Shown one piece after another: positions 1 to 62,349 of a stretch of 62,349 nucleotides of DNA (the stretch's first letter is position 1; each line of letters starts with the position of its first letter). Source of the stretch: a virus (lineage: Duplodnaviria > Caudoviricetes). Under the pieces are notes generated by a model. That model saw only the letters and a list, made by a program, of their open reading frames with translations. It was not told where the DNA came from and made no database searches. The DNA lies in the IMG/VR virus record IMGVR_UViG_3300028388_005459, positions 1-62,349 of that record. One strand, written 5' to 3'. The position numbers were made by a program, and so were the translations under genes.

Positions 1-819
1 GCGAGAGGGCTTTTCGTCTTCATCTTCCCGCTCTCGTGATCGAGAGCGAGAGGGCTTCTCGTCTTCGTCGCCGTCTTCCTTGTCGCCGGCAGCTTCGCCC
101 TCGAAAAGCGCCTTGACGTATTCGTAAGTGGGCTCCTTGACCATTTCGTCCAAAGGAAAAGCAGAGTCCATTTGCTCTTCTGTCGGGCCATCCCAATCAA
201 GGCAAGTGAAAGACTTGAACCGCAGAAATTTGGAGCCTCTGAAAGAGTCCTCCTCTGCGCGAAACTTGATCCCCACGTCCGTGATCGAGTCTTCGCCACT
301 TGCTTTCGCTTCTCCCCACGCCTCTTGCTCAAAAAAGGAATGGTTTGCGCCGAAGATCAAAATTTCTGGCTTTTTGGCCTCAAGATCAATCACGTTATAG
401 TAGACCATCGGGTTCGGGGCTGGGAAAAGACTTTTTGCCTCTTCGCGAGGCAGTGTGCTTGCGTATTCGCAGATCGGGCACGCTTTGCCAAAAGTTTTCG
501 CGCGACAAACAACACGATCACGATTTACGCCAACGTCTCGATGGAAAAACACGTGGACCTTATACCACCACTCGCCCTTCTCGAAGCTTTCCCCTTCGTC
601 GCTGTAGGCGCCGTCAATAAGGCGCCCAGAGATTTGGAACGGGATAATCGCGATTTTGTAACGAGTGTCCTTCTCGACATTGAGGAACTTGACGTCCTTT
701 TGATCAGTGAGAGAAAGGTAACGGCTTCCGCCTCCGCGTGAGACCGCGTCCTTTTCTCGTCTTTGACGCTCCCGCATGCCTTTCAACCGATCTTTCGCGC
801 TTTGCTGTTTCCTTGCCAT
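1..819 (-). CDS. T4 gp32-like single-stranded DNA-binding protein, N-terminal part (runs off the left edge)
   Basis: Not in the ORF track; translated by hand. ATG at 819 with AGGAG RBS, frame open to position 1. Contains VCxxKTFGKACPICE, YYNVID and an acidic/SR-rich linker. Confidence 0.75.
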   Translation of the reverse strand, partial: MARKQQSAKDRLKGMRERQRREKDAVSRGGGSRYLSLTDQKDVKFLNVEKDTRYKIAIIPFQISGRLIDGAYSDEGESFEKGEWWYKVHVFFHRDVGVNRDRVVCRAKTFGKACPICEYASTLPREEAKSLFPAPNPMVYYNVIDLEAKKPEILIFGANHSFFEQEAWGEAKASGEDSITDVGIKFRAEEDSFRGSKFLRFKSFTCLDWDGPTEEQMDSAFPLDEMVKEPTYEYVKALFEGEAAGDKEDGDEDEKPSRSRSREREDEDEKPSR

Positions 820-842
820 AAAAATCTCCTTGTGTTTGGTTG

Positions 843-1022
843 TTAATGTTTCGACAGTTCGCGATTTTCAAGGACAGATTCAAACGCGACAGCTTTCACT
901 TTATGCGTGGTGCCATCAAACGTTTTGTCCTCGTCCCAATAAACGCGAACGTTTTGGATTACAATGCCCGTTTCATCGCAAACTTGCTGAACTGCTTTCA
1001 ACAAGTGTAAATGCGAATTCAT
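843..1022 (-). CDS. small hypothetical protein (59 aa, MNSHLHLLKAVQQV...)
   Basis: AGGAGG RBS, ATG at 1022, TAA at 843-845; below the ORF-track size cutoff. Confidence 0.65.
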   Translation of the reverse strand: MNSHLHLLKAVQQVCDETGIVIQNVRVYWDEDKTFDGTTHKVKAVAFESVLENRELSKH

Positions 1023-1033
1023 GATGATACCTC

Positions 1034-1168
1034 CTAGTGATATTTTTTCTTTTCCTCAAACCAAGATTTGGCAACCGCCTTCGACCACAAACGCAAGAGC
1101 GCATAGGACAAAGGCAAGAAAATCGCTAAGGAAAGAAGGATCAAAAGAAATTGTTCAGCAGGGTTCAT
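1034..1168 (-). CDS. small membrane protein (44 aa, MNPAEQFLLILLSLAIFLPL...)
   Basis: TAATG coupling with the upstream gene; one hydrophobic helix followed by a basic tail. Confidence 0.6.
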   Translation of the reverse strand: MNPAEQFLLILLSLAIFLPLSYALLRLWSKAVAKSWFEEKKKYH

Positions 1169-1671
1169 TATTTTCCCCTCTTAAATTTTTCCCTCTGTTT
1201 TTTCTCGCCCTCCTTGACGGCGAGTTTGCGATTTTCAAAGCGTCGCCCGGGCTCTACGTCGACAGCCTCCGCAGGTCCGGCCCAAAATTGGCTCCTTAGA
1301 AGATCAACGGCGCCTTGCAACCCGGTTTTCTTTCTTCTCATAGCCTCCGTGAGTGCTTGAGCGTCGAGAAGCGCGCGACGCGCCTTGATTAATCGCTCTT
1401 GCCTTTCCTGGACCTCGTCGGAAGAGACAATGGCAGCGCTCACCGTCGATTCGGTCACTTTCACCAGATTGTATTCGCCGGGACGCTCGCGGATGTCAAG
1501 CTCGACTTTCGCCTTTGCGAGATCAAGCGCGGCCTTCGCCTTGTCGTATTTTTCTTGATGGGCGGCTTCGTCTTTGGCATAGTGGTAAAATTGCTGCGCG
1601 TAATTGAAACAGTCTTCATGCAGTGTCCAAGGGTCAATTCCGATGTCTCTTTTAAAATCGTGCTCACTCAT
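1168..1671 (-). CDS. UvsY-like recombination mediator
   Basis: Helical protein with LxKVTESTVSAAI; lies near the SSB gene; start chosen from AGGAG RBS. Confidence 0.55.
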   Translation of the reverse strand: MSEHDFKRDIGIDPWTLHEDCFNYAQQFYHYAKDEAAHQEKYDKAKAALDLAKAKVELDIRERPGEYNLVKVTESTVSAAIVSSDEVQERQERLIKARRALLDAQALTEAMRRKKTGLQGAVDLLRSQFWAGPAEAVDVEPGRRFENRKLAVKEGEKKQREKFKRGK

Positions 1672-1690
1672 GTCATTCTCCTTTAATCGT

Positions 1691-1720
1691 GTTATAGCCA
1701 AAAATTAAAAAAATCAAAAG
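1691..1720 (-). promoter_or_regulatory. promoter with TGGC-TATAAC -10
   Basis: One of seven TGGCTAT(A/T)A elements upstream of minus-strand genes. Confidence 0.55.
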
Positions 1721-2658
1721 GGGATTTGTTCGTCTTCAAGCGCTCGACGACAGCAAACAACAAGCCGATCTTTTGCCATGTCGAAAAAAGACGTTTCAGA
1801 GAAAACTTCCAAAACAATCTGCGCTTGCATGGACGGGTTGTCGTCTTTGAGAAGAACCGCGCGCATATATCCGCAGACAGCATTTTGAATACTTTTGGGG
1901 TCCTCTTTTTTCAACAGGTCCCGCACGAGAACGCGAACTTTTCCCCAGCTCTCTTTTCCAAGCAAAGCTCGACATAGATTGATTATTTCGGGAAGTTCGT
2001 CGAGAGTGTCGAATTTGTGGGTTATCATTTCGCGCTTGCTCATCCCGACGATATCGTTCAAAAGGACGAGCAACGTTCGCGGAGTCCCGTCCGCCGCATC
2101 AACGGCGCGTTTTATCGTCTTTTGTGGGATATCAATTTTCGCCTTCTCAGCCACAGAGCTTGCAAGATTTTCAAGATCCTTATCGTCGAGTTGAGATACT
2201 CGATATGTTTGGGCTCGATCTCGAAAGGTGGGCAAGAGCTTTGTTGGCTCTGTAGTGCAGCAGAAAAAGAAAACATGGGGAGGCGTATCTTCGAGACTCT
2301 TCAAAAGAGCATTCTGGAATTCTTTGTTGGTTTGATGGACCTCGTCGAGGATAAACGCCTGATTTCCAGTGTCGCTCAAAAGAGTTCGATATGGGAGGCG
2401 CTCGATCATGTCTCGCGCAGTCCCAATCCCACGATTGTCCGCCATGTCGATTTCAGTTTTGTTGCATTGGAAGGTCTCTGCCATGATTCTGGCAAGCGTC
2501 GTTTTCCCGCAGCCTTTTGGGCCATGAAAGAGATAGACTTGCGGAAGACTCTTCCCTTGCTCATAGCTTTGGATATGTCGCGTCAGAGCTTTGACCGTTG
2601 ACTCATTGCCAAAAACCTCATCAAGAGTTTTCGGCCGGTATTCAGTATGGAGTTTCAT
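1714..2658 (-). CDS. dnaX: clamp loader AAA+ ATPase (DNA pol III gamma/tau-like)
   Basis: YRPKTLDEVFG, Walker A GPKGCGKT, ILDEVH, NALLKSLEDTP. Confidence 0.9.
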   Translation of the reverse strand: MKLHTEYRPKTLDEVFGNESTVKALTRHIQSYEQGKSLPQVYLFHGPKGCGKTTLARIMAETFQCNKTEIDMADNRGIGTARDMIERLPYRTLLSDTGNQAFILDEVHQTNKEFQNALLKSLEDTPPHVFFFCCTTEPTKLLPTFRDRAQTYRVSQLDDKDLENLASSVAEKAKIDIPQKTIKRAVDAADGTPRTLLVLLNDIVGMSKREMITHKFDTLDELPEIINLCRALLGKESWGKVRVLVRDLLKKEDPKSIQNAVCGYMRAVLLKDDNPSMQAQIVLEVFSETSFFDMAKDRLVVCCRRALEDEQIPF

Positions 2659-3491
2659 TATACCCCTCCATTTTCTTTATTCGCGTTCCAATCTCGAGCC
2701 TTCACTTTAGCCCAAGTCTTCTCGATAGCGCTTTGAAAATGGATGTCGCTATATACGCAATGCCAGGCCAGCAATGCCATGATCGTTCGAACTGCGGTAA
2801 TTTTTTTGGATTCGTGATCATCGGGCCGGATTCCCTGTTCGCTCTTTAAATGCGAATGCGCGAGGCTGCCCGCTGCGATAACAAGCTGGGCGGGCAAATC
2901 GACTCGAGACAAATGGTCAAATTCTCCTGACGAGTCTTCGTCATATTTTGCCTCCAGAGCGTCGGGAGTGTCGCGAATGCAGCCAAAAAAATCGTATCCA
3001 TTGCGATTGCAATAATGGACCAGAAAGATCACGATATCTCCTACAGCGTCGATTTTTTCCTCCCTGTTCTCTTTCATGTCCGCAGAGAACAGTTCTCCAA
3101 TCTCTTCAAAGATGCCGAGCAATGGATGCCACGAAGGAGAATCGGGAAAATTCTTTTTGGCCCACGCCCGGTGCTCGACCTGAAGAGTCGTCATGGTTAA
3201 GCGCTCTGTCTTCACTTTTTCCCTTAGGAGGTTGTCTCCGCAAGAAAAGTCATGGCAACCGTGACAGTTCTGGATGCGGTAGAGTTCGCAAATCGCTTTA
3301 AAACCGCCGCTGAGGACTCTTCGATAATCATCCATCGGGATCGAGATTGTTTCCGGTTCAGAGCGTCCAACGTGGGCTGAGCAAGAGCAGCAAACCACCA
3401 TGCTCTCCACAAGCTCGAAAGTGTCTCCCTTGCAGTGTGGACATTGCATCGTCGCCTTAAACAAAGTTCGTGTTCGTTGTTTTTTCCCCAT
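2658..3491 (-). CDS. MazG-like nucleotide pyrophosphohydrolase with N-terminal Cys-rich region
   Basis: EEIGEL...DAVGDIVIFL MazG-type motif; several CxxC pairs in the N-terminus. Confidence 0.7.
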   Translation of the reverse strand: MGKKQRTRTLFKATMQCPHCKGDTFELVESMVVCCSCSAHVGRSEPETISIPMDDYRRVLSGGFKAICELYRIQNCHGCHDFSCGDNLLREKVKTERLTMTTLQVEHRAWAKKNFPDSPSWHPLLGIFEEIGELFSADMKENREEKIDAVGDIVIFLVHYCNRNGYDFFGCIRDTPDALEAKYDEDSSGEFDHLSRVDLPAQLVIAAGSLAHSHLKSEQGIRPDDHESKKITAVRTIMALLAWHCVYSDIHFQSAIEKTWAKVKARDWNANKENGGV

Positions 3492-3493
3492 CT

Positions 3494-6400
3494 TTAACCC
3501 TCCAACGTTTGAATGAAGTTTTCAACCCCTTCTCGAAAAAGGGGCAGGTTCTTTGTCTCGTTTCTCAATACTGCTGAGGGATGAATCCCCCAACAAACCC
3601 AAGCGTTAAGCCCGCTCAAATATTCTGTGGTTCCACACTTTTTCATGATGCCCCCTTTCTCTCCAGTCAGCGCCTGAAGAGGCACGTTTCCCAGCGCGAG
3701 AATGATGGGAGTGTCGAGATTCTCGATTTCTTCATCAAGCCAGCGAAAACAAGGGCTGATATGCTCGGGTTTTGGTGTCTTTGTTCGCGAAGGATAACAT
3801 CGGCAGGTGTTAGCAACATGAAAGTGTCTGCGCGCCCATCCATGGGCTTCGATTTCCTCCCAGAGTTTCTTGCCTGCCGGCCCTTTAAACGCCTTGCCTA
3901 TCTTGTCTTCCATCCGGCCAGGAGCCTCTCCCAAGATCATCGCGTTATAAATCCCCAAGTCAGTCATTATTGGCTTTCGACACTCCTCCCTCAAATCGCA
4001 CCGTTCACAAGACACCATATTGGCTCTGTAACGCCTCCTTTTTAAGGCCGGGGGTTCGATAGGGGCGGAGTCGGGAAAAGCGAAATCGAACAAGTCCCGC
4101 GCTTTCTGCGGGAGATTTCCTTCAGGATCAAACGCGTTTACTTCCAGCAGAATCTCCCGGACCTTTTTGTTTTTAATCTCTGCGCTCTTGTCGTCCTTGA
4201 AAAACCCTGCCCGCTTCGCTTGCTTAGAGACTACGCATTGGCTTGCTGTTGACTCTCCAATGCCTTTGATTTCGATGAATGGACAGACAAGCGTGTTGTC
4301 TTCAGCAGACCAAGCGAAGGGAGATGAGCGCCCAACTTTGGGCGGGAGAATCGAGAGCCCAAGCCTGCCGGCCTCTTTTAAAAGCTCGTCCTTTTGCGAT
4401 TCTCTTCCATAGCTGAGCGACGCGCAAATAAACTCCGTAGGATAATGCAGTTTGAGCCAAGCCGTCCAATAGCCAATAAGCGCGTATTCGACAGAATGCG
4501 CGCGGTTAAAACTGTAATGGGCATGGTTTTTGAGATCGTCCCAAAAGCGCTTCCCTTGCCCCAGTGTGATAAGATCGACGTTCTCCACGCCTTCTAAGAA
4601 CTTTTCTTTGTATGGTTCAAGCTCTTTTGGGTCTCGTTTTTTCGCGAGAATCTTTCGGATTTTATCTGCTTCGCTCAACGTCATACCCGCGAGCGTATGG
4701 AGGAATGTCATAACTTGCTCTTGATATACAATTAGGCCCAGAGTATCGCACGTAATCCTGTTATATTCTTCAGTCTCTCCATCCCAGCTTGCGCCGTGTC
4801 GTCTCTCAACATATTGCTCTGTTATCCCGCTATCTGCCGGACCTGGGCGGACAAGCGCGATTGCCGCAGCCATATCTTCGAAGTTTCGAGGCTTCAATTC
4901 TTGGGCAAGTTTCGTCATTGCCCAAGTTCCCCATTGAAAGACGCCAACAGTGTTTCCCTCGCTGAGCATGTCGAAAACGCGCATGTCGTTCAAAGGGAAA
5001 TGATTTGGCGCGTCTTTTGTAGAGCTTAGGCAAGGCGTGAGTTCTTCATTTTCCTCTCCTATTTTTCCAAAAAAGAAGGCATCGCTTTCAGGATGCCAAA
5101 AGAATCCTTCCCCGTGATTTCCCTCGATCAGTTCGAGACAAGCCGAAATTACGGAAAGAGTATTCAATCCCAGAATGTCAAGTTTAATCAACCCCATAAA
5201 TTCGGAATCTTCCATGTCCCAATTTATGAGAATCTCGTTTTTACGGCGACAGAGAACGCCCTTGCCAGTGTCTTCAATTTTTTCTGGAGATACGATTACT
5301 GCCGCGGCATGTTGACTCGCGTGGCGGATTTTTCCTTCCAGAACTGCGGCATGGCGAACGACGCGAGGCCATTTTTTGCGAAAGCTCTTTCCTTCTCCAT
5401 TCGCGTGATCTTCAACCGTCGTTCCCTTGTTGTCGTCCGTATATTCAATGCCTTTCGCGAATTCATCAACCTCGTCCAAAGGAACGTCGAACACGCGCGC
5501 AACGTCCCGAATAACCGCCTTCCCTTTCATTCGTCCAAATGTCGAGACGCCAGCCACGCATCCCTCTCCATAAGTCGATTCGAGATATTTTTTGACCAAG
5601 TCGCGCTTTCTGTCCTCTACGTCAATGTCGATATCTGGCCAATCAACTCGATCCGCTGAAATAAATCGCTCGAAAACAAGCCCATAACGAAGAGGGTCCA
5701 CTTGTGTAATCCCGAGACAGTATGCAACAAGAGAGCCGCCGACAGAACCCCGCCCTGGGCCAACTCGAATATTGTTCCGCCCGCACCATTCAATAAGATC
5801 AAGGACGATTAAGAAATATCGAGCGAACCCCTTTTCCTCTATAATTTTTAGTTCATGCTTTATCTGTCGGACATAATCGTCCTGTCCCATTTCATTGGGC
5901 AAGACATTTTCGAGCCCCTCCCAAACCTTTGTCTCGAGCTCCATTTGATCGACAGTCTGGACAGACTCGCTTGCCCAGCCTTTTGAATCGTGTTGAATCT
6001 TTCTTTTTATTGGAGGGGAAGGAAGAGAAATTGTCTGCTGTTTCAGTTCAAATTCTTCACAAGATTTCGCCACTTTTATCGTATTTCGCAATGCGCCTAA
6101 ATATTCGCTCTTGCCCCAAAAGCCTTGATCTTCAAAGGCGTCAACCATTTCCTTGTAGGATCGCAAATGGAGGCCGTGACATTGAAAGCGAAATCGCTCA
6201 GGATCTTTCCATCTCGCCTTCGTTTGAATGGCCATCAAAACCTCTTGACTTTCCCAATCCTCTTCAAGAATATAATGGCAGTCATTCGTCGCGAGCAAGG
6301 GCGCAAATTGCTTGACCTCATCGACCATCTTATTCACGATTTCTTGTGTCTCGAATTTGTGGGGCATAATTTCGAGATATGTAGGAATATTCGCGTCTAT

Positions 6401-6862
6401 CATTTCAAGGAAAAGGTCTGAAACGTCTTCAGACGCCCGAAGGAAAGTAGACGCGCAAGCAGTCCCGAAAATTAAGCCAGAGCTATGCTTGATATGTTCG
6501 CGAAGCATGGCCGCATCGATTCTTGGCTTATAATAAAAGCCTTCGAGATTCGCCTTTGAAAGCATCCGGCAGAGACTTTTCCATCCCTCTTCATTTTGGA
6601 CCCAAATCGTTACGTGCCCGCGAAATTCTTTTTGCTTATCGAAGCGATTGGATATTATATAGCTCTCGCAGCCAAAGATGGGGATGATCTCGTGTTCTTT
6701 ACAGGCCCTTTGAAAGCGAATATGCCCATCAATATTTCCATGATCCGTGCAGCCAAGATACTTGAAGCCAAGTTCTTGTGCGCGCTGCGCATATTCTTTT
6801 GCCGTCCCAAGCCCGTCCAAGAGCGAGTATTCTGTATGAAGATGGAGATGGCAGAAATTCAT
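3494..6862 (-). CDS. dnaE: DNA polymerase III alpha subunit fused to a C-terminal family-4 uracil-DNA glycosylase domain
   Basis: PHP domain HLHLHTEYSLLDG; GRGSVGGS; PDIDID; KLDILGL; FNRAH. C-terminus has CxxC, GEAPG and HPSA. Confidence 0.95.
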   Translation of the reverse strand: MNFCHLHLHTEYSLLDGLGTAKEYAQRAQELGFKYLGCTDHGNIDGHIRFQRACKEHEIIPIFGCESYIISNRFDKQKEFRGHVTIWVQNEEGWKSLCRMLSKANLEGFYYKPRIDAAMLREHIKHSSGLIFGTACASTFLRASEDVSDLFLEMIDANIPTYLEIMPHKFETQEIVNKMVDEVKQFAPLLATNDCHYILEEDWESQEVLMAIQTKARWKDPERFRFQCHGLHLRSYKEMVDAFEDQGFWGKSEYLGALRNTIKVAKSCEEFELKQQTISLPSPPIKRKIQHDSKGWASESVQTVDQMELETKVWEGLENVLPNEMGQDDYVRQIKHELKIIEEKGFARYFLIVLDLIEWCGRNNIRVGPGRGSVGGSLVAYCLGITQVDPLRYGLVFERFISADRVDWPDIDIDVEDRKRDLVKKYLESTYGEGCVAGVSTFGRMKGKAVIRDVARVFDVPLDEVDEFAKGIEYTDDNKGTTVEDHANGEGKSFRKKWPRVVRHAAVLEGKIRHASQHAAAVIVSPEKIEDTGKGVLCRRKNEILINWDMEDSEFMGLIKLDILGLNTLSVISACLELIEGNHGEGFFWHPESDAFFFGKIGEENEELTPCLSSTKDAPNHFPLNDMRVFDMLSEGNTVGVFQWGTWAMTKLAQELKPRNFEDMAAAIALVRPGPADSGITEQYVERRHGASWDGETEEYNRITCDTLGLIVYQEQVMTFLHTLAGMTLSEADKIRKILAKKRDPKELEPYKEKFLEGVENVDLITLGQGKRFWDDLKNHAHYSFNRAHSVEYALIGYWTAWLKLHYPTEFICASLSYGRESQKDELLKEAGRLGLSILPPKVGRSSPFAWSAEDNTLVCPFIEIKGIGESTASQCVVSKQAKRAGFFKDDKSAEIKNKKVREILLEVNAFDPEGNLPQKARDLFDFAFPDSAPIEPPALKRRRYRANMVSCERCDLREECRKPIMTDLGIYNAMILGEAPGRMEDKIGKAFKGPAGKKLWEEIEAHGWARRHFHVANTCRCYPSRTKTPKPEHISPCFRWLDEEIENLDTPIILALGNVPLQALTGEKGGIMKKCGTTEYLSGLNAWVCWGIHPSAVLRNETKNLPLFREGVENFIQTLEG

Positions 6863-7875
6863 TTTTTTACCTTTACAACCATAGCCACAACGTGATCCCA
6901 ATTCTCGCCCTTAAGTCGAACAACATCATCCGAAAGGATCATGATCGTTCCCTTTGCAATCGCCTCTGCGAAAAACGAAGGCGAGATCAAAAAGCTAAAG
7001 CTCTCGCCTTTATAGCGCAGAGTCAAGGGCTCCTCAAACCACCCCGCAGCATTTTTTGCAGAGATGACCATTTCATCTTCGACAATTGAGACGGTTACAA
7101 AGTCGTCACTTTCGAAATCCTGCTTGCAGAAAATGGAGGCTCGAGCGAGAACGTCCGACAAGCCTTTTGGCACCACGACCCTCTTGCCTTTTATCTTTAC
7201 AAGGTGACTGATATCGGGATAAGTTGCTTGCAAAATTCGAGACGAAAAGATCGTTTCTTTGTCAGTCAAAAAGTGGACCCAACCCGCGTTCTTTTTGTCT
7301 GCGCTCATGTTTTTGATCTTATATTTTGCAAGCTGTTTCGCTGCTGTTTCCGGAAGCAAGAATTCAAAGGGCATCTTTTCTCCGCGGACTCTTGTCAACC
7401 TTACTCCATCGCATGCTTCGACAATTCCTGATCGAGTAACGTGGACACAAGTTAGCTCTGGACGATTATAATCTTGCCCGCAGGAAAATGAAGTGAAAGC
7501 AAGAGAATTGGAAAAATCTGAGGGCATTTTTTTCCAATTGTCGATATCGCTAAAGTGGTCGACGGGGAGCTTGATTTCTGGATCAAGATTGATTCCCGCC
7601 TTTCCTTTTCCCGCTCGAATTCTTAGTTCATTTCCCTTTGATTCAAACGAGATTTCGTCAGATTTGATTTTCGACAGGAACTGGAACAGAGTATCCGCGC
7701 TTACAGCGCCGTTGACTTTGCAGCCAGGCAGTGGGTGAGAAATCGCGATACGATCATTAAAGGTAATGACTGTTTCGTCAACAAACGCCACGCATGTCGT
7801 CTGTTCCAAAATTTCCTTATTCGCCAAGCCAGGCTTGACGATAGAAAGAGCCTCAACAAGAGCGTCTTTTTTCAT
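6859..7875 (-). CDS. dnaN: DNA polymerase III beta sliding clamp
   Basis: 338 aa; PELTCVH, ACDGVRL, SSRILQATYPD; coupled to dnaE. Confidence 0.85.
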   Translation of the reverse strand: MKKDALVEALSIVKPGLANKEILEQTTCVAFVDETVITFNDRIAISHPLPGCKVNGAVSADTLFQFLSKIKSDEISFESKGNELRIRAGKGKAGINLDPEIKLPVDHFSDIDNWKKMPSDFSNSLAFTSFSCGQDYNRPELTCVHVTRSGIVEACDGVRLTRVRGEKMPFEFLLPETAAKQLAKYKIKNMSADKKNAGWVHFLTDKETIFSSRILQATYPDISHLVKIKGKRVVVPKGLSDVLARASIFCKQDFESDDFVTVSIVEDEMVISAKNAAGWFEEPLTLRYKGESFSFLISPSFFAEAIAKGTIMILSDDVVRLKGENWDHVVAMVVKVKK

Positions 7876-8144
7876 CTTTTCGCGTCCTTTCGCTGTTTGT
7901 CCTCAATCTCTCTTTGCGCTTCCCAAAAAATCTTTTTCGCTTCGCCCCGCCCATCACGCTCGTCCATTTGAAGAGCGGGGCGCTGCTTTACGTCGCGAAA
8001 AAAATCCAGCGCCTGGCAAGGAATCGTCTGCGCGATTTTCGCTGGCATATTCTGCAAAACAAACTCCTTGCCACGTGAATTGCGAACGCTGGTTCTCTCT
8101 TGCGAATATCCTCCTGAAGCGTCATTGGCGGCGAAAAGTTTCAT
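7872..8144 (-). CDS. hypothetical protein downstream of dpdA
   Basis: ATGA overlaps on both sides. Confidence 0.55.
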   Translation of the reverse strand: MKLFAANDASGGYSQERTSVRNSRGKEFVLQNMPAKIAQTIPCQALDFFRDVKQRPALQMDERDGRGEAKKIFWEAQREIEDKQRKDAKR

Positions 8145-8332
8145 TTTGTCTCCCTCCGTCTTTTCTTGATTTGGACAGCTTTAACCAAATTCTCTGTCCA
8201 TGGGTCTTTATAAAAAAAAGAGCCTAAACGTCGATAAGAGCCCTCGCATTTTTTGAGGGTAAAATTGGCAGCGTCAAGTTCGCTCTTAACATCTTTCATT
8301 TGCGGGAAGTTCCCCGCCAAATAAATTTTCAT
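8141..8332 (-). CDS. small DpdA-associated protein (MKIYLAG...RRLGSFFY)
   Basis: Translationally coupled to the dpdA-like gene. Confidence 0.6.
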   Translation of the reverse strand: MKIYLAGNFPQMKDVKSELDAANFTLKKCEGSYRRLGSFFYKDPWTENLVKAVQIKKRRRETK

Positions 8333-9336
8333 ATGCCAAGCCCGCGCGTAGCACCTTCAAATCTGGCATCTTTGTAGGCGGGGAGTATTTTTTCAAAATC
8401 GATATAATACCAAATATTGAGCTCGTCTCGTCGCTTGTAATTGTTCCCCGCCCCCATTTCTTCAATTGTTTCGATAAACCTTTCTCCGGGCCGATTTGGG
8501 TCTTTTATCTTGACAAGGCGTTCATTTGCCTGGCGCTTATAGTCTGCGCTTTCCCATCGAAAAGATGATTTTCCAAATTGATATTCCTTACCCTTTTCTG
8601 CGAGATACGCATCCACAATTTCTCGCGTCGATTCGGGCAAATTTCGATAATGATCAGGATCTTTCTTTTTGTTTGGAGCGAAGAACGATTCCGCCGACAA
8701 GGTAATTTTTAGGGGCTCTTGCGTATAATCCCAGCTTCCATCTTTTGTTCGGGGGACATAAATCTGTCCATGCCGCCCGACAGTCACCCAAGATGCTGAG
8801 TCAACAGAATACCAGGGGTATCGCATCATGAGGCGGAATGAAGTGACTGCGAATCCATGAAACTTGACGATAGGCCGCCCATTTCTGTCGGTGACCCAAG
8901 ACATGCAGTTGTCGAGCCATGATCTCTTTTCCGCTGTCGTCTTGTCATTCGCGGGAGAAAGCCCGATATACTCGAACAAGTCAAGCATTTTTTCAAGCCA
9001 CTTAAAATTTTCGCCTTGATGGAATACGGGAATTAACTGATTTTTAGGAATCCCTGCGTCGACCATGCGCATAAGATTCTTCCATCCCTGTTTTGCCGCA
9101 GCTTCTATTATTTGTGGAGTCTCGGGATTGTATGGATGGGGTGAAACGCCTCGACTCTGACTTGTCGATCCACGATTTGTCGCTGCGCTTGGGATTACGT
9201 CGAGATTGACGAAATAATCCACAACATCGAGTCGATCAAGGCAGTATGAAATGTAATCGTCAAGCAAGATTTCGGCGCCAATATTCCAAGCAGAAAATGC
9301 CCCCGAATCCATAATCAATTCGATCTCTCTTGCCAC
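8329..9336 (-). CDS. dpdA: DpdA-like DNA 7-deazaguanine transglycosylase (TGT-fold)
   Basis: DSGAFS, LDVIP, PVFHQGE, HGFAVT and PWYSVDSASW motifs; adjacent to que genes; GTG start after AGGAG. Confidence 0.85.
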   Translation of the reverse strand: MAREIELIMDSGAFSAWNIGAEILLDDYISYCLDRLDVVDYFVNLDVIPSAATNRGSTSQSRGVSPHPYNPETPQIIEAAAKQGWKNLMRMVDAGIPKNQLIPVFHQGENFKWLEKMLDLFEYIGLSPANDKTTAEKRSWLDNCMSWVTDRNGRPIVKFHGFAVTSFRLMMRYPWYSVDSASWVTVGRHGQIYVPRTKDGSWDYTQEPLKITLSAESFFAPNKKKDPDHYRNLPESTREIVDAYLAEKGKEYQFGKSSFRWESADYKRQANERLVKIKDPNRPGERFIETIEEMGAGNNYKRRDELNIWYYIDFEKILPAYKDARFEGATRGLGI

Positions 9337-9370
9337 GATTTCTCCTTTCTTTGGGCTTGACTTTTTCTGC

Positions 9371-9400
9371 ATTATAGCCAAGCCCAAAGAAAGCGCAAAA
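9371..9400 (-). promoter_or_regulatory. promoter of dpdA (TTGCGC...TGGC-TATAAT)
   Basis: Consensus -10 with the conserved TGGC extension. Confidence 0.65.
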
Positions 9401-9402
9401 AA

Positions 9403-9846
9403 TTATTCTGCCGCAACCGGATTTTTTGTATGCTCAGCCACAACAGTGATGAAAGTCCCGCCGCGGGCGTTGAATTTTCCTTCAACCTTCATCCATCGAG
9501 GAAGAGAGACATAAACCAAATCGCCCAAGATTTTGTTAACGATTTTTTCCATGAAGGCACCGTGCTGTCGATACGCGAAAAAATAAAGTTTAAGACTTTT
9601 GGATTCGATGCAATGTCGAAAAGGAATATACGTGATCTTGATTTCCCCAAAATCGGGTTGCCCGGTTTTCGGGCAAAGTGAAGTGAATTCGGGAAACGCG
9701 ATTTCAACAGTATATTTCGCATTCGGGCCCTCATGATGGTGGGGGCTGGGAAACACTTCGAGCATGTCGGGAGATGGCAAGGTGAGTTGATATTCTGTCT
9801 TCTCCGCGCCAAGTTTCGTCAATCCAGAAACGTTATTTTCAGACAT
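9403..9846 (-). CDS. queF: preQ0 reductase QueF (type I)
   Basis: EFTSLCPKTGQPDF with catalytic Cys; QueF motif ESKSLKLY; RGG. Confidence 0.92.
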   Translation of the reverse strand: MSENNVSGLTKLGAEKTEYQLTLPSPDMLEVFPSPHHHEGPNAKYTVEIAFPEFTSLCPKTGQPDFGEIKITYIPFRHCIESKSLKLYFFAYRQHGAFMEKIVNKILGDLVYVSLPRWMKVEGKFNARGGTFITVVAEHTKNPVAAE

Positions 9847-9874
9847 ATTTCCTCCTGAAGGTTTGCGCCCGTTC

Positions 9875-10441
9875 TTATTGCCGCCGACCAATCAGGCTGA
9901 GAAACTCGTTTCTTGCCGTCGGGTCGGTCATAAACTCGCCCTGTAGGGACGACGTTACCATGATTGAATTCTGTTTTGACACTCCCCGCATTCGCATGCA
10001 AAGGTGCTGAGCCTCGACAACGCATGCCGCCCCTCGCGGCCCGAGATAGTCCATAAGCGTATCTGTCACTTGAGTTGTAAGCCTCTCCTGAATCTGCAAG
10101 CGACGGGAAAAAGCGTCGACAATGCGCGCGAGCTTTGAAGTCCCAAGGATTCTGCCATTTGGGATATACGCGACATGCGCGACACCAAAAAATGGGAGCA
10201 TGTGGTGTTCACAAGTCGAAAATACTTCAATGTCGCGCACAAGGACGAGTTCGTCATACCCGGAACTGTCGAACGTCTTCATGAGGCCAGAGATTGAGAC
10301 GCGATACCCAGAAAAGATTTCATCGCACCACGCGCGACGCATGCGCTCTGGCGTCCCTTTTAGCCCTTCCCGATCAGGATCTTCGCCAATCGATTCGATC
10401 AACGAGCGGACCCCCGCGTCAAAACGTCTCTCGTCCATCAT
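9875..10441 (-). CDS. folE: GTP cyclohydrolase I
   Basis: [33 protein letters not shown]. Confidence 0.97.
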
Positions 10442-11133
10442 AATCGCATTGTCCTTTCCATTAAGGGGTCAGCATACCCCGCCTCCAAAAACCCGTTCAT
10501 GCGCAGCTTACAAGCGGGACATTCGAGGCATGGAGGCACGACGCCATTATAGCAAGTGTGCGAATGAGCAAGCGCTTCCCATGCCGGGTATCCTTGCGCG
10601 TCGAGTTCTTTGGCAAGCTGGACAGTCTCTGCCTTTGTCATATACATAAGGGGGGTGTGAATCGTGATTTCTTTGGCGAGAGCGAGAGACAAGGCGACCT
10701 GAGTGGCTTTGATGGTGTTGTCTCTGCAATCTGGGTATCCGGAAAAATCGGTCTGACATACGCCAGTGACGATGTTTGAGATATCGTGCTTATAAGCGTA
10801 TGCTGCGGCGAAGGTTAAAAGAGCGACATTGCGGCCAGGAAGAAACGAGGCGGGCAGGCTACCGACGCGATGCGCCGAAGAAATGTCACCGTCCCGTTGC
10901 ACCATTAACGAGTCTCCAATTTGGCTGAAAATCGTTCCCGCGTCGAGTTCCACGTGATACGCTTTCGCAAGCGCGGCGATAGTTTCTGCCGCCTCCATCT
11001 CCACGACATGCCGTTGGCCGTAATGCAGATTCAAGGAAACGATAGGCCCCTCAAATTCGCGTTTCGCCCAGAACAAACATGTCGTGGAGTCCTGTCCTCC
11101 AGATAGGAGGACGAGAGCTCCACTTCGCTTCAT
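10438..11133 (-). CDS. queC: 7-cyano-7-deazaguanine synthase
   Basis: SGGQDST, PGRN, YPDCR, C-terminal TCY...CxxCxxC. Confidence 0.97.
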
Positions 11134-11146
11134 GATCTGCTCCTTT

Positions 11147-11962
11147 TTAGAAGGTGATTTTGCCGTCGGAGGTTTTATGCGCGACTTTGCCAAATTTCGA
11201 GTATTTCGGGTTGAGAGAATCAGAAACGACGGTGCCAACGGTGGAGGGCGTTTCTTCCGGAAACTTCTCAATCACTTTCGCGACGAGATCCTTCCGGGTA
11301 TGCTCTCCCTCTTCGATCAGCGCCTTGATATAGTCGTTTCGATCAGACTTTCGGGCGCGACGAGTGCCGATATTTTCGCCCTTGCTCTTGCTCTTGCCTT
11401 TGCCTTTGCCGGCGCCCTTGCTCTTGCTCTTGCCCCTGCCGGCGCTGTCGTCTTCGCCCGAGGAGGCGTTCGTCGTCGATTCGACTTCGACTTTGACGCC
11501 CAAGACCTTGCGCAGGCTCGAAGGGACCTTCTTGCCCATTTGCGCAGCGACTTCCTTCAAAGCTGTTTGCGCGTCCTCGCTCAGGGTCTCCAAATCGTCT
11601 TCCGCCATGAATTTCTGGATGAAAGTGTCGAGATGGGACTTGATCTGCGCTTCCGCTTGTTTTTGATCCTCGAGTTTCCGGCTCTCGGGCTCGACGGTCA
11701 GGTTGGGTTCGATTTTGAAGGCCTTTGAAAGCTCGTCGGCGACCTTGTTCAAGCGCTTAACATTGTCCATAACGGCCTTCAGAGACGGCTTGCTTGCCTT
11801 CGCGCTGTTGTTGCTGCCATTCTCGGCCGGAGCGCTGTTTTTCGTCTTGTTTTTGGCGGTGTTGGTGGTTTGGCTCTTGCCCTTGCTCTGACTCTTGGTG
11901 CTGTTGTTGGTGGTTTGGCTCTTGCTCTTGCCTTTGTTCGTGTTGGTGGTTTGCTTCGCCAT
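11147..11962 (-). CDS. Lys/Ser-rich, histone-like DNA-binding protein
   Basis: KSKS/GKGK repeats, globular C-terminus, AAGGAGG RBS, its own promoter. Confidence 0.65.
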   Translation of the reverse strand: MAKQTTNTNKGKSKSQTTNNSTKSQSKGKSQTTNTAKNKTKNSAPAENGSNNSAKASKPSLKAVMDNVKRLNKVADELSKAFKIEPNLTVEPESRKLEDQKQAEAQIKSHLDTFIQKFMAEDDLETLSEDAQTALKEVAAQMGKKVPSSLRKVLGVKVEVESTTNASSGEDDSAGRGKSKSKGAGKGKGKSKSKGENIGTRRARKSDRNDYIKALIEEGEHTRKDLVAKVIEKFPEETPSTVGTVVSDSLNPKYSKFGKVAHKTSDGKITF

Positions 11963-12007
11963 TTTGTTTTCCTCCTTGTGTTGTGTGCGTTTTCGATCTT
12001 GGAAAAC

Positions 12008-12036
12008 ATTATAGCCAGATTTGGAGAATTTTGCAA
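12008..12036 (-). promoter_or_regulatory. strong sigma70-type promoter TTGCAA-17-TATAAT
   Basis: Near-consensus hexamers with 17-nt spacer ending in TGGC. Confidence 0.8.
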
Positions 12037-12053
12037 GGGCTTTTTGGAAAAAA

Positions 12054-12800
12054 TTATGGAAAATTTATTCTCTTGTGAATTTGGACATTTAGAACCACGT
12101 CCGCAAGCCTCGAGCTTGCCCGCATCCAAGAAAACAGCTTTTGAGGCCCCAAATGGATGGGTGAAAACGCGAATCGTGGAAAAGAGCGCTGCCCAAGCTC
12201 GTTTTTGATGAGATCAAGCGCCTCGACAGCGCTATAAAAAGATTCCTGATCCCAGACCGGAATCTTGACCCAGTCCCCCTTCTCTCCATCAAGAATGTCC
12301 CATGTCGATTGAGCCCAGGGCAATGGAGCGTCTGTTTTATAGTCCACAATCAAGGACAAATTTTCCGCGCGCTCTTTGAGAACCTCCTTCAGCGTGGCGT
12401 TAAGCTCAACAGTGCCATTTGTTTCGATTGAAATATGGAACGGCGAGGACCTTTCGTCCTTGATTTGCTCTTGACTGTCGAGAGTGCGGTAAGTGACGCG
12501 AAGCGGGAGCTTTTCCAAAAGATCAAAAAGGCCCTCTTGTTGCATGAAGGGCTCTCCCCCCGTAATTGTCGCCTTTACGGTTCGCAGTTCAGCGACGACA
12601 TTATAAACGGAGGTGACGTAGCGCGACAGAGAATCCCGATTTTTGGCGTAGGGAGAATCGCAGTAAAAGCAATCGAGATTGCACCCGAAGAACCGGATAA
12701 ATGTCGATTGAGTTCCTTGCCCTTGGGGATTGACTTCTCCGTCAATCGAAACGAAAGGGGGTTCAGCGAGCACTAATGCGCCACAAGTTTCTGCTTCCAT
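12054..12800 (-). CDS. queE: 7-carboxy-7-deazaguanine synthase (radical SAM)
   Basis: SIDGE, IRFFGCNLDCFYCDS, TGGEP, IETNG, QIHK. Confidence 0.93.
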   Translation of the reverse strand: MEAETCGALVLAEPPFVSIDGEVNPQGQGTQSTFIRFFGCNLDCFYCDSPYAKNRDSLSRYVTSVYNVVAELRTVKATITGGEPFMQQEGLFDLLEKLPLRVTYRTLDSQEQIKDERSSPFHISIETNGTVELNATLKEVLKERAENLSLIVDYKTDAPLPWAQSTWDILDGEKGDWVKIPVWDQESFYSAVEALDLIKNELGQRSFPRFAFSPIHLGPQKLFSWMRASSRLADVVLNVQIHKRINFP

Positions 12801-12801
12801 A

Positions 12802-13203
12802 TTAGTTCTCCTTGATCCACTCTGCATAGCTTGTTGGTGTTTCGTAGAGTCGAACACCAAGAAGCCTTGCACTTGTAAAAGACAACACGGGAATCAGTTC
12901 GTCCCGAATCCACAGCACCATCCGCTCAGCAGTCGGCGAGACAACGTCGAAGGGCGGAATCGAGTTTATCAACTGATGATCGAGTTTGGTTTTGATCGCG
13001 TCTTCCATGATCTGTTTTAGATGCCCAAAATCCACAAGCATTCCAGTTGACGGATCAATTCGACCGCGCATGGCGATTTGAAGCCGGTAAGTATGTCCAT
13101 GAAGGTTGCTGCACTTGCCCTCGTGTTTTGGCAGATAATGCGCAGCGTCGAAAGTGATTTCCTTTACGACTACCACAATATCTCTATCAATCGGCGGACT
13201 CAT
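12802..13203 (-). CDS. queD: 6-carboxytetrahydropterin synthase
   Basis: FDAAH, CSNLHGHTY, DFG, LDH, PTAE, LYETP. Confidence 0.96.
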   Translation of the reverse strand: MSPPIDRDIVVVVKEITFDAAHYLPKHEGKCSNLHGHTYRLQIAMRGRIDPSTGMLVDFGHLKQIMEDAIKTKLDHQLINSIPPFDVVSPTAERMVLWIRDELIPVLSFTSARLLGVRLYETPTSYAEWIKEN

Positions 13204-14455
13204 CTATAATCTCCTTCCATTTGATGGCTTTTTTGCTTCCACTAAGCTCGACCTTAAACCGGTCGAGATTTGCTCCCGGCGCGATATTTCGCGCTTTAAC
13301 ATAGTCGATCCATATGCCTCCTCCTTTCTTGTCTCTGCTCAGCGACAGAATAACGTCCATCGGGTCGTCGTGAGCGCTCGTTCCTCGCTGCTGTCGCTTG
13401 TTTTTTCCTGAATGGTGGATTAAAATTATTGCCAGCCCCAAATGTCGTAAAGAGATTAGCCATTGATTAATAGGGTCCCATTCCTTTTTGTCGTTCTCGT
13501 CTCGTCCTGGCGTTAGCGCGCTCAGATTGTCGAGGATTACGGTTTTTATTCGTGGGCGAGACGCGATGAATTCATAGATGGATTCTCGCCATTCTGGCTT
13601 GGTAATGTCGATTTGGCAACGGCTTGTTCTCGCTATTCTGTTGGCAGACAAGATGGTCAATGGTGAGCGCGTCCTTTCTTTTCCATGCGCGCCTTCGAGC
13701 GCTTTCAAGCGCTCTTTCAAATCCCACTCTCCCATCTCTCCATCAATATAGAGCGCTCCCGAAGGCTCCTTAACTTCCCACGGTCCGATTTCTGCCTTTT
13801 CCCACTCGTCGCGAGTCAGCATGACCGCAATTGAGAGCGCGAGCCATGTTTTACCAATTCCCGGCTCAGCGAATATCATATTCAGAGACGCGAGATTGAG
13901 CCAAGGGCGAATCAGTCTTTTTGGGACTGACGAGTCTTCCTGGACAAAGCGCGAGCCCAAAACCGCCGATTTTTGGATTTCAGTGATGAGCCCTTGGTCA
14001 GAGATAAGCTCAATGTTTTTTAGCGTCTCTTCTGCTTTGTCGTATTCGCCTGCCTTCGCATATTCTTCAGCGAGTAAGGACGCGATTTCGATTTGTCTTT
14101 TGCGGAAATATTCCGTCGCCCGCTGGATCTCGAAATCTGGATCAAAATCATTTTCCTCTTGTTCATAATTCGCGCTCAGGGCGGCTAAAATCTTTTCTAT
14201 GGCGTCGAAATCATTTTTTGGTATTTTGGATTGGGTTTGACGAGATTCCCATATCGCCTCGATTTTGCGTCTCGGAGCTTCGGAATGTTTCTGCCAATGC
14301 GCGAAGCACCAATCAACAAGCATTCGGATATGTCGACTCTCGATAAACTCCTGGCGATGGATACGATAGTATTTCGTCAGGAAATCATCAGAGACGATAC
14401 ACCCGATTGCAATTTTCGATTCTGCAATAACCCAATCGGGCTTATTTAATTTCAT
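13187..14455 (-). CDS. RecA-fold (RepA/AAA_25-like) replicative helicase
   Basis: Walker A AEPGIGKT, YIDGE, ILDNLS, IHHSGK, QRGTS. Confidence 0.8.
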   Translation of the reverse strand: MKLNKPDWVIAESKIAIGCIVSDDFLTKYYRIHRQEFIESRHIRMLVDWCFAHWQKHSEAPRRKIEAIWESRQTQSKIPKNDFDAIEKILAALSANYEQEENDFDPDFEIQRATEYFRKRQIEIASLLAEEYAKAGEYDKAEETLKNIELISDQGLITEIQKSAVLGSRFVQEDSSVPKRLIRPWLNLASLNMIFAEPGIGKTWLALSIAVMLTRDEWEKAEIGPWEVKEPSGALYIDGEMGEWDLKERLKALEGAHGKERTRSPLTILSANRIARTSRCQIDITKPEWRESIYEFIASRPRIKTVILDNLSALTPGRDENDKKEWDPINQWLISLRHLGLAIILIHHSGKNKRQQRGTSAHDDPMDVILSLSRDKKGGGIWIDYVKARNIAPGANLDRFKVELSGSKKAIKWKEIIDESAD

Positions 14456-14874
14456 GTTTTCGATTCAGCTTTGCGGGCAGCTTTTTCAGCTTTGGACAAA
14501 GAGGGCGAAGGAATAATGGGGACTAAAAATCGTCTATTTCCCGCTTTGGTGACGCGAAAACTTTTCTTGGGTCCGGTGACGTTATCCTCTGTTTTTCTTT
14601 CTACAGTCACCATTTGATTTTTAGCAAGGTCGAGACGATTTAACAGCCCGATGACCGGATCAGCATCGAGCTCCGGAGGAGACTCTTTCTTTTTCCCGTC
14701 TTCATACCCATGCCCCCAGAAATGATATCCAGCGGTCGTATATAAATATTCAAGCAGATTTCTGCCAACAACGAGCTTTTGTCCCGCCGCTTCCAAATCA
14801 CGTTCAAGCGCGTTCAAAAGCCCATCGATCCACGCATAATGTTCTTCGGGACTTGTCGATTTCATGTTGGACAT
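14452..14874 (-). CDS. hypothetical protein
   Basis: AAAGGAGG RBS and TGGCTATAAC promoter upstream; ATGA overlap with the helicase gene. Confidence 0.7.
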   Translation of the reverse strand: MSNMKSTSPEEHYAWIDGLLNALERDLEAAGQKLVVGRNLLEYLYTTAGYHFWGHGYEDGKKKESPPELDADPVIGLLNRLDLAKNQMVTVERKTEDNVTGPKKSFRVTKAGNRRFLVPIIPSPSLSKAEKAARKAESKT

Positions 14875-14892
14875 AATGCCTCCTTTAATGTC

Positions 14893-14920
14893 GTTATAGC
14901 CAACGTTGCGATTTCTAAAA
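14893..14920 (-). promoter_or_regulatory. promoter with TGGC-TATAAC
   Basis: Same motif and similar leader (…ATTAAAGGAG) as the element at 1691. Confidence 0.55.
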
Positions 14921-14921
14921 A

Positions 14922-16334
14922 TTATCCCGGCCAATCAAGCTCGATCTCGACTCCGAAAAAACCTCCTCGCAATGAGTCGAGAAATTTCTTCCAGGAATGG
15001 TGTCGAGGACCAAGCGCGTTTACGCTCACCGTTATTTCCTCAAGATCGCGATTTTCCTCATTCCATTGGAGGTATTCTTTTGTGATCAATTCTGGTTCAA
15101 AATTGTTCAGATATGAGCGAAAATCCCTATAATCTTTATCCACTTTTCCTTTCTCTCGACAGTATTTATCTGCCCATTCACACCACTCCATAATATCGAT
15201 TACAACGCGATAGAGACGTTGAAGCGTCGAGTTCTTTGGGCTTGAATCTGTCAAGCACTTTTTAAGGTCTTCGGTTACTTTTGGATTTGGGTCTTCGAGA
15301 ATCTGCAAGTCGCGAATATCCTCCTCCGCAGCGACCTTAAGAAACAAGCTCGTTAGCCCGCTTGGGTGATGGGGATTAAAAAGTGCCTTCGAAAGATCAA
15401 TTGGACTATTCCAATTTAGGTTCGCTATCTCTCGTAAAACTTCCTTGATTTCATCTTGCTTCCATTTCTTTTTGATAATAGAAATGGGGATTCTATGCGC
15501 TTTAGAGAAAGCGCGAAGCGCTTCATTTGAATGGGCGTATTCACCTGATTGGAGCTGGTTTATTCTTCTAATGATTGACTTATATGTTTTCGTTTTTGGG
15601 TTTGTATGTCGAATAATATTTTGTCGTGAATTTGTTTTCGAATGTAAGCTATTCCAGAATTCAATTATGGGATGCAATTCGATTGTTTTTTTATCTCGAT
15701 TTTCAAGACCGGATAATTGAGCGCCCCATTCCGGGGCGCTTTGATATGTATTATACGAAGTATAATATATATCAAATAAAGGGATACTACGCACGTCCGT
15801 GCGTAGTATTTTTCCGGTTGTATTTTCGGACACTTGCAGATTTGCTTGATTTTTACTAAGCACGTCCGTGCGTAGTATTTTTCCGGTTGTATTTTCGGAC
15901 ACTTGCAGATTTGCTTGATTTTTAGCATCCCTAACTTGGAGAACTTTATTCTCAAGGCTGTTGTCGTGATTGATAGCAATTCTTCGATATTTTGATTGCC
16001 CATTCATAACGATAATCAAGCCCGCAGACTTTAATATTTCGAGATGTTTTACGACCGCTCTTGTCTTAAGTCCAATCATTTTTCCAAGATAATTGTTCGA
16101 AGCCGTGCAGTTTTGCGAAGGAATGTCGAGTTGATTAATGGCGGCGAGAAGAAGGAGGGAGGTTTTGGGCAGGTTGCTATGCAGCCAGAAGATTGGGACG
16201 GTTAAATATTTGGACAGATTTTGTGGAGGGATGTTTGGATCTCTTGTTTGCGCGTTGTCTCTTTGATCAGAGAAAGATTTGCCTTCTCCATCCATTCTGT
16301 TTTTCATTTTACGGAACTTATCATCCAATGGCAT
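14922..16334 (-). CDS. putative replication initiator (N-terminal HTH, internal repeat)
   Basis: ASNNYLGKMIG...LEILKSAGLI HTH; internal duplication; lies between primase and helicase; AT-richer than its neighbours. Confidence 0.6.
   Translation of the reverse strand: MPLDDKFRKMKNRMDGEGKSFSDQRDNAQTRDPNIPPQNLSKYLTVPIFWLHSNLPKTSLLLLAAINQLDIPSQNCTASNNYLGKMIGLKTRAVVKHLEILKSAGLIIVMNGQSKYRRIAINHDNSLENKVLQVRDAKNQANLQVSENTTGKILRTDVLSKNQANLQVSENTTGKILRTDVRSIPLFDIYYTSYNTYQSAPEWGAQLSGLENRDKKTIELHPIIEFWNSLHSKTNSRQNIIRHTNPKTKTYKSIIRRINQLQSGEYAHSNEALRAFSKAHRIPISIIKKKWKQDEIKEVLREIANLNWNSPIDLSKALFNPHHPSGLTSLFLKVAAEEDIRDLQILEDPNPKVTEDLKKCLTDSSPKNSTLQRLYRVVIDIMEWCEWADKYCREKGKVDKDYRDFRSYLNNFEPELITKEYLQWNEENRDLEEITVSVNALGPRHHSWKKFLDSLRGGFFGVEIELDWPG
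15784..15924. repeat. two exact 65-bp direct repeats (15791-15855, 15860-15924) plus a 12-bp inverted repeat (15784-15809); candidate origin
   Basis: Read directly: ATACTACGCACG-TC-CGTGCGTAGTAT; repeat period 69 bp. Confidence 0.9.
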
Positions 16335-16480
16335 CGTTCAACCTCCGTGCAAAGGTTAAATTGGAGCCCTCAACAGGCACGACCCATTATTAATGGCTGT
16401 TGAGGGCCGGGAACTTTCCCACTCCGATCGGCCAAATCAGAGCCCCTCTATCTTGCTTTTAAACGCGTTTTAATGACCTG

Positions 16481-17389
16481 TCAAGTGCTTTCTAAAAGCT
16501 CTTTGACGATTAAAGCAGCCTCATGAGGCTTTAGCTCTGCTGGATCTGCGGCATCCCATTCCCATTCCGGGACAAACGCCTCTGTCCCAAATAAAGAGAC
16601 TTCTCCAGCGAGTCTATATGCCTTCTTTTGCGCTTCCTCCTCAGGGTCAAAAAGAACGAAAACCTGATCAAACTTCTCCGCCAACAATAGCGCTTGCTCT
16701 GGAGAATACGAGATTCCGAATGTCGCGACAGCACCCGGCCCGAGTCTCCAGGCGTCAAATATGCCCTCGACGACAATGGCTTTGCGCTTTCTCGCGTTGT
16801 CGAGCCCATAGAGAATTTTTTGGTGAGGAATAGACTCTTCGCCTTTGGGGCAAGCGATATATGGCAAGTCTGCAAGCCCTGTTATGTCTCGCGATTGCCA
16901 GCTTACAAGAGTGTTATTGTAGCGTATCGGGATGATGATTCGCCAAGGGAGGGACTGGACGCGCTTTGTAGCGAGAGGATCCCACAACCTCTCGATTTCT
17001 GCCACGTCCAGCCCCCGTTTCGTCAAGTATTCTCTATGACGTTTTCCCATGGCTCCGGCGCCCTTCGGGAGGAAAGGAGAGAAAGTCCCGTCCGGTCGCC
17101 GAAAGTCCTTTTCTTCGTCGCGCGATATTCCCGCGATTGAGTGTTTCTTGATTAATATTTTGGCATCTTGATAGCTGCAATTTGCAAGCGCTGCCACAAC
17201 ACGAATGTTGGATTTGTAGCCACAGCGCCAGCAGTTGAAGATTCCTGCTGAGAGATTATACCCAAGATGGATACCCGGGTCGCCAGTGCAGAATGGGCAT
17301 TCGATATTCACCCAGCCGCGACTTTGTTGCTTGCCGCGACCGGGCGAAATACCAAGCTCGAGAAACAAGGATTCAATGTCCAGTATCAT
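16481..17389 (-). CDS. DNA primase (Zn finger + TOPRIM)
   Basis: CPFC...CWRC; IVVEGIFD; FDPE. Confidence 0.9.
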   Translation of the reverse strand: MILDIESLFLELGISPGRGKQQSRGWVNIECPFCTGDPGIHLGYNLSAGIFNCWRCGYKSNIRVVAALANCSYQDAKILIKKHSIAGISRDEEKDFRRPDGTFSPFLPKGAGAMGKRHREYLTKRGLDVAEIERLWDPLATKRVQSLPWRIIIPIRYNNTLVSWQSRDITGLADLPYIACPKGEESIPHQKILYGLDNARKRKAIVVEGIFDAWRLGPGAVATFGISYSPEQALLLAEKFDQVFVLFDPEEEAQKKAYRLAGEVSLFGTEAFVPEWEWDAADPAELKPHEAALIVKELLEST

Positions 17390-17679
17390 CCTCGAATCCT
17401 CGCAATGTCGAGATTGGCGACCAGCCCCTCGACTTTTTTGCCGCTGAGCAACTGAACTGTCGCTCGGCGCTTGCCTTCGCGCAGTAGATACGCCGGGCGG
17501 CGCATCCCTTTATACGTGATCTCGACCAGGGGATTATTTCTGTTGACGCGGCGGCGGCGTAGTTCGTTGTTTATTCTGTCGTAGATCGCGCGAGATTGGC
17601 GCGTGTTGTCCTTTTCAAGTTGCCCCATCATTGACATTAGAAATACGGTCGTATATTGTTGGGGATTAAAGCGGCTCAT
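17386..17679 (-). CDS. hypothetical basic protein
   Basis: ATGA overlaps on both sides. Confidence 0.65.
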   Translation of the reverse strand: MSRFNPQQYTTVFLMSMMGQLEKDNTRQSRAIYDRINNELRRRRVNRNNPLVEITYKGMRRPAYLLREGKRRATVQLLSGKKVEGLVANLDIARIRG

Positions 17680-19379
17680 ATTCCCTCCATTCCTTTTATG
17701 CGATTGTGGAGTTGGTTAATTATGCCTAATAACGCGTCCTCTGTTGCTGTCTCTTTTATCTCTGCATCCAGCAAATGATCGATTACCTCCCGTTTTTTGT
17801 TGATGGCGGTTAAAATAGATTCGTCCAACGTTCCTTCGCTGACGAGATACCAAGCCGTAACGCTGTTTTTCTGCCCGATCCTATGCGTCCTGTCTTCTGC
17901 TTGCTCGAGTTCGCTAGGCGTCCACGGGAACTCGACAAAGGCCACGTTATTTGCCGCGAACAGGTCAATTCCAACGCCCGCGGCTCTTATCGTCCCGATG
18001 AAAAGCTGAGCTTTAGGGTCGGTTTGAAATTTTTTCGTGGCCGCATGTCTTTGATCTTGCGGCGTTCTGCCATCGATCTTGACGGCAACGTCCTTGAATT
18101 CGGACAATAAAACGTCAACCACGCTTTTGTGGATTGCGAACACCACGAGCTTCTCGCCAGATTCCAGAAAGTTGCGAATCCATTTGATTGCTGAGTCTTT
18201 TTTGCAGTCAAAAGAGAGGCGGCGGAGAGAATTGATTTTGGTTAGAGTCTCTGCGCGCAATGCGCCGACGACTCTTTTTTCCAGCTCCTCTCCTTCGAAA
18301 TTGTCCACGAGCCAAGAAATAAAATCTTGACTTGCGGTCTCGTATTGTTTCCACGCCTCTGAGTCGACCTTGAAGGTGACTTTTGCCCGCTGTTTTGCAG
18401 GCAAATCTTTCAACACTTCCTCCTTGCGTCGGCGGATCATAACGCCCGAATTCAGGATCAAATTCAACTCATCCAGATTACTCGCGCCACTAAAATCCCA
18501 CCCCCAATACCCTTTTTTGGCATCGCAGTATCTGCGCGCATAGTCGAAAAATCTGGGGAAAAGATCGGGCCTCGTGATGTTTAGCAAATTGAAAAATTCT
18601 ACCGGGCGATTCTCGACAGGGGTCCCGGTCAAAGGGATTACATACTTGCAACGACGCGCAATCGCCTTCGCCGCTCGTGTTCTTTGGGCTTTGGAATTCT
18701 TGATATAATGCGCCTCGTCAAGGATAATGGTTTTGGGCTTAAATTGCTTCAGAATATAATCCTTCCATGCCTCCAGAATGTCGTAATTTATGATCAATAT
18801 TGTTGGGGCTTTTTTCGCGTTAAATGCGATTTCTCGCGACGCGTTCGAAAGCGCCTTTCTTGACGTTCCGGTGGCGAGATATACCGCCTCAGTTTTGTTA
18901 AGCCAGACCTTACAGTGTTCGAGCCAGTTTTGTTTGACGACAGCGGGCACGACAATCAGCGCGGGACGGGCATGGCTGTTTTTCGCTTTCAGCCAAGCGA
19001 GACTCTGGACTGTTTTGCCTAGCCCCGGGACGTCGGCAAGAACCGCCCTGCCATTATAGCTCTCAATCTCTTGAACGCCAATCTTTTGGAAGTCGCGCAG
19101 CCCCGCTGGCATTTTGAATGATCTTTTCGCGCGCTCTCGCTCTCGCTTTTGTTCTGCCATCCAATTTTCCAGCTCCGGAGTTGGATCAAAGCCGAGAGAC
19201 AGGACTTTTTCTGCGGCTTCGATATCGCGCGGGAGCTCCCAGGCTTTCAGCGAAGAGATATATTTCCGTCCGGGAATTTGCTTGATTGCCTCTCTCGTCT
19301 CGTCAAAACGTGGGTCGCCATATGGGAATCGAAACAAAACCAAGATTCGATCTTTTCCGAGACGCGCTTGCTTTTGCAT
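17676..19379 (-). CDS. SNF2/SMARCAL1-like helicase
   Basis: LADVPGLGKT, DEAH, TGTP, QAEDRTHRIGQ. Confidence 0.92.
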   Translation of the reverse strand: MQKQARLGKDRILVLFRFPYGDPRFDETREAIKQIPGRKYISSLKAWELPRDIEAAEKVLSLGFDPTPELENWMAEQKRERERAKRSFKMPAGLRDFQKIGVQEIESYNGRAVLADVPGLGKTVQSLAWLKAKNSHARPALIVVPAVVKQNWLEHCKVWLNKTEAVYLATGTSRKALSNASREIAFNAKKAPTILIINYDILEAWKDYILKQFKPKTIILDEAHYIKNSKAQRTRAAKAIARRCKYVIPLTGTPVENRPVEFFNLLNITRPDLFPRFFDYARRYCDAKKGYWGWDFSGASNLDELNLILNSGVMIRRRKEEVLKDLPAKQRAKVTFKVDSEAWKQYETASQDFISWLVDNFEGEELEKRVVGALRAETLTKINSLRRLSFDCKKDSAIKWIRNFLESGEKLVVFAIHKSVVDVLLSEFKDVAVKIDGRTPQDQRHAATKKFQTDPKAQLFIGTIRAAGVGIDLFAANNVAFVEFPWTPSELEQAEDRTHRIGQKNSVTAWYLVSEGTLDESILTAINKKREVIDHLLDAEIKETATEDALLGIINQLHNRIKGMEGI

Positions 19380-19445
19380 TCTGGCCTCCTTATATCGATT
19401 CTCAGAGGCGGAACGAGTCCGCCCCTGGTAAGTATGGGGTTTGGG

Positions 19446-20255
19446 TTAAATCGCGTCTCTCAACCGGGTTTCCAGTTGAATGCGTCGATTTTCTGACTGC
19501 ACTTCGTGCGAGATAAATTGGGTGACGAGGTTGAAGAGATTCCACTTGCTGAGTGTGCGCAGTCTCATGTCTTCAATGGTCAGGTTCGAATCGATTTCAA
19601 CCAGATCGCCTAAGCGGGACTCTGCGCGTTGCCCAAACCCAAGCGACCCGACCATTGACTCGTAATCGTCGGGCGTGGCGGCGGTATCTTGCCATTGCCG
19701 CCAAATCCCGAGCTCGTCCTGGAAAAGATCAATAGCGTTGTCGAGATGCCCTCGGAGTTCTTGCGCGTCGAATTCGCCCAAGTGTTTTTTGCGATAGCTC
19801 CCGAATCTTCGCCCGACAACTGCGCCGTTGGAGCAGACGAGACGAAAAGCGCCAAAGACCACGACGGCGGGCCAGCTTGTGTCGTAGCTATTGAAAACAT
19901 GAAGGGAGGGCGCGACAAAGTCCCCCGTCCCAACCTCGTCGATGGCGTCAGGGAAACGAACCCGCAAGGACATTTTCGCGCTGTCAGGGCTTAACCAAAG
20001 CTCATTGTTTTGTCGTCCCCAATCACCGGGAATTGACGAGAAAACATGGTCGATCAAGTCTTCATGGCGGATCAGTTCATATCCAGGAGATACGAAGCTG
20101 TAATGTTGGCCAGAATCGACATTTACAACCGCCCTCCGGTTGATGGGGGCGGCATTCGCGCCTTGCACTTCGTAGCTAATGGGGAGAATGTCGACTTCAG
20201 GGAAACGCGCGCTTTCGAGTGTCTGCGCTCCGGGACGGATATAACGAGTAAACAT
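19446..20255 (-). CDS. DUF932-family protein
   Basis: VSPGYELIRHE, NSYD, RLVCSNG, H. Confidence 0.8.
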   Translation of the reverse strand: MFTRYIRPGAQTLESARFPEVDILPISYEVQGANAAPINRRAVVNVDSGQHYSFVSPGYELIRHEDLIDHVFSSIPGDWGRQNNELWLSPDSAKMSLRVRFPDAIDEVGTGDFVAPSLHVFNSYDTSWPAVVVFGAFRLVCSNGAVVGRRFGSYRKKHLGEFDAQELRGHLDNAIDLFQDELGIWRQWQDTAATPDDYESMVGSLGFGQRAESRLGDLVEIDSNLTIEDMRLRTLSKWNLFNLVTQFISHEVQSENRRIQLETRLRDAI

Positions 20256-20297
20256 GATGAACGACTCCTTTCCTTTGTTTTGTGGGATTTAGAAAGA

Positions 20298-20326
20298 ATA
20301 ATAGCCAAAGCCGGAGAAAATATCAA
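20298..20326 (-). promoter_or_regulatory. promoter TTGATA-17-TATTAT
   Basis: 17-nt spacer ending in TGGC. Confidence 0.7.
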
Positions 20327-20760
20327 ATGCGCGCTTTCGCAGCGCATTCTGGTCCGATGCCTTGCAGGACACTTTCAGGCACGGTCAACAACCGGCCGCA
20401 TCGACAACAGCGCTCAGCGTGGAAAAAATCGACGGTGCTTGGGATCTTTCCTTGTGTCGAGAGATTATACCAGAACCAATTGAATGCGCTCAGCGAAGGC
20501 GCGTCTTTGGAGATTGTTTTGTTGGTGGCTTCAAAAGTGCCATCGCCATTGATAAACCCGAGAGACGTATAGGAATAGTTGTTGTGAGGCCCCGACAACA
20601 CGCCAACAAACCAGGTATTTTGATACACCCGCGCGCGTCTTACTCGATATGTAAGGCGCTTGCTCGTCTTTTTGCTGACCAGAGTAAAATAAGCGTTTCC
20701 AGCCAAGATGAACGTCTTTGGATCAATCTGCGGCGTTATGTCTGGATATAGTGGCTCCAT
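20323..20760 (-). CDS. DUF6011-domain protein
   Basis: CCRCGRLLTVPESVLQGIGPEC. Confidence 0.8.
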   Translation of the reverse strand: MEPLYPDITPQIDPKTFILAGNAYFTLVSKKTSKRLTYRVRRARVYQNTWFVGVLSGPHNNYSYTSLGFINGDGTFEATNKTISKDAPSLSAFNWFWYNLSTQGKIPSTVDFFHAERCCRCGRLLTVPESVLQGIGPECAAKARI

Positions 20761-20941
20761 TTTGTTCCTCTCTTTCTTCGTCTTGCTGCAAGTGCTGCCT
20801 CCATTCCTTGCAGCCACGACATTCGTCTTCCTTCTCGCATCGAGTAAAACAGACAAGCACCTTGACTCGACGCTTGAGGCGAGAGCAAGCGAGATAAACA
20901 TTAGGGATGATTTCGCTCGTCGCTGTTCTTCGTCGGATCAT
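20723..20941 (-). CDS. small Cys-rich protein
   Basis: ATGA overlap with the upstream gene; CxxC motifs. Confidence 0.5.
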   Translation of the reverse strand: MIRRRTATSEIIPNVYLACSRLKRRVKVLVCFTRCEKEDECRGCKEWRQHLQQDEEREEQNGATISRHNAAD

Positions 20942-21381
20942 GAGAACACCACCTTTAGCTCTCGAAACGCGCGCCAGATCGCTTCCCATTTCCACCCCAA
21001 GCGATGCAAATGATGGCCGAGTTTCGTTTTCGTTAGCTCGAAGTCATATGGAAGCGACAATGTTAGCAGCGCGATTTCTCGCGCCTCGTTGCTAAGTTGG
21101 TCGAAAAGGTCGACGAGACGAGTATTGGGATCCTCGCTCGACCATTCGAAGTCGACAGAGAGTGTGTGAGTATGCGCGCGCCAGACATGGTGTTGAAAGT
21201 AGAAAAACAGCCAAGTTTGAAATTTCGCGCCCTTGCTCTCTTTGAATGTCGCTTTCGCCTCGAAAAATGCGAGTTTAGCGCAAGAGAGCGCCTCCTCAAA
21301 CTCGACACCTTTCAAGGCGGCGGTTCGTTTCGCCTCGCGATGAATCAGCCCTCTATAATCCTCATAGTTGATCTCCTTCAT
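20938..21381 (-). CDS. sigma-factor-like protein (region 2)
   Basis: YRGLIHREAKR...EEALS...F(K)ESKGAKFQTW resembles sigma70 region 2. Confidence 0.6.
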   Translation of the reverse strand: MKEINYEDYRGLIHREAKRTAALKGVEFEEALSCAKLAFFEAKATFKESKGAKFQTWLFFYFQHHVWRAHTHTLSVDFEWSSEDPNTRLVDLFDQLSNEAREIALLTLSLPYDFELTKTKLGHHLHRLGWKWEAIWRAFRELKVVFS

Positions 21382-21560
21382 ACGTAAGCTCCTTGTTCGT
21401 GGAGGTTTTGACGTTTTGCGGCAAGCGCCTCGTCTCTGATGATTTGGTGGCGACCTTCGCATATGCAGTAAGGACAGAATATGGCGCCCGAGACGACAAA
21501 GGAATGTCGCGGGTCAATCGCGCGCCCGCATTCTGAGCATATCCAAATGCGTTTCTCCAT
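21378..21560 (-). CDS. small zinc-finger protein
   Basis: CSECG...CPYC; AAGGA RBS. Confidence 0.65.
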   Translation of the reverse strand: MEKRIWICSECGRAIDPRHSFVVSGAIFCPYCICEGRHQIIRDEALAAKRQNLHEQGAYV

Positions 21561-21605
21561 TTCCTTCTCCTATGTATGGGGCGAGACGAGCCCGCCCCCG
21601 ACAGA

Positions 21606-21899
21606 TTATCCGTTGTTGCGGCGCTCGATTTCGTCGTGCAAATCTTGCGGCTCGATCTCGGGCCAATCTTCCTGAGCTACCATTCTGATGGGGTTCTCGT
21701 CAGAGTCGACCTCCCAAATTTCCATGTTTGCCCAAGAAATGTCGATTTCGCCGTGACTATCAACGTGGAGCTCAGCGTCCACGACCGCAGAGAATAAGTG
21801 TGGGCAGACATTTCCTGTCCACAAAATTTCGCGGGTTCCATCGTTACGGCGAGAATTGCCGCTTCGTTCAAAAGCTTGATAGCGTTTGTTTTCGCTCAT
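21606..21899 (-). CDS. acidic early hypothetical protein
   Basis: AAGGAG RBS; flanked by hairpins. Confidence 0.7.
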   Translation of the reverse strand: MSENKRYQAFERSGNSRRNDGTREILWTGNVCPHLFSAVVDAELHVDSHGEIDISWANMEIWEVDSDENPIRMVAQEDWPEIEPQDLHDEIERRNNG

Positions 21900-21951
21900 G
21901 TCAGTCTCTCCTTTCAGAGTGTCGGGGCGGATTCAACCGCCCCGATTAGTG

Positions 21952-22203
21952 TTATTCGTCGTCCTCGTCGTCGCCTTCAGCCGGCAACACGGTAACGATG
22001 TGGTGTGGCTCGTTGTCGGCGTCCGTAAACGCTTCGACGCAGTCACCGCCACCGTCGCCTTGATCGACGACGACATAGCCGGCTTCGCGCGCCTTTTGCT
22101 TCGCGTTTTCGATTCCAACCACGGGTTCGAGCTCCTCGATTTTGGTCATGTAGTCTTCTCCAACCTCGAGAACGTGTACGGAATAGGCTTTTTGATCGGT
22201 CAT
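21952..22203 (-). CDS. highly acidic early protein
   Basis: GGGAG RBS; first gene after the ribozyme. Confidence 0.7.
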   Translation of the reverse strand: MTDQKAYSVHVLEVGEDYMTKIEELEPVVGIENAKQKAREAGYVVVDQGDGGGDCVEAFTDADNEPHHIVTVLPAEGDDEDDE

Positions 22204-22236
22204 TGTTCTTCTCCCTTCTTTTGTGTGGGTTTTGTT

Positions 22237-22298
22237 TGGTCTGTCTCGTCAGTAACGGGCGACCATCTCCGTTAGACCGCAGTGTCTGCGGTTTCGAC
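22237..22298 (-). ncRNA. type II hammerhead ribozyme with pseudoknot
   Basis: GUC-GAAA-[CCGCAG aca CUGCGG]-UC^[UAACGG loop CCGUUA]-CUGACGA-GAC. Loop I UGGUC is complementary to the 3' tail GACCA. Cleavage predicted between 22275 and 22274. Confidence 0.9.
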
Positions 22299-22489
22299 TC
22301 TCATTTCCGCCTTTCGCCTGCTTGGAGGTAGATTATCTCTCATCTACGTGCCCGGCGCGATGGTCCGGGGCTTCTCGCCAGCTCGATCTACGGGCGGGGG
22401 AGGCTTTTGTCGAGAGCGCCTTGCCTTCTCTCTTGCCGGCTCCGGGAAGGTGATTTTATCGCTACCCTCTGACTCCCGTTCCGACCTGG

Positions 22490-22502
22490 TTTTGAAAGAG
22501 CG
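22490..22502 (-). promoter_or_regulatory. boxA-like antitermination element (CGCTCTTTCAAAA)
   Basis: Resembles lambdoid/rrn boxA; about 20 nt after the predicted start of transcription. Confidence 0.55.
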
Positions 22503-22527
22503 TCGATTCGTCGTGAATCTGGTTAAT

Positions 22528-22556
22528 ACTATAACGCCGCTTTCAAGTATTGTCAA
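22528..22556 (-). promoter_or_regulatory. major early promoter TTGACA-17-TATAGT
   Basis: Perfect -35, 5/6 match at -10, 17-nt spacer. Confidence 0.85.
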
Positions 22557-22645
22557 GCGTTTTCAAGCGCTGAACCAAAAAAAATTTTTCCGCTTAAAAT
22601 GCCTTGATTGCTACGAAAATTGGAATCTGGTAAAAATCTGGCAAA

Positions 22646-22673
22646 AAAAATTTCAAAATTTTTTGAAATTTTT
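22646..22673. repeat. 13-bp AT-rich inverted repeat at the strand divergence point
   Basis: AAAAATTTCAAAA-TT-TTTTGAAATTTTT. Confidence 0.75.
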
Positions 22674-22782
22674 CCGATATACTCGCATCCAATACGATGG
22701 CGTAGGCTCGACGATGGCAGAGAGCCAAAGGAGTTTAACCATGTAGTTCTTTAAACCCCGAAGCGATGGAAGAGAACGAAAG

Positions 22783-23034
22783 ATGGTGTTTGAAGTCGAC
22801 AGCGCGTGGCAGAGACTAAGCGAAAACGATAAGGTCTTGATCGAAAGATGGATGAATAGCTCTGTCAAGATAAAAGCCGCTTGCCCCTGGCACAATGTCA
22901 GAGACCGCATTGATTGCGAATCCCTTCCTTGTCGCGAATTGTTCCCCGAAATGATGGAAACAGACTATCGCTGCCCGTGCAATGCGCTTGGCATCGATTC
23001 TGTTATGGGGAGAGTGAGGGAGAAACTGCAATGA
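22783..23034 (+). CDS. Cys-rich hypothetical protein (paralogue of 55662-56009)
   Basis: CPWH...CRELFP...CPCNALG. Confidence 0.7.
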   Translation: MVFEVDSAWQRLSENDKVLIERWMNSSVKIKAACPWHNVRDRIDCESLPCRELFPEMMETDYRCPCNALGIDSVMGRVREKLQ

Positions 23035-23795
23035 TGGGCGAAGCCGCCAACGCCGCCATGAAAGAAAAGAGGGCGAGAGAGCACGCCAAAACCAATACTG
23101 TGGCGGTTGATTTGGTGGATTTCGTCATTGACGCTATTTTTCCCTTTCTATATGACGCGACAGAGATACTGGATATTGGATGCGGAGCAGGCAGAAATAC
23201 GCTGTCAATTGCGCAGAAACTCCCGGATGGCGCCCGAATTCAGGCAATCGATATTTCGCTGGAGGCGATTTATACATTGCAGATGCAGAGCGCCTTCCAA
23301 TTTGCAAACGTAAATGCCGGCGTTATGGACATGGACGAGATCCCGCAGAGCTTTGCCCACAAGCGATACGACGCCATCATCAGCTTATACGCCATCCACT
23401 ATTCGCGAGATATGGCCGATCTACTGAGGCGTTTGCGTAGTCTGCTCTCGCCTGGCGGGGTTGTTTTTATCTGTGGACATGGCGCCGGCACAAATCAAGA
23501 ACTGATTGATATCGCCAATCTGCCCTCAGTGAAGGATTTTTTCCTTCCCTCTCATCGAAAAGCGCTTGAAGACACCTACTCCATCTCGCTCTCTTATCGA
23601 CTCGAAAACAAGGCGCGATTTCGCAAAGCAGACCAGTTTCTGAGTTGGTATCGACACCATGAGCTATTCGACGACGAAGCTTTGCCCTGCATCAAAACCG
23701 CAGTTGAAAAAGAGATCAGGCGGAAAGGGCACTTCGAGCTAACCAAGAATACTCAAGGCGTCGCGCTCATAGCAGAAGGAGAAACAACAAGATGA
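23031..23795 (+). CDS. class I SAM-dependent methyltransferase
   Basis: ILDIGCGAG, AIDIS, YDAI, LSPGG. Confidence 0.88.
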   Translation: MMGEAANAAMKEKRAREHAKTNTVAVDLVDFVIDAIFPFLYDATEILDIGCGAGRNTLSIAQKLPDGARIQAIDISLEAIYTLQMQSAFQFANVNAGVMDMDEIPQSFAHKRYDAIISLYAIHYSRDMADLLRRLRSLLSPGGVVFICGHGAGTNQELIDIANLPSVKDFFLPSHRKALEDTYSISLSYRLENKARFRKADQFLSWYRHHELFDDEALPCIKTAVEKEIRRKGHFELTKNTQGVALIAEGETTR

Positions 23796-23944
23796 TCACC
23801 ATCCAATACCTCTGCCAAACCTGTAGGCGCTATGTCAATACTAAAGAGGAGGGACTTGTTTGCAAAGAGTGTGGAACAGAGATCATCCAGAGGCCAATCA
23901 AGAGTCTCTCAGCGAGTGGAATGCTATTGACGAATATGAACTGA
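23792..23944 (+). CDS. small zinc-ribbon protein (50 aa)
   Basis: ATGA coupling; CQTC...CKECG; translated by hand. Confidence 0.6.
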   Translation: MITIQYLCQTCRRYVNTKEEGLVCKECGTEIIQRPIKSLSASGMLLTNMN

Positions 23945-24055
23945 AGCCAGATTTTTTAAGAAAGAGATGGAAAGCGAAGCAATGGTGGCGAAAAGATTTG
24001 GAAAAGAAATTCGAGAAAGGATGGCTTACATTATAGGTAAGTAAATGGTGACCAG

Positions 24056-24478
24056 ATGGCGAAGATGATAAAGAGACACAAATATACCAAAGCGCAGGTC
24101 AAAAGAGCGATTGACGGGTCCGGTGGGAACAAGGCAGAGATATGCAGAAGGTTAGGGACGACTCGTAAGACGCTGTTGGAGTATTTCGACAAGTTCCCTG
24201 AGCTCCTCGCGTATTTTCAGGAAGAGGAAGAAAAGATAGGCGATTTGTGTGAGTCGGAAATCGTGAAGAAGCTCCGGGAAGGCAACGTCAAGATGCTTAT
24301 CTTCTACGCCAAAACCAAACTGCGCCATCGCGGTTATGTCGAGTTCCGCCAGATCGACGCGAACTTGAGCGAAAACGCCACTCGTCGTCGCGCTGTGGAG
24401 GACTCTGAAAAGGCGGTTGGTGAGGTTGAGGCTGCGAGCGCGTATTTCGAGCTTGTCAAGACAGGGAGCGACTCTTGA
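24056..24478 (+). CDS. terS: putative terminase small subunit
   Basis: N-terminal HTH; IFYAKTKLRHRGYVE; upstream of TerL. Confidence 0.7.
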   Translation: MAKMIKRHKYTKAQVKRAIDGSGGNKAEICRRLGTTRKTLLEYFDKFPELLAYFQEEEEKIGDLCESEIVKKLREGNVKMLIFYAKTKLRHRGYVEFRQIDANLSENATRRRAVEDSEKAVGEVEAASAYFELVKTGSDS

Positions 24479-24678
24479 CCAATGGGCCAGGACATGAACT
24501 CAGTTTGCTGTTAGCGACAGCGGAAACAGGCCTGCGTATCGCTCTTGAACAGTGGGACAAGGAAGCGAGAGAGCTACGAGAGCAGATCGAAAAGCTCAAG
24601 GCGATGAATCGAGAGCTTGAGGCTCAGTTGAGGAATCGAGAGATCGTGGAACAATGGGAATCAAGACGCCAACAGTAA
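24475..24678 (+). CDS. small coiled-coil protein
   Basis: Coupled to the upstream stop; heptad pattern. Confidence 0.5.
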   Translation: MTNGPGHELSLLLATAETGLRIALEQWDKEARELREQIEKLKAMNRELEAQLRNREIVEQWESRRQQ

Positions 24679-26264
24679 TGACAGCGAAGAGCGAGACTCC
24701 GCCTCGCCCAGAGATCGACTGGAAAGATCCAGATTACTCCGAAATCTGGAATTGGAGAGGCGATTTGCTGCGCAAGATGCGCAAGAGCAGAGCAGCGCTT
24801 GACGCGGTCAATGTCTACTACAAACGAAACCCCGTCGATTGGATCAATGACTGGATTAATGCGTATGATCCTCGACGTTCTGCACAAGGGAAGTCGGCGA
24901 CCGTTCCATTCGTGCTTTGGCCGCGACAGGTCGAGCTTGTGCATTGGCTGGTTGGTCTGATTCGGCGCGAAGAGGATGGGCTTATTGAAAAGAGTCGCGA
25001 GGAGGGCGCCTCGTTCCTTTGCTCAGCGCTTGCGCTTCACCACTGGCGCTTTTTCTCGGGCTTCAAGGCTGGGTTTGGGAGTCGTAAAGAATCGCTTGTT
25101 GATCGCAAGGGAGATATGGACTCCATATTTGAGAAGATACGCCATATGCTGACCGGGCTGCCCGAAGAGATGTTGCCAGTAGGGTTTGATCTTGATCGCC
25201 ATGCGAATCACTTGAAGATACGAAACCCGGAGAACGGCTCTTCGATCACGGGAGAGGGTGGCGACAATATCGGGCGTGGCGGTCGAAACACGGTTTACTT
25301 TCTCGACGAGTCAGCTTTTCTGGAGCACTCCCAGCTTGTCGATGCTGCGCTTTCGCAGAATACGAAAGTGAGAATCGACCTTTCGACTCCCAACGGGGTT
25401 GGAAACTCGTTTTACCGCCGACGATTCGAGTTACTACAGCCTCATCAGATATTCGAGCTTGACTGGCGCCACGATCCTCGCAAGAGCAAAGAATGGTATG
25501 AGGCAGAGTGCAAGCGAATCGGAGACCCGATTATTGTGGCGCGGGAACTTGATCGCGACTATGACGCGGGAGCGCAAGGGATCGTCTGTCCGGGCGAGTG
25601 GGTGCGCTCTGCCATCGATTTCGATTTTGCCGCATATGGTCTCAGTCAACCGACGGGCAGAATTGAGGCGGGGCTGGATGTTGCAGATGGAGGCCCAGAC
25701 ACCAACGCTCTCGTTATTCGTCAAGGCCCAAAGATATTATATATCGAAGAGTGGCCAGAAGGAGATACGAGCCAGACGACTCAGCGCGCGCTTAGCGCTT
25801 GCAAGCGATGGGGAGTTGACATTCTGCGCTATGACTCGATTGGTGTTGGCGCGGGCGTCAGAGGGGAACTCAATCGCCTGAAGAAAGCGGGCAGAGTCCC
25901 ATTTAAAGTCGTGGGTGTGAACGTGGGCAAGCTCCCGTCTCTTAGTCTGTTTTTCAGTAAGCCAGCAAGAGAGATTTTCAAGAACGCGAGGGCGGAGCTT
26001 TGGTGGAGACTCAGAGCGCGATTCGAGCACACCCACGCTGTCGCGGAGAAGCGAGAGAAACCAGATATTGAAAGGCTGATTTCGATCCCGGAGGACTTGT
26101 CGCTGGTGGCGGAAATCTCAGCGCCACAATACGATTTTACCAACAATGGACTTATCATAATCGAATCGAAAAAGCATATGCGAGAGCAACGAGGGATCAA
26201 TTCTCCAAACAAGGCAGACGCCGTTTGTCTCGCTTTCGCTCGAACAAACATCATCCGGCTATGA
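24654..26264 (+). CDS. terL: terminase large subunit
   Basis: EKSREEGAS, GRGGR, LDESAF, STPNG, GLDVADGG.D, SPNKADA. Confidence 0.95.
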   Translation: MGIKTPTVMTAKSETPPRPEIDWKDPDYSEIWNWRGDLLRKMRKSRAALDAVNVYYKRNPVDWINDWINAYDPRRSAQGKSATVPFVLWPRQVELVHWLVGLIRREEDGLIEKSREEGASFLCSALALHHWRFFSGFKAGFGSRKESLVDRKGDMDSIFEKIRHMLTGLPEEMLPVGFDLDRHANHLKIRNPENGSSITGEGGDNIGRGGRNTVYFLDESAFLEHSQLVDAALSQNTKVRIDLSTPNGVGNSFYRRRFELLQPHQIFELDWRHDPRKSKEWYEAECKRIGDPIIVARELDRDYDAGAQGIVCPGEWVRSAIDFDFAAYGLSQPTGRIEAGLDVADGGPDTNALVIRQGPKILYIEEWPEGDTSQTTQRALSACKRWGVDILRYDSIGVGAGVRGELNRLKKAGRVPFKVVGVNVGKLPSLSLFFSKPAREIFKNARAELWWRLRARFEHTHAVAEKREKPDIERLISIPEDLSLVAEISAPQYDFTNNGLIIIESKKHMREQRGINSPNKADAVCLAFARTNIIRL

Positions 26265-26275
26265 GGGACTACTAA

Positions 26276-27772
26276 ATGGTCGACGACGACAAGACAAAGC
26301 AAGAGACGAAGCAAGAGACGAAGGTGAACAGATCGATCCCTTCCCATTTCGCCGTGCGCTCGATCACGCGACGAGATTGGGAGAATCGTGGCGGTCTCGC
26401 TTATGGTGATCATCGCGATTTATACGAGACGCTCGGGTGGATAAGAGATCCCTCATATCGAGACTATTACGACATGTTCGAGCGAAACGCTGTTGCGGCT
26501 CGTGTTGTCGAAGCCAAGCCCGACGAGAGTTGGGGCGAGCACCCGCAAGTGGTCGAGGCGGGCGAGAGCGCGGAAGGAAAACAAACAGAATTCGAGACGC
26601 GATGGAACAATATCGTCCTTGACTTGAACGTGTTCGACTACCTCGCCCGTCTCGACACTTTGGCCGGCATCGGGACGTATGGCGTGCTTGTGCTGGGCTT
26701 CAGCGACGCGCAATCAGTGGAGGACTACGCCCAGCCAGTGACAGGCTCGGCGGAGCTGCTGTATCTCGCGGTATATGACGAAGAGCAAGCGAAGATCCAA
26801 ACCTATTTTGACGATTTCACGGACCCGAGATACGGGATGCCGCAGACCTATCAAATCGTGCCTGATCTCCATCATGGACTGTCAGACAACGCGCGCTCTC
26901 AGACTGCCTTTTATGTCCACGCCGACCGGATTCTGCATTTTTCAGACAATAGGCTGACAAGTGACGTATTCGGGACGCCTCGCTTACAGGCAGTATATAA
27001 CGTGCTGATGGGGATCGAATTTATCTATGGCGCAGCGCCTGAAGGATATTGGCGACAAGCGTATCCCGGCCTTATGTTCTCCATCGATCCTCAACTGGCG
27101 ATTGCAGCAGAAGGTGACGACTCGTTGGATATTACCGACTTCCAGGACCATCTTGACAAATATGTCCACGGGATGCAGAGATTCCTGGTTGGGACGGGGA
27201 TCACGCCCGAAACTCTGCAATCTGGTTTGATCGAGCCCGGTGCCTTTATGGACACGATGCTAAAGATGGTATCCGTCGCCACAAGGATTCCGAAACGCAT
27301 TCTTGAGGGGTCTGAGCGCGGCGAGCTTGCGAGTAGTCAAGACGAGCGGGGTTGGCTGTCTTATATCGCGCGGCGTCGCGAAAAGTTCCTTACGCCATTC
27401 TGCATTCGTCGCCTTATTGATCGACTCATCAAATTTCAAGCGCTTCCCACTCCTCCTGAAGGCTATCGAGTCGAGTGGCCGGATCCTTTCGCGCCCTCCG
27501 ACAAAGAGCTTGCGGAAACGGCTAAGATTCGCGCGGAAGCATTGTCCGCCTTCGCAACTTCCGGCGCAGAATTATTTTACAGCACCAGCCGTTTCCTGCG
27601 CGATTTGGGCCTGTCTGAAGACGAGATCGAGGAAGAGCGCGAGCGCGCTGAAGAAATGATTGCGCAGGAAGAGCGCGAAATGGCTGAAGCTGCGCAGAGA
27701 GAGGAAGAGACTGAGGAAGAGACTGAGGAAGAGACTGAGGAAGAGACTGAGGAGGAAGAGGGCGAAGAATGA
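26276..27772 (+). CDS. portal protein (DUF1073-like) with acidic tail
   Basis: Position after TerL; RIPKRILEGSERGELASSQD. Confidence 0.88.
   Translation: MVDDDKTKQETKQETKVNRSIPSHFAVRSITRRDWENRGGLAYGDHRDLYETLGWIRDPSYRDYYDMFERNAVAARVVEAKPDESWGEHPQVVEAGESAEGKQTEFETRWNNIVLDLNVFDYLARLDTLAGIGTYGVLVLGFSDAQSVEDYAQPVTGSAELLYLAVYDEEQAKIQTYFDDFTDPRYGMPQTYQIVPDLHHGLSDNARSQTAFYVHADRILHFSDNRLTSDVFGTPRLQAVYNVLMGIEFIYGAAPEGYWRQAYPGLMFSIDPQLAIAAEGDDSLDITDFQDHLDKYVHGMQRFLVGTGITPETLQSGLIEPGAFMDTMLKMVSVATRIPKRILEGSERGELASSQDERGWLSYIARRREKFLTPFCIRRLIDRLIKFQALPTPPEGYRVEWPDPFAPSDKELAETAKIRAEALSAFATSGAELFYSTSRFLRDLGLSEDEIEEERERAEEMIAQEEREMAEAAQREEETEEETEEETEEETEEEEGEE
27701..27748 (+). repeat. 4 x 12-bp GAGGAAGAGACT (EEET)
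   Basis: Read directly; in the portal C-terminus. Confidence 0.9.
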
Positions 27773-27914
27773 CACTGGATATGTTTTGTATGGAGCTTGG
27801 AGCGCTTTCTCGAGAAATCAAAAAGCTGGAGCGTAAGTGGAGCGTGCGCATTATGCGAGACTCGAGAGGGCGGCTCTCTTATCACCACAAAACGCAAGCG
27901 AAAGAAAAGAGACG

Positions 27915-28688
27915 ATGCCAAGAACAAATCGCGCTATCAAACAATCAGACCCGCGCCCCCCTTTCTGGCGCGAAAACGCAGGCGTCGGAAGCGATTATGG
28001 ATCAGAGCTATACCGGCGGAGGGCATGTTTAACGAGAGTCGATCCAGACCCTCCGCCCGAGAATAGCAGAGTTTGGATCATAGGAGGAGGCCCGAGTCTC
28101 GCTAAAATGGCTGGATGCTTTGAAAATGTCCACGTTTCCTTTCGACCCTTTATTATTGGAGAGTTCTTGTCTCCAATCCGGGACGATCTTGTGATTGCGG
28201 TCAACGAGTCGTGGCGCATCGCTGATTGGGTCGATATCACTTTTTGGGGCGATTGTCGATGGGGCAAGCGCGCGATTCTCAGAAAGGAATTTCTCGATCA
28301 TCCCAGCCTCAAGGTAACATGCTGTCATATCCCAGAGAATGTCCCCGCGGGCGCGATTATGTTGGGGAGGACGAAACAAGTGGAGCCTCGCCTTGATTTC
28401 GCATATTGGAATTCGAACGCGGGCGCGAGCGCGCTTGTCTTGGGCGCTTGTCTCGCTCGGCAGGTGATCCTTTTGGGATTCGACATGAAGCGGAAGGGGC
28501 CGGACAATAATTGGCACCGTTATCACGGACGTTCTCCAAAGACGAGCGCTTATCTGACCTACAAACAGGACTTTTACGAAATCGAGGATGCTTTGCAGAA
28601 ATGGCCCTGGGCCGTTGACGTTATCAATGCCACGCCAAAATCAGCGTTGCGCGCCTTCCGCAGCGTCGACTATAAGGATTTGATTTGA
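27915..28688 (+). CDS. Maf/DUF115-like (sialyltransferase-like fold) putative glycosyltransferase 1
   Basis: IIGGGPSL, IAVN, NSNAG, VILLGFDM, VINAT; start uncertain. Confidence 0.65.
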   Translation: MPRTNRAIKQSDPRPPFWRENAGVGSDYGSELYRRRACLTRVDPDPPPENSRVWIIGGGPSLAKMAGCFENVHVSFRPFIIGEFLSPIRDDLVIAVNESWRIADWVDITFWGDCRWGKRAILRKEFLDHPSLKVTCCHIPENVPAGAIMLGRTKQVEPRLDFAYWNSNAGASALVLGACLARQVILLGFDMKRKGPDNNWHRYHGRSPKTSAYLTYKQDFYEIEDALQKWPWAVDVINATPKSALRAFRSVDYKDLI

Positions 28689-30475
28689 GCCAATGCGCGT
28701 GCCATATCGCTGTCAATCAGGCAGCAGCCCACAACGTCGCGCTTAATTACGACCCGACGCGCACCATAACCTTGCGTCGGCGTTGGTCTCAGGATATGGC
28801 GGGCAGATTCATTCGCGTTCGCGCCGCAGTTAGAGAGGCTGTGGTCGACAATGACGTATTGGGACTGACAGACAGCCGCCTCCCCATCAATGTCGTTTCG
28901 CGCAATCAGCAGCTTGAAATCCCAGGATTCAAGGCGTATGACTTCCCGAGGGCGAGCGAGAAGGTCGACGCGTTTATGTCCTGGCTCCGCGAGATGGCAA
29001 ATAAAGAGATCATGGGCGAGGCAGCGTGGGAGGCTGGACGTCGAACAGGAGAGAGGCGCTTGCTTCGCTCTGCGGATCAGCGCTGGACTGACGTATATGT
29101 CAGGACTGCTTACCAGCGAGGAATCGCGCACGGAAGACGAGAACTGAACAAGGTTGGGATCCCAGTCCCTGCCAAAGACCAGGATATTCGAGCCGCGTTT
29201 AATCAACCGTTCCATGCTGAGCGTGTGGGCTTGCTGTATTCTCGGGTTTTTACGGACTTGAGGGGCGTTACAGACGCGATGGCTCAGCAAATGTCCCGAG
29301 TGTTGGCACAAGGACTCGCTGAAGGTATTAACCCGCGTCAGATGGCGCGGAATCTGAGCGGGCGCGTTGACAAGATCGGGATCACAAGGGCAAGGACGAT
29401 TGCAAGGACGGAAACGATTCGCGCCCAAGCCGAAGCCGCCATAAACGAGTATGAGGCGGCGGGCATCGATCAGATCGATCTTAAGGTGGAGTGGGCAACG
29501 GCGGGCTTTAATGTCTGTCCTATTTGCATAAGACTTGCTGGGCGAGGACCATATACGACGCGAGAGATCAGAGGCATGATCCCTGCCCACCCCAATTGTC
29601 GCTGCGCTCCCATTCCTCACACTCGAGGGATACGAGAGCAGACGCGAGAGCGCTTGCAAGAAGCGCAACCAGCGCCCAAGCCGAAGCCGAAGCCGAAGCC
29701 AGCGCCTACGGCGCCTCAAGTCCCGCAGAGAGTAAGGGGAGAAGTGACGGCGCAGATCGCGAGGGCGGATCTCGCGAGGCTTAATACCTACGGCGATATT
29801 GAAAAATATCTGAACGACTATATCCCAAGTGAGTATCCCATAAAAGGGAAGAGATTCAAACTTGGCGCAGATATGGGGATTATAAACGCGCGCAGAATCT
29901 CCACCGAAATATTCGATCTTAACGACAACTTTCCCGAATTCACGCGCACACTCAAAGGGATTGACTTTACGAAGGCGACAAAGACAAGCGAGGGAAAACA
30001 GGCGTTCGGAATGTATTACGGCGGCAAGCAGAAAATGAGTATCCACGTGGACTATTTTACCAAAAAGAAGCTGAGCGCGAAAAAGCATGGCGTCAAGGTA
30101 GGCTGGTCAGTTTACTGTCCAGATTCGGATTTGTGGCGATACACTCTAAATCACGAGTTTGGACACCATGTTGATCGAATGTTGGGCCTGAATGCCAAAC
30201 ATTACAGATATCGGGACTGGATAATTGACAATAAGGGAGGCAAGATTGTCAGCGAATATGCCTCCACAAGGTCTGCGGAAACTTTTGCCGAGCTTTTCGC
30301 GTCAATGCGCGTTTCGGGAGACATGAAGGGCCCGGCGGTGGATGATTTCGTTCACTATCTTTCTTTTGTGCGGCGAGTGATGAATGAGGGCTTGGAAGTG
30401 TCGGTTGCAGAATACAGAGACCAGCTTCGCCCCTTGCTCGAGAAATTAGGGATGAAAGAGAAAGCGGGATTTTAG
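28685..30475 (+). CDS. MuF/SPP1 gp7 minor head protein with C-terminal zincin-like domain
   Basis: RARTIARTE, VCPIC, PAHPNCRC, Pro-Lys linker, HEFGH...SEYA...ETFAE. Confidence 0.9.
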   Translation: MSQCACHIAVNQAAAHNVALNYDPTRTITLRRRWSQDMAGRFIRVRAAVREAVVDNDVLGLTDSRLPINVVSRNQQLEIPGFKAYDFPRASEKVDAFMSWLREMANKEIMGEAAWEAGRRTGERRLLRSADQRWTDVYVRTAYQRGIAHGRRELNKVGIPVPAKDQDIRAAFNQPFHAERVGLLYSRVFTDLRGVTDAMAQQMSRVLAQGLAEGINPRQMARNLSGRVDKIGITRARTIARTETIRAQAEAAINEYEAAGIDQIDLKVEWATAGFNVCPICIRLAGRGPYTTREIRGMIPAHPNCRCAPIPHTRGIREQTRERLQEAQPAPKPKPKPKPAPTAPQVPQRVRGEVTAQIARADLARLNTYGDIEKYLNDYIPSEYPIKGKRFKLGADMGIINARRISTEIFDLNDNFPEFTRTLKGIDFTKATKTSEGKQAFGMYYGGKQKMSIHVDYFTKKKLSAKKHGVKVGWSVYCPDSDLWRYTLNHEFGHHVDRMLGLNAKHYRYRDWIIDNKGGKIVSEYASTRSAETFAELFASMRVSGDMKGPAVDDFVHYLSFVRRVMNEGLEVSVAEYRDQLRPLLEKLGMKEKAGF

Positions 30476-30486
30476 GAGGAAACAAG

Positions 30487-30732
30487 ATGGAACCTATCCA
30501 ACCAATTTGCAGCTTTTGCGAGCACAAACGACGAGGGACTTTTTGCGATGCTTTTCCGGACGGGATTCCGGAGGACATTCTGCTTTCTGAAGTGTTGCAT
30601 ACTGAGCCAATCGAGGGAGACTCGGGAATCGTCTTCAGGCCCGAAATGCCTCTGCCCGATTGGTATCAAGATTTTTTGACGCCCGAACAGCTTGGCGTGC
30701 TGAGTCGAGTTGAAGGGGCGCTGGAGGAGTAA
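30487..30732 (+). CDS. small Cys/His protein after MuF, candidate immunity protein
   Basis: CxxCxH...CDAFPDGIP...H.EP..GD.GIVF; AGGAGG RBS. Confidence 0.65.
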   Translation: MEPIQPICSFCEHKRRGTFCDAFPDGIPEDILLSEVLHTEPIEGDSGIVFRPEMPLPDWYQDFLTPEQLGVLSRVEGALEE

Positions 30733-30733
30733 C

Positions 30734-32494
30734 ATGCCTTTGCCTGTCCCGAGACGAGGAGAGAGCGGCGCAGAATTTTTGGATCGCTGTATGGGCTCGT
30801 CAACTATGGCCAGCGAGTTTCCAGACGAAAGCCAGCGGGCGGCCGTGTGTCATAGTCAGCTTTCGCAGCAGAGCGCAAGCGCGAAATTTGGCTGCTATCA
30901 TTCGCGCTCTATCGCTCAACCGCGACAAGAGAACTACCAACAGCGCCCCCATCTTGTCGCGCCTGTCGTCTTGCTGACTGAAGGAGTCCATCACTCAGTC
31001 AACATGGGGCGCATTCTGCACACTCGAGAAGAATTGCAGAGGTTTCCTGGCGCGTGGAATGGGCGCCCGGTGACAGTTCACCATCCAACAGATTCCGCCT
31101 CAGCGAGTCCCGCCACGCTGGAGCAAGTGCAAATCGGGACTCTCTTTGGCGTCCACTATACAGACGAAAATGGGCCTCCGCGTCTCGTTGGCGAGATTTG
31201 GGTGGACATTAACAAAGCAGCGAAGCAAGCGCCAGGCTTGCTCGACGCTTTGCAAGGTGGAGAGCGAGTGGAAGTGTCTACGGGCGTTTTTCACGACAGG
31301 CTGCCACACAACGGAGTCTGGAACGAAGAGGCTTACGAGTCGATAGCAGAAGGATACCGCCCCGACCATCTCGCTCTCTTGCCTGGCGCTCGAGGGGCTT
31401 GCAGTTGGGAGGACGGATGCGGGACTCCGCGACTAAACGAAGAAGGAGGAGAAGTGACAAAGAAAAATAGCCAGCCCGAGACTTCGCAGAGCGAAGATCA
31501 AGGCGAGGGGCAGAGCGCGACGAAGGATGGTCTTTTGGCCAAACTTCGAAAGGCGCTTGGCTGGAGCCCGCCGGAGCCAGATGAGAATATGAGCGCTTTT
31601 AAGACGCTCATGGCGGAAATGTCTCCGGCGGTTATCAATGCAGAACCCGAATATTCTGGCCTGGCAAACGCGATTCAGCGGTCCTTAGATCGCATGGATC
31701 GAGAAGGAAAGCTGCACTTTCTTGAGGCGCTGTATGAAGATTTTTACGTCTATCGCGTCGCGACGCCTGATGGCGAGTTTTATTTCAAGCAGACTTACAG
31801 CGTAACAGACAACGGATTTGCGAACACTGGGGACCCGGTCCCCGTGACGAAGCAAGTAACGTGGCTCGAGCCCGAGCTTGGACAGCAGAGGGAAGGAGCC
31901 CAATACAAAGAAGGAGAAGAGACTATGGACGTTAAGGAGATGGTCGACAAGATCATTGCCAATAGCAATGGCCTTTTTGGCAACGAAGATCGCGAGCACT
32001 TGGCGCAGCTTTGCCCTGACACTCTCAAGGGGAAGCTGGCAGCGCTGGAAGGCGCTGACGAGAGCGCGCCCGACAACAACAACGACGACAACCCGGCCGA
32101 CGAGGGCGCCGACGACGAAGGAGGAAAGAAGGCCGCCGCGCCTGCGCAAATGTCCGAAGAGGAATATCTGCAATCTCTTCCGCCGCGCGTCGCTGCTGCG
32201 CTCAATAAGAGTCTCGAAGAAGAAAAGCGCCGCCGCGCTCAGTTGATCACTCATCTGGAAAACGCGCCGGCTTGCAATCTCTCTCGAGATCAGCTTGAGG
32301 CTCTTGACGAGACCGCGCTTTACGCCATGTTTACTATGGCGTATCCCGTGAATCAAGACGAGCCGCAGCTTCCCCCCGCCAACTACGCGCTGCGCGGGGG
32401 CGGCGGCGGGCAGCGCGATGACAATGTTCCGGTCCTGAATCTCGATGAAGATTATGATCGAGTGTTCGGGCCGAAGAAAAGGGAGGATGCCTAA
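30734..32494 (+). CDS. DUF2213-like head maturation protease/scaffold
   Basis: WNGRPVTVHHP, EVSTG, PDHLALLP, GACS..DGCG; acidic C-terminus. Confidence 0.8.
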   Translation: MPLPVPRRGESGAEFLDRCMGSSTMASEFPDESQRAAVCHSQLSQQSASAKFGCYHSRSIAQPRQENYQQRPHLVAPVVLLTEGVHHSVNMGRILHTREELQRFPGAWNGRPVTVHHPTDSASASPATLEQVQIGTLFGVHYTDENGPPRLVGEIWVDINKAAKQAPGLLDALQGGERVEVSTGVFHDRLPHNGVWNEEAYESIAEGYRPDHLALLPGARGACSWEDGCGTPRLNEEGGEVTKKNSQPETSQSEDQGEGQSATKDGLLAKLRKALGWSPPEPDENMSAFKTLMAEMSPAVINAEPEYSGLANAIQRSLDRMDREGKLHFLEALYEDFYVYRVATPDGEFYFKQTYSVTDNGFANTGDPVPVTKQVTWLEPELGQQREGAQYKEGEETMDVKEMVDKIIANSNGLFGNEDREHLAQLCPDTLKGKLAALEGADESAPDNNNDDNPADEGADDEGGKKAAAPAQMSEEEYLQSLPPRVAAALNKSLEEEKRRRAQLITHLENAPACNLSRDQLEALDETALYAMFTMAYPVNQDEPQLPPANYALRGGGGGQRDDNVPVLNLDEDYDRVFGPKKREDA

Positions 32495-32973
32495 TGGCTC
32501 GAAACAAGGTTATCGTTCGCGGCGGGGAGGGAGGCAAGCGCAACTTTATTGTTGGCGCTCAGGTCTACCCCGGAGAACTGGTTGAAATCTACAACGACAG
32601 CGGGACGCTGAAGATCAAGCCGCATAGCGGCGCTGAGCAGCCCGCGGTCAAAGCGTTCGTTCTCGAAGACCGGAACGAAGGTCGAACGGTCGACGACGCG
32701 ATTGCTGTTGGCGAGCTGGCGGAAGTCTATTTCGCTCTGCCCGGCGACGCGATTCAGGCCCGCATCTCGAACGGCCAGGACGTCACCATCGGGAACAAGG
32801 TCGAATCCGCGGGAGATGGTCGCTTGCAAGCGTTTACGGCGGATACTTGGGCGTCGGCCGATACGGGCACGATTTATCCCCAGGTCATTGTCGGCCAGGC
32901 GGAAGCGACAGTCACCATGTCCGGCTCGAGCGGCGAGGACCCGGATGGGTTCTGCATCATCACTATTTGGTAA
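32494..32973 (+). CDS. head decoration/cement protein
   Basis: Position between scaffold and capsid genes; YPGELV. Confidence 0.6.
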   Translation: MARNKVIVRGGEGGKRNFIVGAQVYPGELVEIYNDSGTLKIKPHSGAEQPAVKAFVLEDRNEGRTVDDAIAVGELAEVYFALPGDAIQARISNGQDVTIGNKVESAGDGRLQAFTADTWASADTGTIYPQVIVGQAEATVTMSGSSGEDPDGFCIITIW

Positions 32974-32985
32974 GGAGGATTTAGC

Positions 32986-34095
32986 ATGTCTTTAGAACTT
33001 GGCTTCATGTCAGCAGATCCCGGCGGGGGATTCTCTTATTCTGGCAATATCGCTAAGCGATTGCTGGAGACGGATTTCAATGTCCACACTTTGCGCCCGT
33101 TTTCTTACAACGGTTCGAGCTATATTAAGGCCGTCGACAAGAAGACGGGCAAATATAAAGCGCAGCGGATTGCTCAGAATGCGGCGACGCTGCGCCACGA
33201 GGAATGGAAGGAATACGACCGCGCCGTTGTCGAAGTGTCGCGCCAGCGGCTTCGTCTCGCGGGTGACTTGATGGATGCGGGACTCGTCTATAATCTGGGC
33301 GACGCCTTCGGGACTCTGAACTTGTTCTGGGAATCGATGAGCGATATTGGGGCGGCGACCGTATCGAAATCGGCCCGGATTATGATGCAGCAAGATCAGC
33401 CCGAAGTGACTGAGCACAACTTGCCCATCCCGATCATCTCTTATGGATTCGAGCTGGACGCGCGCACCTTGCGGGCTTCTCGCAAGATGGGCAACCCGCT
33501 CGATACGACGATGGTCCGCTACGCTACGAGGAAAGTGATTGAGGCCGTCGAGAACATGGTGATTGACGGGAAAGATCCCGACGACAACACCATCAAATTC
33601 AAGAACGGCACGGTCTATGGGTATACGACAGACCCGAACGTCAACACCGTAACCCTCAGCGAGAATTGGGACGCCAGCGGGAAGACAGGGAAAGAGATCG
33701 TTACCGAAGTTCTCGATCTCGTCCAATCTTCCATTGACGCTCGACACTATGGCCCGTGGTGGCTGTATGTCCCGACGGCGTATCAAACGAAGCTGGATGA
33801 AGACTACAGCGACAACAAGGGCAGCAACACGATCCGCCAGCGAATCGAAGCCATCGACGGTCTGGGCGCCGGATCCGTCCGTGTCGCGGACTTTCTGCCC
33901 GACGACACCGTCTGTCTCATCGAGCGCAACGCTGAAGTGAATCAGATGGTCGTCGGCTTCCTGCCCCGAATGGTGGAATGGAGCACTTACGGCGGTAGCG
34001 AAGCGCTGATGACTCAGTATGCCGTGATCGCGGTCATGGTCCCGCGCATTCGAGGCGATTTTAACAATCGCTCCGGCAACGTCGTGTTGTCGTAA
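32986..34095 (+). CDS. major capsid protein (HK97 fold, encapsulin/linocin-like)
   Basis: 369 aa; TLRHEEWKEYD, LPIPII, PLDT, YGPWWLY; AAGGAGG RBS. Confidence 0.85.
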   Translation: MSLELGFMSADPGGGFSYSGNIAKRLLETDFNVHTLRPFSYNGSSYIKAVDKKTGKYKAQRIAQNAATLRHEEWKEYDRAVVEVSRQRLRLAGDLMDAGLVYNLGDAFGTLNLFWESMSDIGAATVSKSARIMMQQDQPEVTEHNLPIPIISYGFELDARTLRASRKMGNPLDTTMVRYATRKVIEAVENMVIDGKDPDDNTIKFKNGTVYGYTTDPNVNTVTLSENWDASGKTGKEIVTEVLDLVQSSIDARHYGPWWLYVPTAYQTKLDEDYSDNKGSNTIRQRIEAIDGLGAGSVRVADFLPDDTVCLIERNAEVNQMVVGFLPRMVEWSTYGGSEALMTQYAVIAVMVPRIRGDFNNRSGNVVLS

Positions 34096-34136
34096 GACGA
34101 CAGACCACTTGCCGAGAAGACAGAAAGGAAAAGGAA

Positions 34137-34574
34137 ATGAGCGACAGTGACAAGATTGAAGTCAGAATCAAGCCGGGATTCGGCCCCCACAAGCATGCGG
34201 GTCGAATTTACCGGCCAGGCGATACTCTCACGGTCGACAGGGCAGAATTGATGGTCCTTGAGGGTGATTCGTGGAAATTCAAACCGCCCTACGCCAGCAA
34301 GTTCGATCTCGTCAGAGGAGAGACGACAGAGCCCGAGCCTACAAGGGTCGCTGTCTTTAATCTGCAACCGACTGGCGGGGGATATTATAACATCTACAAC
34401 GCCAATGACGTCGCGCTCTTTCCGAAGCACAAACGATGGGCTGAAGCGAGCGCGATTTATGAGAATCTGACCGGTGAGGAGGCTTCGAGGGATGAAATCG
34501 ACGGCACCGGACAGAGCGAGCCCGAAACTGAAACTGAAACTGAAACTCCCGATCCTTACGAGGAAGGGGAATAA
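34137..34574 (+). CDS. hypothetical protein after the capsid gene
   Basis: RBS present; acidic ETETET tail. Confidence 0.7.
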   Translation: MSDSDKIEVRIKPGFGPHKHAGRIYRPGDTLTVDRAELMVLEGDSWKFKPPYASKFDLVRGETTEPEPTRVAVFNLQPTGGGYYNIYNANDVALFPKHKRWAEASAIYENLTGEEASRDEIDGTGQSEPETETETETPDPYEEGE

Positions 34575-34575
34575 G

Positions 34576-35280
34576 ATGCCGACCGCCGCCTATTGGGAGC
34601 CAGTGCCTCTCTTTCGTGGTGAGACTGTCTTTTTGATAGGCGGCGGCCCGAGCTTGCGCAAGCGCGCGGGCATTGACGAGAAAGAAAAGAATCGAGACAG
34701 AATTTACGAGGCAGTGTCTGATTCGTTGGCGCCCATTCATGATCGAGCAGTGATCGGGATCAATAGCGCATATCGTCTGGGCAATTGGGTGAACGTTCTC
34801 GCTTTTGGAGATCAGGCATGGTGGCAGAAATGGAGAAAAGATATTGCAGAGAGATATACTGGCATTGTCGTAACATCTTGGGCAAATCTCAATGTTGGAT
34901 TTGGCTTTGCTAAGGTGATGAAGCGCGTTAATCGGGGATTTTATCGAGACGGGTTGTCCCTTGGGTGGAATGCTTGCACCGGAAACATGGCAATCAATCT
35001 CGCTGTCCAGCTTGGAGCGACGAGAGTGGTTTTGATCGGGTATGATGGAGGAGTGTCGGGCTCGTGGGCAAACTGGCATAATGACAACCCGCAGAGTTTC
35101 CGCCCCCATCCTCCCAAAGATCAAGAAAATGTCAATGCGCGATATCTGAGGTTTTTGGCGTCTGCGCGCGATGTAGTAAAAGGCTGCGATAGAGAAAGAG
35201 TTGAAGTCATTGCCGCAGAACCAACCGCCTATCGATTTTGGGAGACAGTCCCCTTTGAGGATGCGACAAATGGTTTCTAA
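34576..35280 (+). CDS. Maf/DUF115-like putative glycosyltransferase 2
   Basis: LIGGGPSL, VIGIN, D..WW, TGNMAINLA, VVLIGYD. Confidence 0.7.
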   Translation: MPTAAYWEPVPLFRGETVFLIGGGPSLRKRAGIDEKEKNRDRIYEAVSDSLAPIHDRAVIGINSAYRLGNWVNVLAFGDQAWWQKWRKDIAERYTGIVVTSWANLNVGFGFAKVMKRVNRGFYRDGLSLGWNACTGNMAINLAVQLGATRVVLIGYDGGVSGSWANWHNDNPQSFRPHPPKDQENVNARYLRFLASARDVVKGCDRERVEVIAAEPTAYRFWETVPFEDATNGF

Positions 35281-35785
35281 CGCGTTTTTTTTGACTGCCG
35301 GCCCTCTCACCAGAGAACTGCCTACGATTGCAGTTGTGAGCCAAGCTCAGATTCTGAGCGACGGTTTGACGATCATCATTGGCGCGGGGTGGGAGAGACG
35401 CAAAGAGGAATATGAATATTATAAGCAAGCAAGCGCTCGATTCGCTCAATTGTCAGAGCGCGCAGGCGAGGGGTCTTTTCTTGTGCGGCGCGACGTTTGC
35501 GCAATCGGGACAAACTCTGTCGTCCTGTCGACGAGCATTTCCCCATCCGCAAGAATCGGGTCTCATTGTTGGATTGAATATGGCGTTACGATTGGAGCGC
35601 GCGCGCAGATCGGGAATTGCGTTAAAATCTGCGCGGGCGCGATTATAGGTGAAGGGATTCGCATTGGTGATGGATGCGTAATCGATCAAGGAGCCAACGT
35701 CAGGGCATTTGTCGGCGAAAACGCGCTTGTCGTTGGGAACCCGGGGCGATTCGTTAGATCGATTCAGAGAGGAAAAAATGGTTAA
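35270..35785 (+). CDS. hexapeptide-repeat acyltransferase (NeuD/PglD-like)
   Basis: Left-handed beta-helix repeats; VVGNPGR. Confidence 0.75.
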   Translation: MVSNAFFLTAGPLTRELPTIAVVSQAQILSDGLTIIIGAGWERRKEEYEYYKQASARFAQLSERAGEGSFLVRRDVCAIGTNSVVLSTSISPSARIGSHCWIEYGVTIGARAQIGNCVKICAGAIIGEGIRIGDGCVIDQGANVRAFVGENALVVGNPGRFVRSIQRGKNG

Positions 35786-36356
35786 ATATCTCTATGGAAA
35801 AGACGCGCATTGTGGCTTGAACACGGAGATATCTCCGTCCGCCGCTATCGCTCCATCTGCAAGATTGGGGTCCTATTGCGTTGTCGGCAATAACGTCGTT
35901 ATTGATGAGAATGTCGTTATTGGCGATGGAGTGAAGATTTGGCACAACACTATCGTGAGGAATGATGTCAAGATCGGTGACGGAGTGACGCTTGGGAACG
36001 CTGTCTTGATCGAGCAGGGCACGAGAATCGGCGAATGGACGACAATCCAGAGCCAGTGCCATATCACGGGGTGGGCGCTTATCGAGTCGAAATGCTATTT
36101 TGGCCCGGCGGCGTGCTGCATAAACGAAACGCATATTGCAGCGCATGGCCGCTGTCAGAAAAACATTCGCGGACCTTATATCCGTCACGGCGCGAGAGTC
36201 GGCGCGCGCTCGGTTATTTTGCCGGGAGTGACGATTGGCATCAATGCGTATCTTGGCGCGGGCGCTGTCGCTACAAAAGACGTTCCAGACACTCAGATTT
36301 GGGTTGGGAATCCCGCAAAATATTTGCGAGACGTTCCCCCCGCTGAGCGAGTTTAA
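35778..36356 (+). CDS. hexapeptide-repeat N/O-acetyltransferase
   Basis: ILPGVTIG, GAGAVATKDVP, VGNPAK. Confidence 0.88.
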   Translation: MVKYLYGKDAHCGLNTEISPSAAIAPSARLGSYCVVGNNVVIDENVVIGDGVKIWHNTIVRNDVKIGDGVTLGNAVLIEQGTRIGEWTTIQSQCHITGWALIESKCYFGPAACCINETHIAAHGRCQKNIRGPYIRHGARVGARSVILPGVTIGINAYLGAGAVATKDVPDTQIWVGNPAKYLRDVPPAERV

Positions 36357-36381
36357 GCGAGACTTGCGGAAGGAAAAAGAA

Positions 36382-37047
36382 ATGGAAAAAATCAACATTA
36401 CATGCGTTTACAAAACTGGCGGCGATTATGACGCGCGCTATGTCGAAGCGCTTACCCATCAAATGGAAGCGATTGGAGCATATCGCGTTGCGCGTCTTGT
36501 CTGCTTGACTGATGACCGATCGATTTTCAAAATGCCAGGAGTGACGGCGATTGAACTTGAAAATGGGTGGCCGGGCTGGTGGAGTGTGCCTGAGGTTTAT
36601 CGAGTGACAGGGCCGACGATGGTGGTTGGTCTCGATCATGTCTTTCTCACTCCAATTGATCATTTCGCAGCCACCATTTTCTCGCTCGAGCAGAGCGATT
36701 TTGTCATGATGCGGGCGTTTGCGAAGAAACGTCTTTGGGCCAGCGGGATCATGGCGTGGAATGGAGACTGGCGCTGGCTGTATGATCGTTTTGATTACGA
36801 CGAGTGGAAAGATCATGAAGGCGGAGAGCAAGATTACACCCGCGATACGCTGATGGCGCTGGCTTATCGCGGAGAGGTTCAATTGCTGCCTGCCCAGCGC
36901 TGGCTTAGGCTCGTCAGCTATAAAAAGCATGTTCGAGGGAACCCAGCGATTATGGATGATGCAGATATGATCTTGTTCCACGGGCTCCCTCGTCCACACC
37001 AAGTCAAAGAGAAATGGGTGAAGAAGGCATGGCTCGGTCAGAGATAG
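36382..37047 (+). CDS. GT-A (GT8-like) glycosyltransferase
   Basis: CVYKTGGDY...VCLTD, PGWW, GLD, SGIMAW, GEQDY, FHGLPRPH. Confidence 0.8.
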   Translation: MEKINITCVYKTGGDYDARYVEALTHQMEAIGAYRVARLVCLTDDRSIFKMPGVTAIELENGWPGWWSVPEVYRVTGPTMVVGLDHVFLTPIDHFAATIFSLEQSDFVMMRAFAKKRLWASGIMAWNGDWRWLYDRFDYDEWKDHEGGEQDYTRDTLMALAYRGEVQLLPAQRWLRLVSYKKHVRGNPAIMDDADMILFHGLPRPHQVKEKWVKKAWLGQR

Positions 37048-37718
37048 ACATGAAAATAGAGGATGGAATCTTCATCACCGGTCCAGCGAGGAGCCGGACT
37101 TCTATGACGACAGAATTCATTTACTCGGCGGGCGCTTGGGGCGGGGACATTTTGCTTGCTAAAAGTCGCGAGAATCCGCGCGGATTTTTCGAGAATCTCG
37201 CCATTCGTCAGAATGTATCCAAGCCATTCTTGAAGCGGCATGGATTCGACCCGATGGGGCAGAATCCCCTCCCCGATCGAGACGCGATTGCTAAATGGAA
37301 AAATGATCTCGCCCTTCATCGAGAGATTCGCCAAAAAGTCTTCTCAATTCTCATTGATCAGGGATATAGCGGCGGCCCGTGGTTCTACAAAGGCGCGAAA
37401 ATGATCCTCATGTGGCCGGTGTGGAGATACGCTTTCCCGAATGCGAAGTGGATCTATGTCTGGCGAAACGAATTGCAGATTATCCAATCGTGCCTGCGCA
37501 CAAGATTCATGAAGGCTTATAAAGATGCAGAAGGCTGGAGGGGTTGGATTGCAGTTCATCAGCGGCGGCTTGCTGAGCTAATGTCAAGTGGAATTGATGT
37601 CCATCAATTCGATAGTGATTTGGCAGTTCAGGGAGATTATAATGAAGTTAGAAAGATGATACGCTTTTGTGGACTAAATATTGACGAATCGAAAATTGAC
37701 GAGATTATTATAAGGTAA
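37029..37718 (+). CDS. sulfotransferase-family protein
   Basis: ITGPARSRTS (5'-PSB-like loop), NPRGFFE, FPNAKWIYVWR...S; start 37029 or 37050. Confidence 0.75.
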   Translation: MARSEIDMKIEDGIFITGPARSRTSMTTEFIYSAGAWGGDILLAKSRENPRGFFENLAIRQNVSKPFLKRHGFDPMGQNPLPDRDAIAKWKNDLALHREIRQKVFSILIDQGYSGGPWFYKGAKMILMWPVWRYAFPNAKWIYVWRNELQIIQSCLRTRFMKAYKDAEGWRGWIAVHQRRLAELMSSGIDVHQFDSDLAVQGDYNEVRKMIRFCGLNIDESKIDEIIIR

Positions 37719-37730
37719 GGAGAAAGCGAG

Positions 37731-38099
37731 ATGGCGCGAGTGACAACGGACGAGGTTAAAGAGATTTTCAAAACGAGCCTGACGAACCTTAGCGCGTTCA
37801 TCACGGTGGCCAATCTCGTGGTGGAAAACAATCTCGCAAGCTCAGGGTATAGCGACGAGACGAAAAAAGAGATCGAGCGCTGGCTGGCGGCTCATTTCGC
37901 CTCTGTACGCTCTCCGACTCTCCGGTCCTATTCGTTGGGAGACGCGAGTGAGGCATATTCTCGCGGCAAGCTGGGCATCGGGCTCAGCTTTACAGAATTC
38001 GGACAGCAGGTCCGAATGCTCGATCACAAAGGGATTTTGAGCAGAATTGGGCAGCCTATCGCGCGCTTGCGCGTGATGACTCATTCGGTGGACGATTGA
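37731..38099 (+). CDS. head-tail adaptor
   Basis: WLAAH, T.FGQ; position. Confidence 0.7.
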   Translation: MARVTTDEVKEIFKTSLTNLSAFITVANLVVENNLASSGYSDETKKEIERWLAAHFASVRSPTLRSYSLGDASEAYSRGKLGIGLSFTEFGQQVRMLDHKGILSRIGQPIARLRVMTHSVDD

Positions 38100-38443
38100 T
38101 GAATATCTCTGACTATCTAAACCAGAAAGCTGTTTATTGGGGAGCGCCAACAAAAGGGCAGTGGGGCACGACGTTTGCAGACCCGATTGAGATCGATTGC
38201 CGTTGGCAATTCGTGATGCAGCAGTTTATTGACCCCTCGACAGGCAAGGCGCATGTCAGCCGAGCCATCGTATACTGCAATCAGGATTTGGACCTTGATG
38301 GGTATCTTTGGCCTGGTGAACTGTCAGAGCTTGACAGCGGGATTGATAGCCCGATTGATTTGGCTGAGGCCCATCGAATTCGTTCCTGGGAAAAGACGCC
38401 AGATTTGAAAGCAGAGCAGTTTTTAAGGAAGGCGATATTATGA
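38096..38443 (+). CDS. head closure protein
   Basis: Size and position; Q.AVYW. Confidence 0.6.
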   Translation: MMNISDYLNQKAVYWGAPTKGQWGTTFADPIEIDCRWQFVMQQFIDPSTGKAHVSRAIVYCNQDLDLDGYLWPGELSELDSGIDSPIDLAEAHRIRSWEKTPDLKAEQFLRKAIL

Positions 38444-38811
38444 AGGTGGCGGGAAACGTTGACGGGTTCGAGAAGATCATGAGGAAGTTAAATCAGCATG
38501 TCAACAAGATTGAAAAAAGAACGCCGCAAGGGGTTTTTATGGCTTGTCAACTCGTCAAGGGCGAAAGCCAGAAGCTCTGCCCTGTCGATACTGGTAACTT
38601 GATCAACTCTGCATACGTCGACATACGACAAACAACAGAGGGCAGAGTTATTGGCGAGGTTGGGTATACAGCAGCGTATGCAGCATTTGTCCATGAAAAT
38701 GTAACTGCGCACTTTCAAAAGCCGACAGCAGAGCCGAAGTTTCTCGAGAAAGCGATTACCCGGAATGGAAAAGAGATACTTAGGACAATCGCGGCGTGGT
38801 CGAAAGTATGA
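38440..38811 (+). CDS. HK97 gp10-like neck protein
   Basis: PVDTGNL..S, YAAFVHE, KFLE. Confidence 0.85.
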   Translation: MKVAGNVDGFEKIMRKLNQHVNKIEKRTPQGVFMACQLVKGESQKLCPVDTGNLINSAYVDIRQTTEGRVIGEVGYTAAYAAFVHENVTAHFQKPTAEPKFLEKAITRNGKEILRTIAAWSKV

Positions 38812-39215
38812 ACACTCCATCAAAGGACATAATGGCAATACTCGTCGACGCCGGGATTGCGTCTGCTGTCGCGAATAATGATTGGTTTGTGGTGGGAGAA
38901 GATTTTCCCATCACGCCAGATCGAGCGATTCGAGTTATGATCAGCGGAGGAAACGCGCCTGCGCTAAATCTCGATGGTGATGTTACATACGATCAACCCA
39001 CCGTCCAAGTGATGGTCAGGGGCAAAAGAGAGGATCGCCAAGCCGCTGAAGAGAAAGCCAGAGCGATTCGAGACGAGTTGCATGGGCTCAGAGACGAGGC
39101 GTGGGGAGGATCTCGATATATACAGATTTGGGCCCGCGGAGACATATTGGCTGCGGGACAAGACGAGAAAGAGCGACCATTTTATTCGGTCAATTTTTTA
39201 CTCTGGAGAAGATAA
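38808..39215 (+). CDS. tail terminator
   Basis: PTVQVMVRG; DEKERP..SVNF. Confidence 0.75.
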   Translation: MNTPSKDIMAILVDAGIASAVANNDWFVVGEDFPITPDRAIRVMISGGNAPALNLDGDVTYDQPTVQVMVRGKREDRQAAEEKARAIRDELHGLRDEAWGGSRYIQIWARGDILAAGQDEKERPFYSVNFLLWRR

Positions 39216-39227
39216 TAGGAGGCAGGC

Positions 39228-39656
39228 ATGTCAAATGCTCAGTCAGGTGTTGGTGTAAGTTTTAAGAAAGGCGACGGGACCTCGAACGAGTCCTTCACCG
39301 CCATCGCTGAAGTGAAAAACCTTAACGGCCCCTCAATGTCGAGAGGCACCATTGATGTTACGAATCTCGATAGCACCGGCGGCTATCGCGAGTTCATCAC
39401 GGCGTTTCGCGACGGCGGTGAATGCTCCATGACCATGAACTTTACCCGCGCGGGGTATGACGATCTCAAAACGGATTTCGATTCCGAAGACTCGGTGAAT
39501 TATCAGATTTCGATTCCGTCCCCGAACGCCATGACGCTCGAATTTACGGGGTATATTACGAACCTCGCCGGGCCCAACGCGACGCCGGACGGTGCGATTG
39601 AAGCCGAAGTCACCATTAAAATCGACGGCGAAATCACCTGGTCCAGCGGCGCGTAA
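39228..39656 (+). CDS. tail tube protein (lambda gpV-like)
   Basis: IDVTNLDS.GGYREFI...DGG. Confidence 0.88.
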   Translation: MSNAQSGVGVSFKKGDGTSNESFTAIAEVKNLNGPSMSRGTIDVTNLDSTGGYREFITAFRDGGECSMTMNFTRAGYDDLKTDFDSEDSVNYQISIPSPNAMTLEFTGYITNLAGPNATPDGAIEAEVTIKIDGEITWSSGA

Positions 39657-39693
39657 AAGCGACTCGCGCTTAATCGAGAGAAAGGAATAGGAA

Positions 39694-40059
39694 ATGGCGA
39701 TTCTAACCAAAGACCAAGCCAAGCAAGCGTGCCCGCGCCTCAAAACGAAGGTCGTTTCGGTCCCGGAATTAGGAGAGGGGGCAGAAATCATCTTGCGAGA
39801 GATGACCGCAGCAGATCGGGATTTATTCGACGCGGAAATTTATCAAGAGAAAGAGGATGGGACTTTTCGCATTGAGCGAATCGGGATGAAAAGGAAGATG
39901 GTTCGCTATTGCGCTGTCGACGAGAATGGCGAGCAGCTATGGACGAGAGAGGAAATTGGCGCTCTCCCCAATAATCTCGTCCTTCGACTCTTTCTTGCTG
40001 CTACGGAACTCAATCAGGATGCTGATGAGGATGGGCTTGAGGAAGAGGAAAAAAACTGA
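39694..40059 (+). CDS. tail assembly chaperone (gpG-like)
   Basis: Position; ends in a slippery sequence. Confidence 0.85.
   Translation: MAILTKDQAKQACPRLKTKVVSVPELGEGAEIILREMTAADRDLFDAEIYQEKEDGTFRIERIGMKRKMVRYCAVDENGEQLWTREEIGALPNNLVLRLFLAATELNQDADEDGLEEEEKN
40050..40056 (+). other. -1 programmed frameshift site A AAA AAC
   Basis: The -1 frame is open into 40071-40451. Confidence 0.8.
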
Positions 40060-40070
40060 AGCGGCGGCCA

Positions 40071-40451
40071 ATGCTCTTGTTCGCTCATCGTCTCGCTTTG
40101 CAAGTGGGCGAGCCGGACGTTGGTCGCCTTTTGACGACGCTAAGCACAAGCCAGATGAGGGCGTGGATGGCATACTATCGACTCGAGCCATTTGGATCAT
40201 ACCCAATATTTTGGAGCGCAGCGAGGATCTGTCTTGCAGTTGTGAGCGTTGCGCAATCATGGGCAGGGAAGCGACCAACTGCGAGACTCGAAGATTTCCT
40301 CCCCAAATTTGGGACAAGAAAGAAATCTCCCAAAGAGCTTGGGGCGGAGATCGCGTCTGTTTTCAAAGAGGCGGGAGCAGTCCATGTCCCGAAGAGCGAG
40401 CGCGCGAAACGGCGGCGCGAGCGCAGAGCTAAAAAGAAAGGCAAGGAATAA
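40071..40451 (+). CDS. tail assembly chaperone, frameshifted part (gpT-like)
   Basis: LALQVG...WMAYYRLEPFG; -1 frame relative to the upstream ORF. Confidence 0.8.
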   Translation: MLLFAHRLALQVGEPDVGRLLTTLSTSQMRAWMAYYRLEPFGSYPIFWSAARICLAVVSVAQSWAGKRPTARLEDFLPKFGTRKKSPKELGAEIASVFKEAGAVHVPKSERAKRRRERRAKKKGKE

Positions 40452-43400
40452 TGGCAGATCAAAGCCTCGGGACACTCAGCGCTCAAATAGGCGCCAACAC
40501 GACAGCACTTAAGCGGGCTGAAAGAGAGGTCCGTAATCTGACCTCGCGCATGGAGCGCGAAATGAATCAGATGGCGAAGACCGGCACGCGTTCGACAGGC
40601 GCCGTAGGTGCTGGCTGGTCGAAGATGGCCAAGGGAGTCGCGGGCGCTGCTGGGGCTTTTTTCTCTGTTACTCTGGCGATTCAAGCAACGAACCGGGCTT
40701 TGCAAGAATCGATCCGCTTGTATGCAGCCTTCGAAAAAGAAATGAAGGTTGTTCAAGTGACGTCTCAGGCCACGGGCGCAGAGATGGAGCGCATGACGAC
40801 GCTTGCCCGCGAAATGGGACGCACAACTGAATTTACGGGGACCCAGTCGGCTGAGGCTCTGCGCTTTTTGTCGATGGCAGGGTTGACAGCGAGCGAATCA
40901 ATGGAAGCTCTGCCACAAATGCTCGATCTTGCAACGGCGGGGTCTATTGGGCTGGGAGAAGCTGCGGACATTGCCACAAATATTCTCAGCCAAATGGGCA
41001 TGGAAGTTTCAGAGCTTTCGGATGTCTCTGATACTCTTGTGGCGGTGCAGGCAAGCGCGAATACGAATATCCTTGAAGCGGCGCAGGCGTTTGTCTACGC
41101 CGGAACGATGGCAAAGAAATTTAACACCGACGTTACGGAGCTCTCAGCCATGATCGGCATCATGGCAAACAACGGGATCAAAGCGAGCATGGCGGGCACG
41201 ACATTGCGCCAAGCGATGATGGACTTGCTTGATCCGTCGGATAAAGCCGCCGCGATTCTTGATCGCTACGGCATTAATGTTACGAAGGCGGACGGGTCGA
41301 TTCGTGATTTTATTGATATCCTTTACGATCTTGCGGACGCGAATCTTAATGCTACAGAGACCATCCAGCTTTTTGGAGCGCGAGGGCAAAATATCAGTTT
41401 AGTTCTCGATGAAGGACGCGAAGGGATCAGGCGCTATGTCGCAGAGTTGCGCAGCATGGATGGGATGGCAGAGCAGGCAGCAGATACGATCCGCGATAGC
41501 TTGTGGGGGCAACTTAAGGCGCTCGAGTCTGCGGCGCAATCTGTCGGACTCGCTTTGGGGGAGGAGCTCGAGGGCGGCTTGGTTGACGTTATCGATGCCG
41601 GCATCCGCCTGCTAAATCATATCGAGTCTGAATTGATTCCCCAGTTCGGATCTCTTGGGAGCGCGATTTCGGATGTTGTCGAGACTGCAGACACTTTAAT
41701 CTCCGCATTTAGGGGGATAAAGCAATGGGGAGATAAAGTCCAGCCAGATTGGATGGACGAGATTCTCCACGCCGACACAAAAGGGCTTGATCGTCTTGTG
41801 GGTCTGATTCAGAAAGGCGCGCAAGCGACAGGGTTATGGGTTGGGACTGGCGGAGAATTGGGAGGGATTCGTCCTACGTGGACGAAATGGCATCGACAAC
41901 AAAGGCGCGAAGGCTTACGCGAGATGCACCCGACGCAAGGCCGCTGGGCGACAGAGACAGAGACAGAGGGTCCGGGAGGCATTGGTGGCAGACTCGAGTC
42001 TGAGCATTCGATTGAAAGGGAAGTTGAGAAGCTGAAGACGCAATGGGAGGCTGCCGCCGCAGAGATAGAAGGAGATATTGCGGAGGACGTGAAGAAGGCG
42101 ACAACAAGCGCGGCGCAGTTGCGCTTGGAGCAATATGACAAAGAGATTGAGAAGATGCAGGATTCTGTGGAGTTCATGCGCGCCACAGAATCCCAAAAAC
42201 AGAATATCATGGCGATGATGGCGAAGAAAAGAAAAAAACTCGCTGAGCAAGCGCAAGAGGAAGAGACAGGAACGGGAGGTGGCGGCGGAGCAGATTTGGT
42301 TGAAGAGCAGCAGCAGAGAAACAAGGAAATTCTGCGCCTCCAGAAGAGCTTGACGGGAGACATAAAGCGACAGACAATGGAGCGGCTTGAGTATAAGCTT
42401 TGGGCGTTTGATCAGGAAAAGAAAGCCATTAAAGAATCGGAAGCTTATTATGTCGCGTCCGCTGATACCAAGGCGGAAATTGACAGCCTGCTATCGGACA
42501 AGCGGCTACAAATTGAGAAACAAATAAACGACGAGATCAAAGAAGAGCGCCAAAAACTATACGACCACGTTTCGCGCATGGGCATGACTTCGGTTGAACG
42601 CATGCAGTCAAATCTTGACGGTATGCGCGATAAAATTATGGAGACATTTGGCCCTGACAGCGAAGTCATGAACATGTTCAAGAATTTCCAGGAGATCGAG
42701 CTTGATATTACCGGGTATCTTGGCAGACAGCAAGAATACGATGCCAAGCTTGATTATTTGGAAGATTATATTACTCAGCGCTACGAAATGTTGGAAAAGG
42801 CCGAAGGGGGTGAGCGGCGACTTATCAAAAATCATTTGGGGGCGCTCGAACAAGAGTATCGTAATATTCGGATCGCCGAGTTAGAAATGAATACTGATAT
42901 TATGTCCGGCATTGAGCGCGCCGCATTGAAAATGCGCAACGAATGGGAAGACGCCGCCACTTCGGTTGAAAATATGATGAACAGTCTTGCCGGACACATG
43001 ACCGACGCGATTGTTGATTTTGTGGATACCGGCACATTTGAGTTTGAAAAATTCGCGCGTTCGGTGCTTAAGGATCTTATGCGGATTGCTACTCAAAAAC
43101 TGGTAGTCGCGGCTATTTCCACTGCCACCAGCCTGATTGGTATTGCCGACGGCGCGGCGTTTTCCGGCGGTGGTGGCAACATGATTCAGGCCTACGGAGA
43201 TGGCGGGGCTTTCACTAATACCGTGGTCGATAAGCCGACGATGTTTCGATATGGCGGCGGACTCGGCGTCATGGGAGAAGCAGGCCCAGAAGCCATTATG
43301 CCTCTCCAGCGTGGACCGGATGGCAAGCTGGGCGTGTCGGCCCAGGGTGGTGGACAGCAACGTCCTGTTATTGATGGCCGATTTGTTTTTCAGTTTGACC

Positions 43401-43504
43401 GTGAAAACCTTGTCGGCGACTACCTGACGACGCCGGAAGGTGGACGTGCGCTGGTTAAAGCCGTGCGCGAAAACGGCGAAGAAATTAGGGCGGTGTTGCA
43501 ATAA
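40451..43504 (+). CDS. tape measure protein (TP901 family)
   Basis: 1017 aa; AGTTLR core; C-terminal MGEAGPEAIMPL. Confidence 0.93.
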   Translation: MADQSLGTLSAQIGANTTALKRAEREVRNLTSRMEREMNQMAKTGTRSTGAVGAGWSKMAKGVAGAAGAFFSVTLAIQATNRALQESIRLYAAFEKEMKVVQVTSQATGAEMERMTTLAREMGRTTEFTGTQSAEALRFLSMAGLTASESMEALPQMLDLATAGSIGLGEAADIATNILSQMGMEVSELSDVSDTLVAVQASANTNILEAAQAFVYAGTMAKKFNTDVTELSAMIGIMANNGIKASMAGTTLRQAMMDLLDPSDKAAAILDRYGINVTKADGSIRDFIDILYDLADANLNATETIQLFGARGQNISLVLDEGREGIRRYVAELRSMDGMAEQAADTIRDSLWGQLKALESAAQSVGLALGEELEGGLVDVIDAGIRLLNHIESELIPQFGSLGSAISDVVETADTLISAFRGIKQWGDKVQPDWMDEILHADTKGLDRLVGLIQKGAQATGLWVGTGGELGGIRPTWTKWHRQQRREGLREMHPTQGRWATETETEGPGGIGGRLESEHSIEREVEKLKTQWEAAAAEIEGDIAEDVKKATTSAAQLRLEQYDKEIEKMQDSVEFMRATESQKQNIMAMMAKKRKKLAEQAQEEETGTGGGGGADLVEEQQQRNKEILRLQKSLTGDIKRQTMERLEYKLWAFDQEKKAIKESEAYYVASADTKAEIDSLLSDKRLQIEKQINDEIKEERQKLYDHVSRMGMTSVERMQSNLDGMRDKIMETFGPDSEVMNMFKNFQEIELDITGYLGRQQEYDAKLDYLEDYITQRYEMLEKAEGGERRLIKNHLGALEQEYRNIRIAELEMNTDIMSGIERAALKMRNEWEDAATSVENMMNSLAGHMTDAIVDFVDTGTFEFEKFARSVLKDLMRIATQKLVVAAISTATSLIGIADGAAFSGGGGNMIQAYGDGGAFTNTVVDKPTMFRYGGGLGVMGEAGPEAIMPLQRGPDGKLGVSAQGGGQQRPVIDGRFVFQFDRENLVGDYLTTPEGGRALVKAVRENGEEIRAVLQ

Positions 43505-43716
43505 TGTTACCGTCAATCAGAGCTGGGTCCTTGCCGGCATGGCTTGAGAGCCGAAATATAGAAGCCCAGTTGATTCATAGCGCCTGGTTGCGGAAAATAC
43601 CGGCGCTTAATGACCTTGCCATTGCACTGGATGAGCGGCAATTTGAGCGATCAAGGTCATACACACTTTGCACGCCGATGGACATGATAAACAGAAAATC
43701 AGGGAATAGGTTTTAA
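43504..43716 (+). CDS. hypothetical protein
   Basis: TAATG coupling. Confidence 0.45.
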   Translation: MLPSIRAGSLPAWLESRNIEAQLIHSAWLRKIPALNDLAIALDERQFERSRSYTLCTPMDMINRKSGNRF

Positions 43717-43719
43717 CAC

Positions 43720-45438
43720 ATGTCCATCGATTATATTGCCGTCACCATCCCTTTTCAGCCTGTTGCGTCAATAAGCGAAACCCTGGAATGGCGGACTGAC
43801 GTTATTACAAGCCGAAACGGAAATGAGCAACGGGTGCAGTTGAGAGATCATCCGCGTAGGTTTCTCGAATATACTTATTGGTTTTCCGATCCATACCACC
43901 AAAGCATGTTTGATTCTATCATTTATCGGTGGCGCGGGAAGTTATATGGCGTCCCGATATGGAGCCAAGTCCGGACATTTGACGGGCCGTTGTCAAGTGG
44001 TAGCGGGTCGATAACATGCGATACAACAAATTCGGAAATTGTCAACGGCGGCATTGTTATTATCTGGCAGGATAACGACACATATGAAATCCGTAATGTT
44101 GACACTAAGACCGATTCTTCGATTACACTACGAGATGCCACGACGGTGGCCTTCACCGCGTCAACATTGCATATAGCTCCGGTTACTTCCTGCACGATTA
44201 GCCGCATGGCTGAACAGTCAATATATACTCACAATGCCGGGTCGACAGAGATAAGGTTTGAAACAACCGCATTGCCGGAAGATCCGACCGGAACAGCCCC
44301 AACTCAATACAACAGCATGGACCTTTTTACCGATTTTTATCTGACTGGCCAAGGATCAAAGGCGACACTTCAGCATCAGGTAGAGCGGGTTGACAACAAG
44401 TCTGGTGCTTTCGAATTATATCGAAACAAGCTGATACCGGATGTAACGTATTTGTTTGATGGGCTGTATTCGGGCCGGTCGGATATTTGGCAGTTTCGGT
44501 ATTGGTTGTATCGTCGCAAGGGGCGACTTGTCCCTTTTTACGCGCCGACGTGGCGCAAAGATATTTCATTGTATAGCTCAATTGGGGCGGCTGACACGAC
44601 GATACAGATCAAGCCGATTGGTTGGGAAAAAAGCTACGAAGATGATCATAGGAAATATTTGTTGTTTCGATGGCAGAACAAAACCAACATCGTTCGTGAA
44701 ATAACGGGCGTTGCGACTTCGGCAAATTATGAAACACTAACCATTGATTCATCTCTCGGATTAGCGGGCGGCGCGGATGATTTTCGCTCTATTTCGGTTT
44801 TGCGGATGTGTCGGTTGGGCGCCGACCGGATCATTATGACTTACCCAAAAGCCGATATTATGAAAACGAGTTTCCCGATCATTGAAGTTATCGACCAAGA
44901 TGCTTTCGACGATCCAAACGCGCCGGGCTGGGATGGTGATGGCGCGGTCGCTTACTTGTGGTATAAAATCGAGGGGCTTGGTATTCAGGTTCCGGATTTA
45001 TCTTCATATTACATCATCAAAGTTCCGATTATTCAAATGAGAACCGATCCGGCCGAATGGCGATGGTATGAGCCGCACGATATGAGTGGCGGCACAGTTC
45101 ATGTCTCTCGGGAAGTCGGTTCTTATGAAGGCGAAAAGGCGGCCGATGATGACCAGTGGACTTTTTGGTCCACGGGAGGAACTGTAGCACAAAATACTGA
45201 ATGGTGGGCATATGAGTTTGCTTCGGCCACCGTGATCAGAGAAATAAGAATAAATGGTAGTGGTGGCATTGCCGGAGTTGTTCCGTATATGTTCACGAAT
45301 TTTACAGTCAAGGCCAGCAATGATTCTACTACTGGACTTGATGGAACATGGACGACTTTGAAAACTGGCTTGCAACCGAATGGTTGGGTAGACAAGCAAA
45401 TAGAATCAAACTATTTCATCATACAAGGTGATGTATGA
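43720..45438 (+). CDS. distal tail-like protein with C-terminal discoidin (F5/8C)-like domain
   Basis: ETLEWRTDVI..NG.EQR; GRLVPFYAPTW; WWAYEF...FTVKASND...WTTL. Confidence 0.65.
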   Translation: MSIDYIAVTIPFQPVASISETLEWRTDVITSRNGNEQRVQLRDHPRRFLEYTYWFSDPYHQSMFDSIIYRWRGKLYGVPIWSQVRTFDGPLSSGSGSITCDTTNSEIVNGGIVIIWQDNDTYEIRNVDTKTDSSITLRDATTVAFTASTLHIAPVTSCTISRMAEQSIYTHNAGSTEIRFETTALPEDPTGTAPTQYNSMDLFTDFYLTGQGSKATLQHQVERVDNKSGAFELYRNKLIPDVTYLFDGLYSGRSDIWQFRYWLYRRKGRLVPFYAPTWRKDISLYSSIGAADTTIQIKPIGWEKSYEDDHRKYLLFRWQNKTNIVREITGVATSANYETLTIDSSLGLAGGADDFRSISVLRMCRLGADRIIMTYPKADIMKTSFPIIEVIDQDAFDDPNAPGWDGDGAVAYLWYKIEGLGIQVPDLSSYYIIKVPIIQMRTDPAEWRWYEPHDMSGGTVHVSREVGSYEGEKAADDDQWTFWSTGGTVAQNTEWWAYEFASATVIREIRINGSGGIAGVVPYMFTNFTVKASNDSTTGLDGTWTTLKTGLQPNGWVDKQIESNYFIIQGDV

Positions 45439-46271
45439 CATATTCCGACTATGAAATAAGTCCATATTCGAGCAACCCGACCGAGCTTTTTCACTTTGCT
45501 GGTTCTCAAGATTGGAGATATTCTTCGTCCGATTCAGACGTGACTTATGACGGAGAAACATATACAGCGATACCGATAAGACGCGGGCGGATTCAACAGT
45601 CAAACGAGATGCCAAAATCTGAAATTGAAATTCGTGTTCCGCGAAACAATCCAATGATAGGCGAGCTTGTTTATGGGCTGCCGGAACAGGCTATATCGCT
45701 TACAATATACCGCGTTCAATCGTCTTTTAGTATTGTCCTTTGGAAAGGACGTCTTATGTCCAGGACTTACGATGGCGAAGAGGCGGTGTTGAAGTGTGTC
45801 CCCATTTTTTCGAGCTTGAAGCGCCCGGCGATCAGGCGAAGATATCAAACCAATTGCCCGTATACCCTTTACGATTTGCGGTCATGTCGGGTTGTCAAGG
45901 GTGACTTTGAGGAGGCGGAATCGATATCTGATATTTCGGAAAACGGGTTAACGCTTACTGTCCCTGGGGCTGATTTTTTGGACTGGGGTTACCTGACCGG
46001 CGGGTGGATGTCTGTAACGGCATTAGGTATTGAGCGAATGATTTATGAGCACATAGGGACCACCGTTCGACTTGCTCGTCCTGTGGATTTTGACTACTCG
46101 GTTTATTCGGCCAAATTTTATCCCGGATGCAACCACACGCTGGGTCAATGTCATGATAGATTTGACAACGCCGCCAACTTTGGTGGCTTCCCGGTAATAC
46201 CAAATCGGAACCCATTTGGCTCTGGCGGCCTTCAGCCAAATTCGCCGAATCCGACTGTCAACAACCGCTAA
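45435..46271 (+). CDS. tail tip protein, GTA/BR0599 (gpL-like) family
   Basis: CPYTLY...C; PGCNHTLGQCHDRFDN..NFGGFP. Confidence 0.85.
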   Translation: MTYSDYEISPYSSNPTELFHFAGSQDWRYSSSDSDVTYDGETYTAIPIRRGRIQQSNEMPKSEIEIRVPRNNPMIGELVYGLPEQAISLTIYRVQSSFSIVLWKGRLMSRTYDGEEAVLKCVPIFSSLKRPAIRRRYQTNCPYTLYDLRSCRVVKGDFEEAESISDISENGLTLTVPGADFLDWGYLTGGWMSVTALGIERMIYEHIGTTVRLARPVDFDYSVYSAKFYPGCNHTLGQCHDRFDNAANFGGFPVIPNRNPFGSGGLQPNSPNPTVNNR

Positions 46272-46283
46272 GGAGTATTTGTT

Positions 46284-46535
46284 ATGGGATACTTGACTTT
46301 GATTTTTTACCTTGTCGTTTTGTTGGTCTCGGTTGTCCTTTACTTGGCGATGCCGAAGCCGAAGCCAAATTTCAACCAGGGGACCCCGCCGCCAGCAAAA
46401 GAGGTTGAGGTGCCTACGGTTTCGCAGTCTGCCATTATCCCGGTGGTTTTTGGGTCTGTTTGGCTGAATCACCCGAATGTTGTTTGGTATGGCAATGTTG
46501 GCGTGACGCCAATTATGAAGCAAGTTTGTTGGTAG
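46284..46535 (+). CDS. small tail assembly protein
   Basis: Hydrophobic N-terminus; IPVVFG...PNVVWYG. Confidence 0.75.
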   Translation: MGYLTLIFYLVVLLVSVVLYLAMPKPKPNFNQGTPPPAKEVEVPTVSQSAIIPVVFGSVWLNHPNVVWYGNVGVTPIMKQVCW

Positions 46536-46537
46536 GA

Positions 46538-46726
46538 ATGCGCGTTTACTCGAAAGATTTACGACAAGCCTTGTATTGCAACAAGGGCGCGCGGAAATGG
46601 TTTGAGCGTCACGGGCTTGATTGGGCAGACTTTATCAAAAACGGAGTTGATATCAGCGAAATAGAACATATCGACGATTCCATGATGCAAAAAATAGTCG
46701 AAAACGTGAGGGCGAAAAATGGGTAA
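46538..46726 (+). CDS. small tail assembly protein
   Basis: YC.KGARKWFERHGLDW..F. Confidence 0.75.
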   Translation: MRVYSKDLRQALYCNKGARKWFERHGLDWADFIKNGVDISEIEHIDDSMMQKIVENVRAKNG

Positions 46727-47168
46727 AAAAGGCCAAGGCGGATGCGAAACTGAAGTTTCCGGGTATTGGTATTCAATGGGGATGCACCTCGTTTTATGCC
46801 ATGGCCCGATTGATTCTATTGTTGGAATTGAGGCTGGCGATGAGGGATTTTACACAACGAACATGCAAAACCTTATTGATACAACTATTGAACGTCCTGG
46901 CCTTTTCGGGGGTGAAAGAAAAGAGGGTGGGATAAGCGGGAATTTTATTTTTTTAGGTGGCGGATACACTCAAACATGCCCGGATTATTTGTCTGACGCC
47001 ATGCGTCTATCCACTGACCCGCCAGCTTTTCGCGGTGTTGCTTCAATCGTTTTCCATGGTTACGTATCGGCGAACAACCCGTATATCAAGCCCTGGCATG
47101 TAAAAGTTAGGCGCACAAATTGCGAATGGTATCCGGAAAAGGCGTCTATTGATTCGAGGGATGCATGA
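46719..47168 (+). CDS. central tail protein, N-terminal part
   Basis: MGKKG...YSMGMHLVLCHGPID...PAFRG...NPYIKPW. Confidence 0.75.
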   Translation: MGKKGQGGCETEVSGYWYSMGMHLVLCHGPIDSIVGIEAGDEGFYTTNMQNLIDTTIERPGLFGGERKEGGISGNFIFLGGGYTQTCPDYLSDAMRLSTDPPAFRGVASIVFHGYVSANNPYIKPWHVKVRRTNCEWYPEKASIDSRDA

Positions 47169-49051
47169 TACTTTTTTCCATATTTCTTGTTTTTGTTTTA
47201 TATGCAATGATCAGCGGCGGTGGCGGCGTTGGCATACCGTATACCGAAGATCGCAATCCGGCGCATATCATTTATGAGGTGTTGACGGCTCCGGTTGTTG
47301 CGCTTGACGGGGATATAGTTGTTGGATGGGGGGCGGGTTATACTGCAAGCGATTTGGACTTGGATTCTTTCGAGTCGGCCGCAGATACGCTTTATTCTGA
47401 GTATTTTGGGTTAAGCATTGCATGGGAGGCAGAAAACCAAACAGCCGAAGACTTTATCACGGAAATATTGCGCCATATTGATGGATCATTGTATATGGAT
47501 CAATCGACTGGGAAACTTGTTTTGAAATTGGTGCGAGATGACTACACCGTCGGCGACTTGACCGTCTTTGATGAAAATTCAATTATAGAAATAAGAGATT
47601 ACAATGAACAGTTGCTACACGATACGATCAATGAAATTACAGTAACATATAACGACCAGGTTCTGAACAAAGAGCGATCTTTTACCGTTCAGGATATTGC
47701 GCTCCAAAACGTAATTGGTGTTGTTTCGCAAACTAACCATTATCCTGGAATTTCAACCCCACAATTGGCGGCGAAGGTTGCGCTTCGAGATTTGAAACAA
47801 CTTAGCAGCCGACTGATCAAAATGACGGCCATTGTCAACCGGACCGGATACAACGTGAAAATGAATGATGTTGTCGTTTTGCGGTATCCAGATTACGGCA
47901 TTGTATCGGCGTTGTTCCGGGTCGGACGCGTTGATTACGGTGAGCTATTGGACGGACGGGTGCGCCTGGAATTGATCACTGACGTATTCGGCGTTGAGGA
48001 GTCGGTTTATGCGGCTCCGGATGATGACACGGAATGGGAAGATCCGCTAAACGAGCCCGACAATTGCCCGCAAGAAACAATGGTTGAAGCTACGTATTTT
48101 GAGCTTGTAGAAAAGTTTTCGCAAGATGAAGTTGATTCTTACGATGACGATGACGGCATGGCCAATATTCTCGGCAGCAAGCCAAGCTCTGATGCTTCTT
48201 CCATCCAGCTATATACTGACGAAACAGGCTCGTATACGGAAAAGGGAAACATGCGGTTTACCCCGTGGACTTCGCTTTCTTCTGATATTGGCCGAGACGA
48301 TACTTTTATTGATATCACTGGGACGACGTATTTTGACCTGGTATATCCTTTAACAGTCGAAAATCACCTTGCTTATATTGGTGATGAGCTCGTTTGGGTT
48401 GTTGATTATACTGATGACCAAATTCAAGTCAAGCGTGGCGTATTTGATACCGTGGCGTCCGAACACTTGTCTGGCACGAGTGTATGGTTTTTTGAGTCAT
48501 ATAGGCGTTTATACACGGAGGTTTTTTCAAGCGGAGAATCATTTAACGCCAAACTATTGCCGGAAACGCCACGCGGGGTGTTAGAAGTTGCTTCGGCTTT
48601 TGCAATATCTCTTACTTTTGATAGCAGAATGATTCGACCCTTGCCGCCCGGCAAGCTACGGATTAATACAGATAAATATCCGGATTATATCACGGGTTCT
48701 TTGACCGTGGCATGGGCGCACCGTGACAGAACCCAACAGCTAAGCCGGACGGTGACCGAGCAGGATGATGGCAACGTTGGCCCTGAAACTGGCACGACTT
48801 ATACCTTAACGATTTATGACGAAAACGACACTCAAATAAAACAATATACCGGCCTGAGCGGAACCTCTCAAGTGTATTACGTGGATGATGAAATAACCGA
48901 CTTCGGCCATGCAGATAGCAGGCCAAGCGAGAGCTTGCGAATCGAACTAAAATCGGTTCGTGATGGATACGATTCCTGGTCAGAATGGGGTTATACTATC
49001 GCCGAATGCCGTGGCTACGGCATGTTTTATGGGGAATATTATGGGGAATAG
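47165..49051 (+). CDS. central tail/host-specificity protein, main part (GTA/gpJ-like)
   Basis: NPAHIIYE, LKLVRDDY, NEITVTY, WAHRDR, YG.FYG.YYG terminus. Confidence 0.82.
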   Translation: MILFSIFLVFVLYAMISGGGGVGIPYTEDRNPAHIIYEVLTAPVVALDGDIVVGWGAGYTASDLDLDSFESAADTLYSEYFGLSIAWEAENQTAEDFITEILRHIDGSLYMDQSTGKLVLKLVRDDYTVGDLTVFDENSIIEIRDYNEQLLHDTINEITVTYNDQVLNKERSFTVQDIALQNVIGVVSQTNHYPGISTPQLAAKVALRDLKQLSSRLIKMTAIVNRTGYNVKMNDVVVLRYPDYGIVSALFRVGRVDYGELLDGRVRLELITDVFGVEESVYAAPDDDTEWEDPLNEPDNCPQETMVEATYFELVEKFSQDEVDSYDDDDGMANILGSKPSSDASSIQLYTDETGSYTEKGNMRFTPWTSLSSDIGRDDTFIDITGTTYFDLVYPLTVENHLAYIGDELVWVVDYTDDQIQVKRGVFDTVASEHLSGTSVWFFESYRRLYTEVFSSGESFNAKLLPETPRGVLEVASAFAISLTFDSRMIRPLPPGKLRINTDKYPDYITGSLTVAWAHRDRTQQLSRTVTEQDDGNVGPETGTTYTLTIYDENDTQIKQYTGLSGTSQVYYVDDEITDFGHADSRPSESLRIELKSVRDGYDSWSEWGYTIAECRGYGMFYGEYYGE

Positions 49052-49063
49052 GAGTACACAATA

Positions 49064-49444
49064 ATGGCTACTTTACCTAAGTTGGGCGTCAAAGCGTATT
49101 GGGAATATCGCGCTTCCGGCTGGAAAGACGATATGGACGGCAACCTGTTGATGTTTGATTGTATTATCCAGCTTGCCGCCGAAGACAAAGACTTGACTTC
49201 GCCGCCAGGAACTCCATCTGTCGGCGACACTTATATTGTCGGCGATTCTGCTACGGGCGATTGGTCCGGGCACGATGATAAAATTGCCGTTTACGTTAAT
49301 CAATATGACAGTAGCGGAAGCGTTACCGGTCAAACCTGGCAATTTTATACCCCGCAGGAGGGGTGGATTTGTTGGGTGAAAGACGAAAAGACTCACTATT
49401 ACTATGACCCCGACACGAGCGGCGGCCCTTGGCACTTACTGTAA
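49064..49444 (+). CDS. DUF2793-domain protein
   Basis: PP..P.VGD.YIV...ATGDWSGHD..IA...W.F.TPQEGW. Confidence 0.8.
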   Translation: MATLPKLGVKAYWEYRASGWKDDMDGNLLMFDCIIQLAAEDKDLTSPPGTPSVGDTYIVGDSATGDWSGHDDKIAVYVNQYDSSGSVTGQTWQFYTPQEGWICWVKDEKTHYYYDPDTSGGPWHLL

Positions 49445-49461
49445 AATAAGGAGATTGCATC

Positions 49462-49764
49462 ATGGCTCATGTTAGAAAAAGTTTTGACGGGAACAATCAG
49501 AAGTCAGCTCCGGTTTTCGCCCACGACGGACGCGCGTCAATCTCGATTTATGGAAGCGGGTGGAGCGCGACGGTTGCCGTTCAGCGGCATTTGGAATACG
49601 GCGGCGGCGGGAAACCGGCGAGCGATGACGCTAATTGGCGGACGATTGACAGCTATACCGAAAATCAAGAGCTTAACGCTTTTCAGGCCACGCCGTGTTG
49701 GTATCGACTGGCGACAACCGCCCATAGTAGCGGGACCGTCGGCGGCGAGATCAGGACTAACTAA
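49462..49764 (+). CDS. small beta-rich virion protein
   Basis: RBS; W..TV.VQR...WRTID.Y. Confidence 0.6.
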   Translation: MAHVRKSFDGNNQKSAPVFAHDGRASISIYGSGWSATVAVQRHLEYGGGGKPASDDANWRTIDSYTENQELNAFQATPCWYRLATTAHSSGTVGGEIRTN

Positions 49765-49776
49765 AGGAGGCCTCTA

Positions 49777-51093
49777 ATGGGTCAAAATGTATTGAAAAAT
49801 CCGTTTAGCGGCGGATCGAGCCTCCCGGATTACGGGGCCGCCGACGACGGCAAGGCTCTGATGGTCCAGGTCGACGGGTCGGTGGCTTGGGAATTGCCCC
49901 CCGGCGCGGCCGGGGGCGAAGCCACCACGTTTGAAGTGCTCGACGGCCACGGGGACGTTGGATCGGGCGCGGACCAGGTGGCGGTCGGCAACCACGACCA
50001 CAGCGGAGTGTATGAACCGGCCGACGCCACCATCCTGAAGGAAGCGGATATTGGAACGGGCGCGAGCGAAGTTGCGGCGGGCGACCACACCCATGCCAAT
50101 CTGCACTCGCACACCAATAAGACCACCTTGGATGCCATCCCCGACCACTCCGGAGCTTCAGACGGGCAGATTATCGCGGTCCAGGCCGATGGATCTCTGG
50201 CGTTTGAAGATCAAACCGGAGCCGGCGGAGGTGAGGCCACCACGTTTGAAGTGTTGGATTCTAACGGCGATGTAGGAACCGGGTCCGCTCAAGTCGCACA
50301 AGGCGACCATAGTCACGACGCTACCTATGCTCCTATCGCTAAGGGCGTCACCAATGGAGACAGTCACGACCACAGCGGAGGCGACGGCGCGCAGATAGCG
50401 CACACCAGCTTGGGTAGCGTTGGCGCTGACGACCACCACAACAGACAACACGCGCTTGGGGCAGTGGCTGATCACACTTCGGCTACCCTGGCCCAGCTTA
50501 ACGCCCTGGTTTCGGATGCCACGCTGGATGATTCCAGCGACAGCCGCACCCCGAGTAGCCACGGCAACGAGGCGCATGCCTCCACTTTTATTACATCGGG
50601 GGGCGTGACATACGAAAATCTGAACGCCAACAGCGATATTGGGTTGGGCGCGAGCCAGGTGCCTGAGGGCGACAAGGTTCTGGCGCTTGCTGGCGGAACA
50701 ATGGGCGGCAACCTCAATCTCGCTGACAATGATTTGGTCCGCGCCAATCTGAAAGATACGAGCCACGAAACTCAAAGTGTTTCATCGTCTTCCGGCTCCC
50801 TTTCCATCGACCTAACCAACGGCAATGTCGCCACCACCACCTTGACCGAAAACGTGACCAGCTTTTCGGTGTCCAACTGGCCCGCAAGTGGTGATTACGG
50901 CGAACTTCTGATTATTTTGACTCAGGATTCAACCGCCCGAACCGTTGACTGGAGTGGCGCTGGAACGAGCGTCGATTACCACACCAGCGATGGAAACGCT
51001 CCTGACATATCTACGACAGATGAAGTGTATGCGGTTCTCCTTTTCACCATGGACGCGGGCTCTAACGTCCATATTATGGCGAGTAAACAATGA
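49777..51093 (+). CDS. tail fibre with His-x-His repeats
   Basis: Repeated GGEATTFEVLD and QVA.G.H.H; GGTM.G.L motif; beta-rich C-terminus. Confidence 0.75.
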   Translation: MGQNVLKNPFSGGSSLPDYGAADDGKALMVQVDGSVAWELPPGAAGGEATTFEVLDGHGDVGSGADQVAVGNHDHSGVYEPADATILKEADIGTGASEVAAGDHTHANLHSHTNKTTLDAIPDHSGASDGQIIAVQADGSLAFEDQTGAGGGEATTFEVLDSNGDVGTGSAQVAQGDHSHDATYAPIAKGVTNGDSHDHSGGDGAQIAHTSLGSVGADDHHNRQHALGAVADHTSATLAQLNALVSDATLDDSSDSRTPSSHGNEAHASTFITSGGVTYENLNANSDIGLGASQVPEGDKVLALAGGTMGGNLNLADNDLVRANLKDTSHETQSVSSSSGSLSIDLTNGNVATTTLTENVTSFSVSNWPASGDYGELLIILTQDSTARTVDWSGAGTSVDYHTSDGNAPDISTTDEVYAVLLFTMDAGSNVHIMASKQ

Positions 51094-51686
51094 GCATGTT
51101 AATCAAATCGTTATTGATAGCGCAATTGTCTGGTGGCGTCGGTTTAGTTGGCTACGTTTATGGTGGGTATGGCGGTGGTGATCTCCAAGATTGTGATGCT
51201 TATGACCCCGATACTTGGACCAACAAAACCAATATGCCATCACCGGGGAGACATGCTTTAGCTGCGTCAACGATAGAAAATGTTGGCTACGTTTATGGTG
51301 GGTATGGCGGTGGTGCTCTCCAAGATTGTGATGCTTATGACCCGGATACTTGGACCAACAAAACCGACATGCCTACTCCGGAGAGAAATAGTTTAGCTGC
51401 GTCAACGATAGAAAATGTTGGCTACGTTTATGGTGGGACGGACGGTAGTTATCTTCAAGATTGTGACGCTTATGACCCCGATACTTGGACCAACAAAACC
51501 GACATGCCTACTCCGGAGAGACAGTTTTTAGCCGCATCAACAATAGAAAATGTCGGTTATGTTTATGGGGGTCAAAATAGTAGTAGTTTTCTTCAAGATT
51601 GTGACGCTTATGCTCCAGATACCTGGACCAACAAAACCGACATGCCTACTCCGGCGAGATACTATTCAGCCGCATCAACGATATAA
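51090..51686 (+). CDS. Kelch-repeat protein (4 x ~45 aa)
   Basis: GYVYGG...YDP.TW....MP..R repeats. Confidence 0.88.
   Translation: MSMLIKSLLIAQLSGGVGLVGYVYGGYGGGDLQDCDAYDPDTWTNKTNMPSPGRHALAASTIENVGYVYGGYGGGALQDCDAYDPDTWTNKTDMPTPERNSLAASTIENVGYVYGGTDGSYLQDCDAYDPDTWTNKTDMPTPERQFLAASTIENVGYVYGGQNSSSFLQDCDAYAPDTWTNKTDMPTPARYYSAASTI
51147..51683 (+). repeat. four ~135-bp tandem repeats
   Basis: Units start at 51147, 51282, 51417 and 51552. Confidence 0.95.
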
Positions 51687-51696
51687 AGGAGAACAA

Positions 51697-52359
51697 ATGA
51701 ATCACGATTTACATGCGCTTTTATCAGACCATCAAACCGGCATGTCAAGTTTCCAAGACGATTACCTCGTGACTGTTCGTGACGGCGGAACGCTTTACGG
51801 CCAGTATAAGCAATCCCTCCGTGAATTGTATAAACGTTTACGCGGATTGATTGATGAAATTTATGGAGAAAACGGTATAAAAAGGCTGGAACAAAAGATC
51901 GAAAGCCCAACAGATACAATTGAAGAAACCCATGCAAACCTTTTACTTGACCAAGCGAGGTTTCATGCGCAAAACACGTATCGGGAATTTATTAGGTTTT
52001 GGCAACAGGCATCGGCCTTGAAAGATCAGATCGGCGAATTAACGCCGGAGAAACGACGGCAACTTGACGAAGAAATGTGGATATATCGAATCAAGGAAAT
52101 GGCGGCGATAAACTACATGCAATACGGACGGTTGCAAAACAACACTATCGGGTTTTTATCGTCCATGCCACAGCGGATACGGGAGGAATTGTATCCGCAA
52201 ATCTTGAAACCTGAAAACCACCAGAAACTCATAGATGAATACATGAACCGCCCTTTGGATCATGTCGAATATGAGGAATTGCCGTTGCCTGAAACGGTGA
52301 CAATCCCACAAATTGAAAATACGATAAAGGAGGCACAAAAATGTCTAATCACTGCTTAG
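51697..52359 (+). CDS. helical hypothetical protein following the Kelch gene
   Basis: AAGGAG RBS; MSSFQ...TLYGQYKQSLREL..R. Confidence 0.7.
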   Translation: MNHDLHALLSDHQTGMSSFQDDYLVTVRDGGTLYGQYKQSLRELYKRLRGLIDEIYGENGIKRLEQKIESPTDTIEETHANLLLDQARFHAQNTYREFIRFWQQASALKDQIGELTPEKRRQLDEEMWIYRIKEMAAINYMQYGRLQNNTIGFLSSMPQRIREELYPQILKPENHQKLIDEYMNRPLDHVEYEELPLPETVTIPQIENTIKEAQKCLITA

Positions 52360-52754
52360 TTGAAAACGGTCAAATCAAAAAATACCCCGGTCCTTTGCCG
52401 AAGAATTGGGGTCATGTTTCGAATTTGAAGGCCTTGTCTGATACCGAACTCAAGAAACAAGGGTGGTTGCCGGTTGAGGATGTTATCGACGATTGGAACC
52501 CCAAAACTCATCAGATTGGAGACCCGACATATGAAATTCTGGCTGACAAAGTGATTCGACGGCGGCGGGCGGAACCGCTTCCCGGGCCAAGCCCCGAGGC
52601 GGTGTTGGAAGAAACTGACACTAAAATGATCCGGGTCATTGAGGACTTGTTCGACGCGCTGAAGGCCAAAGGCGTGCTGGCGGACGGTGACCTGCCCAAG
52701 GAGGCGGTGGACCGGATCGAGAAGCGGAAGGCGGCGCGGGAAAATCTTGAATGA
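52341..52754 (+). CDS. putative tail fibre assembly protein
   Basis: LPKNW...L...GWLPV; position. Confidence 0.5.
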   Translation: MSNHCLVENGQIKKYPGPLPKNWGHVSNLKALSDTELKKQGWLPVEDVIDDWNPKTHQIGDPTYEILADKVIRRRRAEPLPGPSPEAVLEETDTKMIRVIEDLFDALKAKGVLADGDLPKEAVDRIEKRKAARENLE

Positions 52755-53275
52755 TCGATTCCGGGAGTATTTTCTTATCCGCCGCATTGGCACTCATAAG
52801 CGGGCTCGTTATGTTCTGGCTGAAGAGCATATCGGCCCGCATGAAAAAAATGGAGGAATCGATAACAACCCTACAAATGAAGATTCAAGACACTCCAGTA
52901 GGAGAAGAGAAATGTAATCTATATCGTCGGCAATGTATTCGCGACTTTGAAGCACGGGAGGCCGCAATGGACGAGCAAGTGACCCAGATCGAGCGCCGGC
53001 TTGAGGAGGGGAATACGGAAATGGGGCGCTTAGCGACAAGCATAACTGCGCTGACACAAGAGTTGCGCGAACAGCGGGAAATAAATCGAATACAGCGAAG
53101 CGCAATGGAACAAACACACAAGGTGTCGATGCAGAGAGATTTGGTCCTCGTCCAGCGGGTAGAACATGCCCTGAAATTGCAGGGCATTAAAGACTCCGCG
53201 TTGAAACAATGGAAGGAGACTCTCGAGCAAGCAATCAATCAAGACTTGACAAAAGGGCATATAAATGGGGTTTAA
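52751..53275 (+). CDS. membrane-anchored coiled-coil protein (holin-like?)
   Basis: One N-terminal TM segment; start of the lysis region. Confidence 0.5.
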   Translation: MIDSGSIFLSAALALISGLVMFWLKSISARMKKMEESITTLQMKIQDTPVGEEKCNLYRRQCIRDFEAREAAMDEQVTQIERRLEEGNTEMGRLATSITALTQELREQREINRIQRSAMEQTHKVSMQRDLVLVQRVEHALKLQGIKDSALKQWKETLEQAINQDLTKGHINGV

Positions 53276-53792
53276 GGAATTTTATCATTACAAAATTTTT
53301 CTTCCGGTGTCTTCGTTTTTGCATAACGTTTTTTTCTGGATTTTTCACCCGCACAAACTTTGCCAGACCTTAAGGGTCAAAAAGATGATTGAGGAGACAG
53401 CGGTCAGATATCGTCCAGAATCAAATTTGCGTATTGTTTTTGTTCGCGAAGAAATCAGAAGATGGAACCCAATAAGAGACAAAGTTGGCGATTGGCGGCC
53501 GTGGGTTATTACTTTTCTCGCGCGCGGGCGCAAGGACGATTGTGATGGGGCTGCAATATTTGGCAAATGGCTTTTCGAGTTGATAGGGTATGAGGCAGAT
53601 ATTTATTCTCTCATGAGCGAGAGCGGAAGCCACGCCATAGCAGTGACGAGAGCAACAAGCGGCGTGCGATATCTTGTCACAAATAACGAGCTTCTCCGGA
53701 TTCCAGATCGACATTTAAGCGACTGGAAAGGCTGGGCTAAGAGATTATGGTCCCCGCACGTTGTGTATCAAAAGATTATTAAAACAAACTGA
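53265..53792 (+). CDS. transglutaminase-like cysteine peptidase
   Basis: DDCDGAAI and SHAIAV motifs. Confidence 0.6.
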   Translation: MGFKEFYHYKIFLPVSSFLHNVFFWIFHPHKLCQTLRVKKMIEETAVRYRPESNLRIVFVREEIRRWNPIRDKVGDWRPWVITFLARGRKDDCDGAAIFGKWLFELIGYEADIYSLMSESGSHAIAVTRATSGVRYLVTNNELLRIPDRHLSDWKGWAKRLWSPHVVYQKIIKTN

Positions 53793-53811
53793 AACGCAAG
53801 GAGGAAGGAAA

Positions 53812-54363
53812 ATGATGGCAACAGAAATTTATCCGGAATGGTTTAATGAAGCGTTTGACGAGTTGATTGGTATCGAAGGAGGATATGTCAATCACTCCAA
53901 CGATCCTGGTGGCGCGACAAACTGGGGGATCACTCAGCGCGTTTGTGACGAGCATTTCCCAGATCAAGACGTTAAAGACCTGACCCTGTCCCAAGCGAAA
54001 TCGATATATTGGGACGACTACTGGACGAAGATGAATCTTGACCAACTCGAGAGCAAGGCCCTCGCTCTCGAGCTTTTCGAGATGGGCGTAAACATCGGGA
54101 CGGCTCGCGCAATCATTTTCACCCAGAAGGCATGCAACTTTCTTTCTGGAAGCAAGGGGAGGAACAAAATCGCAGTTGATGGCGTTCTTGGCCCGCGAAC
54201 AAAGGCAGAGCTATCTTTTTGGACAAAGAACAATCTAAAGGCTATTTATCGAGCAATCAACGGCCTCCAGTTTATGCACTACTATAAACTGGTAACAGAG
54301 ACAGAGTGGGCCTACCCTTTTGGCGCGGGCTGGATGCTGAGAGTATGGGGGAAAAATGTCTGA
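53812..54363 (+). CDS. endolysin, glycoside hydrolase family 108
   Basis: EGGYVNHSNDPGGATNWGIT; YW; VDG.LGP.T; GW..R. Confidence 0.93.
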   Translation: MMATEIYPEWFNEAFDELIGIEGGYVNHSNDPGGATNWGITQRVCDEHFPDQDVKDLTLSQAKSIYWDDYWTKMNLDQLESKALALELFEMGVNIGTARAIIFTQKACNFLSGSKGRNKIAVDGVLGPRTKAELSFWTKNNLKAIYRAINGLQFMHYYKLVTETEWAYPFGAGWMLRVWGKNV

Positions 54364-54679
54364 AGAAAAACAGGTCAAGATTCAGCCCGTCAAGCGCAAG
54401 CTGTCGAATCTGTGGACTGACGAAAAGGGGCTTCTCTCGCAATCCAAGATCATGCTTTGGATTACATGGTTCTCGTTTTTGAGCGCAGTTCTTGGAGTCA
54501 CGGCGCGCTCTCTGATTTCGAACTGGAATATTAAGCCTGTCGCTGCTGCTGTCGTTTTGGGCGGGCTTTTTGGCTTGTTGGGTCTCTGCCTTTTCAATCG
54601 CCACGATAGTCGCGCATTCACCATCAAAGCGTCAGCCCAAGGCGCAGAGATAACGGTGGGGGCTGAGGAGGAGAAGTGA
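54356..54679 (+). CDS. putative holin
   Basis: Two TM segments; next to the endolysin. Confidence 0.6.
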   Translation: MSEEKQVKIQPVKRKLSNLWTDEKGLLSQSKIMLWITWFSFLSAVLGVTARSLISNWNIKPVAAAVVLGGLFGLLGLCLFNRHDSRAFTIKASAQGAEITVGAEEEK

Positions 54680-54680
54680 G

Positions 54681-54983
54681 ATGGGATTGGACATGATGCT
54701 ATATGCAGTAATCGCCGCCATCGTCATTGGTGGCGGAGTTGGCGGGTGGCTTAGCTATAAGATTCAGTCCGGGCGAGTTGAGCGCGCGCGGCGGCAGAGA
54801 AACCATGCCATCACGCTTGCGAAAGAACTTCGCCGACGCCTTGAGAGACGAGAGCGCGCCGACGAGATCAAAACAGAGGGAGAAAAAAATGAAGCGAGGA
54901 TTTTGGAGGAGGATGATTACGACAGTATTGGCGCTCGTCTTGACGATGCTTTTGGTGAGCGCGTGCGCAAACAAGACGGATGA
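54681..54983 (+). CDS. i-spanin (Rz-like)
   Basis: N-terminal TM followed by a coiled coil. Confidence 0.7.
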   Translation: MGLDMMLYAVIAAIVIGGGVGGWLSYKIQSGRVERARRQRNHAITLAKELRRRLERRERADEIKTEGEKNEARILEEDDYDSIGARLDDAFGERVRKQDG

Positions 54984-55188
54984 GCCTTGCCAGCCAATAT
55001 CTCTGCCTCCATCTCCTACTTTGATCGACATTGGGGAGTGGGAGCGAGATAAAGAGGCGGGGCTTTATTGTCTCGACAAAGACCAGGCCAAAAAGTTCTT
55101 GATAAACCTCAACCGCCTCAAAACGCATATATCGATTCTGAGAGCGCTTTGTGGGCCAACTCCGGCTGAGCCCTCTCCGGAGGAATAA
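54889..55188 (+). CDS. o-spanin lipoprotein (Rz1-like)
   Basis: Signal peptide with lipobox LVSA-C; Pro-rich; overlaps the i-spanin gene. Confidence 0.75.
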   Translation: MKRGFWRRMITTVLALVLTMLLVSACANKTDEPCQPISLPPSPTLIDIGEWERDKEAGLYCLDKDQAKKFLINLNRLKTHISILRALCGPTPAEPSPEE

Positions 55189-55201
55189 AATCGCGTCTCC
55201 G

Positions 55202-55444
55202 TCAAGGTTTGGCGTCATATTGAGCGCGAATTAATCGGCTGAGCCTCGCCTTTAGCTCGAGGCGCATTCCGTCTGCTCCTTCTGCTCTTCGATAGCGCTT
55301 TATCCTTCTGCGCACCCGCGCGCCCTGCTTTTGGTTTCGCAGTTCTTTGAGCATGGATTCTGTAGGGAAATTGAGATCCCAATGCCCGCTCGTCGCTTTG
55401 CAATTCTCGATTTGATTTCGAAACCAGGATTCAAAAGTTTTCAT
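55202..55444 (-). CDS. basic hypothetical protein
   Basis: ATGA coupling. Confidence 0.6.
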   Translation of the reverse strand: MKTFESWFRNQIENCKATSGHWDLNFPTESMLKELRNQKQGARVRRRIKRYRRAEGADGMRLELKARLSRLIRAQYDAKP

Positions 55445-55674
55445 TTCATCTCCTCGGGTTTGGCGGGTCTTTTAGCGTTGATCATGGTGACAAAACTTTT
55501 GGATATCTCTGCCAACGCGTCTTCTCTTCCCTTTAGAAACCCTTGTTGTTCAACGCAATCGCAGGGCTCAATGAGAAGATCGATATATGGGGTTGTGTCG
55601 TCAACGTTCGCCTTCAAAGTCTCGCCACAATTTTGACAACGGACCGTGAACTTTACTTCCATCACTTCTGGCAT
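55441..55674 (-). CDS. small Cys-containing protein
   Basis: CQNCG...PC.C. Confidence 0.6.
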   Translation of the reverse strand: MPEVMEVKFTVRCQNCGETLKANVDDTTPYIDLLIEPCDCVEQQGFLKGREDALAEISKSFVTMINAKRPAKPEEMK

Positions 55675-56009
55675 TCGCTATTTCCTTTGATGTTAAGTCT
55701 TTCATATGGGCGAAGATTTTCCTCGCTCCTTATGGCATAATAATCAGCGACGACGCGCCTCAATTCGATTTTGACTCCCTTAACTCCGAGAGCTAAGCAA
55801 GGACAAATATGCGTTCCTAAGCCGGGCAAATCAGGGAAAAGAGTTCGACAAACGTGGCATTTTGTTGCGCGAAAAAAATAATTATTCCCATCCCAATCGT
55901 CATAAAAAGAGTGAAAAGGACACCGGTCTTTATCGATATTCGCCCGATATCCCCATCTCAGTATCCTCCTCATAATTTCGTGGTTTTGAATTATTTCATC
56001 ACGCGTCAT
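55662..56009 (-). CDS. Cys-rich hypothetical protein (paralogue of 22783-23034)
   Basis: CPFH...CHVCRTLFP...CPCLALG. Confidence 0.7.
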   Translation of the reverse strand: MTRDEIIQNHEIMRRILRWGYRANIDKDRCPFHSFYDDWDGNNYFFRATKCHVCRTLFPDLPGLGTHICPCLALGVKGVKIELRRVVADYYAIRSEENLRPYERLNIKGNSECQK

Positions 56010-56036
56010 TATATTTCACCCCTATTTCTTGAAAAT

Positions 56037-56064
56037 GATCGGGGGCCGACGAAAGCCCCCGATC
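56037..56064 (-). terminator. GC-rich hairpin, possible terminator
   Basis: GATCGGGGGC-loop-GCCCCCGATC followed by ATTTTC. Confidence 0.55.
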
Positions 56065-56087
56065 TGCCACAGATTAACCCCGTAGGG

Positions 56088-56183
56088 TTAGCATTCTCTC
56101 TTACATTCGGCGGAATTTCTTTTTTTGCAGCTTACGCCGGCCCGCTCGTCGCGCTGCAATAAAAAGAGCGTCAAGACTTTCAT
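56088..56183 (-). CDS. 31-aa peptide MKVLTLFLLQRDERAGVSCKKRNSAECKREC
   Basis: AAAGGAG RBS and TGGCTATAAA promoter upstream. Confidence 0.45.
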   Translation of the reverse strand: MKVLTLFLLQRDERAGVSCKKRNSAECKREC

Positions 56184-56241
56184 TGCTTCTCCTTTCTTTG
56201 CTCTTGCTACTATTTATAGCCAGAATCTTTAAAACCCAAAA

Positions 56242-56853
56242 TTAGGCAATTTTGCTTATCTGCCCAACCTTTTCAACTCGAATTGTGTTGTCTGCATTTT
56301 CCAAAAGCGACTCGCTATGGGTGACCATTATGACCTGGATGCCTAGCTCTTGACTTATTTCCTTGACCATTGCAGACGCGAGCGGTTGTAGATTCGCAGA
56401 AAGAAAGCGGAAGGGTTCGTCAAGGACGATTATTGGGCGAGTCTTTGGCCCTGAAAGATTCCAGAGAGCAACTCTTGCCGCAAAGGCGGCAATGTCGACA
56501 GCTCCTCCCCCAGAGGATGCCATAGGATCGAGCTTTTTCCCATTTGGATGAATAAACCAAATATCTGCCTCCGTTTTCCCTCGTCTTGTCACAAAATCAA
56601 TCTCGAATTCGTAGGCATCATTCTCGAAGACAATGCCAAGCGCAGTAGTGACAAGCGCATTGACGTTTATCTTGAATTGGTTTTGGGTTTCTTGCGCGAC
56701 TTTTTGAATAATGATCTGCGCTTTTGTGGTATAATCGATCTCGGTTTCAAGCTCCGCAATCGTTTCTTCGTGCCGGAAAATTTGATCGTCAAGCGCGTTT
56801 CGTCGCCCAATCATTTGGTCCAGTTTTGTTCGCGCGTTTCTAATGGGGAACAT
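56242..56853 (-). CDS. SbcC/Rad50-like ATPase, C-terminal half
   Basis: Coiled coil, signature SSGGG, Walker B IIVLDEPF, MVTH. Confidence 0.88.
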   Translation of the reverse strand: MFPIRNARTKLDQMIGRRNALDDQIFRHEETIAELETEIDYTTKAQIIIQKVAQETQNQFKINVNALVTTALGIVFENDAYEFEIDFVTRRGKTEADIWFIHPNGKKLDPMASSGGGAVDIAAFAARVALWNLSGPKTRPIIVLDEPFRFLSANLQPLASAMVKEISQELGIQVIMVTHSESLLENADNTIRVEKVGQISKIA

Positions 56854-57112
56854 TTGTGGATGCGCTTTCGACGCTTTCGTATTTTTTGAGCCGCCCCTTC
56901 AATTCTTGATTTTCCGCAGCGAGCCCGATGGTGAGGTAAATGGTATGCTCAAACGAGTCAAAAAACCCCAAAATGTTTTGAAGAAAAGCGAGCATAGGCG
57001 GGTTGTTTCGATTTTTTTGGGTGGCGCGCTCGATCTTTTTCTTTGCCGTCGAAATGTCGACGCGAAGGTTACGGAGCCGGTCTTGCAGCGCTTTATCCGC
57101 AGGGTTCATCAT
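56840..57112 (-). CDS. hypothetical helical protein
   Basis: ATGA coupling; GGAGG RBS. Confidence 0.6.
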   Translation of the reverse strand: MMNPADKALQDRLRNLRVDISTAKKKIERATQKNRNNPPMLAFLQNILGFFDSFEHTIYLTIGLAAENQELKGRLKKYESVESASTNVPH

Positions 57113-57366
57113 TGGCCTCCTATTTGGGGGAAAGTCTTTTGAAAAGTCTCCATTGATTTTTTGAGCTTTTTTCGCTTTCTTGCAAGCTCTGCCTCAAGTT
57201 TTGCCACCATATCTTCGGCGGTTTTTGATCCTTTTGTTTTTTCCATAAGCATCTCGTTAATATTCTCGAGCCGCCCATCAAGTTGATCGATTTCTTTTTG
57301 TTTGGAGGTAATTTGTTTTTGGATTCGCGCTACCTTCTGGACCAAATTCGTGTTGTCGCTTTTCAT
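57109..57366 (-). CDS. coiled-coil protein
   Basis: Heptad pattern; AAGGAG upstream. Confidence 0.65.
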   Translation of the reverse strand: MKSDNTNLVQKVARIQKQITSKQKEIDQLDGRLENINEMLMEKTKGSKTAEDMVAKLEAELARKRKKLKKSMETFQKTFPQIGGQ

Positions 57367-57488
57367 CTTCGCTCAACTCCTTCCACGCTGGGCACCCTCG
57401 GCATTGCTTATACCTCCAGCGTCGTATATTGATAACACTATGCCAGCATTCGCGCTCGGGTTCGCGCGGGCAAGATATTTGTTTATCC

Positions 57489-57689
57489 TCAGTCAAAATC
57501 AATTGAGAATGCGCAACAGATGCTAAAAATCGCGCAATTTTCCGTGCTGCATTCTCGCTCAATTGCCTGGCATTTATATATGGTGTCAACGTCGAAGTCG
57601 TCTGGAAGGGGAGTTTTGTAATCTTCATATCGCCAAGGGCAATTTTCCATAAACTCTTCAAAAACCGTCATAAAATCTTTTTCTGCCAT
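57489..57689 (-). CDS. small Cys-rich protein
   Basis: AAGGAG RBS; promoter at 57713. Confidence 0.65.
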   Translation of the reverse strand: MAEKDFMTVFEEFMENCPWRYEDYKTPLPDDFDVDTIYKCQAIERECSTENCAIFSICCAFSIDFD

Positions 57690-57712
57690 TGTTTTTTCTC
57701 CTTTCGTCTTTC

Positions 57713-57740
57713 GTTATAGCCAGAAATGCGAGAATCAAAA
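57713..57740 (-). promoter_or_regulatory. promoter with TGGC-TATAAC
   Basis: Conserved motif. Confidence 0.55.
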
Positions 57741-57897
57741 AGGGTGGCCGCTCTCGATCTTTTGAAGATCAAGACTTGCGTCTTTTGGCAACCTGCATTG
57801 AGGGGGCAGCTTTTCGCTTCACGACACAACACCACAACGAGTTGGAGCCAGAAAAGCTGCGATTGCAATTACCCAAAAGAACGGCCATAAATCAAGC

Positions 57898-58197
57898 TCA
57901 GCTTGCTGAGCGAGTTTCCGCTTTGTTTTCTCTGTCAAGATATGATTGCCAGAGGTCCTCTCCTTCTGACAATGCGTTTTCATCTTTTTGGAAGGCAAGG
58001 ATTCCGATCTTGATTCGCGTCCCATTGAGGCTGGGATTTTCGTTGTCGTCAAGCATTAATGCCGGCTCTGATTGAAGCTCAACAAAGCCTAGCCTAAAAG
58101 AGGGTTCTTCGGTTAAAATACTCCCGATAAGTTCGATGAGGCTTGTTGCCTCTTTTGGTGTTAATTCTGTTTTGTAAAAAGGTGCAGGCAACAGCAT
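57898..58197 (-). CDS. hypothetical protein
   Basis: AGGAGGT RBS. Confidence 0.65.
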   Translation of the reverse strand: MLLPAPFYKTELTPKEATSLIELIGSILTEEPSFRLGFVELQSEPALMLDDNENPSLNGTRIKIGILAFQKDENALSEGEDLWQSYLDRENKAETRSAS

Positions 58198-58207
58198 CTT
58201 CCACCTC

Positions 58208-59107
58208 CTAGAGTTCTGCTTGCTCTACTGCTTGCCAGATTTTGTTGGCGATTGGCTTTTCAATCTTGTTCGTCGTAATATGCGCTTCAAGATTGCGTTC
58301 AAAAGAGATTTTCCCTCCTCGCCCTTTTTTGATTTGATCGATATAAGCAGCGAATTTTTCCTTTTTCTGTTTTTCCTTTTCCTCCTCCTCTTTCGAGACA
58401 AAGACGCTTTCTGAAGGAGCAATTTTGAGGAAAATTCTTTTGTATTCCTTCGTCTTTGTATTATAGCAGACAACGGAGGGCTTGTGATCTCTTTGATCGA
58501 TTCTCATCCGCATAAGGCTCCCGGGGCTGATAAGCGTTGTTTTGCCAATCTTTTTTTCAAACGATTCATGGTTGTCACCCACCACAATCAGTTCATATCC
58601 TCTATTTTTTTGAATAAATGAACGCGCAAGACTCGCGCCTTTCATGTCTGTTTTTTCCGCGGTCACAAGCCGGTGGCAGACGAGAATTGAACTTGAGGAG
58701 TTCTTGGGAAAATCTTCTCCATAGTCGACGAAATCAATCCCGATTTTTTGAAAATGCGCGCGCGCGGTCTCACTTCCATGAACGCGTCTTGCTGCTGACA
58801 AAACCCCCAAGGGAGAGTCCTCCCAATTTGACGCGTTATTTCCTGGCAAATCGTGTTGCCCGGCGATAGAATAGACCCTGACTTCTGGGTATTCAAAATT
58901 CAAGATATAGAGCACGTTTCTTACAAGCCAATGTCTTGGCGCATCAGAATGAAAAAAGTCGCCTGCCACAATCAAAGGCGCGCTTTTTTCTTGACAAAGG
59001 TCAAGAATTTGAGAAACCTTGCTCCATTGCGCACGTAAATAATCGTCAATGCGCTTTCGTGGCGCGCTTTGTCGAATATGCAAATCAGCGGCGAAAACGA
59101 TATTCAT
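58208..59107 (-). CDS. sbcD: SbcD/Mre11-like metallophosphoesterase nuclease
   Basis: ADLH, AGD, GQHD, GDNH, PGS. Confidence 0.9.
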   Translation of the reverse strand: MNIVFAADLHIRQSAPRKRIDDYLRAQWSKVSQILDLCQEKSAPLIVAGDFFHSDAPRHWLVRNVLYILNFEYPEVRVYSIAGQHDLPGNNASNWEDSPLGVLSAARRVHGSETARAHFQKIGIDFVDYGEDFPKNSSSSILVCHRLVTAEKTDMKGASLARSFIQKNRGYELIVVGDNHESFEKKIGKTTLISPGSLMRMRIDQRDHKPSVVCYNTKTKEYKRIFLKIAPSESVFVSKEEEEKEKQKKEKFAAYIDQIKKGRGGKISFERNLEAHITTNKIEKPIANKIWQAVEQAEL

Positions 59108-60018
59108 TTTTTTATTCCTTGCCCGCAGAGGGGACAGATGTTTGGCATCGTCTTTTTTAAGGTCTCTTCAAGGTCGACGCGCTCCTCTACAAGCGCTTCC
59201 CTCTGCTGCCTCAGGTCTGCGCTCTTGTCGATCAAAGACGATAGCTCGTCAAGGCCTTTCTCGAGATTTTCGATTTCCTTGATCTGGTTTTCGATGGTGT
59301 TGAGCGCGCTTTTCGCATTCGTCAAATCATCTTGGTCAAGTTGCTCTCTTTTCTCCAGCAGCGCTTGCTTATGGTCAAGCAACCCTTGCAGTTCGCTTTG
59401 TTGAGATTCAAGCGCCCTTATTTCTCGGTCGAGATTTTCGATGGCACTAAACGCGCCCTCTGCCTCGTCAAGATATTTAAGCTCGTTCCTTTCCTCTTTG
59501 AGCTCGTCAAGGCTTTCTTTTTTGTCCATGAGCTTTGATTTTAATCTTCTCGAAGCTCGGGAAATATTTGTCAGTGAGCTATCGGCTTTGTCGAGATTCG
59601 CAGCCTCATTTATTTCTTTGGCTGCGGCCGGAGGGCTCAGGCTGACGAGGAAAGGAGAGTCGAATTGAAATTGGAAATTGATTGAGTTTAGGTTAACGAA
59701 CTTTTCAACGTCGGCGGGTATATTCGCGCCCTTCCAACTCTTTTCTCCCTCTTCCGTTTTCAAGGAAAATTGATTAACTTTTCCTTTCTCTTTTGTAACG
59801 ACTCCATCATCAAATTCGATGGTTATTTTCGATTGTTTTTCGCGAGCGTGAATATAAGCGTCTCCACTCGGGCGCCCGAATTGAATCAGTCTGAGCGCTT
59901 TTAGTATCGAGCTTTTGCCAGAATCACTCGCTCCGACAATCGCGTTTACGCCCGGGCCCAATTCAATGCTCGAATTAACATGGCTTTCAAACCCTTGGAG
60001 ATGAATTGTCCTGATCAT
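59104..60018 (-). CDS. SbcC/Rad50-like ATPase, N-terminal half ending at the zinc hook
   Basis: GFESH, Walker A GASDSGKS, Q-loop, coiled coil, terminal CPLCG. Confidence 0.9.
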   Translation of the reverse strand: MIRTIHLQGFESHVNSSIELGPGVNAIVGASDSGKSSILKALRLIQFGRPSGDAYIHAREKQSKITIEFDDGVVTKEKGKVNQFSLKTEEGEKSWKGANIPADVEKFVNLNSINFQFQFDSPFLVSLSPPAAAKEINEAANLDKADSSLTNISRASRRLKSKLMDKKESLDELKEERNELKYLDEAEGAFSAIENLDREIRALESQQSELQGLLDHKQALLEKREQLDQDDLTNAKSALNTIENQIKEIENLEKGLDELSSLIDKSADLRQQREALVEERVDLEETLKKTMPNICPLCGQGIKK

Positions 60019-60176
60019 TTTTTATCAATCTCGACAAGCGACCACAAGGAAATCGCGACAATAGAAATCCCCGCTAAATTGAGGTATGGGAAAAGAGATC
60101 CATTGCTTATCGAGATCGCAAGACCCAGCGAGATCAAGCCCCCGATTGAAAGGTATCTTATTCGTCGTCCCTGCAT
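60015..60176 (-). CDS. small membrane protein (53 aa, MQGRRIRYLSIGGLISLGLAI...)
   Basis: GGAGG RBS, two hydrophobic stretches, ATGA overlap; translated by hand. Confidence 0.55.
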   Translation of the reverse strand: MQGRRIRYLSIGGLISLGLAISISNGSLFPYLNLAGISIVAISLWSLVEIDKK

Positions 60177-60640
60177 ATTTCCTCCATTTTTTCGTCAATG
60201 ACTTCCTGAACTGTCCCTTGAAATTCATGCGCTCGTGCGCCACCTAACGCGATATCGTAAATGGCGAAAAAAATTTCAGCTTCGAGCAGCACGAATCTTG
60301 ATTTGAATCTTTTGGTTTTTAAGAATACAAGCCAAAATGGAAAGCGACTTTTCTTGGCGTTGTCTCTTGCTTGACGTATCGCAGCTTGCCAACCAATATG
60401 CTCCCCGCTCTTGCATTCGATCCCAAATGGGAAGGCCTCTCGCGCCGCTCCGCGCAGAATAATGTCCACGCCCGTCTGCGCTCCGGGACGAGATTCAATA
60501 TCCTCATCCTTGCCACAAGAGATCCCGGTGATTTGGGATATTCTCTGCGCCGTCCATTGCTGAAGCTCCCTTCCTTTTGTTTTCGCAGAGGCAACAGAGA
60601 TACGCTGGCGCGCTCGTTTTTTCCCGTCGTTTCTCTGCAT
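60158..60640 (-). CDS. PD-(D/E)XK nuclease, probable Holliday junction resolvase
   Basis: KGRELQ, GVDI, IECK, QA. Confidence 0.8.
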   Translation of the reverse strand: MQRNDGKKRARQRISVASAKTKGRELQQWTAQRISQITGISCGKDEDIESRPGAQTGVDIILRGAAREAFPFGIECKSGEHIGWQAAIRQARDNAKKSRFPFWLVFLKTKRFKSRFVLLEAEIFFAIYDIALGGARAHEFQGTVQEVIDEKMEEICRDDE

Positions 60641-60641
60641 G

Positions 60642-61715
60642 CTAAAACCTTTTTTTCCTGCGGGGTTTAAAGGCAAGCTCGATCTCTTCCCAAAGGTCAA
60701 TGACTGTTTCTCGGAGATCGCTTTCTAAATCATTTTTTTCGACAGTCTCGATTGCCTTAGATAGCGTCCCGCCTAGCTTGTCGTGCCCAAGAGCAAAGCC
60801 TCCAGTCAAGCGCTTGAGGAACTTCAGATTCTCCGAAATGTCGTCAACGCCGTAATCAAAGCGAATAGAGACGGGCGCCTCACGGTAAGGCTTCCCAACG
60901 GATGATTTTACCACCTCAATTTCAAATTCCGTGCCAACTGTTTTCTTTACTGTATGTCCGCGAATCGTTTTTTCCTCTTGTTTCTTTTTCATCCAGTTGA
61001 TTTCGAGCCGCAAACTGAATTGATGCAGCGCAGCAGTAGAGGTCCCCGCCGCCTTCGTCTTTTTCGCCCACGGAAGAGTCGTCATATTTGCTCGTATCTG
61101 GTTCGAACAGACAGCGAGAATGGATTCAGATCGTATCAGCGGCGCGGTCCGGCGTATCTGCTCCGTGAAAACTGCGGCGCGTCTCGCGCCAGAATAGCCG
61201 CCTTCTGTATCGGGCTCGTCGAGGCTGGCAAGAGAGTCGATCAGCGCGACGCGGAAAGGGGCGTCTTCTCTTTTCCATCCCTCTCTTAAGTGCTTGAAAG
61301 AGTCGAAAATTGAATTGGTTGATTTTACGGGGTTCTGAGGGTATTCAACTCCTTTGTCTTTATGCGGGATCTTGAATCCAAAAGTCTTGGCGAATGGGGG
61401 GTCAAGTCGCCATTCTGTATCATTATACCAGACTTCAGCGTTTTCTCGCTGCGCTTGTCCTGCGATTTGCAGTAGCAAGACTGTTTTGCCTGCGCCCGGA
61501 GGCCCGAATATTTCTGCCATGATCCCCATCGGGAGACCGCCGCCCCGAATTCTTTCTCCGGAGATTGCGAGATCGAGCAACGTGGAGCCGGTAGACATTA
61601 CATAAGAAAAATCTCCATCGTATTGGATTTGCGTCTCTTCCTCTGTCCATTTTTCAAGTTGTTTGATGCTTGACTTCTCGCTTTGCGCGGGCTTTTTGCT
61701 ATCTCCTCTTTTCAT
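60642..61715 (-). CDS. recA: RecA/UvsX-like recombinase
   Basis: STGSTLLDLA, GGLP.G, GPPGAGKT, DSLA, NQIR. Confidence 0.92.
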   Translation of the reverse strand: MKRGDSKKPAQSEKSSIKQLEKWTEEETQIQYDGDFSYVMSTGSTLLDLAISGERIRGGGLPMGIMAEIFGPPGAGKTVLLLQIAGQAQRENAEVWYNDTEWRLDPPFAKTFGFKIPHKDKGVEYPQNPVKSTNSIFDSFKHLREGWKREDAPFRVALIDSLASLDEPDTEGGYSGARRAAVFTEQIRRTAPLIRSESILAVCSNQIRANMTTLPWAKKTKAAGTSTAALHQFSLRLEINWMKKKQEEKTIRGHTVKKTVGTEFEIEVVKSSVGKPYREAPVSIRFDYGVDDISENLKFLKRLTGGFALGHDKLGGTLSKAIETVEKNDLESDLRETVIDLWEEIELAFKPRRKKRF

Positions 61716-61965
61716 TCTTGACCCTTTCTGCCTGCCATCTTTCAAGCAATCTGAGCGCCTGTTCGTCTCGCTCTCGTAGGCCTTTGAGCGCGACGAGCCA
61801 GCGCTTGTGATCGATATAATATGGAGAGGTTAACCCAGTCCCCGCCATCTTTCTGCCCAATCGATATTTTTTTGACCAGGCCAGAACAGTCTGCCGAGTC
61901 ATGGGGAACCCCCACGACTCGGCAATTTCCACGGCCTCTTTGGTCGTGATAAGACGGTCCATCAC
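61699..61965 (-). CDS. helix-turn-helix DNA-binding protein
   Basis: LITTKEA...TRQTVLAW...LGRK. Confidence 0.65.
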   Translation of the reverse strand: MMDRLITTKEAVEIAESWGFPMTRQTVLAWSKKYRLGRKMAGTGLTSPYYIDHKRWLVALKGLRERDEQALRLLERWQAERVKNEKRR

Positions 61966-62349
61966 GCGCCTTTTTCGATCTTGTCTTTTTCGATGGCGCA
62001 GGCCTCGAACGTTTCTTCAGGGCAGGTTTGGCATTCTTCGTATTCATTGCAATCATGGCCAAATTTGTAGCCCGCCGGGCATTCTCCGCCGCTGTCGCTG
62101 TCGCTGTCGCTGTCGTCGTCTTGATTGAGATCAAGAGCCTTTGTGAGTTCTTCGACCAGGAACGTTTTGCGTTTGCGCTTTGTCTCGATCCCGAAATCCT
62201 CCGCGAGCGCTTTCAGGGCGGGGAGGTTCAGCTCCTCGAGTTCTGCCACCGACTTTGGCAAATCGTCGTCTTCGTTGTTGGCGTCGTCTTCGTTGTTGGC
62301 GTCGTCTTCGTTGTTGGCGTCGTCTTCGTTGTTGGCGTCGTCTTCGTTG
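61962..62349 (-). CDS. probable C-terminal part of the SSB (NNEDDA repeats, HeH-like motif, Cys cluster); open to the right edge
   Basis: Frame has no stop up to 62349; CPAGYKFGHDC...CQTC...C. Confidence 0.65.
   Translation of the reverse strand, partial: NEDDANNEDDANNEDDANNEDDANNEDDDLPKSVAELEELNLPALKALAEDFGIETKRKRKTFLVEELTKALDLNQDDDSDSDSDSGGECPAGYKFGHDCNEYEECQTCPEETFEACAIEKDKIEKGA
62264..62349. repeat. 18-bp tandem repeat, about 4.8 copies, truncated by the window end
   Basis: Unit GCGTCGTCTTCGTTGTTG, encoding NNEDDA on the minus strand. Confidence 0.95.

Follow-up and report, generated by a model that had tools for sequence, protein, structure and literature searches.

The closest described systems are the type II hammerhead ribozymes of Rfam family RF02276, as presented by Perreault et al. 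2011 (PMC3088659). The element described in this article shares their topology, catalytic core, pseudoknot, short stem II, and association with phage DNA. It differs from the Rfam consensus, which has a 2-bp stem II and an AGCC tail, by a stem II of 3 bp and the tail AGACC. According to PMC3088659, such a pseudoknot is needed for fast cleavage at 0.5 mM Mg2+. Dataset S1 of that article, which lists all its hammerheads, may already include members of the subtype to which the element belongs. The role of hammerheads in bacterial and phage DNA is described as unresolved in PMC6765202, in keeping with what an earlier, sequence-only reading of this DNA had stated, and a search of the full-text literature found no systematic study of the role of phage hammerheads newer than the articles cited here.

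In the haloviruses HF1 and HF2, the hammerhead HHphage precedes, by 13 nt, the gene that opens an early polycistronic transcript, and the mapped mRNA 5′ end lies at most 3 nt from the cleavage site (PMC3088659). HHphage resembles the ribozyme of the window—meaning the whole 62,349-nt stretch of DNA that was analyzed—in that a hammerhead is found just before the first ORF of a unit with replication functions. However, as described in that article, HF1 and HF2 are archaeal viruses, and HHphage has an atypical core with insertions and only the said 13 nt to the start codon, whereas the window ribozyme combines a canonical core with 31 to 34 nt to the start codon and a long conserved leader.

Tandem hammerheads of the same class flank variable genes in the prophages of A. 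tumefaciens (ardA), C. scindens, and A. caulinodans, and processing of long phage transcripts was proposed as their role (PMC3088659). In the arrangement reported there, two to three ribozymes are situated between co-directional genes, as also in 7 of the 20 subtype loci scanned here, whereas the window contains one that is near a promoter and has no upstream ORF. In Desulfovibrio vulgaris, in vivo cleavage is described for three type II hammerheads that lie close to phage-like genes, and both products were captured (PMC8782182). The 3′ fragment within the motif has 39 nt in that bacterium and would have 40 nt in the window (22274–22235). The hammerheads of D. vulgaris are chromosomal, and the part of PMC8782182 that is drawn on here describes no link to a promoter or leader.

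With respect to the mode of action, the synthetic ribozyme insulator RiboJ can be compared, which in E. coli raises protein 2- to 10-fold and transcript ~2-fold (PMC6206723). Like the window element, it is a ribozyme of hammerhead type that lies behind a promoter and ahead of a ribosome-binding site, and it removes variable upstream RNA (PMC6206723). RiboJ is engineered and carries an added hairpin. The likeness is one of action and not of membership. It was derived from a plant satellite-RNA ribozyme. A further difference is that the predicted accessibility of the Shine–Dalgarno sequence in the window is unaffected by cleavage. A distant analogy is provided by the 5′-UTR hammerheads of some RNA viruses, which are reported in PMC13725137 as being required for translation.

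Genomic context

The window is a phage contig, and its IMG/VR record is estimated to be 86% complete. Its large terminase (TerL) is at most 41% identical to the TerL of cultured phages, mostly phages of Proteobacteria, and blastn of 21900–22800 against cultured phage records gives no match. The substantial ORFs of 1–22203 are all encoded on the minus strand and those from ~22780 onward on the plus strand, with a turning point of the cumulative GC skew at 20 to 22 kb. The leftward arm of 22 kb is co-directional, and the ribozyme is located on its coding strand ahead of the first ORF; promoter, leader, ribozyme, Shine–Dalgarno sequence, and ATG follow one another on this strand. Going leftward from the ribozyme, the arm encodes in order an 83-aa acidic ORFan, a 97-aa protein, and a 60-aa zinc-ribbon protein, next a weakly sigma-factor–like protein, a DUF6011 protein, a DUF932 protein, an SNF2 helicase, and a primase, and farther along a replication initiator, a DnaB-like helicase, a 7-deazaguanine set, a sliding clamp, a DNA polymerase, and a clamp loader. 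The rightward arm contains a methyltransferase, the large terminase, and the portal. The placement in an early leader that had been read from the letters is borne out as a position ahead of the replication-gene arm; the early timing is presumed.

Two further observations concern the leftward arm. The 174-aa protein encoded at 20938–21462 (minus strand) has weak similarity to sigma-70 region 2 (PHROG 351, E of 3.9e-08; below the cut-off in Pfam) and could act as the phage's own sigma factor on the late genes of the rightward arm, for which the scan shows no sigma-70–like promoter. The stretch 8329–12872 (minus strand) contains a tRNA-guanine-transglycosylase–like gene, two GTP cyclohydrolase matches, and QueC-like and QueE-like genes (queuosine-type). 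This 7-deazaguanine gene set suggests that the phage modifies its own DNA.

Architecture of the ribozyme

The minus strand from 22299 to 22235 matches Rfam Hammerhead_II (RF02276) over the full model (1–66) with 52.3 bits and an E of 6.8e-08, as determined by cmscan of the whole window on both strands against 4227 Rfam families. It is the sole Rfam match in the window over the gathering score, which for RF02276 is 37 bits, and its E is 1.2e-09 when the 1.1-kb local region is scanned alone. A permissive scan (E ≤ 5) reveals no second ribozyme of any class in the 62-kb window. The check with Infernal and hammerhead models that the sequence-only reading had proposed thereby confirms the motif, and the span of 22237–22298 given in that reading falls 1 to 2 nt inside the Rfam match.

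All elements of the structure can be read from the minus strand. The open stem II consists of 3 bp between GUC (22298–22296) and GAC (22245–22243), including the pair G10.1–C11.1. It is followed by the core strand GAAA (22295–22292) and by stem III, in which ACCGCAG (22292–22286) pairs with CUGCGGU (22282–22276) and is closed by the loop ACA; herein A15.1–U16.1 is joined by 6 bp. The predicted cleavage site lies behind C17, between C22275 and U22274. Stem I is formed by UAACGG (22274–22269) and CCGUUA (22258–22253) with 6 bp and leads into the core strand CUGACGA (22252–22246). In addition, UGGUC of loop I (22265–22261) and GACCA of the 3′ tail (22241–22237) form a pseudoknot of 5 bp.

The catalytic core is present, with CUGANGA as CUGACGA, with GAAA, and with GUC as the NUH triplet (H at position 17). 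The core-adjacent pairs G22245–C22296, A22292–U22276, and U22274–A22253 (G10.1–C11.1, A15.1–U16.1, and N1.1–N2.1) are all formed; candidates with mispairs at these positions were discarded in PMC3088659. According to the structure line of the Rfam alignment, the permutation is that of type II, stems I and III being capped by loops and the transcript entering and leaving via the open stem II. Most, though not all, type II members have a pseudoknot in which loop I forms at least 4 bp with the tail that follows stem II; here it comprises the 5 bp mentioned previously. The initial description from the letters, i.e., a type II hammerhead with full core, 6-bp stems I and III, a 3-bp open stem II, and the pseudoknot UGGUC/GACCA, agrees with both the sequence and RF02276. 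Minimum free energy (MFE) folding of the 65-mer does not recover the hammerhead fold (z of −1.47), which is not counted against the motif because it is a pseudoknotted three-way junction. Judged by all computable features that define RF02276, the window element is a genuine type II hammerhead, the cleavage itself being predicted.

Promoter and leader

A sigma-70–like promoter is located on the minus strand at 22528–22556. It consists of TTGACA (22556–22551), a 17-nt spacer, and TATAGT (22533–22528), which gives 11 of 12 consensus matches. No other promoter-like site is found on the minus strand of 21800–23000, where shuffled sequences average 0.4, and the −35 and −10 hexamers are unchanged in the close relative L002. 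The distance from the promoter to the ribozyme is 228 nt. Judging from the promoter position, transcription would start near 22521, and the predicted released RNA (22521–22275) has ~247 nt, close to the upstream RNA of ~245 nt that had been proposed before.

The leader extends from the predicted start to the ribozyme (22300–22521, minus strand). Indels of the relative at 22304, 22519, and 22643 disrupt every ORF that overlaps it on either strand, and the leader is therefore non-coding. The ORFs rejected in this way comprise one of 70 aa on the minus strand, one of 154 aa on the plus strand, and one of 23 codons (22343–22272, minus strand) whose UAA directly follows the cleavage site and whose frame is lost to the 1-nt deletion of the relative at 22304. 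That this UAA starts at the first nucleotide past the cleavage site is probably a coincidence.

The stretch 22289–22488 is 98 to 99% identical to the relative contig, compared with ~90% overall, and is the best-conserved stretch of the 5.3-kb comparison between the two; for at most three differences in 200 nt at 10% divergence, the binomial P is 1.5e-06. Parts of 22310–22520 are also covered, with three to five differences per ~200 nt, by short contigs that come from three studies and four DNA runs; no RNA run turned up for 21800–23000. An RNA function, DNA-level signals, or a recent exchange could each be the cause of this conservation. By blastn against all fetched loci, the leader matches nothing but the contig of the close relative. 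No Rfam family matches it at E ≤ 1, and the folding energy of leader plus ribozyme is ordinary compared with shuffles (z of −0.10). Two metagenome matches to the leader-plus-ribozyme pattern (L095 and L096) show no homology on alignment and were discarded as chance matches.

Around the promoter, in 22540–22575 (minus strand), the motif CTTGA(A/C)A occurs three times at intervals of ~10 nt, one copy being the −35 hexamer, and long A and T runs are present upstream of them (22575–22700). These motifs and runs may represent an operator, an UP-element, or origin-like DNA of a divergent control region.

The 5′ UTR and the variable gene slot

Cleavage would leave a 5′ UTR of 71 nt (22204–22274, minus strand) that starts with a 5′-OH and the stem I hairpin from nucleotide 1, continues with an A/C-rich spacer, and contains the Shine–Dalgarno sequence AAGGGAG (22217–22211) ahead of the ATG at 22203. 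This ATG lies 31 nt from the Rfam match and 34 nt from AGACC, which fits the ~35 nt between ribozyme and first early ORF that had been estimated earlier. The predicted accessibility of the Shine–Dalgarno sequence is equal in the full-length and the cleaved RNA (0.563 versus 0.564), and an unmasking of the ribosome-binding site by cleavage is thereby not supported.

ORF1 (21952–22203, minus strand), the first ORF of the leftward arm, encodes 83 aa of no known family and is very acidic, with 23 D + E versus 5 K + R. No PHROG or Pfam family is assigned to it, a search of viral contigs gives no match, and the 381 matches to its pattern in metagenome contigs include no relative. In a search of 5.8 billion protein clusters, only three proteins were found, the relatives of ORF1 numbering two. 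The AlphaFold2 model of ORF1 (mean pLDDT of 68.1) has no Foldseek match in the PDB at E ≤ 0.001. Its acidity and its position as first gene resemble those of DNA-mimic anti-restriction proteins, which is meant as an analogy only.

The gene slot behind the ribozyme is variable, since the relative carries a 915-nt insertion between ORF1 and ORF2 (L003, 1968–2883) and since ORF1 is missing from one metagenome contig, in which the spacer behind the ribozyme is fused to the ribosome-binding site of ORF2. The ribosome-binding region of ORF1 in L002 is similar to that of ORF2 in the window, and recombination could occur between them. Between ORF1 and ORF2, a 10-bp GC-rich hairpin (21921–21946) resembles a terminator solely when read on the plus (antisense) strand. 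In minus-strand sense, where it lacks a U run, it could form a stable 3′ end of the ORF1 message.

Close and distant relatives

One close viral contig of 8205 nt (loci L002, L003, L034, and L051) is ~90% identical to the window over 7.3 kb. The identity is uneven: 66 to 80% in ORF1, 84 to 93% in most genes, and 98 to 99% in 22289–22488, from where it stays at 94 to 96% out to 22988. The relative retains the ribozyme with 53.3 bits. Within the 65 nt of the motif, three changes are found, two in loop III (22283 and 22284) and one at the free core position N7 (22248), and no stem is changed. With the motif kept in a ~90%-identical relative and all three changes falling outside the constrained positions, the window ribozyme is, by this comparison, under selection.

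In the DNA fetched for 30 distant TerL relatives (32–47% aa identity; 17 plus 11 loci and 2 whole records), no hammerhead is found over the cut-off; three more of these 30 are additionally covered as whole records, and four of the five whole records are at least 96% complete. Likewise, none of the four records sharing the DUF6011 protein contains a hammerhead. The absence from both groups of relatives shows that the ribozyme is lineage-specific. A sub-threshold hammerhead match of 24.4 bits in the TerL relative G010 was rejected, as it is not seen at E ≤ 0.1 in the family-wide scan of L039.

Conservation and position of the subtype

The pattern used to collect the subtype consists of the core and the 3′ tail, with the stems and loop I outside the pattern. 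It is present in 42 viral contigs, which together with the window represent 28 distinct ribozymes (27 further ones). In the alignment of the 28 sequences, which were chosen by this core-plus-tail pattern and are to be read with that caveat as to covariation, 96.8% of the pair cells are paired, compared with 74.6% for shuffles and 29 to 43% for slid partners, and the covariation score is 0.575, compared with 0.143 for shuffles and at most 0.09 for slid partners. Both sides are changed in 12 of 21 pairs and, counting only stems I and III, in 11 of 13. The pseudoknot cells are paired to 97.9%, and the loop I side reads TGGTC in 21, TGGTT in four, and CGGTC in three of the 28. The Rfam scan covered all but five of the distinct ribozymes, and the cut-off is passed by 18 of the 23 scanned (15 of 20 pattern sites plus the window, L002, and L063); those below the cut-off are L040, L050, L053, L057, and L070.

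A Shine–Dalgarno sequence and a start codon follow within 40 nt downstream in 18/28 ribozymes, compared with 9.9% of random positions in the same loci. An upstream ORF on the same strand ends −6 to +17 nt from the ribozyme in 20/28, compared with 5.6% of random positions. These counts follow a crude rule (upstream ORF of at least 60 aa; downstream ORF of at least 35 codons with a Shine–Dalgarno–like 4-mer), and three ribozymes were scored on a duplicate locus that offers a longer flank. Members of the subtype usually follow a stop codon and precede the next ribosome-binding site, a position that points to mRNA processing just before the ribosome-binding site. Genes of many kinds, most without a known function, follow the ribozymes. 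Two to four hammerheads are carried by 7 of the 20 subtype loci scanned, and 13 contigs of prokaryote genomes, assigned by their labels to many phyla, contain the same pattern. L045 and L061 each contain four type II hammerheads within ~2.4 kb, and in L047, two hammerheads are accompanied by a FuFi-1 RNA (144 bits) ~450 nt away on the opposite strand.

The window ribozyme is typical of the subtype, but its layout, with a single ribozyme, a promoter close by, and a leader instead of an upstream ORF, is a minority within it. The same layout is found in L063/L081 (L063 3380–4490), with a promoter of 12/12 matches, an ORF-poor leader of ~415 nt, and a hammerhead of 53.2 bits, which is followed after 16 nt by a Cro-like HTH gene. 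Opposite these, L063 carries cI-like repressor (HTH) and ImmA-like genes, these names being taken from the translations and not from a family search. L063 is a temperate-type phage that is unrelated to the window.

Proposed mechanism and alternative explanations

We consider it the probable case, at a rough probability of 0.6, that the 5′ leader of the leftward unit contains in this element a functional type II hammerhead, which would cleave during transcription and thereby insulate and define the 5′ end of the mRNA. Host RNA polymerase would initiate at the sigma-70–like promoter near 22521, and the 65-nt motif would fold once transcribed, aided by the pseudoknot between loop I and the 3′ tail. 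Constitutive self-cleavage between C22275 and U22274 would then detach the ~247-nt non-coding leader, with its 3′ end formed by the stem III hairpin and a 2′,3′-cyclic phosphate, and would leave the coding RNA with a defined 5′ UTR of 71 nt that carries a 5′-OH and has the stem I hairpin at nucleotide 1. The nature of both ends is taken from established hammerhead chemistry (PMC8782182). The published natural and synthetic hammerheads described at the outset (PMC3088659, PMC8782182, PMC6206723) make this scheme plausible.

The likely benefit would be that the downstream genes are uncoupled from the upstream RNA, as by a natural ribozyme insulator, and that the mRNA receives a fixed, protected 5′ end, so that the setting for translation initiation would stay constant. 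Such a role fits a site at which the directly downstream gene is swapped between related phages. With Shine–Dalgarno accessibility being unchanged, any benefit would need another source, either the nature of the 5′ end or differing fates of the two products. In this scheme, we infer the use of the promoter, the early timing, cleavage in vivo, and an effect on stability or translation. A 5′-OH end promotes decay in some bacteria, an example being the product of the glmS ribozyme; whether cleavage would stabilize or destabilize the message may therefore depend on the host. The conservation of the leader that would be discarded is not accounted for by insulation, and the minority layout of the window also counts against this reading.

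This conservation would be explained if the ribozyme mainly served the upstream product and the leader were itself a functional phage non-coding RNA, whose 3′ end the hammerhead would form as a hairpin with a 2′,3′-cyclic phosphate and without a terminator. For such an RNA speak the 98 to 99% identity of the leader next to ~90% overall and 66 to 80% in the neighboring ORF1 (P of 1.5e-06), its non-coding nature on both strands (indels at 22304 and 22519), and its recurrence in short contigs of four DNA runs from three studies, which cover 22310–22520 with three to five differences per ~200 nt. Moreover, the released RNA would start with a hairpin at +2 (GAUUC/GAAUC) and finish in stem III, and the unrelated L063 likewise has a promoter, a leader of ~415 nt, a hammerhead, and then the first gene. 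However, the leader matches no Rfam family at E ≤ 1 and folds no better than shuffles (z of −0.10), among all fetched loci its homologues are confined to one close relative, most subtype members have no leader at all, and the identity, which is still 94 to 96% out to 22988, could reflect DNA-level control signals or a recent module exchange. A functional leader RNA is hence considered unlikely. Even less is to be expected of a regulated switch, in which the leader would sense a signal and govern the folding of the hammerhead, the 5′-OH end leading to decay and the early genes being turned down. The long conserved leader does directly adjoin the ribozyme, and MFE and centroid folds pair 22504–22492 with 22309–22296, by which the 5′ strand of stem II would be sequestered; PMC3088659 raises regulated hammerheads as a possibility. 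But this long-range helix is weakened in the relative by both the G>A change at 22504 (RNA sense) and the deletion at 22304, the two variants recur in metagenome contigs, and the whole fold is no better than shuffles. In most subtype members, the two flanking ORFs lie so close to the ribozyme that a sensor would not fit, which suggests constitutive cleavage.

Improbable to much the same degree is that the hammerhead is an intact but neutral passenger on a horizontally acquired module and has little current function. Its sporadic occurrence (0/30 distant TerL relatives and 0/4 DUF6011 records) and the spread of the subtype over unrelated viral contigs and 13 prokaryote genome contigs of many phyla would be expected of a passenger, but all three substitutions between window and relative avoid the constrained positions, and the stereotyped spacing to the ribosome-binding site together with the subtype's covariation speak for activity being under selection. 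That the motif resembles the hammerhead consensus by mere accident, in favor of which there is only the general fact that short motifs can arise by chance, is hardly conceivable next to a window-wide E of 6.8e-08 against all families, a match to the full model, the pseudoknot, and a relative that keeps the motif.

Implications

The kind of ribozyme is known, and its position at the head of an early operon is uncommon but has published precedent. New are the clean case of a single ribozyme, the evidence on the arrangement across the subtype, and the highly conserved leader. With one ribozyme, a strong promoter, a defined leader, and a variable downstream slot, the locus represents a simple test case for the role of phage hammerheads. 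If the leader were a functional RNA, one promoter would supply two products, a stable regulatory RNA and an early mRNA stabilized on its own, and a natural hammerhead would have a concrete job in giving an sRNA its 3′ end where no terminator is present. With respect to the preferred role in defining and insulating mRNA, the arrangement of stop codon, hammerhead, and ribosome-binding site across the subtype supports a more general function, namely, the separation of cistrons, and the subtype offers natural parts by which genes may be insulated in synthetic constructs.

Follow-up and report, generated by a model that had tools for sequence, protein, structure and literature searches.

Organisation of the tail locus

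The window, meaning the whole 62,349-nucleotide stretch of phage DNA that was analysed, contains a siphophage tail module whose genes run in the order tape measure, hub, Phage-tail_3 J-like protein, DUF2793, a 438-aa ORF, the Kelch ORF and lysis genes, including a GH108 endolysin. The Kelch ORF thus lies downstream of both the J-like tail protein and the 438-aa ORF. The features of this segment are as follows:

47165..49051, + strand: J-like tail protein (phrog_1101, 2.1e-188; Phage-tail_3), which sets the locus in the tail-tip module
49777..51093, + strand: 438-aa ORF, fibre-like by position only
51090..51093, + strand: ATGA overlap, in which the Kelch start codon lies on the stop of the upstream 438-aa ORF
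51090..51686, + strand: Kelch ORF, 198 aa, with four blades behind a non-Kelch N-terminus of 19 aa
51697..52359, + strand: 220-aa ORF, phrog_1409, function unknown

The Kelch ORF is a separate gene, because its own frame has a stop two codons upstream of the ATG. The same stop, together with the lack of an evident slippery site, rules out a frameshift fusion with the 438-aa ORF. The overlapping start and stop codons suggest that the two are probably translationally coupled. The 438-aa ORF has no sequence match in Pfam, PHROG or PDB, and BLASTP comparison with the N-terminal parts of the relatives' fibres returned nothing (E of 1.6 or more). A homologue of the 220-aa ORF follows the Kelch gene or genes in loci L002, L003, L005, L006 and L009.

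The Kelch module is also found at the C-terminus of long fibre proteins, such as those of L002 (1569 aa), L003 (854 aa), L006 (1146 aa), L013 (787 aa), L020 (1059 aa) and L010 (at least 498 aa), as well as at the C-terminus of proteins of 299-418 aa in tail regions. Overall, at least eight loci have it joined to the end of a long fibre protein. These fusions and the tail-tip gene order place the Kelch module among phage tail-fibre genes, in keeping with the receptor-binding module proposed in the initial annotation.

A four-blade Kelch array

Kelch motifs are repeats of 44-56 aa with a hydrophobic strand, a GG doublet, and spaced Tyr and Trp residues. In the Kelch ORF, head-to-tail units begin at 51147 with a period of 135 (4.0 copies, 86% matches, score 700 in TRF), giving four blades of 45 aa, and the motif GYVYGG...Y....W is present in all four:

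51147..51281, + strand: repeat unit 1, 45 codons
51282..51416, + strand: repeat unit 2, 91.5% identity with unit 1
51417..51551, + strand: repeat unit 3
51552..51683, + strand: repeat unit 4, 76% identity with unit 1, the most diverged
51168..51182, + strand: variable patch of unit 1, B-C loop (YGGGD), with counterparts in units 2-4 at 51303-51317, 51438-51452 and 51573-51590
51246..51260, + strand: variable patch of unit 1, end of D-A loop (GRHAL), with counterparts in units 2-4 at 51381-51395, 51516-51530 and 51654-51668

Unit 4 carries one additional codon in its first loop (a 3-nt indel) and lacks the last two codons, and the protein ends directly behind a strand-A motif (AASTI). Four stretches of the ORF match the Pfam models Kelch_3 (65.1 bits, cut-off 22; 5.5e-18) and Kelch_1 (56.9 bits, cut-off 20.1; 1.4e-15); Kelch_4 (38.6 bits, cut-off 21.6) and Kelch_KLHDC2_KLHL20_DRC7 (62.3 bits, cut-off 50) also score above threshold. 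Four 135-nt units and curated cut-offs exceeded by several models confirm the earlier reading of a Kelch array. The peptides first read in the two loops (YGGGD/YGGGA/TDGSY/QNSSSF and GRHAL/ERNSL/ERQFL/ARYYS) and the codon sets behind them (GAT/GCT/TAT/TTT, GCT/AGT/TTT/TAT, GGG/GAG/GAG/GCG and CAT/AAT/CAG/TAC) are likewise correct. The description of the units as almost identical in DNA was too strong: pairwise identity is 76-92%, exact repeats within the ORF reach 46 nt at most, and no 50-mer occurs twice. The blades are nearly symmetrical, with 95% scaffold identity.

Predicted fold and the variable face

An AlphaFold2 model of the Kelch ORF (pLDDT 93, pTM 0.86, 15 strands) superposes on the six-blade propellers SAKe6, KLHL12 and Keap1 with an rmsd of 1.1-1.4 A over 183-191 columns (TMq 0.85), a geometry that may derive from six-blade homologues in the alignment. 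The TMt of about 0.6 corresponds to two thirds of the six-blade target. With only four blades, the modelled chain forms an open 4/6 arc and not a closed six- or seven-blade ring with velcro closure; its C-terminal closing strand is unpaired, AASTI is not modelled as a strand, and only three strands make up blade 1.

The two variable patches correspond to long loops, B-C and D-A, which blade topology predicts to point to the same face. An extract of a Kelch design preprint describes top-side loops as the part that varies and mediates binding, in keeping with the original proposal that both loops occupy one propeller face. Cellular Kelch domains such as Keap1, KLHL12 and KLHL20 (Kelch_1/Kelch_3) share the 45-aa repeat with its GG doublet and spaced Y and W; solved examples have four-stranded antiparallel blades that superpose at an rmsd of 1.1-1.7 A, and, on the evidence of the same extract, their variable top-face loops serve binding. 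The phage protein differs from them in having four blades rather than six, in lacking BTB/BACK partner domains, in its viral, extracellular context, and in blades that are far more alike than those of cellular Kelch proteins.

The closest match in both sequence and fold is SAKe6 (PDB 7onc, 7op4, 8pjw; 8pjw at E 3.9e-29), which, as far as the preprint extract describes it, has a similar consensus-like repeated blade with exchangeable top loops and is offered as an antibody-like binder scaffold. SAKe6 is man-made, built from Keap1 by ancestral reconstruction, and has six blades, whereas the phage protein is natural, with different loops on each of its blades.

Selection on frame and loops

Among the four units, 16 of 30 nucleotide columns vary in the loops compared with 19 of 99 in the scaffold (Fisher p = 7e-4), a post hoc test in that the loops had been defined from the variation. 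In a set of 183 blades from other proteins, entropy is likewise highest there, at positions 7-11 and 35-37, which agrees with the initial observation that variation is concentrated in the loops. The further remark that many variant codons keep their third base describes nothing special to the loops: third positions vary in 3 of 10 loop codons and in 16 of 33 scaffold codons, and they account for 16 of the 19 variable scaffold columns.

Substitution levels point in the same direction. In the scaffold, pS is 0.19-0.62 (mean 0.38) and pN averages 0.02 (at most 0.04), while loop pN is 0.22-0.55 (mean 0.43), close to the scaffold synonymous level; these values come from small codon counts, each pair contributing 30 nucleotides of loop and 99 of scaffold, and saturation is close in the older pairs. 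The youngest pair gives a loop pN of 0.22 and a scaffold pS of 0.19. Because loop pN approximates scaffold pS and scaffold pN is low, the frame is under purifying selection with the loops free to change, and the contrast between loops and scaffold looks like ordinary selection. A six-blade relative, L010 (70% identical), shows a comparable pattern, with a scaffold pS of 0.57, a scaffold pN of 0.024 and a loop pN of 0.41. Diverged synonymous sites, both in the window and in L010, rule out gene conversion as the source of scaffold likeness. As to the suggestion of blade shuffling or gene conversion, blade number does differ between close relatives (2 versus 6 in one 90% cluster); conversion that homogenises the scaffold is contradicted.

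Population data come from five near-identical contigs of the L006 lineage, which is only 44% identical to the 198-aa Kelch protein. There, 42 of 123 loop codons differ, all non-synonymously. Differences affect 17 codons out of 415 in the scaffold, 2 of them synonymous, and 40 out of 974 beyond the blades, 22 of them synonymous. Since 42 of 123 loop codons differ within this group, the Kelch loops of the family can be hypervariable in populations. The loop codons differ by 2-3 nucleotides, with up to four alleles per site among the five contigs, and such multi-nucleotide changes with three to four alleles are hard to reach via single steps, so a targeted process may operate in this group. Two other pairs, L010/L011 (the only close pair available, with no differences in the common 542 nt of array) and L026/L027 (3 differences), are too similar to inform on loop variation.

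Blade number

Six blades are usual in this family, as first proposed: this number is seen in 25 of the 37 first homologues, in 47 of the 50 representatives under 700 aa, and in 11 of the 12 close-subfamily arrays, the twelfth having 22. No four-blade relative was found among the homologues examined, these sets included. The four blades of the window can be read either as a collapsed or deleted array or as part of an oligomer, as judged from sequence and model, and the count itself may be an assembly fault.

It is nearly an even question, tilted slightly against, whether the real gene is six-bladed and two blades resembling the retained ones were lost in short-read assembly, leaving the four-blade ORF as an artefact. 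Besides the prevalence of six and the open arc with its partnerless closing strand, this reading draws on the contigs of L009 (the closest relative), L011 and L014, all of which begin inside the array, and on the 90% cluster that holds 2-blade and 6-blade forms of one protein. An excerpt of PMC9238414 blames repeats for fragmentation in viral assembly and gives Kelch repeats as 9 times commoner in long-read viral data than in assemblies. Against it, the four units are distinct, and with a longest exact repeat of 46 nt, reads of at least 100 nt or a k above 46 would resolve the path; collapse would require two more blades near-identical to those present, and the ORF retains its own N-terminus and closing strand.

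A real four-blade gene acting as an oligomer is a less likely case, for which odds are clearly unfavourable. Here the C-terminal strand would complete blade 1 of the next chain, for instance in an eight-blade dimer or in two six-blade rings made from three chains on the three-fold axis of the fibre. Chains of one, two or three blades with proper N-termini and a closing C-terminus exist in databases (P0020; P0022; P0015; and P0028/P0181, from a pair of contigs of 11 and 13 kb), the near-symmetrical blades would suit such exchange, and no second Kelch-bearing ORF that could supply a complementing blade occurs elsewhere in the window (0 further matches in 1254 six-frame segments). However, six is not divisible by four, most of the short forms derive from short-read or k=31 assemblies and every one of them could be a collapsed array, and four-blade relatives are missing from the homologues listed above.

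Proposed role and alternative readings

The interpretation that we consider likely is that the Kelch propeller is the distal host-binding part of the tail fibre, with a selected frame and free loops, and that no mutagenic retroelement is needed for the observed pattern. A Kelch-type beta-propeller would serve as the distal host-binding module of fibres in this tailed-phage group and would be carried on the virion; in the window, it is a small gene of its own, probably coupled to the fibre-like gene before it. One four-stranded blade corresponds to each 45-aa unit, and its frame is kept near-constant by purifying selection, while the B-C loop and the D-A loop's end, sharing a propeller face, would be the sites of host-range selection in the family. 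The functional unit of the family would be a six-blade ring, with the C-terminal strand as its closure. The gene in the window would then be two blades short, through assembly collapse or a real in-frame deletion between similar units, or its ring would be completed by other chains.

A bolder version is improbable: a natural antibody-like display scaffold of tailed phages, made of an idealised Kelch blade repeated around a ring, whose top-face loops are rewritten far more quickly than other parts of the genome by a targeted process other than a classical cis-acting diversity-generating retroelement (DGR), with truly polymorphic blade number (1, 2, 3, 4 or 6) and rings assembled from several chains. 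If true, the four-blade gene would be a working member of a modular Kelch display system.

Also improbable is that the protein is an enzyme or sugar-handling protein of the mutarotase type, or a non-structural host-interaction protein, rather than a receptor binder. JGI names 5 of 28 homologues 'N-acetylneuraminic acid mutarotase', an enzyme of the same fold, and there is a weak Pfam NANM match, but its 24.1 bits fall below the cut-off of 45, the module is fused onto long fibre ends, and the conserved residues are structural with only the top-face loops changing fast, the opposite of a fixed active site.

The initial annotation had compared the loops to DGR targets, a mechanism that is not supported for the Kelch array. 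RVT_1 is absent from the phage's own record (86% complete) and, in the proposed check for a reverse transcriptase among relatives, from all seven of their records (17-56% complete); control genomes gave matches. Array DNA matches itself alone within the 62-kb record, and the 20.8-kb record of L006b likewise contains its array just once. With each unit taken in turn as template, A sites account for only 15-36% of mismatches; one loop carries a 3-nt indel, and loop divergence does not exceed scaffold synonymous divergence. A full-text literature search found no paper linking 'kelch' with 'diversity-generating retroelement'. Mtd of Bordetella phage is reportedly a DGR target at the tail-fibre tip, in which hypervariability is limited to a few surface residues on a rigid frame. 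The Kelch protein is alike in this arrangement but differs in lacking a reverse transcriptase, template repeat or adenine bias, and in not having a C-type lectin fold.

Very unlikely is a targeted mutator of the loops in some other form (a DGR supplied in trans by the host or by the 14% of the genome that is missing, or another mechanism), for which the multi-allelic loop codons of L006 beside 2 synonymous changes in 415 scaffold codons, the many variable codons there of pattern NNY or NNA, and the incompleteness of every searched record (17-86% complete) can be cited, but against which stand the eight records without RVT_1, the missing template-like copies, the window's loop indel, mismatch and divergence values, the lack of a linking paper in the full-text search, and the spread of variation over 12 blades and about 1.7 kb of two genes, unlike a single VR/TR pair.

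Distribution and significance

In metagenomes, 20,179 representatives match the Kelch query at E <= 0.001 and 588 at E <= 1e-30, some of them certainly cellular, and Kelch propellers at phage fibre tips are common there. Among 50,697 phage records searched by tblastn, the only match is Paenibacillus phage phiERICV (34.7% identity). Searching genome contigs with the single protein gave just two distant MAG loci (40% and 34% identity), from which no host is inferred. No study of phage Kelch propellers as receptor binders was found in full-text literature searches. An excerpt of PMC5259590 reports CBB_552 of the jumbo phage vB_PcaM_CBB, a Kelch-type propeller protein, in the particle by mass spectrometry. 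It is likened to the present protein by description rather than by sequence, belongs to a jumbo myovirus, and has no fibre-tip role reported in that excerpt.

With a constant frame and few variable loop positions, phage Kelch proteins would be a compact scaffold on which to predict and engineer host range. Blade counts taken from short-read assemblies of such arrays are not to be trusted. The loop hypervariability among near-identical contigs of the L006 lineage is of note in its own right.

The Kelch gene and its place in the fibre locus

The record is linear, viral and 62,349 nt long, with an estimated completeness of 86%; the Kelch array that it carries in a phage fibre locus is real. The genes of this locus with assigned positions are:

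Kelch gene and neighbouring genes in the window
43720-45438: distal tail protein, 572 aa, upstream of the Kelch ORF
49777-51093: ORF of 438 aa, upstream of the Kelch ORF
51090-51686, + strand: Kelch ORF, 198 aa
51697-52359: ORF of 220 aa (phrog_1409), directly downstream of the Kelch ORF

The Kelch product consists of a 19-aa leader and four units, each 45 aa long and with the pattern VGYVYGG-x5-LQDCDAYDPDTWTNKTDMPTP-x5-AASTIEN, and its last residues are AASTI, with nothing beyond. Tandem Repeats Finder reports a 135-nt period (4.0 copies, 86% matches, score 700) from 51147 to the stop codon. Pfam recognises four Kelch repeats (Kelch_3, 5.5e-18; Kelch_1, 1.4e-15) and a KLHDC2/KLHL20-type domain, whose 62.3 bits exceed the cut-off of 50. 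No further blades were found elsewhere in the window, and the exact protein is absent from a collection of 15 billion sequences.

Upstream lie genes for a tape-measure protein, the distal tail protein, a hub protein (BR0599 / phiJL001 Gp84), a J-like Phage-tail_3 protein (phrog_1101, 2.1e-188) with 38% identity to counterparts in Xanthomonas, Pseudomonas and Stenotrophomonas siphophages, a DUF2793 protein, and ORFs of 100 and 438 aa for which no family was found; a GH108 endolysin is encoded downstream. The distal tail protein may provide the tail tip with another module that binds carbohydrate; its C-terminal F5/8 type C (discoidin-like) match scores 25.4 bits, below the cut-off of 28.2. The Kelch frame is shut by a stop two codons upstream of its ATG, which overlaps the stop of the 438-aa ORF (ATGA); the Kelch ORF is therefore a separate gene, probably coupled to the 438-aa ORF as in the related locus L005. 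The 438-aa product contains an internal duplication, approximately GGEATTFEVLD-x-GDVG-x-G-x-QVA-x-G-[ND]H-x-H occurring twice, and several His-rich GDH/DHxH motifs.

In relatives, a six-blade module ends proteins of 1569, 854, 1146, 787 and 1059 aa, or forms a 299-418-aa protein adjoining fibre genes. Often two or three Kelch paralogues stand in a row, followed by a phrog_1409-like gene, and a phrog_1409-like protein of 212-239 aa directly follows the Kelch gene(s) in 6 of 6 loci. This conserved protein has no Pfam or PDB match. It might help to assemble the fibre, or its gene might just happen to open the module that follows.

phrog_1409-like genes in related contig loci
L002:7250-7903
L003:9336-10025
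L005:6904-7542
L006:8168-8887
L009:160-822

Judged by position and homology, the Kelch ORF most probably encodes a fibre tip that binds the host. A jumbo phage study reports a Kelch protein found in virions by mass spectrometry (PMC5259590). Many stand-alone six-blade homologues of 300-330 aa share a Cys-rich N-terminal motif (FFxPGCxCC, for example) that immediately precedes blade 1 (P0003, P0005-P0009, P0012, P0013, P0016-P0018, P0025); the window's protein lacks this motif.

A constrained frame with freely changing loops

The loop peptides and codon sets listed in the initial annotation proved correct when the units were checked, but its description of the units as near-identical DNA is refuted. 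Over 129 aligned nt, unit pairs are 91.5% (1-2), 86.8% (2-3), 84.5% (1-3), 82.9% (3-4), 79.8% (2-4) and 76.0% (1-4) identical; exact repeats within the ORF extend to 46 nt at most, and 50-mers never recur. Variation affects 35 of 129 nucleotide columns, 16/30 in the loops versus 19/99 in the scaffold (Fisher p = 7e-4), with loop boundaries (codons 8-12 and 34-38 of each unit) drawn from where variation was seen. Third codon positions make up 16 of the 19 variable scaffold columns, and 3 of the 10 loop third positions vary. Nei-Gojobori estimates, based on small counts and with older pairs near saturation, give a scaffold pS of 0.19-0.62 (mean 0.38), a scaffold pN of 0-0.04 (mean 0.02) and a loop pN of 0.22-0.55 (mean 0.43); in the youngest pair, loop pN is 0.22 against a scaffold pS of 0.19. 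The frame is thus identical in protein through the removal of non-synonymous changes, rather than through youth or homogenisation of the copies, and change in the loops roughly equals that at silent sites.

A word-indexed search yielded 28 homologues, and scans of viral and metagenome contigs 8 and 23 loci, respectively; an exhaustive phmmer search retrieved 20,179 representatives at E <= 0.001, of which 588 also pass E <= 1e-30. Across 183 blades of other proteins, entropy is highest at positions 7, 8, 11, 35 and 36 (3.35-3.92 bits), coinciding with the window's variable positions, and 92 blades of the close subfamily give the same outcome. Conservation of the scaffold between phages almost equals that inside the window's array: scaffold identity to the blades of L002 reaches 91%, against 95% within the array. 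In L010, 70% identical to the window's protein, six blades with virtually the same frame end a protein of at least 498 aa; their scaffold pS of 0.57, scaffold pN of 0.024 and loop pN of 0.41 reflect old duplication, strong frame constraint and free loops. L010 and L011, the closest pair at hand, are identical across their shared array. The proposal of a rigid frame with variable binding loops is upheld, and it describes a whole family of phage fibre tips that is large and has been little studied.

An AlphaFold2 model built from a 24-sequence alignment (pLDDT 93, pTM 0.86; residues 1-19 of low confidence) has 15 strands: B1 (21-24), C1 (35-39), D1 (42-45), A2 (58-62), B2 (65-69) and onward. The C-D and A-B turns comprise two residues each, and the long connections are B-C (25-34) and D-A (46-57), within which the variable patches of blade 1 (27-31 and 53-57) fall. 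Given an antiparallel meander, both connections are predicted to lie on the same face. A preprint on the SAKe6 designs describes Kelch blades as having a conserved core, with interactions mediated by top-side loops of varying sequence and length (10.64898/2026.03.16.710736).

Origin of the loop variation

Five contigs of different samples (L006, L007, L008, L025, L030; 97.9-99.6% mutual identity) each contain a pair of six-blade Kelch genes whose identity to the window's protein is 44%, located in L006 at 6022-6882 and 7383-8234. Loop positions were set in advance (blade positions 7-11, 33 and 35-37, plus insertions there).

Variable codons in the L006 group
Loops: 42/123 codons variable; 42 non-synonymous, 0 synonymous
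Scaffold: 17/415 codons variable; 15 non-synonymous, 2 synonymous
Outside blades: 40/974 codons variable; 18 non-synonymous, 22 synonymous

In this Kelch family, loops are therefore capable of hypervariability at the timescale of populations. At several loop codons the contigs differ in two or three bases, and three or four alleles occur there. The economical account is intense diversifying selection; a targeted process could also have changed these loops, and neither a template copy nor a reverse transcriptase was found in the records searched. The window's own units show no loop excess of this kind.

The initial annotation had likened the codon changes to mutagenesis by a diversity-generating retroelement (DGR). 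The reverse transcriptase model RVT_1 was found neither in the window record (86% complete) nor in seven relatives' records (17-56% complete), while control genomes matched, and the array matches only itself in the window record. With each unit in turn as putative template, adenine accounts for 15-36% of mismatches, approximately its share of the sequence; loop 1 of unit 4 carries a 3-nt insertion, and third positions in the loops vary too. A DGR acting in cis is therefore excluded for the assembled sequence; a trans-acting element could exist in the missing 14% of the genome or in the host, but nothing calls for it.

Blade number

Superposition by Foldseek on six-blade Kelch domains (designed SAKe6, KLHL12, Keap1) gives an rmsd of 1.1-1.4 A over 183-191 columns, and the SAKe6 designs are also the nearest solved chains by sequence (3.9e-29). 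With TMq 0.85 and TMt about 0.6, the model represents two thirds of a six-blade ring. Its blade 1 has no fourth strand. The C-terminal AASTI, the segment that seals the ring of six-blade relatives, does not form a strand in the model; this open geometry may be imposed by the alignment of six-blade homologues.

Blade counts in the 37 sequences first collected, window's protein left out
6 blades: 25
5 blades: 2
3 blades: 5
2 blades: 3
1 blade: 2, one cut by a contig end

Six blades also occur in 11 of 12 other close-subfamily arrays. The best 150 matches contain 147 new proteins, the other three being already among the 28 homologues of the word-indexed search; 50 of the 147 are representatives shorter than 700 aa, and 47 of these have six blades, with 5, 7 and 12 blades in one each. 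No four-blade array was found in any of these three sets.

Assembly collapse of a longer array is the foremost explanation of the window's four blades, held at a little under an even chance. Short forms can be artefacts: P0021 and P0180, one and the same protein at the >= 90% level, have 2 and 6 blades, respectively; contigs of three relatives start within the array; and a long-read study reports Kelch repeats as 9-fold under-represented in assemblies (PMC9238414). Against collapse in the window, no two of the four units are the same, and k > 46 suffices to resolve the path. That the gene is real and works as an oligomer is unlikely, and the credence left beside these two readings falls to a real but defective deletion variant.

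P0021 and P0180 share an N-terminal domain and FN3, and their Kelch blades number 2 in the one assembly and 6 in the other; the four further members (130 aa) of their 90% cluster end before the FN3 and Kelch parts. The remaining close-subfamily array, L012:1-3840, is a single frame, open at its 5' end, with 22 detectable blades; its product would be a giant fibre protein made of several propellers. Among the top phmmer matches are proteins as long as 7,663 aa, and a single protein can contain as many as 21 matched stretches.
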